Positions 1 to 36,303 of a stretch of DNA of 36,303 bases are shown in pieces. The notes beneath the pieces are model-generated. The model saw only the letters and a program-made list of their open reading frames with translations, had not been told where the DNA came from and did no database searches. How positions within the stretch are numbered: the stretch's first letter is position 1; each line of letters opens with the position of its first letter. Source of the stretch: a virus (taxonomy: Duplodnaviria > Caudoviricetes). The position numbers and the translations under genes were made by a program. The stretch covers positions 1 to 36,303 of IMG/VR virus record IMGVR_UViG_3300033076_000343; one strand, given 5' to 3'.

Positions 1-2
1 AT

Positions 3-2285
3 TTCGTCGATTATCTAGCAAGCATTGCGCCGGAAGGCGAGACCATCCTGATCGTTCGCCAGAAGCCGACAGGCGGTGTGCATAAAGACGGCGCGCCGAA
101 GTGCGTTTGGCCTGCGATGTTGCCGTCAAAGTACAGCGCGAAGAAGGCGGGCGCATGGTACGCCAACACAGCGTGCTTTATCGCTGACCGTTTCAAGGAC
201 GGTAAAGTGTCGGCGTCAGCCACCAACTGCGAGCGCGTTGCATTCCTTGTGCTTGATGACATCAACACAAAGTCCAAGACGCCGCCGCTTGAGCCAACGT
301 GGAAGATTGAAACATCGCCAGACAATTATCAGTGGGGTTACACGTTCGCGCTCGACGATCAGCCGACCAAAGGCGAGTTTAGCGCAGCCATCGTCGCCAT
401 TGCCGAGGCAGGCTACACCGACAAAGGTGCGATCAATCCGGTGCGCAACTTCCGCATCCCCAACAGTCTCAACATCAAGCCGGGCCGCGATAACTTCGCC
501 GCCGTGCTGACAGAGTTTCACCCCGAGCGCGAGTTCAGTCTAAAGCAAATCTGCGACGCGCTTGGCGTCGTTCCAGAAGCCGCGAGCACATCAACGATTG
601 CAAGAGCGCAACTTGATGACGACGGCAACGACGATGTGCTTGCGTGGATGTACAAAAGAGGAGAGGTCATTGAAAAAGCAAACGCGGAAGGCTGGGTCGG
701 CGTTGTCTGCCCGAATCATCAAGAGCATTCGGATGGCAATCCGACCGGACGCTATCACCCTGTCAACCGCGCGTATGTTTGTTTCCACTCCCACTGCGGT
801 GACTGGAACAGCGACCGATTCCTCGGATGGGTGGCAGATAGTGGAGGCCCATCCCGCAAGCACGGCCTCCGCGACGACCTCATCGCTACCCAAATGGAGG
901 TTGCACTCTCGAAAATTAGGCCAACGGAGTCGTTCCCTGACGAAGCGGCGCGCATCATTAAAGAAGTAGAGCAAAAGGAGATGGGCCGTCTTGAGAAAAA
1001 AGACTGGTTCACTCGCTTTGCATACATTCAGTCCGATGACGCATACTTCGATATGCAAGAGCGCCGCGAAATCTCGCGCTACACCTTCAACGCGCTTTAC
1101 CGGCACATCACTTGCGTGTCGGTTCATAGCGCCAAGCGTCGCATTGAGGCCGCAACCTGCTTTGACGAGAACCGTCAGGCGATGGGCGCTCACTCGCTCG
1201 TCGGCATCACCTACGCGCCGGGCGAGAACGTTCTCGTTGCGCGTGACGGGCTTGTCTATGGCAACCGCTGGCGCGACGCGCGGCCCGAGTATAGGGAAGG
1301 CGACATTACGCCGTGGCTCAACCATTGCCGCGACATTGTGCCGGAAGACGCCGAGCGCGAGCATATCTTTAATATGATGGCGTTCAAGGTGCAGAACCCG
1401 CGCGTTAAGATCAACCATGCCGTGCTGCATGGCGGCGACGAAGGCTGCGGTAAAGACACGATGTGGGCGCCGTTTATCTGGGCGGTGTGCGGGCCTGACC
1501 TGCGCAACCGTGGTCTGGTGGACAATGATAGCGTCTCGTCATCATGGGGCTATCACCTTGAAAGCGAAGTCCTGATCTTGAACGAGTTGAAAGAGCCTGA
1601 CGCAGCAGCGCGTCGTGCGCTTGCCAACAAGTTGAAGCCGATCATCGCCGCGCCGCCGGACACGATCTCGATCAACCGCAAAGGCTTGCATCCGTACGAT
1701 ATGGTCAACCGGATGTTTGTTCTGGCGTTCTCGAACGATCCTGTTCCGATCTCGCTTGCGTCGCAGGATCGTCGTTGGTTCTGCGTCTGGTCGTCAGCGC
1801 CGAAGATGGACAAAGCGGCGGCGGAAAAAATGTGGGCGTGGTATAAGTCGGGCGGTTATCAGGCGATTGGTCACTGGCTCAAAACGCGTGATGTGTCGAA
1901 GTTCAACCCGTCAGCGCCGCCGATGATGACTGAGTTCAAGATGAACCTTGTCGAGAACAGCATGAGCACCGCCGAGAGCTATCTGGTGGAGGAGATGCGC
2001 GCGCGTAAGAGCGAGTTTGCAAAGGGCGTCGTTGGTGCGCCGTTCAGCATGGTGTGCGACCGCTTGGCGGGCATTATGCCGCAAGGCGTGAAGGTGCCAC
2101 AGGCCGCGCTTCTGCACGCGTTCAAAGAGGCCGGTTGGGTTAACATGGGCCGTCTTGGATCGGCAGACTATCCAACAAAGAAGCAAATCTATTGCGCGCC
2201 TGACATGGTGATGCTGTCGAAGTCAGAGCTGCGGCGGTTGGTCGAGGCTGGGCCGCCAGAAAAGAAGCTCGTTGTGGTAAAGTAA
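3..2285 (+). CDS. DNA primase-helicase (RepB'-type primase domain, Zn finger, SF3/DUF5906-type helicase); 5' end truncated by window
   Basis: Frame is open from base 3 (FVDYLASIAPEGETILIVRQKP...), so the start lies just outside the window. Primase motifs LVLDD, IETSPDNYQWGY, RNFRIP; CPNHxxH...CFHSHC; Walker A GDEGCGKD, Walker B ILNE, motif C FSN. Confidence 0.85.
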   Translation, partial: FVDYLASIAPEGETILIVRQKPTGGVHKDGAPKCVWPAMLPSKYSAKKAGAWYANTACFIADRFKDGKVSASATNCERVAFLVLDDINTKSKTPPLEPTWKIETSPDNYQWGYTFALDDQPTKGEFSAAIVAIAEAGYTDKGAINPVRNFRIPNSLNIKPGRDNFAAVLTEFHPEREFSLKQICDALGVVPEAASTSTIARAQLDDDGNDDVLAWMYKRGEVIEKANAEGWVGVVCPNHQEHSDGNPTGRYHPVNRAYVCFHSHCGDWNSDRFLGWVADSGGPSRKHGLRDDLIATQMEVALSKIRPTESFPDEAARIIKEVEQKEMGRLEKKDWFTRFAYIQSDDAYFDMQERREISRYTFNALYRHITCVSVHSAKRRIEAATCFDENRQAMGAHSLVGITYAPGENVLVARDGLVYGNRWRDARPEYREGDITPWLNHCRDIVPEDAEREHIFNMMAFKVQNPRVKINHAVLHGGDEGCGKDTMWAPFIWAVCGPDLRNRGLVDNDSVSSSWGYHLESEVLILNELKEPDAAARRALANKLKPIIAAPPDTISINRKGLHPYDMVNRMFVLAFSNDPVPISLASQDRRWFCVWSSAPKMDKAAAEKMWAWYKSGGYQAIGHWLKTRDVSKFNPSAPPMMTEFKMNLVENSMSTAESYLVEEMRARKSEFAKGVVGAPFSMVCDRLAGIMPQGVKVPQAALLHAFKEAGWVNMGRLGSADYPTKKQIYCAPDMVMLSKSELRRLVEAGPPEKKLVVVK

Positions 2286-2321
2286 AAAAAGAGGCCGGTC
2301 GCAAGACCGGCCTTTAATTTT
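2284..2321. terminator. Bidirectional intrinsic terminator
   Basis: AGGCCGGTC-GCAA-GACCGGCCT (2292-2313), with an A7 run on the left and TTAATTTT on the right, between convergent genes. Confidence 0.85.
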
Positions 2322-2550
2322 ACAAAACTTTCATTGTTACTGGATACACTTCTTCAACTACCATCGGCACACCGATTGTTGATTGCATCCAATGTGCGCG
2401 CTCGGATGCTTTGCGTTTCGACGCATAACGCAAACTGTCCCAAACTTCTTTGCCTTCAACGGCTTCGATCTTGGATCGCGCTACGCGGCGCTCTTCGAGT
2501 GTCATGTCACGACGGCCTTTAATGCCGACAACATAAACGATGTTATCCAT
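2320..2550 (-). CDS. Hypothetical protein (76 aa), moron-like
   Basis: ATG preceded by GGGGAGAGG; has its own promoter-like AT-rich leader and terminator. Confidence 0.7.
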   Translation of the reverse strand: MDNIVYVVGIKGRRDMTLEERRVARSKIEAVEGKEVWDSLRYASKRKASERAHWMQSTIGVPMVVEEVYPVTMKVL

Positions 2551-2602
2551 TAACCTCTCCCCTAAATATCAAACAGCCGTAGCGTTTTCTTGCTACTCTA
2601 TT

Positions 2603-2631
2603 ATAATACAAAATAACTGTGGAAAAGTAAA
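2603..2631 (-). promoter_or_regulatory. Sigma70-like promoter for the 76-aa gene
   Basis: Minus strand TTTACT-17 nt-TATTAT (overlapping TATAAT) with an AT-rich upstream tract. Confidence 0.5.
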
Positions 2632-2695
2632 ATATAAAATTTAGTTAGTGCTATCTAAAAATTAGATGCCCAAAAATTTTGATTTTAATTTTTTG

Positions 2696-2724
2696 AAAAA
2701 GAGGCCGGTCGCAAGACCGGCCTC
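2696..2724 (-). terminator. Intrinsic terminator of the leftward small-gene operon (second copy)
   Basis: GAGGCCGGTC-GCAA-GACCGGCCTC followed on the minus strand by T5; 28 bp identical to 2286-2313. Confidence 0.8.
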
Positions 2725-2749
2725 AAGTCTTATCTAGCAAGGATAAACG

Positions 2750-2857
2750 TTAAACTTCTAGCACAAAGCCGATGAGCGCAACAAGCGCGGTCGAGATAAT
2801 AGCCACAATCATTTCATTTACTTTCCTTTTGTTGAAGGGCGGAACGGAAAATGTCAC
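2750..2857 (-). CDS. Small single-TM peptide (35 aa)
   Basis: Not in the ORF track. GTGA overlap with the upstream stop; MTFSVPPFNKRKVNEMIVAIISTALVALIGFVLEV. Confidence 0.5.
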   Translation of the reverse strand: MTFSVPPFNKRKVNEMIVAIISTALVALIGFVLEV

Positions 2858-3360
2858 GCATTTTCCCAATCCTCTAATGCCTCAGCCATGTCATGTTCTT
2901 TGATGAACTTTCGCAACCGCTCAATCTCAGCGACATTATTATGAAATGCGTCAAGATTTACCTTTGTCATTGACCGCAACCGCTCAATCTCGCTCATGTG
3001 GCGCTTATTTAAATCATACAGGACGCGCAAAGTTTTAGCGTGGTCGTCAATTTCATTTTTCAACGCCTCCCGCAACCGCTCAATCTCGTCGGTCAAGACC
3101 GCATTTGCCTCACGCTCACTGTCCAATGTTTTTATGGCAGTGTCGTTGTCTGCACGAGTATTCTTATAAAAAGTTAACTCTTGATCTTTCGCCCATGCCA
3201 AATTTTTTGCGGCATTTGCTTGAACTTTTATTGCCTCCCGCAACCGCTCAATCTCGTCGGCGGCGCCCGTAAAGAACTGCGCCAGTTCAAGTTGCGTCCA
3301 TTGATGCGGCTGATTTTCGAGATCAATAATCGCGCGCGCTATTGCTTTGTAGTCTACCAT
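2854..3360 (-). CDS. Hypothetical coiled-coil protein with four EIERLR repeats
   Basis: 168 aa, AAGGGGG RBS upstream, overlaps neighbouring genes. Confidence 0.75.
   Translation of the reverse strand: MVDYKAIARAIIDLENQPHQWTQLELAQFFTGAADEIERLREAIKVQANAAKNLAWAKDQELTFYKNTRADNDTAIKTLDSEREANAVLTDEIERLREALKNEIDDHAKTLRVLYDLNKRHMSEIERLRSMTKVNLDAFHNNVAEIERLRKFIKEHDMAEALEDWENA
2912..3260. repeat. Four interspersed copies of CGCAACCGCTCAATCTC
   Basis: 17-bp cores start at 2912, 2975, 3071 and 3239; two copies extend to 28 identical bp (3065-3092, 3233-3260). Confidence 0.95.
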
Positions 3361-3623
3361 TTCATGCCCCCTTTATCGTCGCGGATGTGAATGCGGAAGC
3401 GGTCGCCTGTCGCGCTCTCTTCCACGACTTGCCACAAGCCGTCGTCGTCTTCTTCATAACGAACCGTGAAATATGTTTTAACCATTGTATGCCATCCTTC
3501 CCTAAAAAACTGTTTGATCCATATCGGCACGGGGCCGATCACGCGCGCCGCCATCGTGCCGAGCGTCCACGCAATAAGCGCGTAGGTTAGTATGCCAAGC
3601 ACGATTGCGAGCGTGTGCGTCAT
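3354..3623 (-). CDS. Hypothetical membrane protein (89 aa)
   Basis: ATGA-coupled start MTHTLAIVLGILTYALIAW, GAGG RBS, N-terminal hydrophobic helix. Confidence 0.65.
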   Translation of the reverse strand: MTHTLAIVLGILTYALIAWTLGTMAARVIGPVPIWIKQFFREGWHTMVKTYFTVRYEEDDDGLWQVVEESATGDRFRIHIRDDKGGMKW

Positions 3624-3847
3624 TTCATTAACCTCACTGGCGGATCGAGTGCTTCTCTTGCGTGCGCGCTCACTGCTGGCTCGCACGCATACTTGGCGAT
3701 CCATTCGAGCGCCATGTAAAGCCGTTCGGTTTCCGCGACGAGCGCCGTCGTCGTGTAGTCGCGCAGGGCGAGCGTCGCACGTATGCGAGCGCGTAACATC
3801 ATGCGGTCGGGATTATCCGACACAATCAGGTCAACCTCGTCGTGCAT
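3620..3847 (-). CDS. Hypothetical protein (75 aa)
   Basis: Tightly packed within the leftward operon. Confidence 0.6.
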   Translation of the reverse strand: MHDEVDLIVSDNPDRMMLRARIRATLALRDYTTTALVAETERLYMALEWIAKYACEPAVSAHAREALDPPVRLMK

Positions 3848-4088
3848 TTAATTCACCTACGATGAGCGTCGCATAGCCTGATATATCAAGCCAGTGATCG
3901 GGATCGTGTGGGTTGCCGCACATGATCCGAGCGAGCTTGACGGCGATCATGTCCATGCTTTCACGTTGCGCCGTCGTCATGTCTGCGTATGACGGCGCGT
4001 TGCGGAATAAACGCTTGAGCGTCTGCGCCGTCTGCGCCGTCAATGTATATGATCCGTGCGTTTTTTCGCGTTCTTTTAGCAGTTCCAT
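3831..4088 (-). CDS. DUF6378-like phage protein
   Basis: EREKTHG...KLARI..G....DHWLDISGYA pattern typical of this family. Confidence 0.7.
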   Translation of the reverse strand: MELLKEREKTHGSYTLTAQTAQTLKRLFRNAPSYADMTTAQRESMDMIAVKLARIMCGNPHDPDHWLDISGYATLIVGELNARRG

Positions 4089-4089
4089 T

Positions 4090-4434
4090 TTAGTTTCCTT
4101 TTTTCAGCCGACGACGCATACGTTTTAATTCCTTTAAAACGCGCCGATATAAAATCGGTTGCTCATCGTAAACAACGCGAAACGTATCACCTTTAATCGG
4201 ATACGCCTCAAAATATGGTTCACGCATAACCCCCAATGCATCATTTACATCGAGATATGTCGAAACATACGCGTCGGGGTACCCTTCAATCTCAAAACAC
4301 GCTCGTGCTGCTGCGCCCGCAAACGGCCATTCGACGCGTATGCGCACCCATTTAGGCATAGGTGGAATGTCATAGTGATACTTTTTTTGACGCATTTCAG
4401 CGTCATATTCTCGCCATGTTTTATGCAAGTCCAT
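4090..4434 (-). CDS. Hypothetical protein (114 aa)
   Basis: ATG at 4434 with a GGGGG RBS, immediately after the upstream stop. Confidence 0.65.
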   Translation of the reverse strand: MDLHKTWREYDAEMRQKKYHYDIPPMPKWVRIRVEWPFAGAAARACFEIEGYPDAYVSTYLDVNDALGVMREPYFEAYPIKGDTFRVVYDEQPILYRRVLKELKRMRRRLKKGN

Positions 4435-4435
4435 C

Positions 4436-4609
4436 TCACGCCCCCAGTGCGTCAAGCGCAGCGCCGCGCGTATAGTGAAAAGACAAGTCGCCGTGCGGTT
4501 TCATCGCGCGCCACTTGCCGTGCCAGTGCGACCGGCTGATCCAGCCTAGCACGTAATCGTCTTTTATGACGACGTAAGTATCAATTCCATCTTCCATAAT
4601 CCTAATCAT
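4436..4609 (-). CDS. Hypothetical protein (57 aa)
   Basis: MIRIMEDG...GWISRSHWHGKWRA; alternative GTG start at 4618. Confidence 0.6.
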   Translation of the reverse strand: MIRIMEDGIDTYVVIKDDYVLGWISRSHWHGKWRAMKPHGDLSFHYTRGAALDALGA

Positions 4610-5105
4610 TGCTTTCACTTTCTTTTTTCAGTTTTGCTTCGTGCTTTACCGCGCCATGCAGCGCCGTCGTGTGATCCATCCCGCCGAAAAACCGCCCTAT
4701 CTGCGGGAAAGAATAGCCAGCCTCACGAAGCAAATAAAACGCTTCATGACGTGCCGCGACAATCCGATCCTTACGACTGCGCGCCATAATTTCTTCGACG
4801 CTCATGCCGTGCTTTTCTGCGACTGTCTCGATGATGACGCGCGACTGTCGCGGGGGGATTTTTGATATTGTAATTCCGTTTGCCACTTTCGGTGGGCCTT
4901 CCTTTGGTAATTCGACGCGTGTGCTCATTTGATCCGGTTGATCCGGTTCGCGTGCTTGATCCGGTTCGCGCGGTTGATCCAATTCGCGTGGCGTGATCCG
5001 GTCACGAGGGATAATAGGTGCCACTATCCCGCGCGGGTCTTTCAGTCTTAGGCGCGTCGCCTTGTAGTGCTCTAATAGCGTCGCCTGCATCGTCGATTGT
5101 GTCAT
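4602..5105 (-). CDS. Protein with DnaA C-terminal (domain IV-like) helix-turn-helix
   Basis: IIETVAEKHGMSVEEIMARSRKDRIVAARHEAFYLLR...SFPQIGRFFGGMDHTTALHG matches the Bac_DnaA_C signature; GAGGGGG RBS before ATG 5105; no AAA+ domain. Confidence 0.8.
   Translation of the reverse strand: MTQSTMQATLLEHYKATRLRLKDPRGIVAPIIPRDRITPRELDQPREPDQAREPDQPDQMSTRVELPKEGPPKVANGITISKIPPRQSRVIIETVAEKHGMSVEEIMARSRKDRIVAARHEAFYLLREAGYSFPQIGRFFGGMDHTTALHGAVKHEAKLKKESESND
4929..4980. repeat. Short tandem repeat (TTGATCCGG-based) encoding DQPREPDQAREPDQPDQ linker
   Basis: ttgatccggttgatccggttcgcgtgcttgatccggttcgcgcggttgatcc. Confidence 0.8.
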
Positions 5106-5199
5106 AGTGCCCCCTCGGTATGTCGTAGTCGTCAACTACGAGATAACAAAGTATCTCGCTTGGTTTGTCAGGATCAATCACGGGTTCAATCGTCCACAT
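5002..5199 (-). CDS. Hypothetical protein (65 aa), overlaps the DnaA_C gene
   Basis: ATG with GGGGG RBS; fills the gap between 5186 and 5105. Confidence 0.55.
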   Translation of the reverse strand: MWTIEPVIDPDKPSEILCYLVVDDYDIPRGHYDTIDDAGDAIRALQGDAPKTERPARDSGTYYPS

Positions 5200-5380
5200 G
5201 ATCCGCCCCCGCGTCTGTTACGTCGTGAAGCCATATTTCAGCGCCGTCTTGCTCTTGCCATGCGTTGAGCCAGTGCGACGCTTCCATCGCCTCGAAAGCC
5301 TCATCCTCATCCTCTGCGTCGATTGTCAGTTCATAAGTCACAATCGCGCGATAGGTGTAGGTTTTGATTTTTTGCTTCAT
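5186..5380 (-). CDS. Acidic hypothetical protein (64 aa)
   Basis: MKQKIKTYTY...IDAEDEDEAFEA; AAGGG RBS. Confidence 0.7.
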   Translation of the reverse strand: MKQKIKTYTYRAIVTYELTIDAEDEDEAFEAMEASHWLNAWQEQDGAEIWLHDVTDAGADHVDD

Positions 5381-5414
5381 GTTTTTTACCCTTGCTTTTT
5401 CGATTGGCCACCAT

Positions 5415-5465
5415 GGCAATCAACGATGCAGCGCGCGGCTAGACGCGCTGCACTGGCAGATTGTC
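5415..5465 (-). other. Intergenic long hairpin with asymmetric internal loop (candidate RNA-processing site)
   Basis: Minus strand GACAATC-TGCCAG-TGCAGCGCG-(8 nt loop)-CGCGCTGCA-TCGTT-GATTGCC; no U-tail. Confidence 0.5.
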
Positions 5466-5685
5466 ACGCGACGCGCTTCTCAAACTCTACGTTAATATCA
5501 ACCGGCGTCGCGAACCCGTAGGATATTGTCCACCGATACGCTTTGCCTGTTCTATAATCCGATTTAATTTGTGCCCGCTGCGCGCTTGTCACGCATATAT
5601 GACGCGCTGCTAGGTCAAGTGCCGCGTCTAGTTCAAGCGGTTCGCGGTTCAATTTGTGATCCGTTGTCACGTAGAATTCACGCAT
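5464..5685 (-). CDS. Hypothetical protein (73 aa)
   Basis: MREFYVTTDHK..., AGGGG RBS, directly downstream of the ribozyme. Confidence 0.7.
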   Translation of the reverse strand: MREFYVTTDHKLNREPLELDAALDLAARHICVTSAQRAQIKSDYRTGKAYRWTISYGFATPVDINVEFEKRVA

Positions 5686-5703
5686 AATCTTACCCCTGTT
5701 AAT

Positions 5704-5760
5704 AGCCTCATCAGTTGCCGCCAAACGGCAAGACGCGCCCATTGTGGGCGCGTTTCGGCT
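5704..5760 (-). ncRNA. Hammerhead ribozyme, type II
   Basis: Minus strand AGCC-GAAA-C-GCGCCC(ACAAU)GGGCGC-G-UC/UUGCCG(UUUGG)CGGCAA-CUGAUGA-GGCU: complete CUGANGA, GAAA and GUC core with three perfect helices; predicted cut between 5732 and 5731. Confidence 0.93.
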
Positions 5761-5762
5761 TG

Positions 5763-6050
5763 TCAATCCTGATATGTGACGAACGCAACCATGCAAACCC
5801 CACGCGGGTATATCGCGATAGTGTCACCCCAGTTTTCAACCTTGCAGCGCGCGCCTGTCCACCCTGCAATGGCTTTCGCTTTTTTCACTAGTTCGCGCGT
5901 GAAGGTTTTGTTCGCTTTGGCGTAACCGTTTGAGCCATCATAACCGTAATGGGTTAGCTCTGGCATTATGATGCTATTGCGCTTAACCCACGAATAATTA
6001 GCCTCGCCTGCGAACGTGTCAGTTATTTCGATTTGATATTTGTTGCTCAT
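5763..6050 (-). CDS. Hypothetical phage protein (95 aa)
   Basis: MSNKYQIEITDTFAGEANYSWVKR...; GGA RBS; packed in operon. Confidence 0.75.
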   Translation of the reverse strand: MSNKYQIEITDTFAGEANYSWVKRNSIIMPELTHYGYDGSNGYAKANKTFTRELVKKAKAIAGWTGARCKVENWGDTIAIYPRGVCMVAFVTYQD

Positions 6051-6052
6051 GA

Positions 6053-6163
6053 TTAGTTCCAATCTGATTTTTTGAACGTGATAAGCGCCGCAAGCGCGAT
6101 AAGAGAAAAGACGGTTAGCGCTTCAAGCGCGCCAATCCATAGGTTCGGGTTCTCTTGTGGCAT
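6053..6163 (-). CDS. Small single-TM peptide (36 aa)
   Basis: Not in the ORF track. TAATG coupling; MPQENPNLWIGALEALTVFSLIALAALITFKKSDWN exactly fills the gap. Confidence 0.6.
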   Translation of the reverse strand: MPQENPNLWIGALEALTVFSLIALAALITFKKSDWN

Positions 6164-6450
6164 TATGCAGCCTCGCTTTCGTCGTCTTCATCGGTCAATT
6201 CATATGCTTCGCGCATGGATTCCGCGATGAAATACCAGTTCACGTCACTGATAAACGCGCGCGCATAGTCCAGCGCTAGGCCCTCTTTAGCGTCAAGTTC
6301 TAAAATTTCGTGCGCATACTCTTTGAGCGCTTGACTCAAGTCATAAGTATCAAGACGCTGCCACCCCATATCAGATGGATCAATGCCGTCAAAAATCTCA
6401 AGATTGACGCGCCATGTGGCGTAATTTGTCCAGCCATTATATTCAGTCAT
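6163..6450 (-). CDS. Acidic hypothetical phage protein (95 aa)
   Basis: YNGWTNYATWRVNLE...VNWYFIA pattern familiar from phage early genes; AAGGA RBS. Confidence 0.8.
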   Translation of the reverse strand: MTEYNGWTNYATWRVNLEIFDGIDPSDMGWQRLDTYDLSQALKEYAHEILELDAKEGLALDYARAFISDVNWYFIAESMREAYELTDEDDESEAA

Positions 6451-6480
6451 CTTATGCTTTTCCTTCTTGCTAGTTTTTGT

Positions 6481-6502
6481 GAGGGCGGCTTGCGCCGCCC
6501 TC
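6481..6502. other. GC-rich hairpin (GCAA tetraloop on minus strand); possible terminator for plus-strand transcripts or mRNA stabiliser
   Basis: GAGGGCGGC-TTGC-GCCGCCCTC followed by GTTTTGTTT on plus; no U-tract on the sense (minus) strand. Confidence 0.55.
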
Positions 6503-6509
6503 GTTTTGT

Positions 6510-6686
6510 TTATTGTGAGATGATGACGCTTGCCGCTTTACGAACCAACGTCTCGCGCGCCTTGGCTTTTGGTACCCATTGACCCTTGGCGCGCTTGACT
6601 TCAATGCCGAACCAAACGTGCGCAAGGTTCGGGTTATTTGTTTCGCGAACCTGATAGAAGTGATTGCAGCTTGTTTCGATGATCAT
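6510..6686 (-). CDS. Hypothetical protein (58 aa), first gene of the leftward operon
   Basis: Not in the ORF track. MIIETSCNHFYQVRETNNPNLAHVWFGIEVKRAKGQWVPKAKARETLVRKAASVIISQ with GAAGGGG RBS. Confidence 0.7.
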   Translation of the reverse strand: MIIETSCNHFYQVRETNNPNLAHVWFGIEVKRAKGQWVPKAKARETLVRKAASVIISQ

Positions 6687-6725
6687 TTTAGTTTTCCCCT
6701 TCGGTTTTCGTTTTCGATGTAATAA

Positions 6726-6754
6726 GTTTTATTACGATGATTTGCGCCGGTCAA
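6726..6754 (-). promoter_or_regulatory. Leftward sigma70-like promoter
   Basis: TTGACC-17 nt-TAAAAC with A/T-tract upstream element. Confidence 0.55.
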
Positions 6755-6800
6755 TAACAAAAATCAGAAAAAAGAAAAAAAGATTGCGCCAGGCGGTTTT

Positions 6801-7250
6801 ATTGTCGGAGATTGTCGCTGATTGTCATGAAGGCGGGGGAAAATGACAATCAATTATTGCATTAAAATCAATAACTTAACCCTGTCATTGTCAAATTGTC
6901 ATGTTTTTATTACCCAATTAATGATTATGTTATTATATATAGGGATATATAGGCTTATCGCCCTTCATACCGTCGCGCCACAATCGCGTGTTGTGTAGAG
7001 CCGAGCAACCTTCCCCCAAATGACAATGACAATTTGGCCAAAAAAATCGCGTAAGTTATTGAAAACAAAAGGAAAAAGCATTGTCATTGCAAATGACAAT
7101 TTCTCTTTTTCAGGAAAAAAACATAGCGTTTTCAATAACTTAACTTTTTAGCCGTTGTCATTTCGGTGACAATCGCCTGGCGCGTCGCACTGGCATGACG
7201 CAAAACGAGAGCGCGTTTAAAACCGGATGACAATTTGACAATTTGACAAT
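6801..7250. repeat. Cluster of TGACAAT/ATTGTCA repeats with IHF-like sites (putative origin or packaging region)
   Basis: 12 exact 7-mers (6821, 6844, 6887, 6895, 7021, 7027, 7080, 7094, 7167, 7228, 7236, 7244) plus variants; AATCAATAACTTA at 6866 fits WATCAANNNNTTR. Confidence 0.8.
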
Positions 7251-7265
7251 CGACCGATTGCCAGC

Positions 7266-7310
7266 CGATTGCGTGCCGCTCGCCGTCGATTGCGTGCCGA
7301 TTGCGTGCCG
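7266..7310 (+). repeat. Three copies of CGATTGCGTGCCG
   Basis: Copies start at 7266, 7287 and 7298. Confidence 0.85.
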
Positions 7311-7429
7311 CCGATAGGCGCTTGGCTATTAGGAAGGAATTCTCAGCTTGAGGGGGAGGGGGTAGGGCCCTGCGAAAGGGCCTTGAGTTTGGGCAGGTCT
7401 TACAAAAAATTTTTTTATTTTTTCTAAAG

Positions 7430-7458
7430 TTGCACCGCCCCCTGCAACACGCTACATT
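7430..7458 (+). promoter_or_regulatory. Rightward sigma70-like promoter for the packaging/structural operon
   Basis: TTGCAC-17 nt-TACATT preceded by an A/T tract. Confidence 0.55.
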
Positions 7459-7485
7459 ACAGATACTCACACAATGGAGGCCAAC

Positions 7486-7623
7486 ATGGCTAAACGCGCT
7501 GTCAGCAAAGCATTCGTCAAGGCAATGGAAAAGCAGTACCCGAAAGGTGCTACAATCACGCCAAACAAATCCGCGCCAAAAGCCAAGCCTGCCAAATCGG
7601 GTAAGTCTGGCAAAGGCTGCTGA
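7486..7623 (+). CDS. Small lysine-rich basic protein (45 aa)
   Basis: Not in the ORF track. GGAGG RBS; MAKRAVSKAFVKAMEKQYPKGATITPNKSAPKAKPAKSGKSGKGC; stop 2 nt before the next ATG. Confidence 0.7.
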   Translation: MAKRAVSKAFVKAMEKQYPKGATITPNKSAPKAKPAKSGKSGKGC

Positions 7624-7625
7624 TT

Positions 7626-8093
7626 ATGTTCGAGTCGCTCCCATACGAGCCACGCGAAATCAAAGCGACCGAGGCGCGGCTTCTTAAGATTTACGAAGCC
7701 GCCGCTAAAGGGCTGAAGGGTGACTCGTTGGCTTTAGCTGCGGGTATGATGCCTGTTGAGTATCGCCGCCTGTGTCAGCTTGACCCGATGGCCGAAATGG
7801 CTGAAATGAAGGGCCGCGCGGATGCGGAGCTTAAAGCTTCATCGGCGCTCCACAAAGCAGCCGACGAAGGCGACGCCAAGGCGGCGTTAGCGATCCTGCA
7901 ACACAGCCACGGCTGGACGGCCCGGCAGGAAATATCGGTTGATGTTTATCAGAAGATCAGCATCACGCAGGCGCTGTCTGACGCCAAGATGCGCGTGATA
8001 GAGGGAACCGCACATGGCGCAGATGCCAATCTACAACTCGACCGACGAGCAAACCTTGATGGCGACCTTGTGGTCGCCCCGTCTGGCGGATGA
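7626..8093 (+). CDS. terS: Putative terminase small subunit
   Basis: Position before TerL, size, helical N-terminus and GDAKAALAILQH oligomerisation-like segment. Confidence 0.65.
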   Translation: MFESLPYEPREIKATEARLLKIYEAAAKGLKGDSLALAAGMMPVEYRRLCQLDPMAEMAEMKGRADAELKASSALHKAADEGDAKAALAILQHSHGWTARQEISVDVYQKISITQALSDAKMRVIEGTAHGADANLQLDRRANLDGDLVVAPSGG

Positions 8094-9540
8094 CCCAGAA
8101 GCGTTTGTGCTCTTCGCGTTCCCGTGGGGGCAGCCAAACACACCACTCGCCAAGTTCTCGGGCCCGCGTCAGTGGCAGCGCGAGCGGCTCAGAGAAATAG
8201 CCGACCACATTAAGGCGAACAAAGGCCAGCTCCAGATGGACACCCTGCGCAAAGCGGTGTCGTCAGGCCGTGGTATCGGTAAGTCGGCCTTGGTTTCATG
8301 GCTGATCTTGTGGATGTTGACCACGCGGATTGGCTCGACCGTCATTGTGAGCGCCAACTCGGAAGCGCAGCTCCGGTCGGTGACGTGGGGCGAGTTGACC
8401 AAGTGGGCGGCGATGATCATCAACAGCCACTGGTGGGAAGTGTCAGCGACCAAACTGACGCCTGCCAAGTGGGTAAGCGAGCTGGTCGAGCGCGACTTGA
8501 AGAAGGGCACGCGTTATTGGGCCGCCGAGGGCAAACTGTGGTCGGAAGAGAATCCCGACAGCTATGCCGGTGTGCATAACCACGACGGCATGATGCTGAT
8601 CTTTGATGAGGCGAGCGGTATTCCCGACCCGATTTGGTCGGTCGGCGCGGGCTTCTTTACCGAAAACATCTTGGACAGGTATTGGTTCGCGTTCTCGAAC
8701 CCGCGCCGTAATCAGGGCTATTTTTTCGAGTGTTTCAATTCTAAACGCAATTTCTGGTCAACGACGCAGGTCGATGCGCGGACGGTCGAGGGCACCGACA
8801 AGCAGGTCTATGAGCAGATCATCGCGGAGTATGGCGAAGACTCGGCGCAGGCCAAGGTCGAGGTGTACGGCGAGTTCCCGTCAGAAGGCGACGATCAGTT
8901 CATCAGCCCGCACTTGGTGGACGAGGCTATGGCCCGGCCGCTCTACAAGGACATGACCGCACCCTTGGTCATGGGTATAGACCCGGCGCGCGGGGGCGCC
9001 GACTCGACGGTCATCGTGCTGCGGCGCGGTCGTGACCTGACGCTGGTCAAGCGGTTCCACGGCGAGGACACCATGATGGTCGTCGGCCGGATCATCGACA
9101 TGATCGAAGAGCACAAACCGACGCTGGTCGTGATGGACGAAGGCGGGCTGGGGTATGGTATTCTCGACCGGCTGAACGAGCAGCGATACAAGGTCAAAGG
9201 TGTGAATTTTGGCTGGAAGGCCAAGAACTCTATCATGTGGGGCAACAAGCGCGCCGAGATGTGGGGTGCGATGAAAGAATGGCTACGGACGGCGGCGGTG
9301 CCGCAAGACCGGCAATTGAAAGCAGACCTGACAGGCCCGTTGAAAAAGCCGAACTCTTCAGGTACAGTGTTTCTCGAAGGAAAGAAAGAGATGAAGGCAA
9401 GAGGATTAGCATCCCCCGACGCAGCCGACGCGCTCGCTGTGACGTTTGCTTATCCTGTCGCCCATCGTGAGGCCAAGGACTTGCCGACGCGCAAGTTTGG
9501 GTCTAATGCCGCAGTCGTTAACTCATGGATGGGAAGCTGA
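8014..9540 (+). CDS. terL: Terminase large subunit
   Basis: Walker A SGRGIGKS, Walker B LIFDEASG, motif III SNP, nuclease GIDPARGGAD...SPDAADALA. Confidence 0.95.
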   Translation: MAQMPIYNSTDEQTLMATLWSPRLADDPEAFVLFAFPWGQPNTPLAKFSGPRQWQRERLREIADHIKANKGQLQMDTLRKAVSSGRGIGKSALVSWLILWMLTTRIGSTVIVSANSEAQLRSVTWGELTKWAAMIINSHWWEVSATKLTPAKWVSELVERDLKKGTRYWAAEGKLWSEENPDSYAGVHNHDGMMLIFDEASGIPDPIWSVGAGFFTENILDRYWFAFSNPRRNQGYFFECFNSKRNFWSTTQVDARTVEGTDKQVYEQIIAEYGEDSAQAKVEVYGEFPSEGDDQFISPHLVDEAMARPLYKDMTAPLVMGIDPARGGADSTVIVLRRGRDLTLVKRFHGEDTMMVVGRIIDMIEEHKPTLVVMDEGGLGYGILDRLNEQRYKVKGVNFGWKAKNSIMWGNKRAEMWGAMKEWLRTAAVPQDRQLKADLTGPLKKPNSSGTVFLEGKKEMKARGLASPDAADALAVTFAYPVAHREAKDLPTRKFGSNAAVVNSWMGS

Positions 9541-9542
9541 CC

Positions 9543-9686
9543 ATGCCGCTCAAGAAATCAAATAGCAAAGCCGCCTTCAAGTCTAACATCAAAACTGAGA
9601 TGGCGCATGGCAAGCCTCAAAAGCAGGCGGTTGCCATCGCCTATGCCATGAAGCGGGAAGCCGCATCGAAGAAAAAAGGCAAATGA
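9543..9686 (+). CDS. Small basic phage protein (47 aa)
   Basis: Not in the ORF track. MPLKKSNSKAAFKSNIKTEMAHGKPQKQAVAIAYAMKREAASKKKGK, a pattern I recognise from phage head-gene regions. Confidence 0.8.
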   Translation: MPLKKSNSKAAFKSNIKTEMAHGKPQKQAVAIAYAMKREAASKKKGK

Positions 9687-9703
9687 TTGCCCGCGCAGGC
9701 AAC

Positions 9704-9738
9704 GGCGCAGCGGCGATCCCCTCCCGCGCCGCTGCGCC
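9704..9738. other. Perfect 12-bp GC hairpin upstream of portal
   Basis: GGCGCAGCGGCG-11 nt-CGCCGCTGCGCC; no U-tract. Confidence 0.6.
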
Positions 9739-9767
9739 AACCTCTCACCTAACCTGTCAGGTACGCT

Positions 9768-11927
9768 ATGAGCACTAAACAAGACGTTATCGACACGAAA
9801 GACAACAAAGACGTTCTCGATACGATGCGTAGCCGCCTGACAATGGCGATTGGTGCGTACTCTGACAGCCGCGAAGACGAGCTGGACGACCTGCGGTTTT
9901 ATGCCGGTTCGCCTGACAACCAGTGGCAATGGCCTGCTGACGTGTTGGCGACCCGTGGCTCGGTGCAGGGCCAAACAATCAACGCGCGGCCCTCTCTGAC
10001 AATCAACAAGCTGCCGCAGCACGTCCGTCAGGTGACGAACGACCAGCGCCAGAACCGCCCGAGCGGCAAGGTGATCCCTGCGGATGACCGTGCTGATCCT
10101 GCGGTTGCAGAGATTTTTGACGGTATGGTGCGGCACATTGAGTATATGTCCGACGCCGACGTGGCCTATGACACTGCGTGCGAAAACCAAGTTGCGTATG
10201 GCGAGGGTTACATTCGCCTTTTGACTGAGTATTGCGGCGACGACACGTTCGATCAGGACATCAAGATCGGCCGCATTCGTAACTCGTTCTCGGTTTACAT
10301 GGATCCAACGATCCAAGACCCGTGCGGCTCGGACGCCAAGTGGTGCTTCATCACGGAAGACCTGACACGCGACGAGTATGAGCGCCAGTTCCCGAACGCG
10401 CAGCCTGTCACGTCGATTTTGTCGTCCGGTATTGGCGATCAGTCGCTGTCGAATTGGGTAAACGAAAACACGGTTCGCATCGCCGAGTATTTTTACATCG
10501 AATACGAGCCAATTAAGCTGAATTTGTACCCCGGCAATCAGTCTTTCTTTGAAGGCTCGCCGGAAGACAAGATGATGAAGGCCAACGGCCTGAAACCATC
10601 AAAAACACGCGTTGTGCAGCGCAAAAAAGTCAAATGGTGCAAGACAAACGGCTACGAAATGCTTGAAGAACGCGATTGGGCAGGGCAGTACATCCCCGTC
10701 ATCCGCGTGATCGGCAACGAATTTGAGGTTGATGGGCAGATTTACATCTCCGGCCTTGTTCGTAACGCCAAAGATGCCCAGCGTATGTATAACTATTGGG
10801 TATCTCAAGAGGCAGAAATGCTGGCTTTGGCCCCGAAAGCGCCTTTTATCGGCTACGGCGGTCAGTTTGAGGGCTATGAGCAGCAGTGGAAGACGGCCAA
10901 CACGACAAATTGGCCGTATTTGGAGGTCAATCCTGATGTTACAGATGGTCAAGGCTCCGTTCTCCCTCTTCCGATGCGCGCTCAACCGCCTATGGCTCAA
11001 AATGGCCTTATTCAGGCTAAAATGGGTGCTTCTGATGACATTAAAGCCACGACCGGTCAGTATGACTCAAGTCTTGGCCAGACATCCAACGAGCGTTCAG
11101 GTAAAGCTATTCTGGCGCGCGAACGTCAGACCGACACTGGCACGTATCATTACGTGGACAACCTCGCTCGGGCAATCCGCTACACAACGCGTCAGATCGT
11201 TGACCTCATCCCTAAGATTTACGACACTCAACGTGTTGCTCGTATCATTAACCTTGATGGCGAAACGAGCATGGTCAAGATCGACCCGACGCAATCCGAG
11301 CCGATGAAGAAAATTACTGACCCGAACAACCCCGACATTGTGATCGACAAGATTTACAATCCGGGCGTCGGTAAGTACGATGTCGTTGTGACCACGGGCC
11401 CGAGCTACATGACAAAACGTCAGGAAGCTCTGGAGTCAATGGCACAACTTCTTCAGGCCAACCCGCAGCTTTGGGCAGTCGCAGGCGATCTGTTCGTCAA
11501 GCACATGGATTGGCCCGGCTCGCAAGAGCTGGCCAAGCGCCTTGCCAAGACAATCGACCCAAAGATTTTGCAGGACAGCGACAAGTCCCCGCAGCTTCAG
11601 GCCGCCGAGCAGCAGATACAGGCGATGGGTCAAGAACTCGACCAAGTTCACCAGATGCTCCAGAAGGTCAATCAGTCCGTCGAAGTTCAGGATATGCAGG
11701 TCAAGGAGTTTGAAGCCGCGATCAAGGCTTACGACGCCGAAACCAAGCGCATTTCGGCCGTTCAGGCCGGTATGTCGCCGGAGCAAATCCAAGACATCGT
11801 GCTAGGAACTTTGCACGGCATGATTACGAGCGGCGATCTGGTCGGCATGATGCCTGCGGCCGAGCTGCCCGGCGAAGCTGAACCGCCGCAAGTTGAAACA
11901 CCGCCACAAGGGATGATGCCGTCATGA
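9768..11927 (+). CDS. Portal protein, P22-like
   Basis: 719 aa after TerL; QWP, RPSLTINKL, GLVRNAKDAQRMYNYW, SGKAILAR; Q-rich C-terminal barrel region. Confidence 0.92.
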   Translation: MSTKQDVIDTKDNKDVLDTMRSRLTMAIGAYSDSREDELDDLRFYAGSPDNQWQWPADVLATRGSVQGQTINARPSLTINKLPQHVRQVTNDQRQNRPSGKVIPADDRADPAVAEIFDGMVRHIEYMSDADVAYDTACENQVAYGEGYIRLLTEYCGDDTFDQDIKIGRIRNSFSVYMDPTIQDPCGSDAKWCFITEDLTRDEYERQFPNAQPVTSILSSGIGDQSLSNWVNENTVRIAEYFYIEYEPIKLNLYPGNQSFFEGSPEDKMMKANGLKPSKTRVVQRKKVKWCKTNGYEMLEERDWAGQYIPVIRVIGNEFEVDGQIYISGLVRNAKDAQRMYNYWVSQEAEMLALAPKAPFIGYGGQFEGYEQQWKTANTTNWPYLEVNPDVTDGQGSVLPLPMRAQPPMAQNGLIQAKMGASDDIKATTGQYDSSLGQTSNERSGKAILARERQTDTGTYHYVDNLARAIRYTTRQIVDLIPKIYDTQRVARIINLDGETSMVKIDPTQSEPMKKITDPNNPDIVIDKIYNPGVGKYDVVVTTGPSYMTKRQEALESMAQLLQANPQLWAVAGDLFVKHMDWPGSQELAKRLAKTIDPKILQDSDKSPQLQAAEQQIQAMGQELDQVHQMLQKVNQSVEVQDMQVKEFEAAIKAYDAETKRISAVQAGMSPEQIQDIVLGTLHGMITSGDLVGMMPAAELPGEAEPPQVETPPQGMMPS

Positions 11928-12286
11928 AGTGCGCAGAATTTATAGGGATGTTGTTTTTGGCTCGCGATGTTACGCACTCAGTGCATCTCAACACGCGGAG
12001 CTATGCAAAACATAAGGCTCTCGGGCATTTTTACAGCGGTATTGTTGATCTGGCGGATGGTTTTGCCGAAGCCTATCAGGGCCGTCACGGCCTTATAGGT
12101 GGAATTTCGCTTCAATCGCACAACAAAACCGCCAATGTGGTTGATTTTCTTCAAAATCAGTTGGATGAGATTGAAAAAGTGCGTTACGATGTCGTTCCTA
12201 AGACAGATACCGCGCTTCAAAACCTGATCGACGGCATTGTTGAGCTGTATTTGACAACGCTCTACAAGCTCCGCTTCCTCTCATAA
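11924..12286 (+). CDS. Ferritin/Dps-like four-helix protein (DUF5856-like)
   Basis: HSVHLNTRSYAKHKALGHFY...DGFAEAYQG...TLYKLRFL. Confidence 0.7.
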   Translation: MKCAEFIGMLFLARDVTHSVHLNTRSYAKHKALGHFYSGIVDLADGFAEAYQGRHGLIGGISLQSHNKTANVVDFLQNQLDEIEKVRYDVVPKTDTALQNLIDGIVELYLTTLYKLRFLS

Positions 12287-12295
12287 GGCACGCAC

Positions 12296-12763
12296 ATGGC
12301 GATTACAGTCACCCACTCGACGCCTGCCGACGGTACGTTTAGCGCGACAGGCGCGGCGGCGTGGAACGCTGACCACACGCTAACGGGGTTTGACAACCTT
12401 TCCACGTCGGCTATCGGCTACACATTCAACGGTAACGGCGCGGCGCTCACGACAGGCTTGATTGGTGTCGGCCTGCGCGTGCCGTTTGACTGCACAATCA
12501 ACTCGGCCACGCTTTTAGCGGATCAGACCGGCAGCATTGTCGTAGACATCTGGAAAGACAGCTACGCAAATTATCCGCCGACGGTTGCCGACAGCATTTG
12601 CGCGTCGGCCAAACCGACCATATCTTCGGGCGTGAAGTCGGAAAACACGACGCTGACCGGATGGACGACAAGTGTGACGGCAGGCGACGTGTTGTACTTC
12701 AACATTGACAGTTGCAGCACGATTACGAGCTGTGTTCTCATCTTGAAGGTAACAAAATCATGA
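12296..12763 (+). CDS. Putative virion protein (beta-rich)
   Basis: 155 aa, Thr-rich; AWNADH and GSIVVDIWK...GDVLYFNIDS segments. Confidence 0.6.
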   Translation: MAITVTHSTPADGTFSATGAAAWNADHTLTGFDNLSTSAIGYTFNGNGAALTTGLIGVGLRVPFDCTINSATLLADQTGSIVVDIWKDSYANYPPTVADSICASAKPTISSGVKSENTTLTGWTTSVTAGDVLYFNIDSCSTITSCVLILKVTKS

Positions 12764-13071
12764 TAAATGCTGACGGAACAGAGTCATTCCGGTACGCCGT
12801 TCTTGACCAGAACGGGGTAAAATTGAACGGAATTATGGTCGATAATCCGTATCCGCAGGACTATTGGCCGGGCTATGGCCGCTACATCACCTGCGAGTAT
12901 GGCGAGCCTGACCCGACCCCTCCGGTCAATCTCGAGATTAAGCAGCCGCCGCGTGAGTTCACGTATTTGCTCGTGCGGCCTGATGCTCCGATGAATATCG
13001 GCGACACGATGGATTTAGCAACCGGTCACGTCGCACCGGCCCCACAACCTGACCCTCCACCGGAGGCTTAA
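12760..13071 (+). CDS. Hypothetical Pro-rich protein (possible fibre assembly partner)
   Basis: ATGA-coupled start at 12760 and TAATG-coupled to the first Gly-rich gene. Confidence 0.6.
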   Translation: MINADGTESFRYAVLDQNGVKLNGIMVDNPYPQDYWPGYGRYITCEYGEPDPTPPVNLEIKQPPREFTYLLVRPDAPMNIGDTMDLATGHVAPAPQPDPPPEA

Positions 13072-13973
13072 TGAGCACTGACGTCCAAATTTTCACGTCA
13101 GGTTCGGGCAACTGGACAAAACCGTCATGGGCAACGCTTGTGACGGTTATTTGCGTTGGAGGCGGTGGCGGCGGAGGAGGAGGAGATACGGCTGCGGGTG
13201 GAACGGCTATTTCTGGAGGAGCTGGAGGGGGAGGGGCATCCCTTACCCGCGCAACATATCTTGCATCATCACTTGGCTCAACCGAACCGTATTCTGTTGC
13301 ATCTGGAGGAGCAGCCGGAACGGCAGGAGCAACTGGAACAGGTGCTGGTGGAGGAACGGGCGGTCAAGGCGGCGGATCAACATTTGGCGGAAATGTTCTG
13401 ACAACAATTCAATATTCTTACGGCGGCGGAGGCGGGGCAGGAGGAAATGCTGGAACTGCTGGCGGTGGCGGAGGGGCGGGTCTAGCTGGAGCTGGTGGTA
13501 ATGCCTCAGGCGCAACAAATGGAACAGCAGGAGCAAATGGCGGAGTAACCAGCACTTCAACGCAAAATAATTTGGGCGGTGGATTTGGCTATCAAGCTAC
13601 GACAACAGGCGGAGGCACAGCGGCATCCGCAACGATAATGGGCGCATCTGGTGGTGGGTTTGGAGGAAATAAAACCGGCGTTCCAGCATATGGAAATGGA
13701 GGCGCATCAGCCCAAGTTCACACATCAATTCTTGACGCTGCTGCGGCGGGATTAACCACCGGTATCGGCCCGTTTGTTGGCGGTCGAGGAAACATGACGT
13801 TTGCGGGAGCGGGCGGTGGCGGTGGCGGAGCAAGTGCTACAGCAGCATTTGCTGGGGCAACTGGCGGTTTTCCCGGTGGTGGAGGCGGGGGAGGCGGATC
13901 GAGCATCAACACTGGTGTTGCGGCAGCGGGCGGGGCTGGTGGTTCGGGCGTAGTGATTGTGATTAGCCAATGA
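13071..13973 (+). CDS. Glycine-rich domain protein, type A copy 1
   Basis: QIFTSGSGNWTKP..VTVICVGGGGGGGGG...GGAGGSGVVIVISQ (Gly_rich_2-like). Confidence 0.85.
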   Translation: MSTDVQIFTSGSGNWTKPSWATLVTVICVGGGGGGGGGDTAAGGTAISGGAGGGGASLTRATYLASSLGSTEPYSVASGGAAGTAGATGTGAGGGTGGQGGGSTFGGNVLTTIQYSYGGGGGAGGNAGTAGGGGGAGLAGAGGNASGATNGTAGANGGVTSTSTQNNLGGGFGYQATTTGGGTAASATIMGASGGGFGGNKTGVPAYGNGGASAQVHTSILDAAAAGLTTGIGPFVGGRGNMTFAGAGGGGGGASATAAFAGATGGFPGGGGGGGGSSINTGVAAAGGAGGSGVVIVISQ

Positions 13974-14947
13974 CACAAAGTTCTCAGATCAAAGTTGAAA
14001 AATTCACTTCTGGCTCCGGCACATGGACAAAAGAGTCATGGGCGCAGATGATCCGTCTTGTCTTGATTGGCGGTGGAGGAAGCGGCGGCGGCGGCGGGAA
14101 AAATAGCGGCGCTGGTGCTGGCGGCGGTGGTGGCGGTGGCGGCGGCGGTGTTTTAGATGTTACGTTTGCCGCATCTCAATTCGGGGCAACGGAAACTTAT
14201 TCCGTTGCTGCATCTGTTAACGGGGGCAATGGCGCCACCAGTAGCACTTCTTCGCCGGGGGCTGGCGGCAACAGCACTACATTCACGATTGGCTCTGGGG
14301 CTACAACACTAATTGCGTATGGCGGTGGCGGCGGTGGGGCTAATAGTGGCGGAAACGGCGGTGGTGGCGGTGGCGGAGCGGGGCTGTCGGGTTCAGGTGG
14401 CTCCACTACGACCAACACCGCAGGAACACCGGGGGCAAACAATGGTGGCCCCGCGTCTCAAAGCGGTTCAACCGCTCCAGCTAGCACGTCGATCCAAGGC
14501 GGGGGTGGTGGCGGCTCAGGCGGAAACACAACAGCGGGGGGTGGGTCTGCCCCTTTTGGAGCAGGTGGCGGTGGCGGAGGCGGGCAAAAAACTTCTGGTG
14601 GCGCGTTTAATAGCGGCGGCGCAGGCGGTGCATCGCGTTTTATCGCAGGCGGCGCGGCAGGAGTGGCTAGCGGTTCATTAAACGGCGTTGCCGGAAAAGA
14701 CAGCTTTGCCGCAGCGCCGGGGTCTGCTGGCGGTGGGGGGGCTGCGGACGCTACATCCGCTACATCCGCAGGCAACGGTGGTGATGGCGGGGTGCCCGGC
14801 GGCGCTGGCGGAGGCGGAGGCGCAACAGGCAATGCTTCTGCAACCGGAGGTGCAGGAGGTGCAGGCGCTCGCGGCGAAATTTGGGTTATATCGTATGAAA
14901 GCCCATCACAAATTATCACAACCGGAAATGCTTGGGTGTCAGGATGA
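13970..14947 (+). CDS. Glycine-rich domain protein, type B copy 1
   Basis: KFTSGSGTWTKESWAQMIRLVLIGGGGSGGGG...GARGEIWVISY. Confidence 0.85.
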   Translation: MTQSSQIKVEKFTSGSGTWTKESWAQMIRLVLIGGGGSGGGGGKNSGAGAGGGGGGGGGGVLDVTFAASQFGATETYSVAASVNGGNGATSSTSSPGAGGNSTTFTIGSGATTLIAYGGGGGGANSGGNGGGGGGGAGLSGSGGSTTTNTAGTPGANNGGPASQSGSTAPASTSIQGGGGGGSGGNTTAGGGSAPFGAGGGGGGGQKTSGGAFNSGGAGGASRFIAGGAAGVASGSLNGVAGKDSFAAAPGSAGGGGAADATSATSAGNGGDGGVPGGAGGGGGATGNASATGGAGGAGARGEIWVISYESPSQIITTGNAWVSG

Positions 14948-15861
14948 GTTTAGACGTTCAAATATATACATCCGGTTCCGGTAACTGGACAAAGCCAACT
15001 TGGGCTACGATTGTCCGCGTCATCACAATTGGCGCTGGCGGCGGCGGCGGCGGCGGTAACACGGCTGCATCGGCTACGGCTGTCTCGGGTGGCGGCGGCG
15101 GTGGCGGGGCGTCCCGCATTGAACGTATCTATTTGGCATCGTCTCTTGGCTCGACTGAACCATATTCTGTCGCATCCGCCGGAACGGCTGGAACTGCGGG
15201 GGGTGGAAACGGCGGCGGCGGCGGTAACTCGACTTTTGGCGGTAACGTCATGACCACTGTGCAGACTGGATATGGCGGCGGGGGAGGGGCTGGTGGGAGT
15301 AGCGCATTACAATACGCAGCGGGCGGCGGTGGTGCGGGCATGGCAGGAGCAGGAGGTAATGCCTCAGGAAATACGGCGGGAGCCGCTGGTGTAAATGGCG
15401 GAATTGTAGGAGCCATTAATGGTAGCGCGGGCAATATAAACACAAATTTAGGAGGCGGCGCCGGAGGGTCTTCAAATTTTTCTGGTGGGTCATTTACGGG
15501 TGCAGGCGGCGCTTCTATTTCAGGGGGGAGCGGCGGCGGCGCTGGAGCGTCTAAAAGTGTTGCTCCTGCGTATTTTACTGCTGCTGGCGGCGGTCAGTGT
15601 CGTGCAAGTATGCTTGATAACGGAGTAGGAGGAACATCGACAACAGGTTCTGTCAATGGATACGCGGGCGCTCGCGGCGCACTTGGTTTCTGCGGTTCTG
15701 GTGGCGGTGGTGGTGGGTCTAACGCAACAACGGCAGGAACAGGCGGTAACGGTGGGTTCCCCGGCGGCGGGGCGGGTGGCGGAGGATCATCAATTACAGG
15801 CGGAACGTCTGGTGCAGGCGGAGCAGGAGGCGGTGGCGTTGTCATCGTGATCAGCCAATGA
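14944..15861 (+). CDS. Glycine-rich domain protein, type A copy 2
   Basis: MSLDVQIYTSGSGNWTKP...GVVIVISQ; ATGA-coupled. Confidence 0.85.
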   Translation: MSLDVQIYTSGSGNWTKPTWATIVRVITIGAGGGGGGGNTAASATAVSGGGGGGGASRIERIYLASSLGSTEPYSVASAGTAGTAGGGNGGGGGNSTFGGNVMTTVQTGYGGGGGAGGSSALQYAAGGGGAGMAGAGGNASGNTAGAAGVNGGIVGAINGSAGNINTNLGGGAGGSSNFSGGSFTGAGGASISGGSGGGAGASKSVAPAYFTAAGGGQCRASMLDNGVGGTSTTGSVNGYAGARGALGFCGSGGGGGGSNATTAGTGGNGGFPGGGAGGGGSSITGGTSGAGGAGGGGVVIVISQ

Positions 15862-16811
15862 CAATCAACTCTCAGGTTTACGTCGATAAGTTCACTTCTG
15901 GTTCCGGTTCATGGACTAAACAGTCATGGGCACAGATCGTTCGCATCGTGTTGATTGGCGGCGGCGGGTCAGGCGGGGGCGGGTCAAAAAACGCATCAAC
16001 AACAAACCATGCTGGGGGCGGAGCGGGCGGTGGCGGCGGCGTTGTTGATATTACGCTTGCCGCGGCCCAACTCGGGGCGACAGAAACATATTCTGTCGCA
16101 GCATCAGTTTCTGGCGGAAATGGTGCAACAACCAATACTACAAGCGGGGCGAATGGTTTAGATGGCAATGTGAGTACATTTACTATTGGGAGTGGGGCCA
16201 TCACTTTAACAGCATACGCTGGCGGGCGTGGTGCGGGAGCAGGCGGCGGAACCGCTTCTGCTGGAGGTGGTGCCGGTCTTTCTGGTTCCGGCACAAACAA
16301 CGTGGCGGGGCTAAATAATGGCGCAGCAGTAAACACTAGCTCCACGTCAATTCAAGGTGGTGGTGCGGGTGGAGGAAACGGCGGCAACGGTTTAGGAACG
16401 GCAGGAGGGTCTGCGCCATTTGGTTCCGGCGGCGGCGGTAGTGGTGGCGGAATGACTGCTACATCGCAGTATTTTAGCGGTGCGGCGGGAGGCGCATCTC
16501 GCGATATTGCAGGCGGCGCAGCCGGAACTGCTGGTGGAACATTAAACGGAACAGCCGGAGCAGATAGCAATTCAGCAGCCCCCGGATCAGGCGGAGGCGG
16601 CGGGGCAGCGAACGGCACAGCAGCAAAGGCTGGCAACGGCGGCAACGGCGGCACACCGGGCGGCGGTGGTGGCGGTGGAGGCGCAGGCGTCAACTCTGTT
16701 ACCAACGGTGGTGATGGCGGTGCAGGTGCCCGAGGTGAGATTTGGGTGATACAGTATGACAGCGACCCGACAGGCGTCGGCGTTATCGGCTACCCCGTAA
16801 TTGTAGGCTAG
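15858..16811 (+). CDS. Glycine-rich domain protein, type B copy 2
   Basis: KFTSGSGSWTKQSWAQIVRIVLIGGGGSGGGG...GARGEIWVIQY. Confidence 0.85.
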   Translation: MTINSQVYVDKFTSGSGSWTKQSWAQIVRIVLIGGGGSGGGGSKNASTTNHAGGGAGGGGGVVDITLAAAQLGATETYSVAASVSGGNGATTNTTSGANGLDGNVSTFTIGSGAITLTAYAGGRGAGAGGGTASAGGGAGLSGSGTNNVAGLNNGAAVNTSSTSIQGGGAGGGNGGNGLGTAGGSAPFGSGGGGSGGGMTATSQYFSGAAGGASRDIAGGAAGTAGGTLNGTAGADSNSAAPGSGGGGGAANGTAAKAGNGGNGGTPGGGGGGGGAGVNSVTNGGDGGAGARGEIWVIQYDSDPTGVGVIGYPVIVG

Positions 16812-16821
16812 GAGTTGCCAA

Positions 16822-16950
16822 ATGAACTTCTTTGGTGGTATGTTCTTCGGCGGTGGATTTTTCGGTGCAATCGTTGAAGGCATTCAAGAAGTCTTTGTCG
16901 AAATTCGCACTTTTGCAACGTCATTTACTCAGCACAGGAGACTTAGCTGA
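16822..16950 (+). CDS. Small FFGG-repeat peptide (42 aa)
   Basis: Not in the ORF track. AGGAG RBS; MNFFGGMFFGGGFFGAIVEGIQEVFVEIRTFATSFTQHRRLS; TGATG-coupled to the next gene. Confidence 0.7.
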   Translation: MNFFGGMFFGGGFFGAIVEGIQEVFVEIRTFATSFTQHRRLS

Positions 16951-17255
16951 TGTCGATCAATCTTAAAGCCATTACGACACGTCTTGGCTATCAGCAGATC
17001 ACCACGCTGTCTTCTGCGACGGGTCTGACAGTTCCTTCCGTTGATGCAAACGGCCTAAGTTGCCGCCCATCTATCGCGCTCATTACGCCTGAAGGTCAGG
17101 CTGTTCGGTGGCGCGACGATAACGTAAACCCGACTGCTTCAGTCGGTATGCCGCTCGCGGTTGGCGTGACGCTTCAGTATGATGGCGATTTGACACAAAT
17201 CAAGTTTATTGAACAAGTGTCCGGCGCTAAAATCAACATTTCCTATTACGCGTAA
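16950..17255 (+). CDS. Hypothetical virion protein (101 aa)
   Basis: AGGAG RBS; LGYQQIT...VRWRDD..PTASVGMPL; beta-sandwich-like. Confidence 0.7.
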   Translation: MSINLKAITTRLGYQQITTLSSATGLTVPSVDANGLSCRPSIALITPEGQAVRWRDDNVNPTASVGMPLAVGVTLQYDGDLTQIKFIEQVSGAKINISYYA

Positions 17256-17264
17256 GAGGCGGCG

Positions 17265-17777
17265 ATGATTGTTTCAAGCGACGGCAAAAACGGTATTGAC
17301 TACGTTACCTACTTTACAAAACAGTTTCCGCTCGATTTGGCGGCGATGGCAAAACTTCGCGATGAATTGGAAGCCCGTCAAGGCGCGATGACTGCTGTTG
17401 ACGACGCCAATCAGCTTCGTAAAGACGCCGAAGACATCAAAGCAAAAGCTATTGCAGATACGACCGCAGCGCGAAACGCTGCCGATCAGTATTTGGCGGA
17501 TGCAAAAGCTAAAAACGCCGAAGTGAACGCAAAAGTGTCTGAGTTGGCGGCCAAAGAAAAAGAATTTACCCGTGCAAAATCTGATTACGAGTCAAATCGC
17601 GCGGTTGACGAAAAATCACTTGCCGAGCGCATTAAAGCTGTTGCGGCAAAAGAAGCTCAAATCGCATCGCGCGAGGCATCTGTTGCCGCCGCCGAAGCTG
17701 ATTTGAAGTCGAAACAGGATTCTCTCGACGCACGCGTCAAGGCATTCCAAGCCAAGGTAGCAGCGTTGAGTGCATAA
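17265..17777 (+). CDS. Coiled-coil hypothetical protein
   Basis: A/K/E-rich heptads; GAGG RBS. Confidence 0.7.
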   Translation: MIVSSDGKNGIDYVTYFTKQFPLDLAAMAKLRDELEARQGAMTAVDDANQLRKDAEDIKAKAIADTTAARNAADQYLADAKAKNAEVNAKVSELAAKEKEFTRAKSDYESNRAVDEKSLAERIKAVAAKEAQIASREASVAAAEADLKSKQDSLDARVKAFQAKVAALSA

Positions 17778-17816
17778 CCGTACTAGTCCGGCAGACTAGG
17801 TTAAAAGGACTACACA

Positions 17817-18584
17817 ATGTCTGATGAAGATGTGTTAGCGGGCCAGCCCGCGCCAGAACCGGAAGTTACGTCTGCTCCGGCCCCTGAAGCTACAGAGACG
17901 GAAGAAAAGTCGGTCAAAACGTTCACTCAGGAAGAGTTGGACGCTGCGATTGGCAAACGCCTTGCGAGAGAACAGCGGAAATGGGAACGTGAACAGGCCG
18001 CCCGACAGGCTGTCCAACCCGCGCCTAAATCCGTAGAGCCTCCGTCAGTGGAGCAGTTTCAGTCTCCTGAAGCCTATGCAGAAGCATTGGCAGAACAGAA
18101 GGCCGAAGAACTGATCCGCCGCCGCGAAGCTGAACGTCAACGCTCGGAAATTCTTGAGTCATACCACGAGAAAGAAGAGGAAATTCGGGCTAAATACGAG
18201 GACTTTGAACAGGTCGCGTACAATCCGAACCTCTCCATCACTCCGGTTATGGCCGAGTCAATCCAAGCGTCGGACATCGGGCCTGAAGTCGCCTATTTCT
18301 TGGGGTCAAACCCAAAAGAGGCTGACCGTATTGCCCGTTTGCAACCGTTCTTGCAGGCTAAAGAAATTGGGAAGATTGAAGCCAAATTGGCCGCAAATCC
18401 GCCCGTAAAGAAGACAACCAGTGCGCCTGCCCCTATTTCGCCGGTAACGGCAAAGTCGTCAGGCCAACCTGCGTATGATACGACCGACCCACGCTCCATC
18501 AAAACGATGAGCACGTCGGAATGGATCGAAGCAGAGCGGCAACGACAGATCAAGAAAATGGAAGCGGCGTCACGATACCGTTAA
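17817..18584 (+). CDS. Scaffolding protein
   Basis: Immediately before the coat gene; acidic N-terminus, KTFTQEELDAAIGKRLARE, coiled coil, MSTSEWIEAER C-terminus. Confidence 0.8.
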   Translation: MSDEDVLAGQPAPEPEVTSAPAPEATETEEKSVKTFTQEELDAAIGKRLAREQRKWEREQAARQAVQPAPKSVEPPSVEQFQSPEAYAEALAEQKAEELIRRREAERQRSEILESYHEKEEEIRAKYEDFEQVAYNPNLSITPVMAESIQASDIGPEVAYFLGSNPKEADRIARLQPFLQAKEIGKIEAKLAANPPVKKTTSAPAPISPVTAKSSGQPAYDTTDPRSIKTMSTSEWIEAERQRQIKKMEAASRYR

Positions 18585-18609
18585 CACAACTTAAAAGGAC
18601 GCCTTAATC

Positions 18610-19824
18610 ATGGGTAATAGCTTACTTACCATTGACATGATTACGCGGAAAGCTCTCGAAATCCTCGAGAACAACCTCGTAATCACCCGCAACGTGAACC
18701 GTCAGTACGACGACAGCTTCGCTGTTGAAGGTGCTAAGATCGGTTCGACCCTCCGCATCCGCTTGCCGGATCGCGCTCTTGTGACCAACGGCGCTGCGCT
18801 TCAGGTTCAGGACGACAACGAGCAGTACACAACGCTCACGGTCTCCACCCAGAAGCACATTGGCGTCAACTTCACATCGGCAGAATTGACGATGCAGTTA
18901 GACGACTTCGCTGATCGTGTTCTCAAGCCGCGTATCTCGCAGCTTGCTTCGAGCATCGACAACGATGTTGCGAACTCCTACAAGAGCATCTACTCGTCGG
19001 TCGGCACGCCGGGCACCACGCCGGGCACGTCGCTTGTTCTGTTGCAGGCGCAGCAGAAGCTCAACGAATACGCCGCTCCGATGGGCAACCGCTACGCAAC
19101 AGTTAACCCTGCTGCCAACGCCGCGCTTGTTGAAGGCATGAAGGGCTTCTTTAACCCAACCGACGTCATCAGCCGCCAGTTCAAGGCCGGTATGATGGGT
19201 ACAGGCGTCCTTGGCTATGACGAAGTTGCCATGTCGCAATCCATCGTCAACCACACAACCGGTACGCGTTCGGCTTCGGCTTCGCTCACGGTTGGTTCGA
19301 CGGTTACGGCTGAAGGCACCTCGACAATCGCCATCAACGGCGACACAGGCTCGGCCACGTTCAAGGCTGGTGACGTGTTCACCATCGCTGGCGTGTACGC
19401 AGTCAACCCGCAGACCCGTCAGTCCACGGGCAGCTTGCAGCAGTTCGTTGTTACGGCTGATGCAACCGCGTCTTCGGGCAACTGGTCGGCTGTCAGCGTT
19501 TCGCCTGCAATCTACACCGCAAGCAACGCGCTCGCGACTGTTGACTCGTTCCCGCAGTCCGGTGCTGTCGTGACTGTCCTCGGCGCGGCTTCGACCAACT
19601 ATCCGCAGAACCTTGTCTATCAGAAGGACGCGATCACATTTGCGACCGCCGACCTTTTGATGCCACAGGGCGTGGATATGGCCTCGCGTCAGGTTCACAA
19701 CGGCATTTCGATGCGTATTGTTCGCCAGTACGACATCAACAATGACCGTATGCCTTGCCGTATCGACGTTCTTTACGGCTACTCCGTGATTCGTGCGCCG
19801 ATGGCTGCACGTATCTGGGGCTAA
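18610..19824 (+). CDS. Major capsid protein, P22 coat (gp5)-like
   Basis: ITRKALEILENNL, KIGSTLRIRLP, CRIDVLYG; strongly biased codon usage. Confidence 0.92.
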   Translation: MGNSLLTIDMITRKALEILENNLVITRNVNRQYDDSFAVEGAKIGSTLRIRLPDRALVTNGAALQVQDDNEQYTTLTVSTQKHIGVNFTSAELTMQLDDFADRVLKPRISQLASSIDNDVANSYKSIYSSVGTPGTTPGTSLVLLQAQQKLNEYAAPMGNRYATVNPAANAALVEGMKGFFNPTDVISRQFKAGMMGTGVLGYDEVAMSQSIVNHTTGTRSASASLTVGSTVTAEGTSTIAINGDTGSATFKAGDVFTIAGVYAVNPQTRQSTGSLQQFVVTADATASSGNWSAVSVSPAIYTASNALATVDSFPQSGAVVTVLGAASTNYPQNLVYQKDAITFATADLLMPQGVDMASRQVHNGISMRIVRQYDINNDRMPCRIDVLYGYSVIRAPMAARIWG

Positions 19825-19850
19825 CCTTTACGAACTAAGGAGATACGACA

Positions 19851-20276
19851 ATGGCTATTCCTACCGTAGGTGGCGGCTATCAACCTAATGATGGCAACCC
19901 TAACGAAATGAAGCTCTCGGTCTCGGCGGCTCCGGCCACCGCGACTTCGAGCGCAACCTTGACGACCACGCAGTTGCTTAACGGCATTATTCTTGGTTCA
20001 CCCGGCACTTCGGCGGCAGCGTACACGCTTCCGCTCGCGGCTGACCTTGACTCTGCTCTCGGCAACGCGCACGTCAACTCGACGTTCGACTTCTCGATTG
20101 TAAACGCAAACGGCTCTTCGTCGGGCGCGATTACGGTTACGACGAACACGGGTTGGTCGATTGGCTCATCTGGTTCGCAGGGCCTCATGGTCATTCCGGC
20201 GACAGCCGGTACGGCGTTCCGTTTCCGCGCTCGCAAGACGGGCGACGGTGCATGGTCGCTCTACACGATTGGCTAA
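19851..20276 (+). CDS. Putative capsid decoration/minor capsid protein
   Basis: TAAGGAG RBS; between coat gene and terminator-like hairpin. Confidence 0.6.
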   Translation: MAIPTVGGGYQPNDGNPNEMKLSVSAAPATATSSATLTTTQLLNGIILGSPGTSAAAYTLPLAADLDSALGNAHVNSTFDFSIVNANGSSSGAITVTTNTGWSIGSSGSQGLMVIPATAGTAFRFRARKTGDGAWSLYTIG

Positions 20277-20283
20277 TACATTC

Positions 20284-20311
20284 GGCGGGGGCTTCGGCCC
20301 CCGTCGTTCTC
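20284..20311 (+). terminator. Hairpin after the capsid genes (weak or partial terminator)
   Basis: GGCGGGGGC-TTCG-GCCCCCGTC (cUUCGg loop) followed by GTTCTC. Confidence 0.6.
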
Positions 20312-20323
20312 TAGGGAGTTTTT

Positions 20324-20515
20324 ATGATTATCCATCTCAAACATCCTGTTCACGGCAAAAAGATCGCAACGCTCGAACTTGAAGCCGAAGCAGACGAAGC
20401 GCGTGGTTGGGTTCGCTACAACCCGTTTGAAACTGTAACAGAAGAAGCACCGGCAAACGCTCTTGAGCCACGCCGTCGCCGTAAAGTCCCTGTAGAGACG
20501 CAGGAAGAGGAATAA
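20324..20515 (+). CDS. Hypothetical protein (63 aa)
   Basis: GGGAG RBS; LKHPVHGKKIA...EAEADEARGW. Confidence 0.75.
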   Translation: MIIHLKHPVHGKKIATLELEAEADEARGWVRYNPFETVTEEAPANALEPRRRRKVPVETQEEE

Positions 20516-20518
20516 ACG

Positions 20519-21232
20519 ATGGCAACCACGGCTTACGACCAAATTTGCGGCGCGCTACGCCTGATTGGGCAGTTGGCCGAAGGTGAAACGCCATCCTCCG
20601 AGACCGCAAACGATGCGTTGACCGCGCTCAATCAGATGATTGACTCGTGGAACGCCGAGCGGCTTTCCGTGTTTTCAACTCAAGATCAAGTGTTCGAGTG
20701 GGCGCCAAACCTCATTTCGCGCACACTTGGCCCGACAGGTGATTTTGTCGGCAACCGTCCAGTGTTGTTTGACGACTCAACCTACTTCAAAGACCCTGCA
20801 TCGGGCATTTCCTACGGCATCAAGTTTATCAATCAGCAGCAGTATGACGGCATTGCGGTCAAAACCGTAACGAGCACATATCCGCAAGTGATCTGGGTAA
20901 ACATGACTTACCCGAACGTGGAAATGTACCTGTATCCGAAACCGACAAAACTGCTTGAATGGCATTTTGTGTCGGTTGAAGAATTGACACAGCCCGCCAC
21001 ACTGGCGACAAATCTCGCGTTTCCGCCCGGCTATCTGCGCGCGTTCCGCTACAATTTGGCCTGCGAAATCGCGGCCGAGTTCGGCGTTGAGCCACCGCCG
21101 ACTGTCGGTCGCATCGCCATGACATCGAAGCGCAACCTGAAGCGCATCAACAACCCTGACGACATCATGTCGTTGCCATACTCCATCGTCGGCACGCGCC
21201 AACGCTTCAACATCTTTGCGGGCAACTTCTAA
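20519..21232 (+). CDS. Head-to-tail adaptor (P22 gp4-like)
   Basis: ALRLIG...DALTALNQMIDSW and FPPGYLRAFRYNLACEIAAEFG; synteny. Confidence 0.75.
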   Translation: MATTAYDQICGALRLIGQLAEGETPSSETANDALTALNQMIDSWNAERLSVFSTQDQVFEWAPNLISRTLGPTGDFVGNRPVLFDDSTYFKDPASGISYGIKFINQQQYDGIAVKTVTSTYPQVIWVNMTYPNVEMYLYPKPTKLLEWHFVSVEELTQPATLATNLAFPPGYLRAFRYNLACEIAAEFGVEPPPTVGRIAMTSKRNLKRINNPDDIMSLPYSIVGTRQRFNIFAGNF

Positions 21233-22671
21233 TGCAGACACCTATTCTGGGTTCTTCATATGTGGCACGCAGCGTTAACGCTGCCGACAACCGCATGGTT
21301 AACCTGTTCCCAGAAATCTTGCCGAACGAAGGCAAAACGGCGGCGTTTCTCAACCGCGCGCCGGGCCTTCGTCTGTTGGCTACGCTCGGCACCGGCCCGA
21401 TCCGTGGTTTGTGGTCGCCCGACCCGAACGGTTCTTATGCGTATGTCGTGTCGGGCAACACGTTTTACCGCATCGACACAAACTACAATGCGCTTGCATT
21501 CGGCTATGTCAGCGGTACGGGGCAAGTGTCTATGTCGGACAACGGCTCGCAGATTTTTATCGCGGCCGACCCAGCAGGCTATATCTTCAACATGAACACC
21601 CAGATTTTCGCGCCGATTACCGACCCCGATTTTCCGGGCGCGGTGACGGTCGGCTATCTGGACGGCTATTTTGTGTTTAACGAGCCAAACTCACAACGTG
21701 TTTGGGTTACGTCTTTGCTTGACGGCACTTCGGTTGACCCGCTCGACTTTGCCAGCGCCGAAGGTTCGCCTGACGGCCTTGTGTCGCTTATTATTGACCA
21801 TCGTGAGGCTTGGCTGTTCGGCTCAAACTCGGTTGAAGTCTGGTACGATTACGGCGGCCCTGACTTCCCGCTTCAACGCATTCAAGGCGCGTACAACGAA
21901 ATCGGGTGCGTTGCAGCGTTTTCGGTCGCCAAACTCGACAACGGTGTGTTTTGGCTTGGCGGCGACGCGCGCGGCGAAGGCATTGTTTACCGCACCAACG
22001 GCTACACCGGCCAGCGCATCTCGACGCACGCGGTCGAATGGCAAATTCAGCAGTACGGCGACATCTCGGACGCCATCGGGTACACATACCAGCAGGACGG
22101 CCACGCATTTTACGTGCTGACCTTCCCATCTGCGGGGGCAACGTGGGTCTACGATGTCTCGACGCAGGCGTGGCATGAGCGCGCGGCGTGGGTGAACGGG
22201 GCGTTTACCCGCCACCGCGCAAACTGCCAGATGGCGTTCAATCATGAAGTTATTGTGGGGGATTACAATGACGGACGCATTTATGCGTTTGACCTTAATG
22301 TTTTTGCTGACGACGACCAGCCCCAACGCTGGTTACGTAGCTGGCGCGCCCTCCCACAAAACGGCAATGATTTGCGCCGTACCGCCCAACACAGTCTTCA
22401 ACTCGACGCAGAAACAGGTGTTGGACTTGCTGTAGGCCAAGGTTCCGACCCGCAAGTTGTGCTGCGGTGGTCTGATGACGGTGGGCATACGTGGTCAAAC
22501 GAGCATTGGGCGTTTATGGGGGCGATCGGAACGTATGGCAAACGCGTAATATGGCGGCGTCTTGGCATGACCGAGAAAATTCGTGACCGCGTGTATGAGG
22601 TTTCAGGAACCGACCCTGTCAAAATCGCCATCGTCGGCGCGCAGCTTTTGTTGAGCCAGACCCGTGCCTAA
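21232..22671 (+). CDS. Tail hub / DNA stabilisation protein (P22 gp10-like)
   Basis: 479 aa beta-propeller-like; FASAEGSPD, LRWSDDGGHTWS, WRRLG, RDRVYEVS. Confidence 0.85.
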   Translation: MQTPILGSSYVARSVNAADNRMVNLFPEILPNEGKTAAFLNRAPGLRLLATLGTGPIRGLWSPDPNGSYAYVVSGNTFYRIDTNYNALAFGYVSGTGQVSMSDNGSQIFIAADPAGYIFNMNTQIFAPITDPDFPGAVTVGYLDGYFVFNEPNSQRVWVTSLLDGTSVDPLDFASAEGSPDGLVSLIIDHREAWLFGSNSVEVWYDYGGPDFPLQRIQGAYNEIGCVAAFSVAKLDNGVFWLGGDARGEGIVYRTNGYTGQRISTHAVEWQIQQYGDISDAIGYTYQQDGHAFYVLTFPSAGATWVYDVSTQAWHERAAWVNGAFTRHRANCQMAFNHEVIVGDYNDGRIYAFDLNVFADDDQPQRWLRSWRALPQNGNDLRRTAQHSLQLDAETGVGLAVGQGSDPQVVLRWSDDGGHTWSNEHWAFMGAIGTYGKRVIWRRLGMTEKIRDRVYEVSGTDPVKIAIVGAQLLLSQTRA

Positions 22672-23407
22672 TACCAACACGCAAATCCCCGCACCGCGCG
22701 TTCCGATAGCTGACGACACGCAGAATAGCATTCCGACGCGTGAATGGTTTCGGTTTTTCAACGCTATTTACGAGTTTCTCGGTCTGTCTACCGGCGTTAT
22801 CCCTGAAACTAGCGGTGGTACAGGCAATACTACATATGCTACGGGCGATATGCTGTACGCGTCTGCGCCCGACACTTTGACGCGTCTGCCTGTCCCCGGC
22901 GCACCAAGCTATCTCGGCACCGACGCCACCAATATGCCGCAATGGATACCGGTCGCGTACGGCGCGTTTAGCAACACCACGACCCAGACTGCGCCTGCGG
23001 CTACGCCAACAGGCATTACGTTTAACAATACAGATTACAGCCGCCACGTTTCTATCAACGGGTCAAAAATAACGCTCGACAAAACAGGCTTGTACACGAT
23101 CATATTCAGCTTGCAGTTGTCCAATCCATCCGCGTCGGATGACGATGCGATTGTATGGTTGCGGGTGAATGGCGCAAACGTGGCGAACACCGGCAGTCAA
23201 ATATCAATTCTTAAATCGCACGGCGGTACGCCTGGCAGTGGCATCATGACCGTAAACTTCTTTTACCAGTTCACCGCAGGTGACTATTTTGAAATTTATG
23301 GTATGAGTGTGCTTGGAAACTTGCAACTCAAGACGTATGCTTCAAGCACCTCGCCTGACTACCCTGCTTCGCCCGCCGCCATTCTGACCGTTTCGCAGAT
23401 TATCTAG
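22664..23407 (+). CDS. Tail protein (needle/fibre-like)
   Basis: PAPRVP...TREWFRFF N-terminus, SGGTG motif, beta-sandwich C-terminus; follows gp10. Confidence 0.6.
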
Positions 23408-23417
23408 GACGACCACA

Positions 23418-24464
23418 ATGACAGTTATTCTCTCTCCTCTTGCTGGCGCTGGTTGGCAGTTCTTTGATAACAGCGGTGTTCCGCTTGCAGGCGGTAAACT
23501 TTATACCTACGCCGCAGGCTCAACAACGCCACAGACAACCTACACAAGTAGTTCAGGCGGTACGGCCAACGCAAACCCTATCGTTCTTGACGCCGCGGGC
23601 CGTGTGTCGGACGAGGTATGGCTCACCACCAACATCAACTACAAATTTGTCCTCAAAACGTCAGACGATACGACGTTATGGACAGCCGACGACATTGCGG
23701 GTGTGCCGTCGTCGCAAATCACGTCGTTGCGCATTAACGGCTCCACATCCGGCTATGTTGATCTTGAAACAGTTCCTATCGCAGGCGCAAACACGATCAC
23801 GTTCCCCGCCGCAACCGGTACGGTCTTGCTCGACCCGAACACTGCGTTTACCGGCGTAACGACGTTTGAGACTATCTCGGCTACCGGTGACATTAGCGGG
23901 CGCACAATAAACGCTTCCGGCTCCATCACGGTTGGGTCGTATTTGTACGGCAACAGCACGGGGCAATTCAAAATACCAGCAGGCACAACCGCACAACGCG
24001 CGGGGGCGTTCAACGGTACAGGCTCTATTAGCGGCACAACGCTGTCCGTTTCCGTCGTTAACAGCGGCACGTTGTATGTCGGCGCGGTAATATCTGGCGC
24101 AGGAATTACCGCAGACACACGTATTACGGCGTTCGGTACAGGCACTGGCGGCGCGGGCACTTACACGGTAACGCCATCGCAAACCGTGGCAAGCGTTGTT
24201 ATTGTGGACACCCCCGTCACCGGCATGATGCGTTTCAATTCAACCTTGACGACGTTTGAGGGCTATAACGGGTCGCAATGGGGGTCTATCGGCGGCGGCG
24301 CGACCGGCGGCGGCGCAGACGCGGTGTTCAACCTCAACGATCAGGTTATCACAACTTCTTACTCTATCCCGTCTGGCAAAAACGCCAACTCGGTCGGCCC
24401 GCTTACGCTTAACGCGGGTGTGGCTGTAACAATCCCGTCCGGCGGTCGCTGGGTCGTCCTATAA
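23418..24464 (+). CDS. Tail fibre/spike protein
   Basis: N-terminal [21 protein letters not shown]...[10 protein letters not shown] attachment domain; [22 protein letters not shown]. Confidence 0.75.
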
Positions 24465-24479
24465 GCAGGAGTTTTATAA

Positions 24480-25085
24480 ATGTCTCAAATCGTTCTTACC
24501 GCAGACACTTTGACCGCCTCGCCTACGCCCGGCGCGTTTGAATACGACGGCGTTGCGTCTTACGTTACACCGACCACGGGCCAACGCGGCGTCATTTTGT
24601 CGGACCAAATTATCATTCAGCAGTCGCCGTACACGCTTACGTCGCAGACTGCGGCGCAAAAGCTGTTCAACGGCACAACCAACGGTCAAGTCACGCTGAC
24701 CGCCGGAACTTATGGTTTTGACTGCTTTTTTAGTCTTAGCAGCATGAGTTTGTCGTCCGGTTCGTTCGGTTTTGCTATCGGCGGCTCTGCAACTGTCACC
24801 CAATCGTTCCGCGCGGTGGCGCAAAAAGGCACGGCAACGCTCGCCACGGCAACAGCAACACAGACAACATATAACACAACCGCCAACACAACGCTTGCCA
24901 CGGCGTCAACCAACACGGTCGGATACGCGCAAATTGACGGTATTCTTGTTGTAACTGTTGAAGGTACAATTATCCCGCAAGTGTCGCTTACAGTGGCGGC
25001 TGCGGCAGCGGTGGGCGCGGGGTCTTATTTCCGCATCCGTCCGTACGGCTCGTCGTCTGTATCCTACGTCGGCAACTGGAGCTAA
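24480..25085 (+). CDS. Putative tail fibre subunit
   Basis: Thr/Ala-rich, AGGAG RBS. Confidence 0.6.
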   Translation: MSQIVLTADTLTASPTPGAFEYDGVASYVTPTTGQRGVILSDQIIIQQSPYTLTSQTAAQKLFNGTTNGQVTLTAGTYGFDCFFSLSSMSLSSGSFGFAIGGSATVTQSFRAVAQKGTATLATATATQTTYNTTANTTLATASTNTVGYAQIDGILVVTVEGTIIPQVSLTVAAAAAVGAGSYFRIRPYGSSSVSYVGNWS

Positions 25086-25087
25086 CT

Positions 25088-25624
25088 ATGTCTTTAGTTC
25101 TTAACGGTTCTTCCGGCATGACCTCGCCTCAAGGCGCGGTCTATGACGGGCTTCAGATGGGGGCTTCTGTAGCCGCCACGTCTGGAACGTCAATTTTGTT
25201 TTCCAATATCCCGCTGTGGGTCAAGCGCATAACGCTCATTTTTCAAGGTGTGTCGTTGAGCGGCTCGTCTGAGTATCTTGTGCAAGTTGGGTCTGGGTCG
25301 GTCAAAACGAGCGGATATACAAGCGCGGGTATTGCGGCGTATTCGGGTGCGTCAAGCTCTCCGGCGCTCACAAGCACATCCGGTTTTCTTGCAAGCCAAG
25401 GCATAGCAAACGCAGGTCTTTCTGTGTCGGGGGCTGTTGAAATCTACAACATTTCCGGTTTCATATGGGTTTCAAAAGGGCTTGTTGTTTCCACAAACGG
25501 TTCGCGTGGCGCAATGACTTCCGGCTATGTTACACTTACAGGATCTCTTGACCGAGTGAATTTAACGACAGTCAATGGCACTGATACGTTCGACGCGGGT
25601 TCTGTCAACATCATTTACGAGTAA
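25088..25624 (+). CDS. Putative distal tail fibre/receptor-binding subunit
   Basis: IPLWVKRITL...LDRVNLTTVNGTDTFDAGSVNIIYE. Confidence 0.65.
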   Translation: MSLVLNGSSGMTSPQGAVYDGLQMGASVAATSGTSILFSNIPLWVKRITLIFQGVSLSGSSEYLVQVGSGSVKTSGYTSAGIAAYSGASSSPALTSTSGFLASQGIANAGLSVSGAVEIYNISGFIWVSKGLVVSTNGSRGAMTSGYVTLTGSLDRVNLTTVNGTDTFDAGSVNIIYE

Positions 25625-25629
25625 AATTG

Positions 25630-26049
25630 ATGCTAGCCCGCAGTCACGACATCGCGCGCATCAACGAGGTCGTTAATGACCCTGATGTGCGCCCGTTTGT
25701 CGGGCCTGTTGAGTTAGGCGTCGTTGACTTAGCACCTGTTGTTAAACGACCCGAGCATTGGTTTCTAATGGGTGAACATGGCGGGTTTGGTCTGATATGG
25801 TCAGCGCCGAACGTGCATGAAGTCCATACGTTTATTCTTCCGTCTGGGCGCGGCAAATGGGCCGTGCGAGCTGCGGAAGCTATGATTGATTTTGCGCGCG
25901 AAAACGGCGATACTACGCTGTGGACTAAAATACCGCCTGCGTTTAAGAATGTCGGTGCGTATGCGCGCATGATGGGTATGAAGGCAACAGGTATGGTTCT
26001 CGAAACTTTTGATGAGCCGTACGAAGTTTATAAGATGGAGTTGAACTGA
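25630..26049 (+). CDS. GNAT-fold virion assembly protein (DUF2824-like)
   Basis: EVHTFILPSGRGKWA; position before the ejection genes as in P22-like phages. Confidence 0.65.
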   Translation: MLARSHDIARINEVVNDPDVRPFVGPVELGVVDLAPVVKRPEHWFLMGEHGGFGLIWSAPNVHEVHTFILPSGRGKWAVRAAEAMIDFARENGDTTLWTKIPPAFKNVGAYARMMGMKATGMVLETFDEPYEVYKMELN

Positions 26050-26813
26050 TGCCTATTGTAGCTGCTCTTCCCGCCATTGCCGCAATAGCTGGCCCCGTCA
26101 TTGGCGGGGTTATGGCGTCAAATGCGGCCAGTAAAGCCGCTAACACGCAAGCCGCTTCAGCCGACAAAGCAACCGCACTTCAAAAGGAAATGTGGCAAAA
26201 ACAGCTTGAGCTTAACAAGCCCTTCTATGAAGCGGGTTTGAAAGGCCAAGATTATCTGTTGAATTACCTTGGTATTGGTGGTGATCCTAGCGCGCCCGGA
26301 TACGGCGCGGGCATGAAACCGTTTGACGCGACGTCAATGTACGAAGACCCCGGCTATGCGTTTCGTTTGAGCGAAGGCGTTAACGCGCTCAACAAACAAG
26401 CCGCTGCGCGCGGGGGGCTTATATCCGGCGCGGCGTTGAAAGCCGCCGAGCGTTACGGGCAAGACTATGCGTCTGGCGAGTACAACAACGCGTTCAACCG
26501 TTATTGGCAACAGCGCAATCAGATTTTGAACCCTGTGCAAAGTTTGCTCGGGCAAGGGCAAACTACGGCGTCTAATTTAGGCGGCGCAGGTCAAAACTAC
26601 GCTACGCGCGCAGGGGATAACATGATGGCAGCAGCGAACGCGCGCGCCTCTGGTTATGTGGGTGGCGCAAATGCACTTAGCAGTGCTCTGACCGGGTCGG
26701 CTAACAACTACATGAACTACAATTTGATGAATAGGTTGTTACCGCAGACCGCAACACCAGACCCAAGCCTTACAAACACAAGTCTGACATATTTCGGGCC
26801 GGGGGAGAGATAA
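26049..26813 (+). CDS. DNA ejection/pilot protein (P22 gp7-like)
   Basis: Hydrophobic G/A N-terminus, DPGYAFRLSEG, AAARGGLISGAALKA. Confidence 0.7.
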   Translation: MPIVAALPAIAAIAGPVIGGVMASNAASKAANTQAASADKATALQKEMWQKQLELNKPFYEAGLKGQDYLLNYLGIGGDPSAPGYGAGMKPFDATSMYEDPGYAFRLSEGVNALNKQAAARGGLISGAALKAAERYGQDYASGEYNNAFNRYWQQRNQILNPVQSLLGQGQTTASNLGGAGQNYATRAGDNMMAAANARASGYVGGANALSSALTGSANNYMNYNLMNRLLPQTATPDPSLTNTSLTYFGPGER

Positions 26814-26814
26814 A

Positions 26815-28206
26815 ATGCCGTTAGACACGTCAATCGCGCTTGGCGCCCAAGCTCCGCAAGTACAGTCTTTTAACCCGATGTCCATCTACACTGCGGCGCA
26901 AGACCAGCAGCTTAACGCATTGCGAGCGCGGGCGCTTCAGGAAGAAATGGCGCGCAACGCCCTCACCATGCAGAATACGATGGAAGACCGTCGTATTGCC
27001 GCTGCGGCGCGTGCGCAAGCGGCGGCTGCTGCTGCGGAAGAACGCCGCCGTTTAGGCGAATACCGCGGTGTTGTAGGAAATTTTGGCCTAACTGACCGCG
27101 CGATAGGCGCAGGGCCGGGGCTAAAATATAATAATAGTAATTTGAGTGCTGATCCGTATGCGCCAATCCAAAATGAATTGCTGCGCCGAGGATTTGTTCC
27201 ACAAGCGGAAGAACTCGCAAAACTTCAAAAAGAACAACTTGCTGGCGAAGAGTCAAAAGCCAAAATACCGGGTTTGCAAGCTGAAAGCCGCAAAAAAGGC
27301 ACCGAAGCAGATACGGCTGAGTATGACGCGGCAGTGTCGCGCCTTGTGCCGTTAGTTCGTTCGGTTAAGAACGGCCAAGACGCGGCCAACTTTACGAACG
27401 CAATGTATGATGACCCTACGCTCGGGCCTAAACTGGAAAAAATTATCCCCCGCGCGCAAGCTGTCGCGCGCGCGCCTGCCGAGTATGATGCAAACCCGCT
27501 CGCATGGACGCAAAGCCATATGTTGACGGGTAAGGAGCTGTCGGATGCGCTGTCTGCCGCACAAAAGCCTATTGAGATGGATTTGGGCGGCAAGAAAGTA
27601 TTTGTCGATCCGGTTACGCTGCAACCTAAAGCAGAGTTTGCAAAAACGCTTACGCCAGACGAAGCCAATAAATCCGGCAAAACCAAAGATGCGAAAGCTA
27701 GTTTGGAAGATACTCTTGCGCGTCTTGATGAAGAGTATAGCGCGCTTTCAGATTTGGGCGCGCAACCAACGGAAAAAGATAGCGTATTAGGGAATTTAGG
27801 GCGTAAATTTACGTCTTCATATATTGGGCAAACGCTTGGCGTTAACCCTCAAGCGCAAACACATATTCAAGCTATTGAAGGTTTGCGTAACGACGTATTG
27901 TTGGCGATTAAAGCTGCATCCGGTATGTCGGCGAAAGAGATGGACTCAAACGCTGAACTGCAACGTCAGTTGGCTGGCGCAACCGCGCCCGGCCAAAACA
28001 TTGAGTCAGTGCGCCGCCGTCTGACAGACCTCAGTAAAAAATATGGCGCGGGTAAAGACTACACGAAAGCAGAAGAAAAATCCGTTAAAAACACCACCGC
28101 AAAAGCTCCTGCCACAAATAGTAAAGGCTGGACTTTGCACACAGACGCAAACGGAAACCGTGCGTATGTAAGCCCTGACGGTACGCAGTTTGAAGAGGTT
28201 AAATAA
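26815..28206 (+). CDS. Putative ejection/internal virion protein
   Basis: 463 aa, helical and A/Q/K-rich; synteny. Confidence 0.6.
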   Translation: MPLDTSIALGAQAPQVQSFNPMSIYTAAQDQQLNALRARALQEEMARNALTMQNTMEDRRIAAAARAQAAAAAAEERRRLGEYRGVVGNFGLTDRAIGAGPGLKYNNSNLSADPYAPIQNELLRRGFVPQAEELAKLQKEQLAGEESKAKIPGLQAESRKKGTEADTAEYDAAVSRLVPLVRSVKNGQDAANFTNAMYDDPTLGPKLEKIIPRAQAVARAPAEYDANPLAWTQSHMLTGKELSDALSAAQKPIEMDLGGKKVFVDPVTLQPKAEFAKTLTPDEANKSGKTKDAKASLEDTLARLDEEYSALSDLGAQPTEKDSVLGNLGRKFTSSYIGQTLGVNPQAQTHIQAIEGLRNDVLLAIKAASGMSAKEMDSNAELQRQLAGATAPGQNIESVRRRLTDLSKKYGAGKDYTKAEEKSVKNTTAKAPATNSKGWTLHTDANGNRAYVSPDGTQFEEVK

Positions 28207-29825
28207 TGCCTTTTGATCTATCGACCGCTAAACCCGTTTCAACAGGTTTTGACCTTTCGACGGCAAAACCTGTCAGTGAAGCGCCGCCGGTTGGGGAAGG
28301 TATGCCGTCAGGCCGTGAGCCTGATAGTTCTGTCGCACAATGGCTCGGCGTCACTAACCGCGCGCTCGCGCCATACGCGACTGCTGCAGGCGCAGGCGCG
28401 CTTGCGGGTGCTCCGTTTGCGGGCGTTGGCGCGCCGATTGGTGCGGCTATGGGCGTGACCGCGCTCGGGCTTGGGGATATTGGTACATCCGTGTACAATC
28501 TTGGCGCGGGGTATTTTGGCGGCAAACGTGTGCCGTTGCCTTCCGAAACAATTCAAAACGCCTATGGCGCAGTCGGTGTTGGTCGTGAGCCTGTAACGAC
28601 AGGGCAAAAAATCTATTCCGGCGCGCTTTCCGGTGCGGCGGGAGGGTTTGCACCTGCAAAAGCAATCAACGAACTTGCGCCGCTTGTCAGCAACCCAACA
28701 ACGCGGAACGTCATGCGTGAGTTTGCCGCGCAACCTGTTGGTCAAGCAGTGGTTGGCGCGGGTGCCGGAGCAGCGCCCGAGATAGCGCAAGCCGCAGGGA
28801 TTGAAGACCCTCGTTTGCTCGCGTTGTCGTCATTGGCGGGCGGTGCAGCCGCAGCTAAAGGCGCAGGCGTTGTGGGCCGCGCGGGGCAAGCTATGGAAGG
28901 CACCGCAAAACGTCTATATGATCGCGCGGCAGGAAGCCCCACGGCTACTGTAGACGACCTGTATAAAGCCGCAGATGCGGCGTATAAAACAGCAGACGCA
29001 GCAGGCGTTACGTTTAGCCCAAAAAGTTACGACAGCATGGTTGACGACATAAATGCTAAGCTAAAAAGCGAAGGATTTGTACCTAAACTTAACCCCACAA
29101 TCGCAAATGCCGTCAGTGTTCTTGACGATTATCGCGGTCAGCCACAATCGTTGACGCAACTTAAAGAACTTCGCAAAGGTTTGTCTGACCTTAAAGCAAG
29201 CCCTGAGGCAAATACACGCCGTTTGGCGGGAGATATCGTATCCCAAATTGACAGCTACATAGAAAACCCAAAAGCAGGCGCGGTTATCGCTGGCGACGAA
29301 GCAGGCATTAAAGCACTTAACGAAGGTCGCTCCATGTGGGCGCGTATGCGCAAAAGCGAAACTGTTGAAGATATTCTCAACAATGTTGACCTTAGCAAAT
29401 CAGACGCGGCAACTGCAATTCAGTCCAAATTTGCTACGCTGGCGGCAAATAAGCGCCGTATGCTCGGTTTTTCTGACGCTGAACAAGCAGCTATTCGTCA
29501 AATTGGTGAGGGAAAAGCGACGCCAACTACGCTTAACATCATCAGCAAACTTGCGCCGGGCGTTGACCTTAAAGGTTTGCTTATCGGCGGCGCGTTAGCG
29601 TCTAGCACAGCTTTTTCTGACACCGTGTCTCCTGCTGAAGCTGCCGCTCTTGGGATAGTGGGGTTGGGCGCGAAAGGCGCGCGCAACTATCTCGCAAAAC
29701 GAAATGTCAGCAACCTTGCGGCCGGTATCCGTCGTGGGGATGTGCAGATGCCATATGCAGTGCAACCTAATTCTTTGGTACTGCCGATGACACAGCCGGT
29801 TCTTAATAATCTTGCAGGTCAGTAA
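28206..29825 (+). CDS. Putative ejection/internal virion protein
   Basis: 539 aa with G/A-rich hydrophobic segments; FDLSTAKPVS twice at the N-terminus. Confidence 0.6.
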   Translation: MPFDLSTAKPVSTGFDLSTAKPVSEAPPVGEGMPSGREPDSSVAQWLGVTNRALAPYATAAGAGALAGAPFAGVGAPIGAAMGVTALGLGDIGTSVYNLGAGYFGGKRVPLPSETIQNAYGAVGVGREPVTTGQKIYSGALSGAAGGFAPAKAINELAPLVSNPTTRNVMREFAAQPVGQAVVGAGAGAAPEIAQAAGIEDPRLLALSSLAGGAAAAKGAGVVGRAGQAMEGTAKRLYDRAAGSPTATVDDLYKAADAAYKTADAAGVTFSPKSYDSMVDDINAKLKSEGFVPKLNPTIANAVSVLDDYRGQPQSLTQLKELRKGLSDLKASPEANTRRLAGDIVSQIDSYIENPKAGAVIAGDEAGIKALNEGRSMWARMRKSETVEDILNNVDLSKSDAATAIQSKFATLAANKRRMLGFSDAEQAAIRQIGEGKATPTTLNIISKLAPGVDLKGLLIGGALASSTAFSDTVSPAEAAALGIVGLGAKGARNYLAKRNVSNLAAGIRRGDVQMPYAVQPNSLVLPMTQPVLNNLAGQ

Positions 29826-29828
29826 ATC

Positions 29829-30062
29829 ATGGATACACAGTTTCTTCTCAACAGCGCCTTCGTTATGGCCGTTGGCGTCGGGGGTTGGTTTGCGCGTGAA
29901 GTGTGGGGTGCGGTGAAGGAACTGCGGGGCGATCTCAAAGCTATTGAGGTCAATCTTCCGAAAGAATATGTTCTCAAGGTCGATATTGATAAGCGCATGG
30001 AGCATATCGAAACGATGTTTCAGCGCATATACGACAAGTTAGACGGCAAACAGGACAAATGA
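29829..30062 (+). CDS. Small membrane protein with coiled coil (XhlA-like/lysis accessory)
   Basis: N-terminal TM helix, then LPKEYV.K.D...IYDKLDGKQDK. Confidence 0.65.
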   Translation: MDTQFLLNSAFVMAVGVGGWFAREVWGAVKELRGDLKAIEVNLPKEYVLKVDIDKRMEHIETMFQRIYDKLDGKQDK

Positions 30063-30063
30063 C

Positions 30064-31236
30064 ATGGCGAATTATTTAGCGCCGCCATCAAAAAACGCTC
30101 TTTCAACAGCGTCTATGGCTGAATTTATGACTCCTGAAGGGCGCGCTCGTATGGCTTCGGCGCTAGGGTCGTCTTTATACAACATGTTTGTACAACCTGT
30201 ATCGGATGCGTATAATTTTAGTTCGCAAGCGATGACGGGACAAATTCCGATGTACGCAGCGGATGAAAATGGTCGTATAACTATCAACCCACAAATGGTC
30301 GAAGGCGCGTTAAATACTGCGATGACCGCAGGTACAAGCGCAGGTGCTATAGGCGCAAAACAAGCGTTAAAAGAAGGGTATAATCCGTCAGTAGTAAATA
30401 TGTTTGCGGGGCCATCCGCAAAAACTGCTAATCTCGCCGCGCTAAAAACAGCGCAAGAAATGGCGGCGAAGGGCGCAACGCCAGAAGCAATACATGACGC
30501 GACAAAATGGTTTCAAGGCGCGGATGGTAAATGGCGGTTTGAAATTCCGGACACCAACATGTCTATATCAAAAGCGCAAGAAGATGCGTTATACAACGCA
30601 AGACGTCGTGAACCAACAACTTTAGGAAATGTATTATCGCATCCTGAGTTATTTGCGGCGTATCCACACCTTGCAGATTTGCCTGCTGCTACGACACGTT
30701 TTGTTAGCGAAGCGTCAATGGGGCCAGAAGGACTTAAAGTTAATCCTAAACTATTTTCTGCGGATGTTACACACGATGATTTTAAAAGCGTTCTTGCGCA
30801 CGAAGCTCAACATGCTGTGCAAGACGTTGAAAATTTTGCGGCGGGCGGAAATCCAATACATTCTATAGGTTTGGACGCCGATGCGTTATGGAAAGAACAG
30901 CAAGCTGATACAAAAGCATTAGATGATCTTTGGATGTCTGATAGACGCAACACAAAGAAATACCGCGCAGAACTTGATGAAATTCAACAGCGCATAAAAC
31001 AACGCAGCATATTGATGAATAAAATTGACGATCTTGGGCCTTACCGAGGGTATGCAGATTTAAATATTCCTACACCAGCAAGCGACGCGTATTACAGACG
31101 TTTAGCCGGCGAAGTTGAAGCACGTAACGTGCAAAAACGGTTAACGGAAGGGTACGCTAAATACCCTTGGGAAACGCAAGATGTGCCAAATGCAGATCAA
31201 TTTATACGCAACGCACTAATAAAAGGACCGCGCTAA
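30064..31236 (+). CDS. LPD23-domain protein with HExxH zincin-like motif
   Basis: TKWFQGADGKWRFEIPD, HPELFAAYPHL, LAHEAQHAVQDVENFAAGGN, YRRLAGEVEARNVQKR. Confidence 0.75.
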   Translation: MANYLAPPSKNALSTASMAEFMTPEGRARMASALGSSLYNMFVQPVSDAYNFSSQAMTGQIPMYAADENGRITINPQMVEGALNTAMTAGTSAGAIGAKQALKEGYNPSVVNMFAGPSAKTANLAALKTAQEMAAKGATPEAIHDATKWFQGADGKWRFEIPDTNMSISKAQEDALYNARRREPTTLGNVLSHPELFAAYPHLADLPAATTRFVSEASMGPEGLKVNPKLFSADVTHDDFKSVLAHEAQHAVQDVENFAAGGNPIHSIGLDADALWKEQQADTKALDDLWMSDRRNTKKYRAELDEIQQRIKQRSILMNKIDDLGPYRGYADLNIPTPASDAYYRRLAGEVEARNVQKRLTEGYAKYPWETQDVPNADQFIRNALIKGPR

Positions 31237-31610
31237 TGGCCTTTGGCATCGACGACGCAGTAGCCGCAGGGCTTCAGGTTCTTAACAAGTTCATTCCCGA
31301 TCCTGATGCCAAGATCAAAGCCGAAGCAGACCTTCGCACGGCGCTGTTGCAACTTGATGTCGCGCAAGCAGAAACAAACACAGCGGAAGCAAACAACCCA
31401 AATCTTCTGGTTTCTGGATGGCGGCCATTTATCGGATGGGTTGGCGCAATAGGACTTGCGTATCAATTCTTGCTGCATCCGTTTTTAGTCGGTCTTGGGT
31501 GGACATCGTTACCGTCGGCAGACACGCATTTGTTTGAACTTGTGTTTGCCATGCTTGGCTTCGGCGGTCTTCGCACATACGAAAAGATTAAAGGTGTTGC
31601 ATCCAAATGA
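31236..31610 (+). CDS. Holin (3TM, GTA-holin family-like)
   Basis: KFIPDPD, SGWRPFIGWV, MLGFGGLRTYEKIKGV. Confidence 0.85.
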   Translation: MAFGIDDAVAAGLQVLNKFIPDPDAKIKAEADLRTALLQLDVAQAETNTAEANNPNLLVSGWRPFIGWVGAIGLAYQFLLHPFLVGLGWTSLPSADTHLFELVFAMLGFGGLRTYEKIKGVASK

Positions 31611-31990
31611 CCCTTACTGATCGGTCAAAAAAGAGGCTTGAAGGCGTTCACGAAGACCTTGTTAAGGTTGTCGAACGCGCCGCTGAGATTACAGAAATTC
31701 CGTTCATCATCACGGAAGGTTTGCGGTCGGTCGAGCGTCAAAAGCAGTTAGTTGCGGCGGGCGCGTCGCAAACCATGCGGTCGCGCCATCTGACCGGCCA
31801 CGCCGTCGATCTTGCTGCCGTGATTGACGGTGAAGTGCGATGGGATTGGCCGCTTTACAGCAAACTCGCAGCGGCCATGAAGGCCGCCAGCGAAGAAGTT
31901 GACGTGCCGATTGAGTGGGGCGGCGACTGGACGACGCTAAAAGACGGCCCGCACTTTCAGCTTCCGTGGAAAAATTACCCGATTACATAA
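31607..31990 (+). CDS. Endolysin, M15 family Zn peptidase
   Basis: EGLRS..RQ, SRHLTGHAVD, WGGDW...DGPHFQL. Confidence 0.92.
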   Translation: MTLTDRSKKRLEGVHEDLVKVVERAAEITEIPFIITEGLRSVERQKQLVAAGASQTMRSRHLTGHAVDLAAVIDGEVRWDWPLYSKLAAAMKAASEEVDVPIEWGGDWTTLKDGPHFQLPWKNYPIT

Positions 31991-32183
31991 TGGTTTCGTC
32001 GCGCCGAACGCCGATCAACTGTTCTCGTTCACGCTTGGCGCGCAGCATAGTAAACCGCTGGTGTAGCTTTTCTAGGATGGTGACGCGCTTATGGGTGTCA
32101 AATTCGTGAACGATCATCGCGTGAAGTTCGTCCTCGGTCTTGTGATTGATGATGCGGTTTAGTTCTCGCCACGTAATTTTCAC
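31983..32183 (-). CDS. Hypothetical protein (66 aa)
   Basis: GTGA-coupled to the helicase stop; GGAGG RBS; TWRELN...LHQRFTMLRAKRER. Confidence 0.7.
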   Translation of the reverse strand: MKITWRELNRIINHKTEDELHAMIVHEFDTHKRVTILEKLHQRFTMLRAKREREQLIGVRRDETIM

Positions 32184-33466
32184 TTCAAAGCCTCCAAAGC
32201 CACGTCTGATATACTGCGCTTGTCGTGCAGCGCGCCCCAAATGCGTTCGTCCACGGTTCCGTTCGTCAAGAAAACATAGCACCAAACGTCGCGTGTCTGC
32301 CCGCCACGGTGTAGCCGACCAACCGTCTGCTCGTAAAGTTCGAGCGACCACGGAAGAGACAGAAAGACAATATGACAGCCGCCGTGCTGAAGGTTGAGGC
32401 CGTGTCCGGCCGACTTCGGGTGCACCAACAGCAGCGGTATCTTGCCCGCGTTCCAGTTTTCCACAGCGTTTTCGTCGTCTAACGTTTTTGCTTGTGGATA
32501 ACGTCGTTTCAGTTCGTCCAATTCCTCGCGGTATCCGTACGCGATGATCGTGTTGGCGTGTTGGTTCTCGTCCAGCAGCTCGTCAAGCCGCTCGAACTTA
32601 TGCCGACTGATCCATTTGGTCTTGTCGCCGTATACGAACCCCGATGCCATTTGCTGTAATTTGGATGTGACGACGGCGGCGTTGACCGCAATCGCGGTCG
32701 CGTCTGGAAACTGCACCACAAAGTCGCGCTTCATGGTCATGTAGTCGGTCATGTCCATGTCGCACCGCGTCTCGACGACGTGAAGCGGCGGCAACTTGTC
32801 CTTATACTCGCCCGGCTCAAGCACGAATGTGGCGGGCTTGATCTTTGCCATGACCTGCTCAAGCGCGCCCGAGCGCGGTTCCCACTGGTTATATTCCTGA
32901 TTGATGCAGAAGAAATATTGCTGCATGAACGCGCCCTTCGACCGGCCGAGCAGTTTTTGGTCAATGATCTTGCACTGGCCAAACACGTCCTCAAGGCCGT
33001 TTGACGTGAAGCTGCCGGTCAACCCCCACCGGATCGGTATCTGGTCGATCACCTTGGCGAGCGCTTTGAACCGCGCGCCAGACGGGTTTTTCAACCGCGT
33101 CAATTCATCAAACACGATGATGTCAAAGGCCAGCTTTTGCGTGGCGAGCCATTGGAGCGTGTCATAGTTCGCCACAACGATGTGTGTGTCGGCTTGGAGC
33201 GCCGTTTGGCGCTGTTTGGCCGTGCCGACCGCGACCGATATTGTCAGCTCCGGCGTCCACTTCGGGCATTCGACCGGCCAGACGGTCTGGCAAACGCGCT
33301 TCGGCGCGATCACAAGCACGCGCTTGGCGTGGCCGGCGCCGATCATGTCTCGGATGGCGACGAGCGTCAGCGCGGTCTTCCCCGCGCCGACCGGCGCGAG
33401 CACCATGGCCCTGTCGGTCTCGAACAGGAAGTCAGCCGCTTCGTTTTGATACGGACGCAGTTTCAC
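32180..33466 (-). CDS. SNF2-like (SF2) helicase
   Basis: LRPYQ, VGAGKT, VFDE, GLTGS, SAGHGLNLQ, QTVGRLHRGGQ. Confidence 0.92.
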   Translation of the reverse strand: MKLRPYQNEAADFLFETDRAMVLAPVGAGKTALTLVAIRDMIGAGHAKRVLVIAPKRVCQTVWPVECPKWTPELTISVAVGTAKQRQTALQADTHIVVANYDTLQWLATQKLAFDIIVFDELTRLKNPSGARFKALAKVIDQIPIRWGLTGSFTSNGLEDVFGQCKIIDQKLLGRSKGAFMQQYFFCINQEYNQWEPRSGALEQVMAKIKPATFVLEPGEYKDKLPPLHVVETRCDMDMTDYMTMKRDFVVQFPDATAIAVNAAVVTSKLQQMASGFVYGDKTKWISRHKFERLDELLDENQHANTIIAYGYREELDELKRRYPQAKTLDDENAVENWNAGKIPLLLVHPKSAGHGLNLQHGGCHIVFLSLPWSLELYEQTVGRLHRGGQTRDVWCYVFLTNGTVDERIWGALHDKRSISDVALEALK

Positions 33467-34065
33467 AAAAGAGGCCCCCATTGCGCCGCCATAGCGTCAG
33501 CTATGCCTTGATAAGTTGTACTGCGAAGTTTCCATCGGTCGGGCGATGGTGAAAGGTAGTGCAACCGTTCACGTTCGCGTTTGGGTAATGCCATCATCTC
33601 AGATTTTACGTTGTTTGTTGGCGTCAATGGTGGCAGGCCGGTCAACCACAGGCACGTCGCTTTTTGTTCTTTGTGGCCAAACATCCACGGCTGTATGACT
33701 TGGGTTTGTTTGACGCCGCCAATACGCTCAATAGCGTATTTGTGCATGATGGGGTTTTCCACAGCCTTGCGCGCGATCGGAGCATCCAAAAACATCTTAA
33801 AAAACGCCGCGCCTTCGTCGAGCTGCGCCCACCGGTCGGGATCGGTTTTAAGATGGCACACGCCCGCATTTGTCAGGTATGTGCATGGCGGGTGCGCAAC
33901 CACTAAATCCCACGGCATTGCCAACAGATCGCGCACGTCGCCTTGGTAGTGTTTGCCTTCGCGGTCGGTCGGCAACAAATCGCACGACATGGCATCGTGC
34001 CCTAGCGCCGCAAATGCATCTCTTACGCGCCCGCTGTACTCGCAAGCGACAAGGACTTTACCCAT
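33463..34065 (-). CDS. Short DNA cytosine-C5 methyltransferase-like protein
   Basis: VLVACEYSG (variant motif I), SCDLLP, AHPPCTY (motif IV), VENP (motif VI). Confidence 0.7.
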   Translation of the reverse strand: MGKVLVACEYSGRVRDAFAALGHDAMSCDLLPTDREGKHYQGDVRDLLAMPWDLVVAHPPCTYLTNAGVCHLKTDPDRWAQLDEGAAFFKMFLDAPIARKAVENPIMHKYAIERIGGVKQTQVIQPWMFGHKEQKATCLWLTGLPPLTPTNNVKSEMMALPKRERERLHYLSPSPDRWKLRSTTYQGIADAMAAQWGPLL

Positions 34066-34319
34066 GTGTCAACATCCCCCTTTGACCATATCACTGTGTA
34101 ATTCTGTTTCAGCCGGTGCATCTCCGCGCCGAACACGCGCTGCAACGGCGAGATCGTCCCGCCCACCGTCTTGATCTCGACAAACCACGTTGACCCGTCC
34201 GGCATACAGGCAATGCGATCCGCGACGCCGCGATTGGCGGGCGAGACAAACTTGTACGTCCGACCGCCGATCTCTTCGACGCGCTTTTTGAAATAGGCTT
34301 CAACTTGTTTCTCTAACAT
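34023..34319 (-). CDS. VRR-NUC domain nuclease
   Basis: MLEKQVE...KFVSPANRGVADRI...FVEIKT.GG..SPLQ. Confidence 0.88.
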   Translation of the reverse strand: MLEKQVEAYFKKRVEEIGGRTYKFVSPANRGVADRIACMPDGSTWFVEIKTVGGTISPLQRVFGAEMHRLKQNYTVIWSKGDVDTWVKSLSLASTAGA

Positions 34320-34400
34320 AATTATCCACATAATGTGTAATAAATTGTTTGACAACTCATCCGGCGTCATTTTATGTGGGTATCTCAACAACAAAAGGTA
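34320..34400. promoter_or_regulatory. Divergent promoter region containing TTGACA and a perfect DnaA box
   Basis: TTGACA 34349-34354; TTATCCACA 34322-34330; inverted repeat ATCCACATAA (34324) / TTATGTGGGT (34372). Confidence 0.6.
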
Positions 34401-34405
34401 CAGTG

Positions 34406-35536
34406 ATGAACCACAGTAATATCGTCGGCGGTTCGACCGCCAAGCGCGTGATGCAATGCCCCGGCTCGGTGGCGCTCGTTCAGAAAATGCCGCCGCAACA
34501 GTCGTCCAACTACGCCGACGAAGGCACGCTCCTCCACGAAGTGATCGCAGAGATCATGCAAGACGGCCTTGAACCCAAGAGTTTTATTGGCCGCGAATAC
34601 AACGGTATTGTCTTAACCGACGAACTCTACGATACAAAACTCCTGCCTGCCCTGCTCATGTTCGAAGAAGTCGATCCTGACGGTCAAATGGAGTTGATGG
34701 TTGAGACGCGCGTTTCTTTTGGAACTTATCTTCCTGATGTGTTTGGCTCTTGCGACATACTTGGCCGCATTGGCGACCGTGCGTTCGTGGTCGATTGGAA
34801 ATTTGGAGACGGCGTACCCGTCATAGCCGAAGAAAACCCGCAGCTTATGTTCTACGCCGCCGCAGCGCGTCGTACAGCAGCGGCCGCGTGGGTGTTCAAG
34901 GATGTCGTGGACATCGAATATGTCATCATTCAGCCGACGCGCGGTATGTCTCGGTGGGTGACAACGCCTGATCGTCTCGACCGGTTTGAGCGCGATTTGA
35001 AGCGCGCTGTCAAGGCCGCGCAAACGCCCGACGCGCCGCTCAAGGCGGGTGGTCACTGCCGTTGGTGCACCGCCAAGCCAATCTGCCCGATCATGCGCGG
35101 CGACGTTGACCGTGCGGTTGTGACGACTTTGCAGGCACTCGACGTTGACGAGCTTGGTCATTACCTGAACATGGCGAAGCGCCTTGAAGAATGGTCAAAA
35201 GACCTTCACAAATTAGCGACGCAGATGCTTGAGAAAGGCATCCCCGTGACGGGCTGGAAGCTCGTCCCGAAGCGCGCGACACGTCAATGGGTGGATGAAG
35301 AGCTTGCAAAGGTTGAGCTGTTCAAACACTTAAAAGAATCTGAAGTCATTGAGACCAGTTTGATCTCTCCGGCTAAAGCAGAAACGCTGTTGAAAAAGCA
35401 GCGCGTCCCTTTACCGAAAGACCTTACTGTCGCATTGTCTTCGGGTAGCACACTGGCCCCAGAGGATGATCCTCGACCAGCCGTGCTCAACATCGGGAAG
35501 CAACTCACTGCTGCCCTTAGTAAACTTGGAGAATAG
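34406..35536 (+). CDS. DUF2800 / Cas4-like PD-(D/E)xK exonuclease
   Basis: GGSTAKRVMQCPGS, GTLLHE, VETRV, FGSCD, VVDWKFG, QLMFYA, HCRWC.....C (Fe-S-type Cys set). Confidence 0.88.
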   Translation: MNHSNIVGGSTAKRVMQCPGSVALVQKMPPQQSSNYADEGTLLHEVIAEIMQDGLEPKSFIGREYNGIVLTDELYDTKLLPALLMFEEVDPDGQMELMVETRVSFGTYLPDVFGSCDILGRIGDRAFVVDWKFGDGVPVIAEENPQLMFYAAAARRTAAAAWVFKDVVDIEYVIIQPTRGMSRWVTTPDRLDRFERDLKRAVKAAQTPDAPLKAGGHCRWCTAKPICPIMRGDVDRAVVTTLQALDVDELGHYLNMAKRLEEWSKDLHKLATQMLEKGIPVTGWKLVPKRATRQWVDEELAKVELFKHLKESEVIETSLISPAKAETLLKKQRVPLPKDLTVALSSGSTLAPEDDPRPAVLNIGKQLTAALSKLGE

Positions 35537-35540
35537 TAAA

Positions 35541-36197
35541 ATGACCAACTCAGTATCGACGTTTTCTAACGCTGGCCTTCCTGCTGTCGCAAGCCTGAAA
35601 GACGCGCTTCGTTCCATGCAGGTCGATGTCGGCCCCGGCGGTGTTGCCATCCTCAAGATGGACAAGACCGGCCATTGGGTGTTCGGCTCTGACCAGACCG
35701 AAGTGCAGGACGGCTCAACGTGGGCCATCAACCCGTTCTCTTTCGTTCACGGCTTTATTGCTTGGGGCGACGGTGAAGTGCTCGGGGAAAAGATGGTGCC
35801 GGTGTCATCGCCGCTTCCAGAAATGGAAGTTGCCCCGCCAAACGCAAAGCGCGGTTGGGAAGTGCAGGTCGGTATGTCACTCAAGTGTCTTGATGGTGAA
35901 GACGAAGGTTTGGAATGCCGTTTCTCGACGACTTCGGTCGGCGGAAAACGCGCAGTCTCGGCACTCGCTGTTGCCATTGCAACGCAAGTTGACGTTGACC
36001 AGACAAAGCCTGTTGCTGTTGTGAAGCTCAAGAAGGAGCATTACCAACACAAATCTTACGGTCGCATTTTCACACCTGTGTTTGAGGTCGTGAAGTGGAT
36101 CGGCATGGATGGTGCAGCCGACGCGGCTGAACCTGAATTGCCGCTTGAACAAGAAGCTGCACCTGCTCCGACACGTCGTCGTCGTGCGGCAGTCTAA
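35541..36197 (+). CDS. Putative single-stranded DNA-binding protein
   Basis: GGAG RBS; follows the exonuclease; YQHKSYGRIFTPVFEVVKW and a flexible C-terminal tail. Confidence 0.6.
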   Translation: MTNSVSTFSNAGLPAVASLKDALRSMQVDVGPGGVAILKMDKTGHWVFGSDQTEVQDGSTWAINPFSFVHGFIAWGDGEVLGEKMVPVSSPLPEMEVAPPNAKRGWEVQVGMSLKCLDGEDEGLECRFSTTSVGGKRAVSALAVAIATQVDVDQTKPVAVVKLKKEHYQHKSYGRIFTPVFEVVKWIGMDGAADAAEPELPLEQEAAPAPTRRRRAAV

Positions 36198-36206
36198 GTA
36201 GGTAGC

Positions 36207-36298
36207 GTGGGCGGTTAAGCCAGCGTTCAAGGATGTTGCACACACGGTCTTTTCTGGCTTTCTGCCGTGTCTTGTTGAGCAACCAAATTGACGCCCAT
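36207..36298 (+). ncRNA. Candidate structured RNA with pseudoknot (family not assigned)
   Basis: Five compatible helices in 92 nt, including a 7-bp pseudoknot AAGCCAG/CTGGCTT. Confidence 0.6.
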
Positions 36299-36303
36299 CT
36301 CCT

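What the first reader, a model, noticed from the sequence alone, without database searches (positions are those of the whole stretch)
36207..36298. Unassigned pseudoknotted RNA directly after the SSB-like gene
Seen: GTGGGCG(36207)/CGCCCAT(36292), TCAA(36227)/TTGA(36288), GTTGC(36235)/GCAAC(36279) and ACACGG(36242)/CCGTGT(36265) nest into a long interrupted stem. The terminal loop CTGGCTT(36254) can pair with a 5' bulge AAGCCAG(36217). It does not fit the hammerhead, twister, pistol, hatchet or HDV consensus as I recall them. Inference: an ncRNA, possibly a new ribozyme or a cis-regulator of the next replication gene; the phage already uses one ribozyme.
Basis: partly seen in the sequence, partly recalled or inferred. 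Interest (0 to 1): 0.72.

Follow-up and report, generated by a model that had tools for sequence, protein, structure and literature searches.

The report
Phage cousin of Agrobacterium At1 RNA
This 92-base stretch belongs to a widespread family of phage non-coding RNAs whose knotted fold is supported by paired mutations across hundreds of copies; it is likely a distant relative of At1, an Agrobacterium small RNA of unknown job, and phages likely use it as a free-standing RNA that binds a host protein rather than as a self-cutting enzyme.

Summary
Every stem and the loop-bulge pseudoknot sit at the stated coordinates. The family has about 1,500 IMG/VR records, and 6 of 7 pseudoknot pairs show compensatory changes.

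It is not unassigned. It is a sub-threshold but reciprocal relative of Rfam RF02496 (Atu_At1), a Rhizobiales sRNA: 18 bits here, cut-off 60. All 11 At1-family copies found, and the C58 original, carry the same 7-bp pseudoknot, which Rfam's structure omits. Nine of the 11 have an EcfG-type stress promoter.

In phages the RNA is single-copy and moves between SSB, terminase, lysis and tRNA neighbourhoods. It sometimes has its own -10 box or faces an antisense gene, and no partner phage protein was found. This argues against a cis-regulator of the next gene and weakens the ribozyme idea; At1 is reported at one size on Northern blots.

Best reading: a stand-alone, rigidly folded RNA that likely binds a host factor. 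The partner is unknown, and no RNA data cover this copy. The scan earlier noted arrays on two other genomes that share words with this motif. New variant of a known, functionally unsolved RNA.

The parts
36207..36298 (+). Structured RNA motif, At1-like phage family, P1 to P1'
   Evidence: G-U 133 vs A-C 4 in paired columns puts it on the + strand
36207..36213 (+). P1 5' strand, pairs with 36292-36298
   Evidence: 7 of 7 pairs with double changes
36214..36226 (+). 13-nt bulge: GUU, pseudoknot 5' strand 36217-36223, conserved C36224
36227..36230 (+). P2 5' strand (4 bp), pairs with 36288-36291
   Evidence: 3 of 4 pairs with double changes
36231..36234 (+). Conserved 4x4 internal loop, 5' side GGAU, opposite CAAA at 36284-36287
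   Evidence: non-canonical purine pairs are inferred
36235..36239 (+). P3 5' strand, pairs with 36279-36283 (first three pairs conserved in the family)
36242..36247 (+). P4 5' strand, pairs with 36265-36270
   Evidence: 6 of 6 pairs with double changes
36248..36264 (+). 17-nt loop L4: conserved UUUU 36250-36253, pseudoknot 3' strand 36254-36260, conserved UC 36261-36262
   Evidence: UUUU in 173 of 173, UC in 172 of 173 unique sequences
36271..36278 (+). Variable 3' hinge between P4 and P3; replaced by an extra hairpin in some phage copies and in At1
35541..36197 (+). Upstream gene, SSB-like (beta-rich predicted fold), stop codon 9 nt before P1; likely source transcript of this copy
34349..35536 (+). 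DUF2800 / PD-(D/E)XK nuclease gene of the same operon

Best explanation
The motif is a single-copy phage non-coding RNA, likely homologous to the Rhizobiales small RNA At1, that is predicted to fold back on itself through a 7-bp loop-bulge pseudoknot into a compact tRNA-sized particle and likely acts in trans by binding a host protein. SHOWN by calls: the secondary structure and pseudoknot (covariation), single copy, position independence, kinship with At1, and no phage protein found to be specific to carriers. INFERRED: this copy is made as part of the SSB-gene transcript and released by host nucleases, while other copies have their own promoter starting at P1; the conserved U4, UC, GUU/A, C and GGAU/CAAA residues meet at the pseudoknot junction and form a tertiary core or binding surface; the partner is a host factor, possibly the one that bacterial At1 engages during the general stress response, which the phage would titrate or mimic during infection. 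The partner and the effect are not identified.
For: Gene-like behaviour: one strong copy in 50 of 50 carrier records, with one marginal second hit at E 9e-4. Of 50 relatives lacking it after the SSB-like gene, 3 carry it elsewhere. Neighbours include SSB to polA, SSB to exonuclease, TerS to TerL, HNH to TerS, lysis genes, tRNAs and the Betaproteobacteria-1 RNA. A TATAAT-like box ends 5-7 nt before P1 in 30 of 269 unique upstream regions against 0-3 at any other single offset; 14 of 41 where no sense gene was called upstream against 5 of 127 where one was. Helix letters vary freely (33 distinct fully Watson-Crick pseudoknot helices in 300 sequences) while lengths hold (core 76 or 78 nt in 229 of 300), which points to shape rather than base pairing. 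No complementary target beyond chance in the window. None of the 60 ORF families most widespread among 28 carriers is absent from the 10 non-carriers. At1 kinship: RF02496 aligns full length on the motif here and in 3 of 20 diverse copies and in 5 of 51 carrier records, each time on the motif; a phage-only model gives 8 hits at E<=1 in 12 At1 loci, all on At1, best the C58 copy at E 0.018; a shared descriptor fits 11 of 11 At1-family copies, 0 in 66 kb of flanks and 0 of 22,000 shuffles; the pseudoknot covaries within At1 (4 of 7 pairs, 98.8% paired). At1 is a discrete 113-nt RNA, 115 nt on Northern blot, strongest at high optical density (PMC3384568, passages and Table 2). Nine of 11 copies have a GGAAC-N16/17-CGTT-like site upstream against 6 of 1,012 background windows; that consensus is the sigmaT/EcfG promoter (PMC5869019, passage).
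Against: No expression, binding or cleavage data exist for any phage copy. Most copies start 3-9 nt after a sense stop codon in a slot that relatives fill with plain hairpins or terminators, which also fits a cis 3'-end element. The window copy has no sigma70 promoter match. The -35 boxes are mostly weak, and 8 of the 30 -10 boxes are TAAAAT, which may simply be a stop codon. The strand classifier is rough; the strict antisense-only comparison is 2 of 7 against 5 of 127, p 0.044. All At1 scores are far below the 60-bit cut-off, RF02496 also gave one hit in 1 of 22 non-carrier records, and the first, narrower phage model did not recover At1: its 2 hits at E<=1 in 11 loci were an off-target match and a reverse-strand fragment. 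The EcfG-like pattern was loosened after I saw the sequences and misses 2 of 11 copies and the C58 copy. No At1-like chromosomal RNA was found in 150 other sampled genomes of the likely host order, so the phage RNA may not mimic a host RNA. C58 At1 lies about 50 nt upstream of ligD on the same strand, so At1 itself could act in cis.
Confidence: 0.5

Rival explanations
1. A cis element at the 3' end of the upstream mRNA (exonuclease barrier, processing site or partial terminator) that sets the ratio of SSB to downstream gene products.
For: Starts 3-9 nt after a sense stop in most copies. Relatives have plain hairpins or U-tailed terminators in the same slot; L080 has a plain hairpin with nearly the same 3' flank as carrier L049. 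The 3' strand forms a contiguous 11-bp helix followed by a pyrimidine-rich tail.
Against: A run of four or more U follows P1 in only 97 of 269 and not in the 5 nt left in the window. Copies with their own -10 box, or antisense to both neighbours, cannot act this way. 16 of 80 relatives have no gap at all before polA. One copy per genome and about 20 conserved core bases exceed what a barrier needs.
Confidence: 0.2
2. A new class of self-cleaving or otherwise catalytic ribozyme that processes phage operon transcripts.
For: Pseudoknot plus many near-invariant bases, the profile Weinberg et al. link to demanding biochemistry (PMC5737381, passages). Intergenic in operons beside varied genes. A type II hammerhead is in the same genome.
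Against: The At1 relative is listed at one size (113 nt by sequencing, 115 nt by Northern) and is not among the eight sRNAs with several bands. No circular permutation was seen among the 16 parsed copies that lacked a standard 3' part. No known ribozyme in the same slot: 0 Rfam hits in 20 loci, 0 hammerheads by descriptor in 80. Copies predicted to be transcribed from P1 have no leader to remove. Three similarly complex motifs with 3' terminators did not self-cleave (PMC5737381 section 20).
Confidence: 0.12
3. A base-pairing antisense sRNA like C4 of P1/P7 or CI of P4, released by RNase P.
For: Closed helix of about 7 bp followed by R-C-C in 69 of 269; arrays with tRNAs in 7 of 268 loci; C4 and CI are RNase P substrates (PMC5499578, passage).
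Against: RCCA follows P1 in only 3 of 149. The single-stranded segments are locked in the pseudoknot and change freely in pairs. No target in the window.
Confidence: 0.08
4. A 5' cis-regulator or riboswitch of the next gene (polA in the closest relatives).
For: polA or another gene starts within about 30 nt of P1' in many copies; C58 At1 lies just upstream of ligD.
Against: Downstream genes share no pathway; 28 of 168 face an opposite-strand gene; no conserved expression platform is seen in the alignments.
Confidence: 0.06
5. A single-stranded DNA signal or mobile element rather than an RNA.
For: Sits beside replication and packaging genes; present in only 12 of 80 close relatives at this slot.
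Against: Orientation follows transcription in most copies and -10 boxes sit at the right distance; single copy; the relative At1 is an RNA.
Confidence: 0.02

Closest known systems
Atu_At1, Rfam RF02496 (Wilms et al. 2012, PMC3384568)
   Same: Same order and lengths of parts: closing helix, 13-nt bulge segment with A...C around a 7-nt strand, P2, internal loop, P3, P4, 17-nt loop with UUUU, 7 nt and UC, and the same 7-bp pseudoknot. The C58 copy also keeps GGAUG and CCAA. One match per genome in 11 of 11 positive genomes.
   Different: Scores 18-35 bits against a 60-bit cut-off. At1 has a 5-bp P2 and a constant extra hairpin at the hinge, a variable internal loop, and EcfG-type promoters on Rhizobiales chromosomes and plasmids. 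The phage family has a 4-bp P2, a fixed GGAU/YRAA loop, usually no hinge hairpin, and no EcfG-type site (0 of 269). Rfam's At1 structure, as printed, shows no pseudoknot.
GsrN (Caulobacter sigmaT/EcfG-dependent sRNA, PMC5869019)
   Same: General-stress promoter type shared with the bacterial At1 copies.
   Different: GsrN is described with an exposed C-rich loop and predicted mRNA binding sites; this family locks its loop in a freely covarying pseudoknot. No homology was tested or is claimed.
Small self-cleaving ribozymes (hammerhead, twister, twister sister, pistol, hatchet, HDV-like, hairpin)
   Same: Compact, pseudoknotted, many conserved bases, intergenic in phage operons.
   Different: No Rfam match in the window at E<=10 or in 40 further loci at E<=0.5-2; single copy; At1 relative reported at one size.
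C4 (P1/P7) and CI (P4) phage antisense RNAs
   Same: Phage small RNAs with a closed stem, cut from longer transcripts by RNase P (PMC5499578, passage).
   Different: No RCCA tail as a rule, no complementary target found, no Rfam match.
Betaproteobacteria-1 RNA (RF02932) and other phage-cluster RNAs of unknown function
   Same: Neighbour on the same strand in L149; same habit of sitting among phage RNA cassettes.
   Different: Unrelated structure.

Membership tests
Atu_At1 (RF02496) | Bit score at or above the gathering cut-off of 60 | tested here: not met
   18.1 bits in the window; best phage copy 35; 0 of 73 records over the cut-off
Atu_At1 (RF02496) | Full-length alignment of the model at the motif, and reciprocal recovery | tested here: met
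   Model positions 1-108 of 108 on the motif; phage model R2 hits only At1 in 8 of 12 loci, at weak E-values 0.018-0.84; R1 did not
Atu_At1 (RF02496) | Bulge A...C, loop UUUU-7-UC and 7-bp pairing between them at the same spacing | tested here: met
   11 of 11 At1-family copies, spacing 35-39 nt, against 34-38 nt in 300 phage copies; 0 in controls; covariation in both sets
Atu_At1 (RF02496) | Extra hairpin at the P3/P4 hinge | tested here: not met
   Absent in the window; unrelated hairpins occupy the hinge in a few phage copies
Atu_At1 (RF02496) | GGAU/CAA internal loop | tested here: inconclusive
   Kept in C58 At1, variable in the other 11
Atu_At1 (RF02496) | EcfG-type promoter before P1 (a feature found here, not part of the Rfam entry) | tested here: not met
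   9 of 11 bacterial copies, 0 of 269 phage upstream regions
Atu_At1 (RF02496) | Accumulates as a discrete RNA of about 110 nt | not testable with these tools
   No RNA holder listed
Known self-cleaving ribozyme classes | Match to a class covariance model | tested here: not met
Known self-cleaving ribozyme classes | Site-specific self-cleavage | not testable with these tools
   Needs an in vitro assay
C4/CI-type antisense RNAs | Complementary target sites in the same genome | tested here: not met
   11 and 18 matches against 11.2 and 17.4 expected; the record is linear and lacks a few kb
C4/CI-type antisense RNAs | RCCA after the closing stem | tested here: not met
   3 of 149
Intrinsic terminator | Short hairpin followed by a U-tract | tested here: inconclusive
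   No terminator called at the site, but the record ends 5 nt after P1; four or more U in 97 of 269 relatives
5' cis-regulator or riboswitch | Consistently upstream of functionally related genes on the same strand | tested here: not met
OB-fold SSB (upstream gene) | Significant family or fold match | tested here: inconclusive
   No Pfam hit; gp32 cores at Foldseek E 0.04-0.11; best Z 8.4 (rmsd 4.4, 139 aligned) to a phiC31 integrase-RDF chain, SSBs at Z 4.2-4.5

The most novel reading that the evidence does not exclude
At1 and this phage family form one RNA class with a conserved tertiary pocket: a general-stress effector RNA of bacteria that unrelated lytic phages carry as an auxiliary RNA gene to disarm or reprogram a host protein, or that has a catalytic or ligand-binding activity not yet described for any RNA.
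Probability: 0.25. Interest if true: 0.85.

Novelty: new variant of a known kind. Interest (0 to 1): 0.62.

Why it matters
At1 has been a catalogued but unexplained sRNA since 2012; a full-text search for its Rfam name and number listed only two unrelated papers. This work gives it a covariation-backed pseudoknot, a likely EcfG stress promoter, and a sister family of about 1,500 phage records with hundreds of variants. That makes structure and function directly testable: At1 is expressed in a cultured bacterium, and the phage variants define which bases matter. If the trans-acting reading holds, unrelated lytic phages carry an RNA counterpart of auxiliary host genes. If it cleaves or binds a ligand, it is a new biochemical class.

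Tried and rejected
Expression: no RNA holder listed; the four runs laid were contigs and showed no ends. This is no evidence either way.

Cultured carriers: four motif variants gave no blastn match in 50,697 phage records; plasmid blastn gave only 25-nt chance matches.

Coding: no frame is open in more than 117 of 300 copies and lengths vary modulo 3; the conserved AUG stops within 4 codons in 141 of 300.

Bacterial chromosomes: the GTDB pattern scan returned 120 loci; of the 100 scored with R1, 3 were strong hits on MAG contigs, and one more MAG contig (L552) surfaced later. Their neighbourhoods look phage-like. In 151 genomes of that MAG's order, R2 found only that contig and RF02496 found nothing, with 23-26 candidates scored per genome: not found in those searched.

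Partner protein: none among the 60 most widespread ORF families; the ORF set includes shadow frames and rarer families were not printed.

CsrA-type GGA site: rejected by inspection, because the base before GGA is paired and covaries; the CsrA consensus is recalled.

Hfq dependence of At1: the name At1 was not found in the seven supplements of PMC4201532, so it is untested.

Prior description: paper searches found none for the phage motif. The alignments of Fremin et al. 2023 (PMC10690425; 8,495 unnamed IMG/VR candidates) and the supplement of Weinberg et al. 2017 could not be read, so the motif may be listed there unnamed.

My automatic gene calls were noisy and were redone.

Full report
Setting. 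The window is a whole linear virus record, 97% complete by CheckV, with a P22-like portal, terminase, primase-type, SNF2 and DUF2800 genes. The motif begins 9 nt after the stop codon of the gene at 35541-36197, and the record ends 5 nt after it, so the next gene is missing. In the closest relative the next gene is a family A DNA polymerase (L001). The upstream protein has no Pfam hit. Its model (mean pLDDT 76.5) gives only weak matches to gp32 and other OB-fold SSBs and Z 8.4 to a phiC31 integrase-RDF chain. SSB-like is plausible, not shown.

Observation. Alone, the sequence folds no better than shuffles (z -0.66). Rfam at gathering thresholds finds only a type II hammerhead at 5697-5760.

Family. 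Of the best 80 loci kept from 597 relatives of the upstream protein, 12 carry the motif in the same place. Four pattern scans of IMG/VR, each fixing different parts, widened the set. The loosest, which left six of the seven pseudoknot pairs, P2 and the 3' half free, estimates about 1,500 records from 6 of 64 parts scanned. Of its 119 hits, 117 pair at all seven pseudoknot positions and 2 at six. In the metagenome scan 93 of 117 pair at seven, 6 at six, and 18 at five or fewer, which look like chance matches. The first 100 of the 119 viral loci all scored with a model lacking the pseudoknot. On that alignment 95.7% of cells pair, 24 of 27 pairs show double changes, and slid controls fall to 32-47%. 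Parsimony on a rough tree built without the pseudoknot columns gives about 61 joint changes; a poor tree would inflate this. G-U outnumbers A-C 133 to 4.

Conserved core. G, U, U/C and A at the bulge start, the C after the pseudoknot strand, AGGAUG, UUUU, UC and AAU are near invariant. Each was fixed by some search but free in another: UUUU and GGAUG, the C, GUU, AAU. All 173 unique hits of the earlier set had UUUU, and the 3' C, A, A, U reach 97% in the set where they were free. The 300-of-300 counts are partly imposed by my parser and are not used as proof. The hinge between P4 and P3 takes extra hairpins. I infer that P4 folds back along P2-P3 so that loop L4 docks on the bulge and brings the conserved bases together.

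Context. Neighbours include at least three unrelated SSB-type families, polymerases, exonucleases, TerS, TerL, HNH, GroES, lysis and methylase genes, tRNAs in 7 of 268 loci and the Betaproteobacteria-1 RNA. All 50 carrier records tested have one strong copy. Three of 50 relatives without it at the SSB slot have it elsewhere; two of these hold a different structured RNA in the slot. Of 168 copies with long flanks, 127 follow a sense gene and 28 face an opposite-strand gene. A -10-like hexamer ends 5-7 nt before P1 in 30 of 269, mostly where no sense gene was called upstream (14 of 41 against 5 of 127); -35 boxes are mostly weak and some hexamers contain a stop codon. The window copy has no promoter match. 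No carrier-specific protein emerged from 28 carriers and 10 non-carriers. Host hints exist for some carriers: a pqqA gene beside one copy, the Betaproteobacteria-1 neighbour, and a Methylopumilus bin. The window's host is unknown.

The At1 link. The only Rfam hit at E<=10 around the motif was Atu_At1 at 18.1 bits, full length. I first took it for chance. It recurred on the motif in 3 of 20 diverse copies, up to 35 bits, and in 5 of 51 carrier records, always on the motif, against one shorter hit in 1 of 22 non-carriers. RF02496 finds one copy in 11 of 151 genomes of a Rhizobiales-centred order sample, 10 over the cut-off. All 11 fit the bulge/pseudoknot/UUUU/UC descriptor, with none in flanks or shuffles. 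With the C58 original they pair in 98.6% of cells, and four pseudoknot pairs change on both sides. The broader phage model returns only At1 sites, in 8 of 12 loci, weakly, and aligns the C58 copy end to end with GGAUG and CCAA matched; the narrower model failed. I read this as homology at clan level, not as membership at Rfam's threshold.

What is known of At1. Wilms et al. (PMC3384568; passages, Table 2 and one supplement row seen) list it at 113 nt, 115 nt on Northern blot, strongest at high density, and not among the RNAs with several bands. It lies about 50 nt upstream of ligD. Nine of 11 other copies have a GGAAC-N16/17-CGTT-like site ending 5-14 nt before the model start, against 6 of 1,012 background windows; this is the sigmaT/EcfG consensus (PMC5869019, passage). 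The pattern was loosened after viewing the sequences and misses C58. At least two copies are followed by terminator-like hairpins by inspection. No function for At1 turned up.

Mechanism. Single copy, mobility, promoters at P1, antisense placements and an intact bacterial relative point to a free-standing RNA. Freely covarying helices of fixed length around a fixed core point to recognition of shape. Unrelated phages share it without a shared protein, which points to a host partner. I put 0.5 on a trans-acting, protein-binding RNA, 0.2 on a cis 3'-end element, 0.12 on a ribozyme, 0.08 on a base-pairing sRNA, 0.06 on a 5' regulator and 0.02 on a DNA signal. Against my reading: no RNA data, the strong preference for the position after a stop codon, and no chromosomal relative in 150 other sampled genomes of the likely host order.

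Novelty. No paper describing the phage motif was found. Fremin et al. 2023 (PMC10690425; first fifth of the text and readable tables seen) mined IMG/VR 3.0 for 8,495 unnamed candidates whose alignments I could not open, and the supplement of Weinberg et al. 2017 was unreadable; either may hold it. Two earlier notes of this scan describe phage RNA arrays that share words with family members; neither names At1 in the lines shown. Verdict: real, widespread, a new phage branch of a known but unexplained RNA; interest 0.62.

Noticed in passing
window 5697-5760 (-): Type II hammerhead at the gathering threshold (37.1 bits) between two small genes; a strict descriptor found no hammerhead in 37 related records.
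   Followed up: partly
L044, L045, L070, L072, L038, about 180-260 nt after the SSB-like stop: A different conserved structured RNA closed by a GC-rich helix fills the same slot before polA; no Rfam hit at gathering level in L038, L044, L045 and L070.
   Followed up: no
L074 and L150 just after the SSB-like stop; L010 and L013; L122: Further unassigned structured cassettes, some in tandem with the At1-like motif.
   Followed up: no
L091, L096, L108, L179, L241 and others; 22 of 300 motif loci: A repeated scaffold helix enclosing variable inserts forms RNA arrays, often upstream of terminase genes; one cassette shares an 18-nt hairpin with E. coli rydB at E 6.4.
   Followed up: partly
L560:1218-1286 (-): Phage-borne pqqA precursor peptide gene directly upstream of the motif (Pfam PqqA, E 6e-11), a hint of a methylotroph host.
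   Followed up: partly
L001:3788-6400: The family A DNA polymerase of the closest relative has weak intein/Hint matches below Pfam cut-offs.
   Followed up: no
SSB-polA junction in L003, L004, L005, L019, L027, L049 and others: The slot is a hotspot for inserted genes; by sequence they look like HNH-type, methylase and PAPS-reductase-like genes.
   Followed up: no
L727: The motif lies inside a cluster of three tRNAs but on the opposite strand.
   Followed up: no
window about 2310-2285 and 2720-2695 (-): An identical hairpin-plus-T-run, terminator-like element occurs twice in the early region.
   Followed up: no
window about 6780-7200: AT-rich gene-poor region with many short repeats of one hexamer type, possibly an origin or control region.
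   Followed up: no
G043:C1:32726-32792 (+): A short RF02496 hit (E 0.02) in a record without the phage motif; chance or another variant.
   Followed up: no
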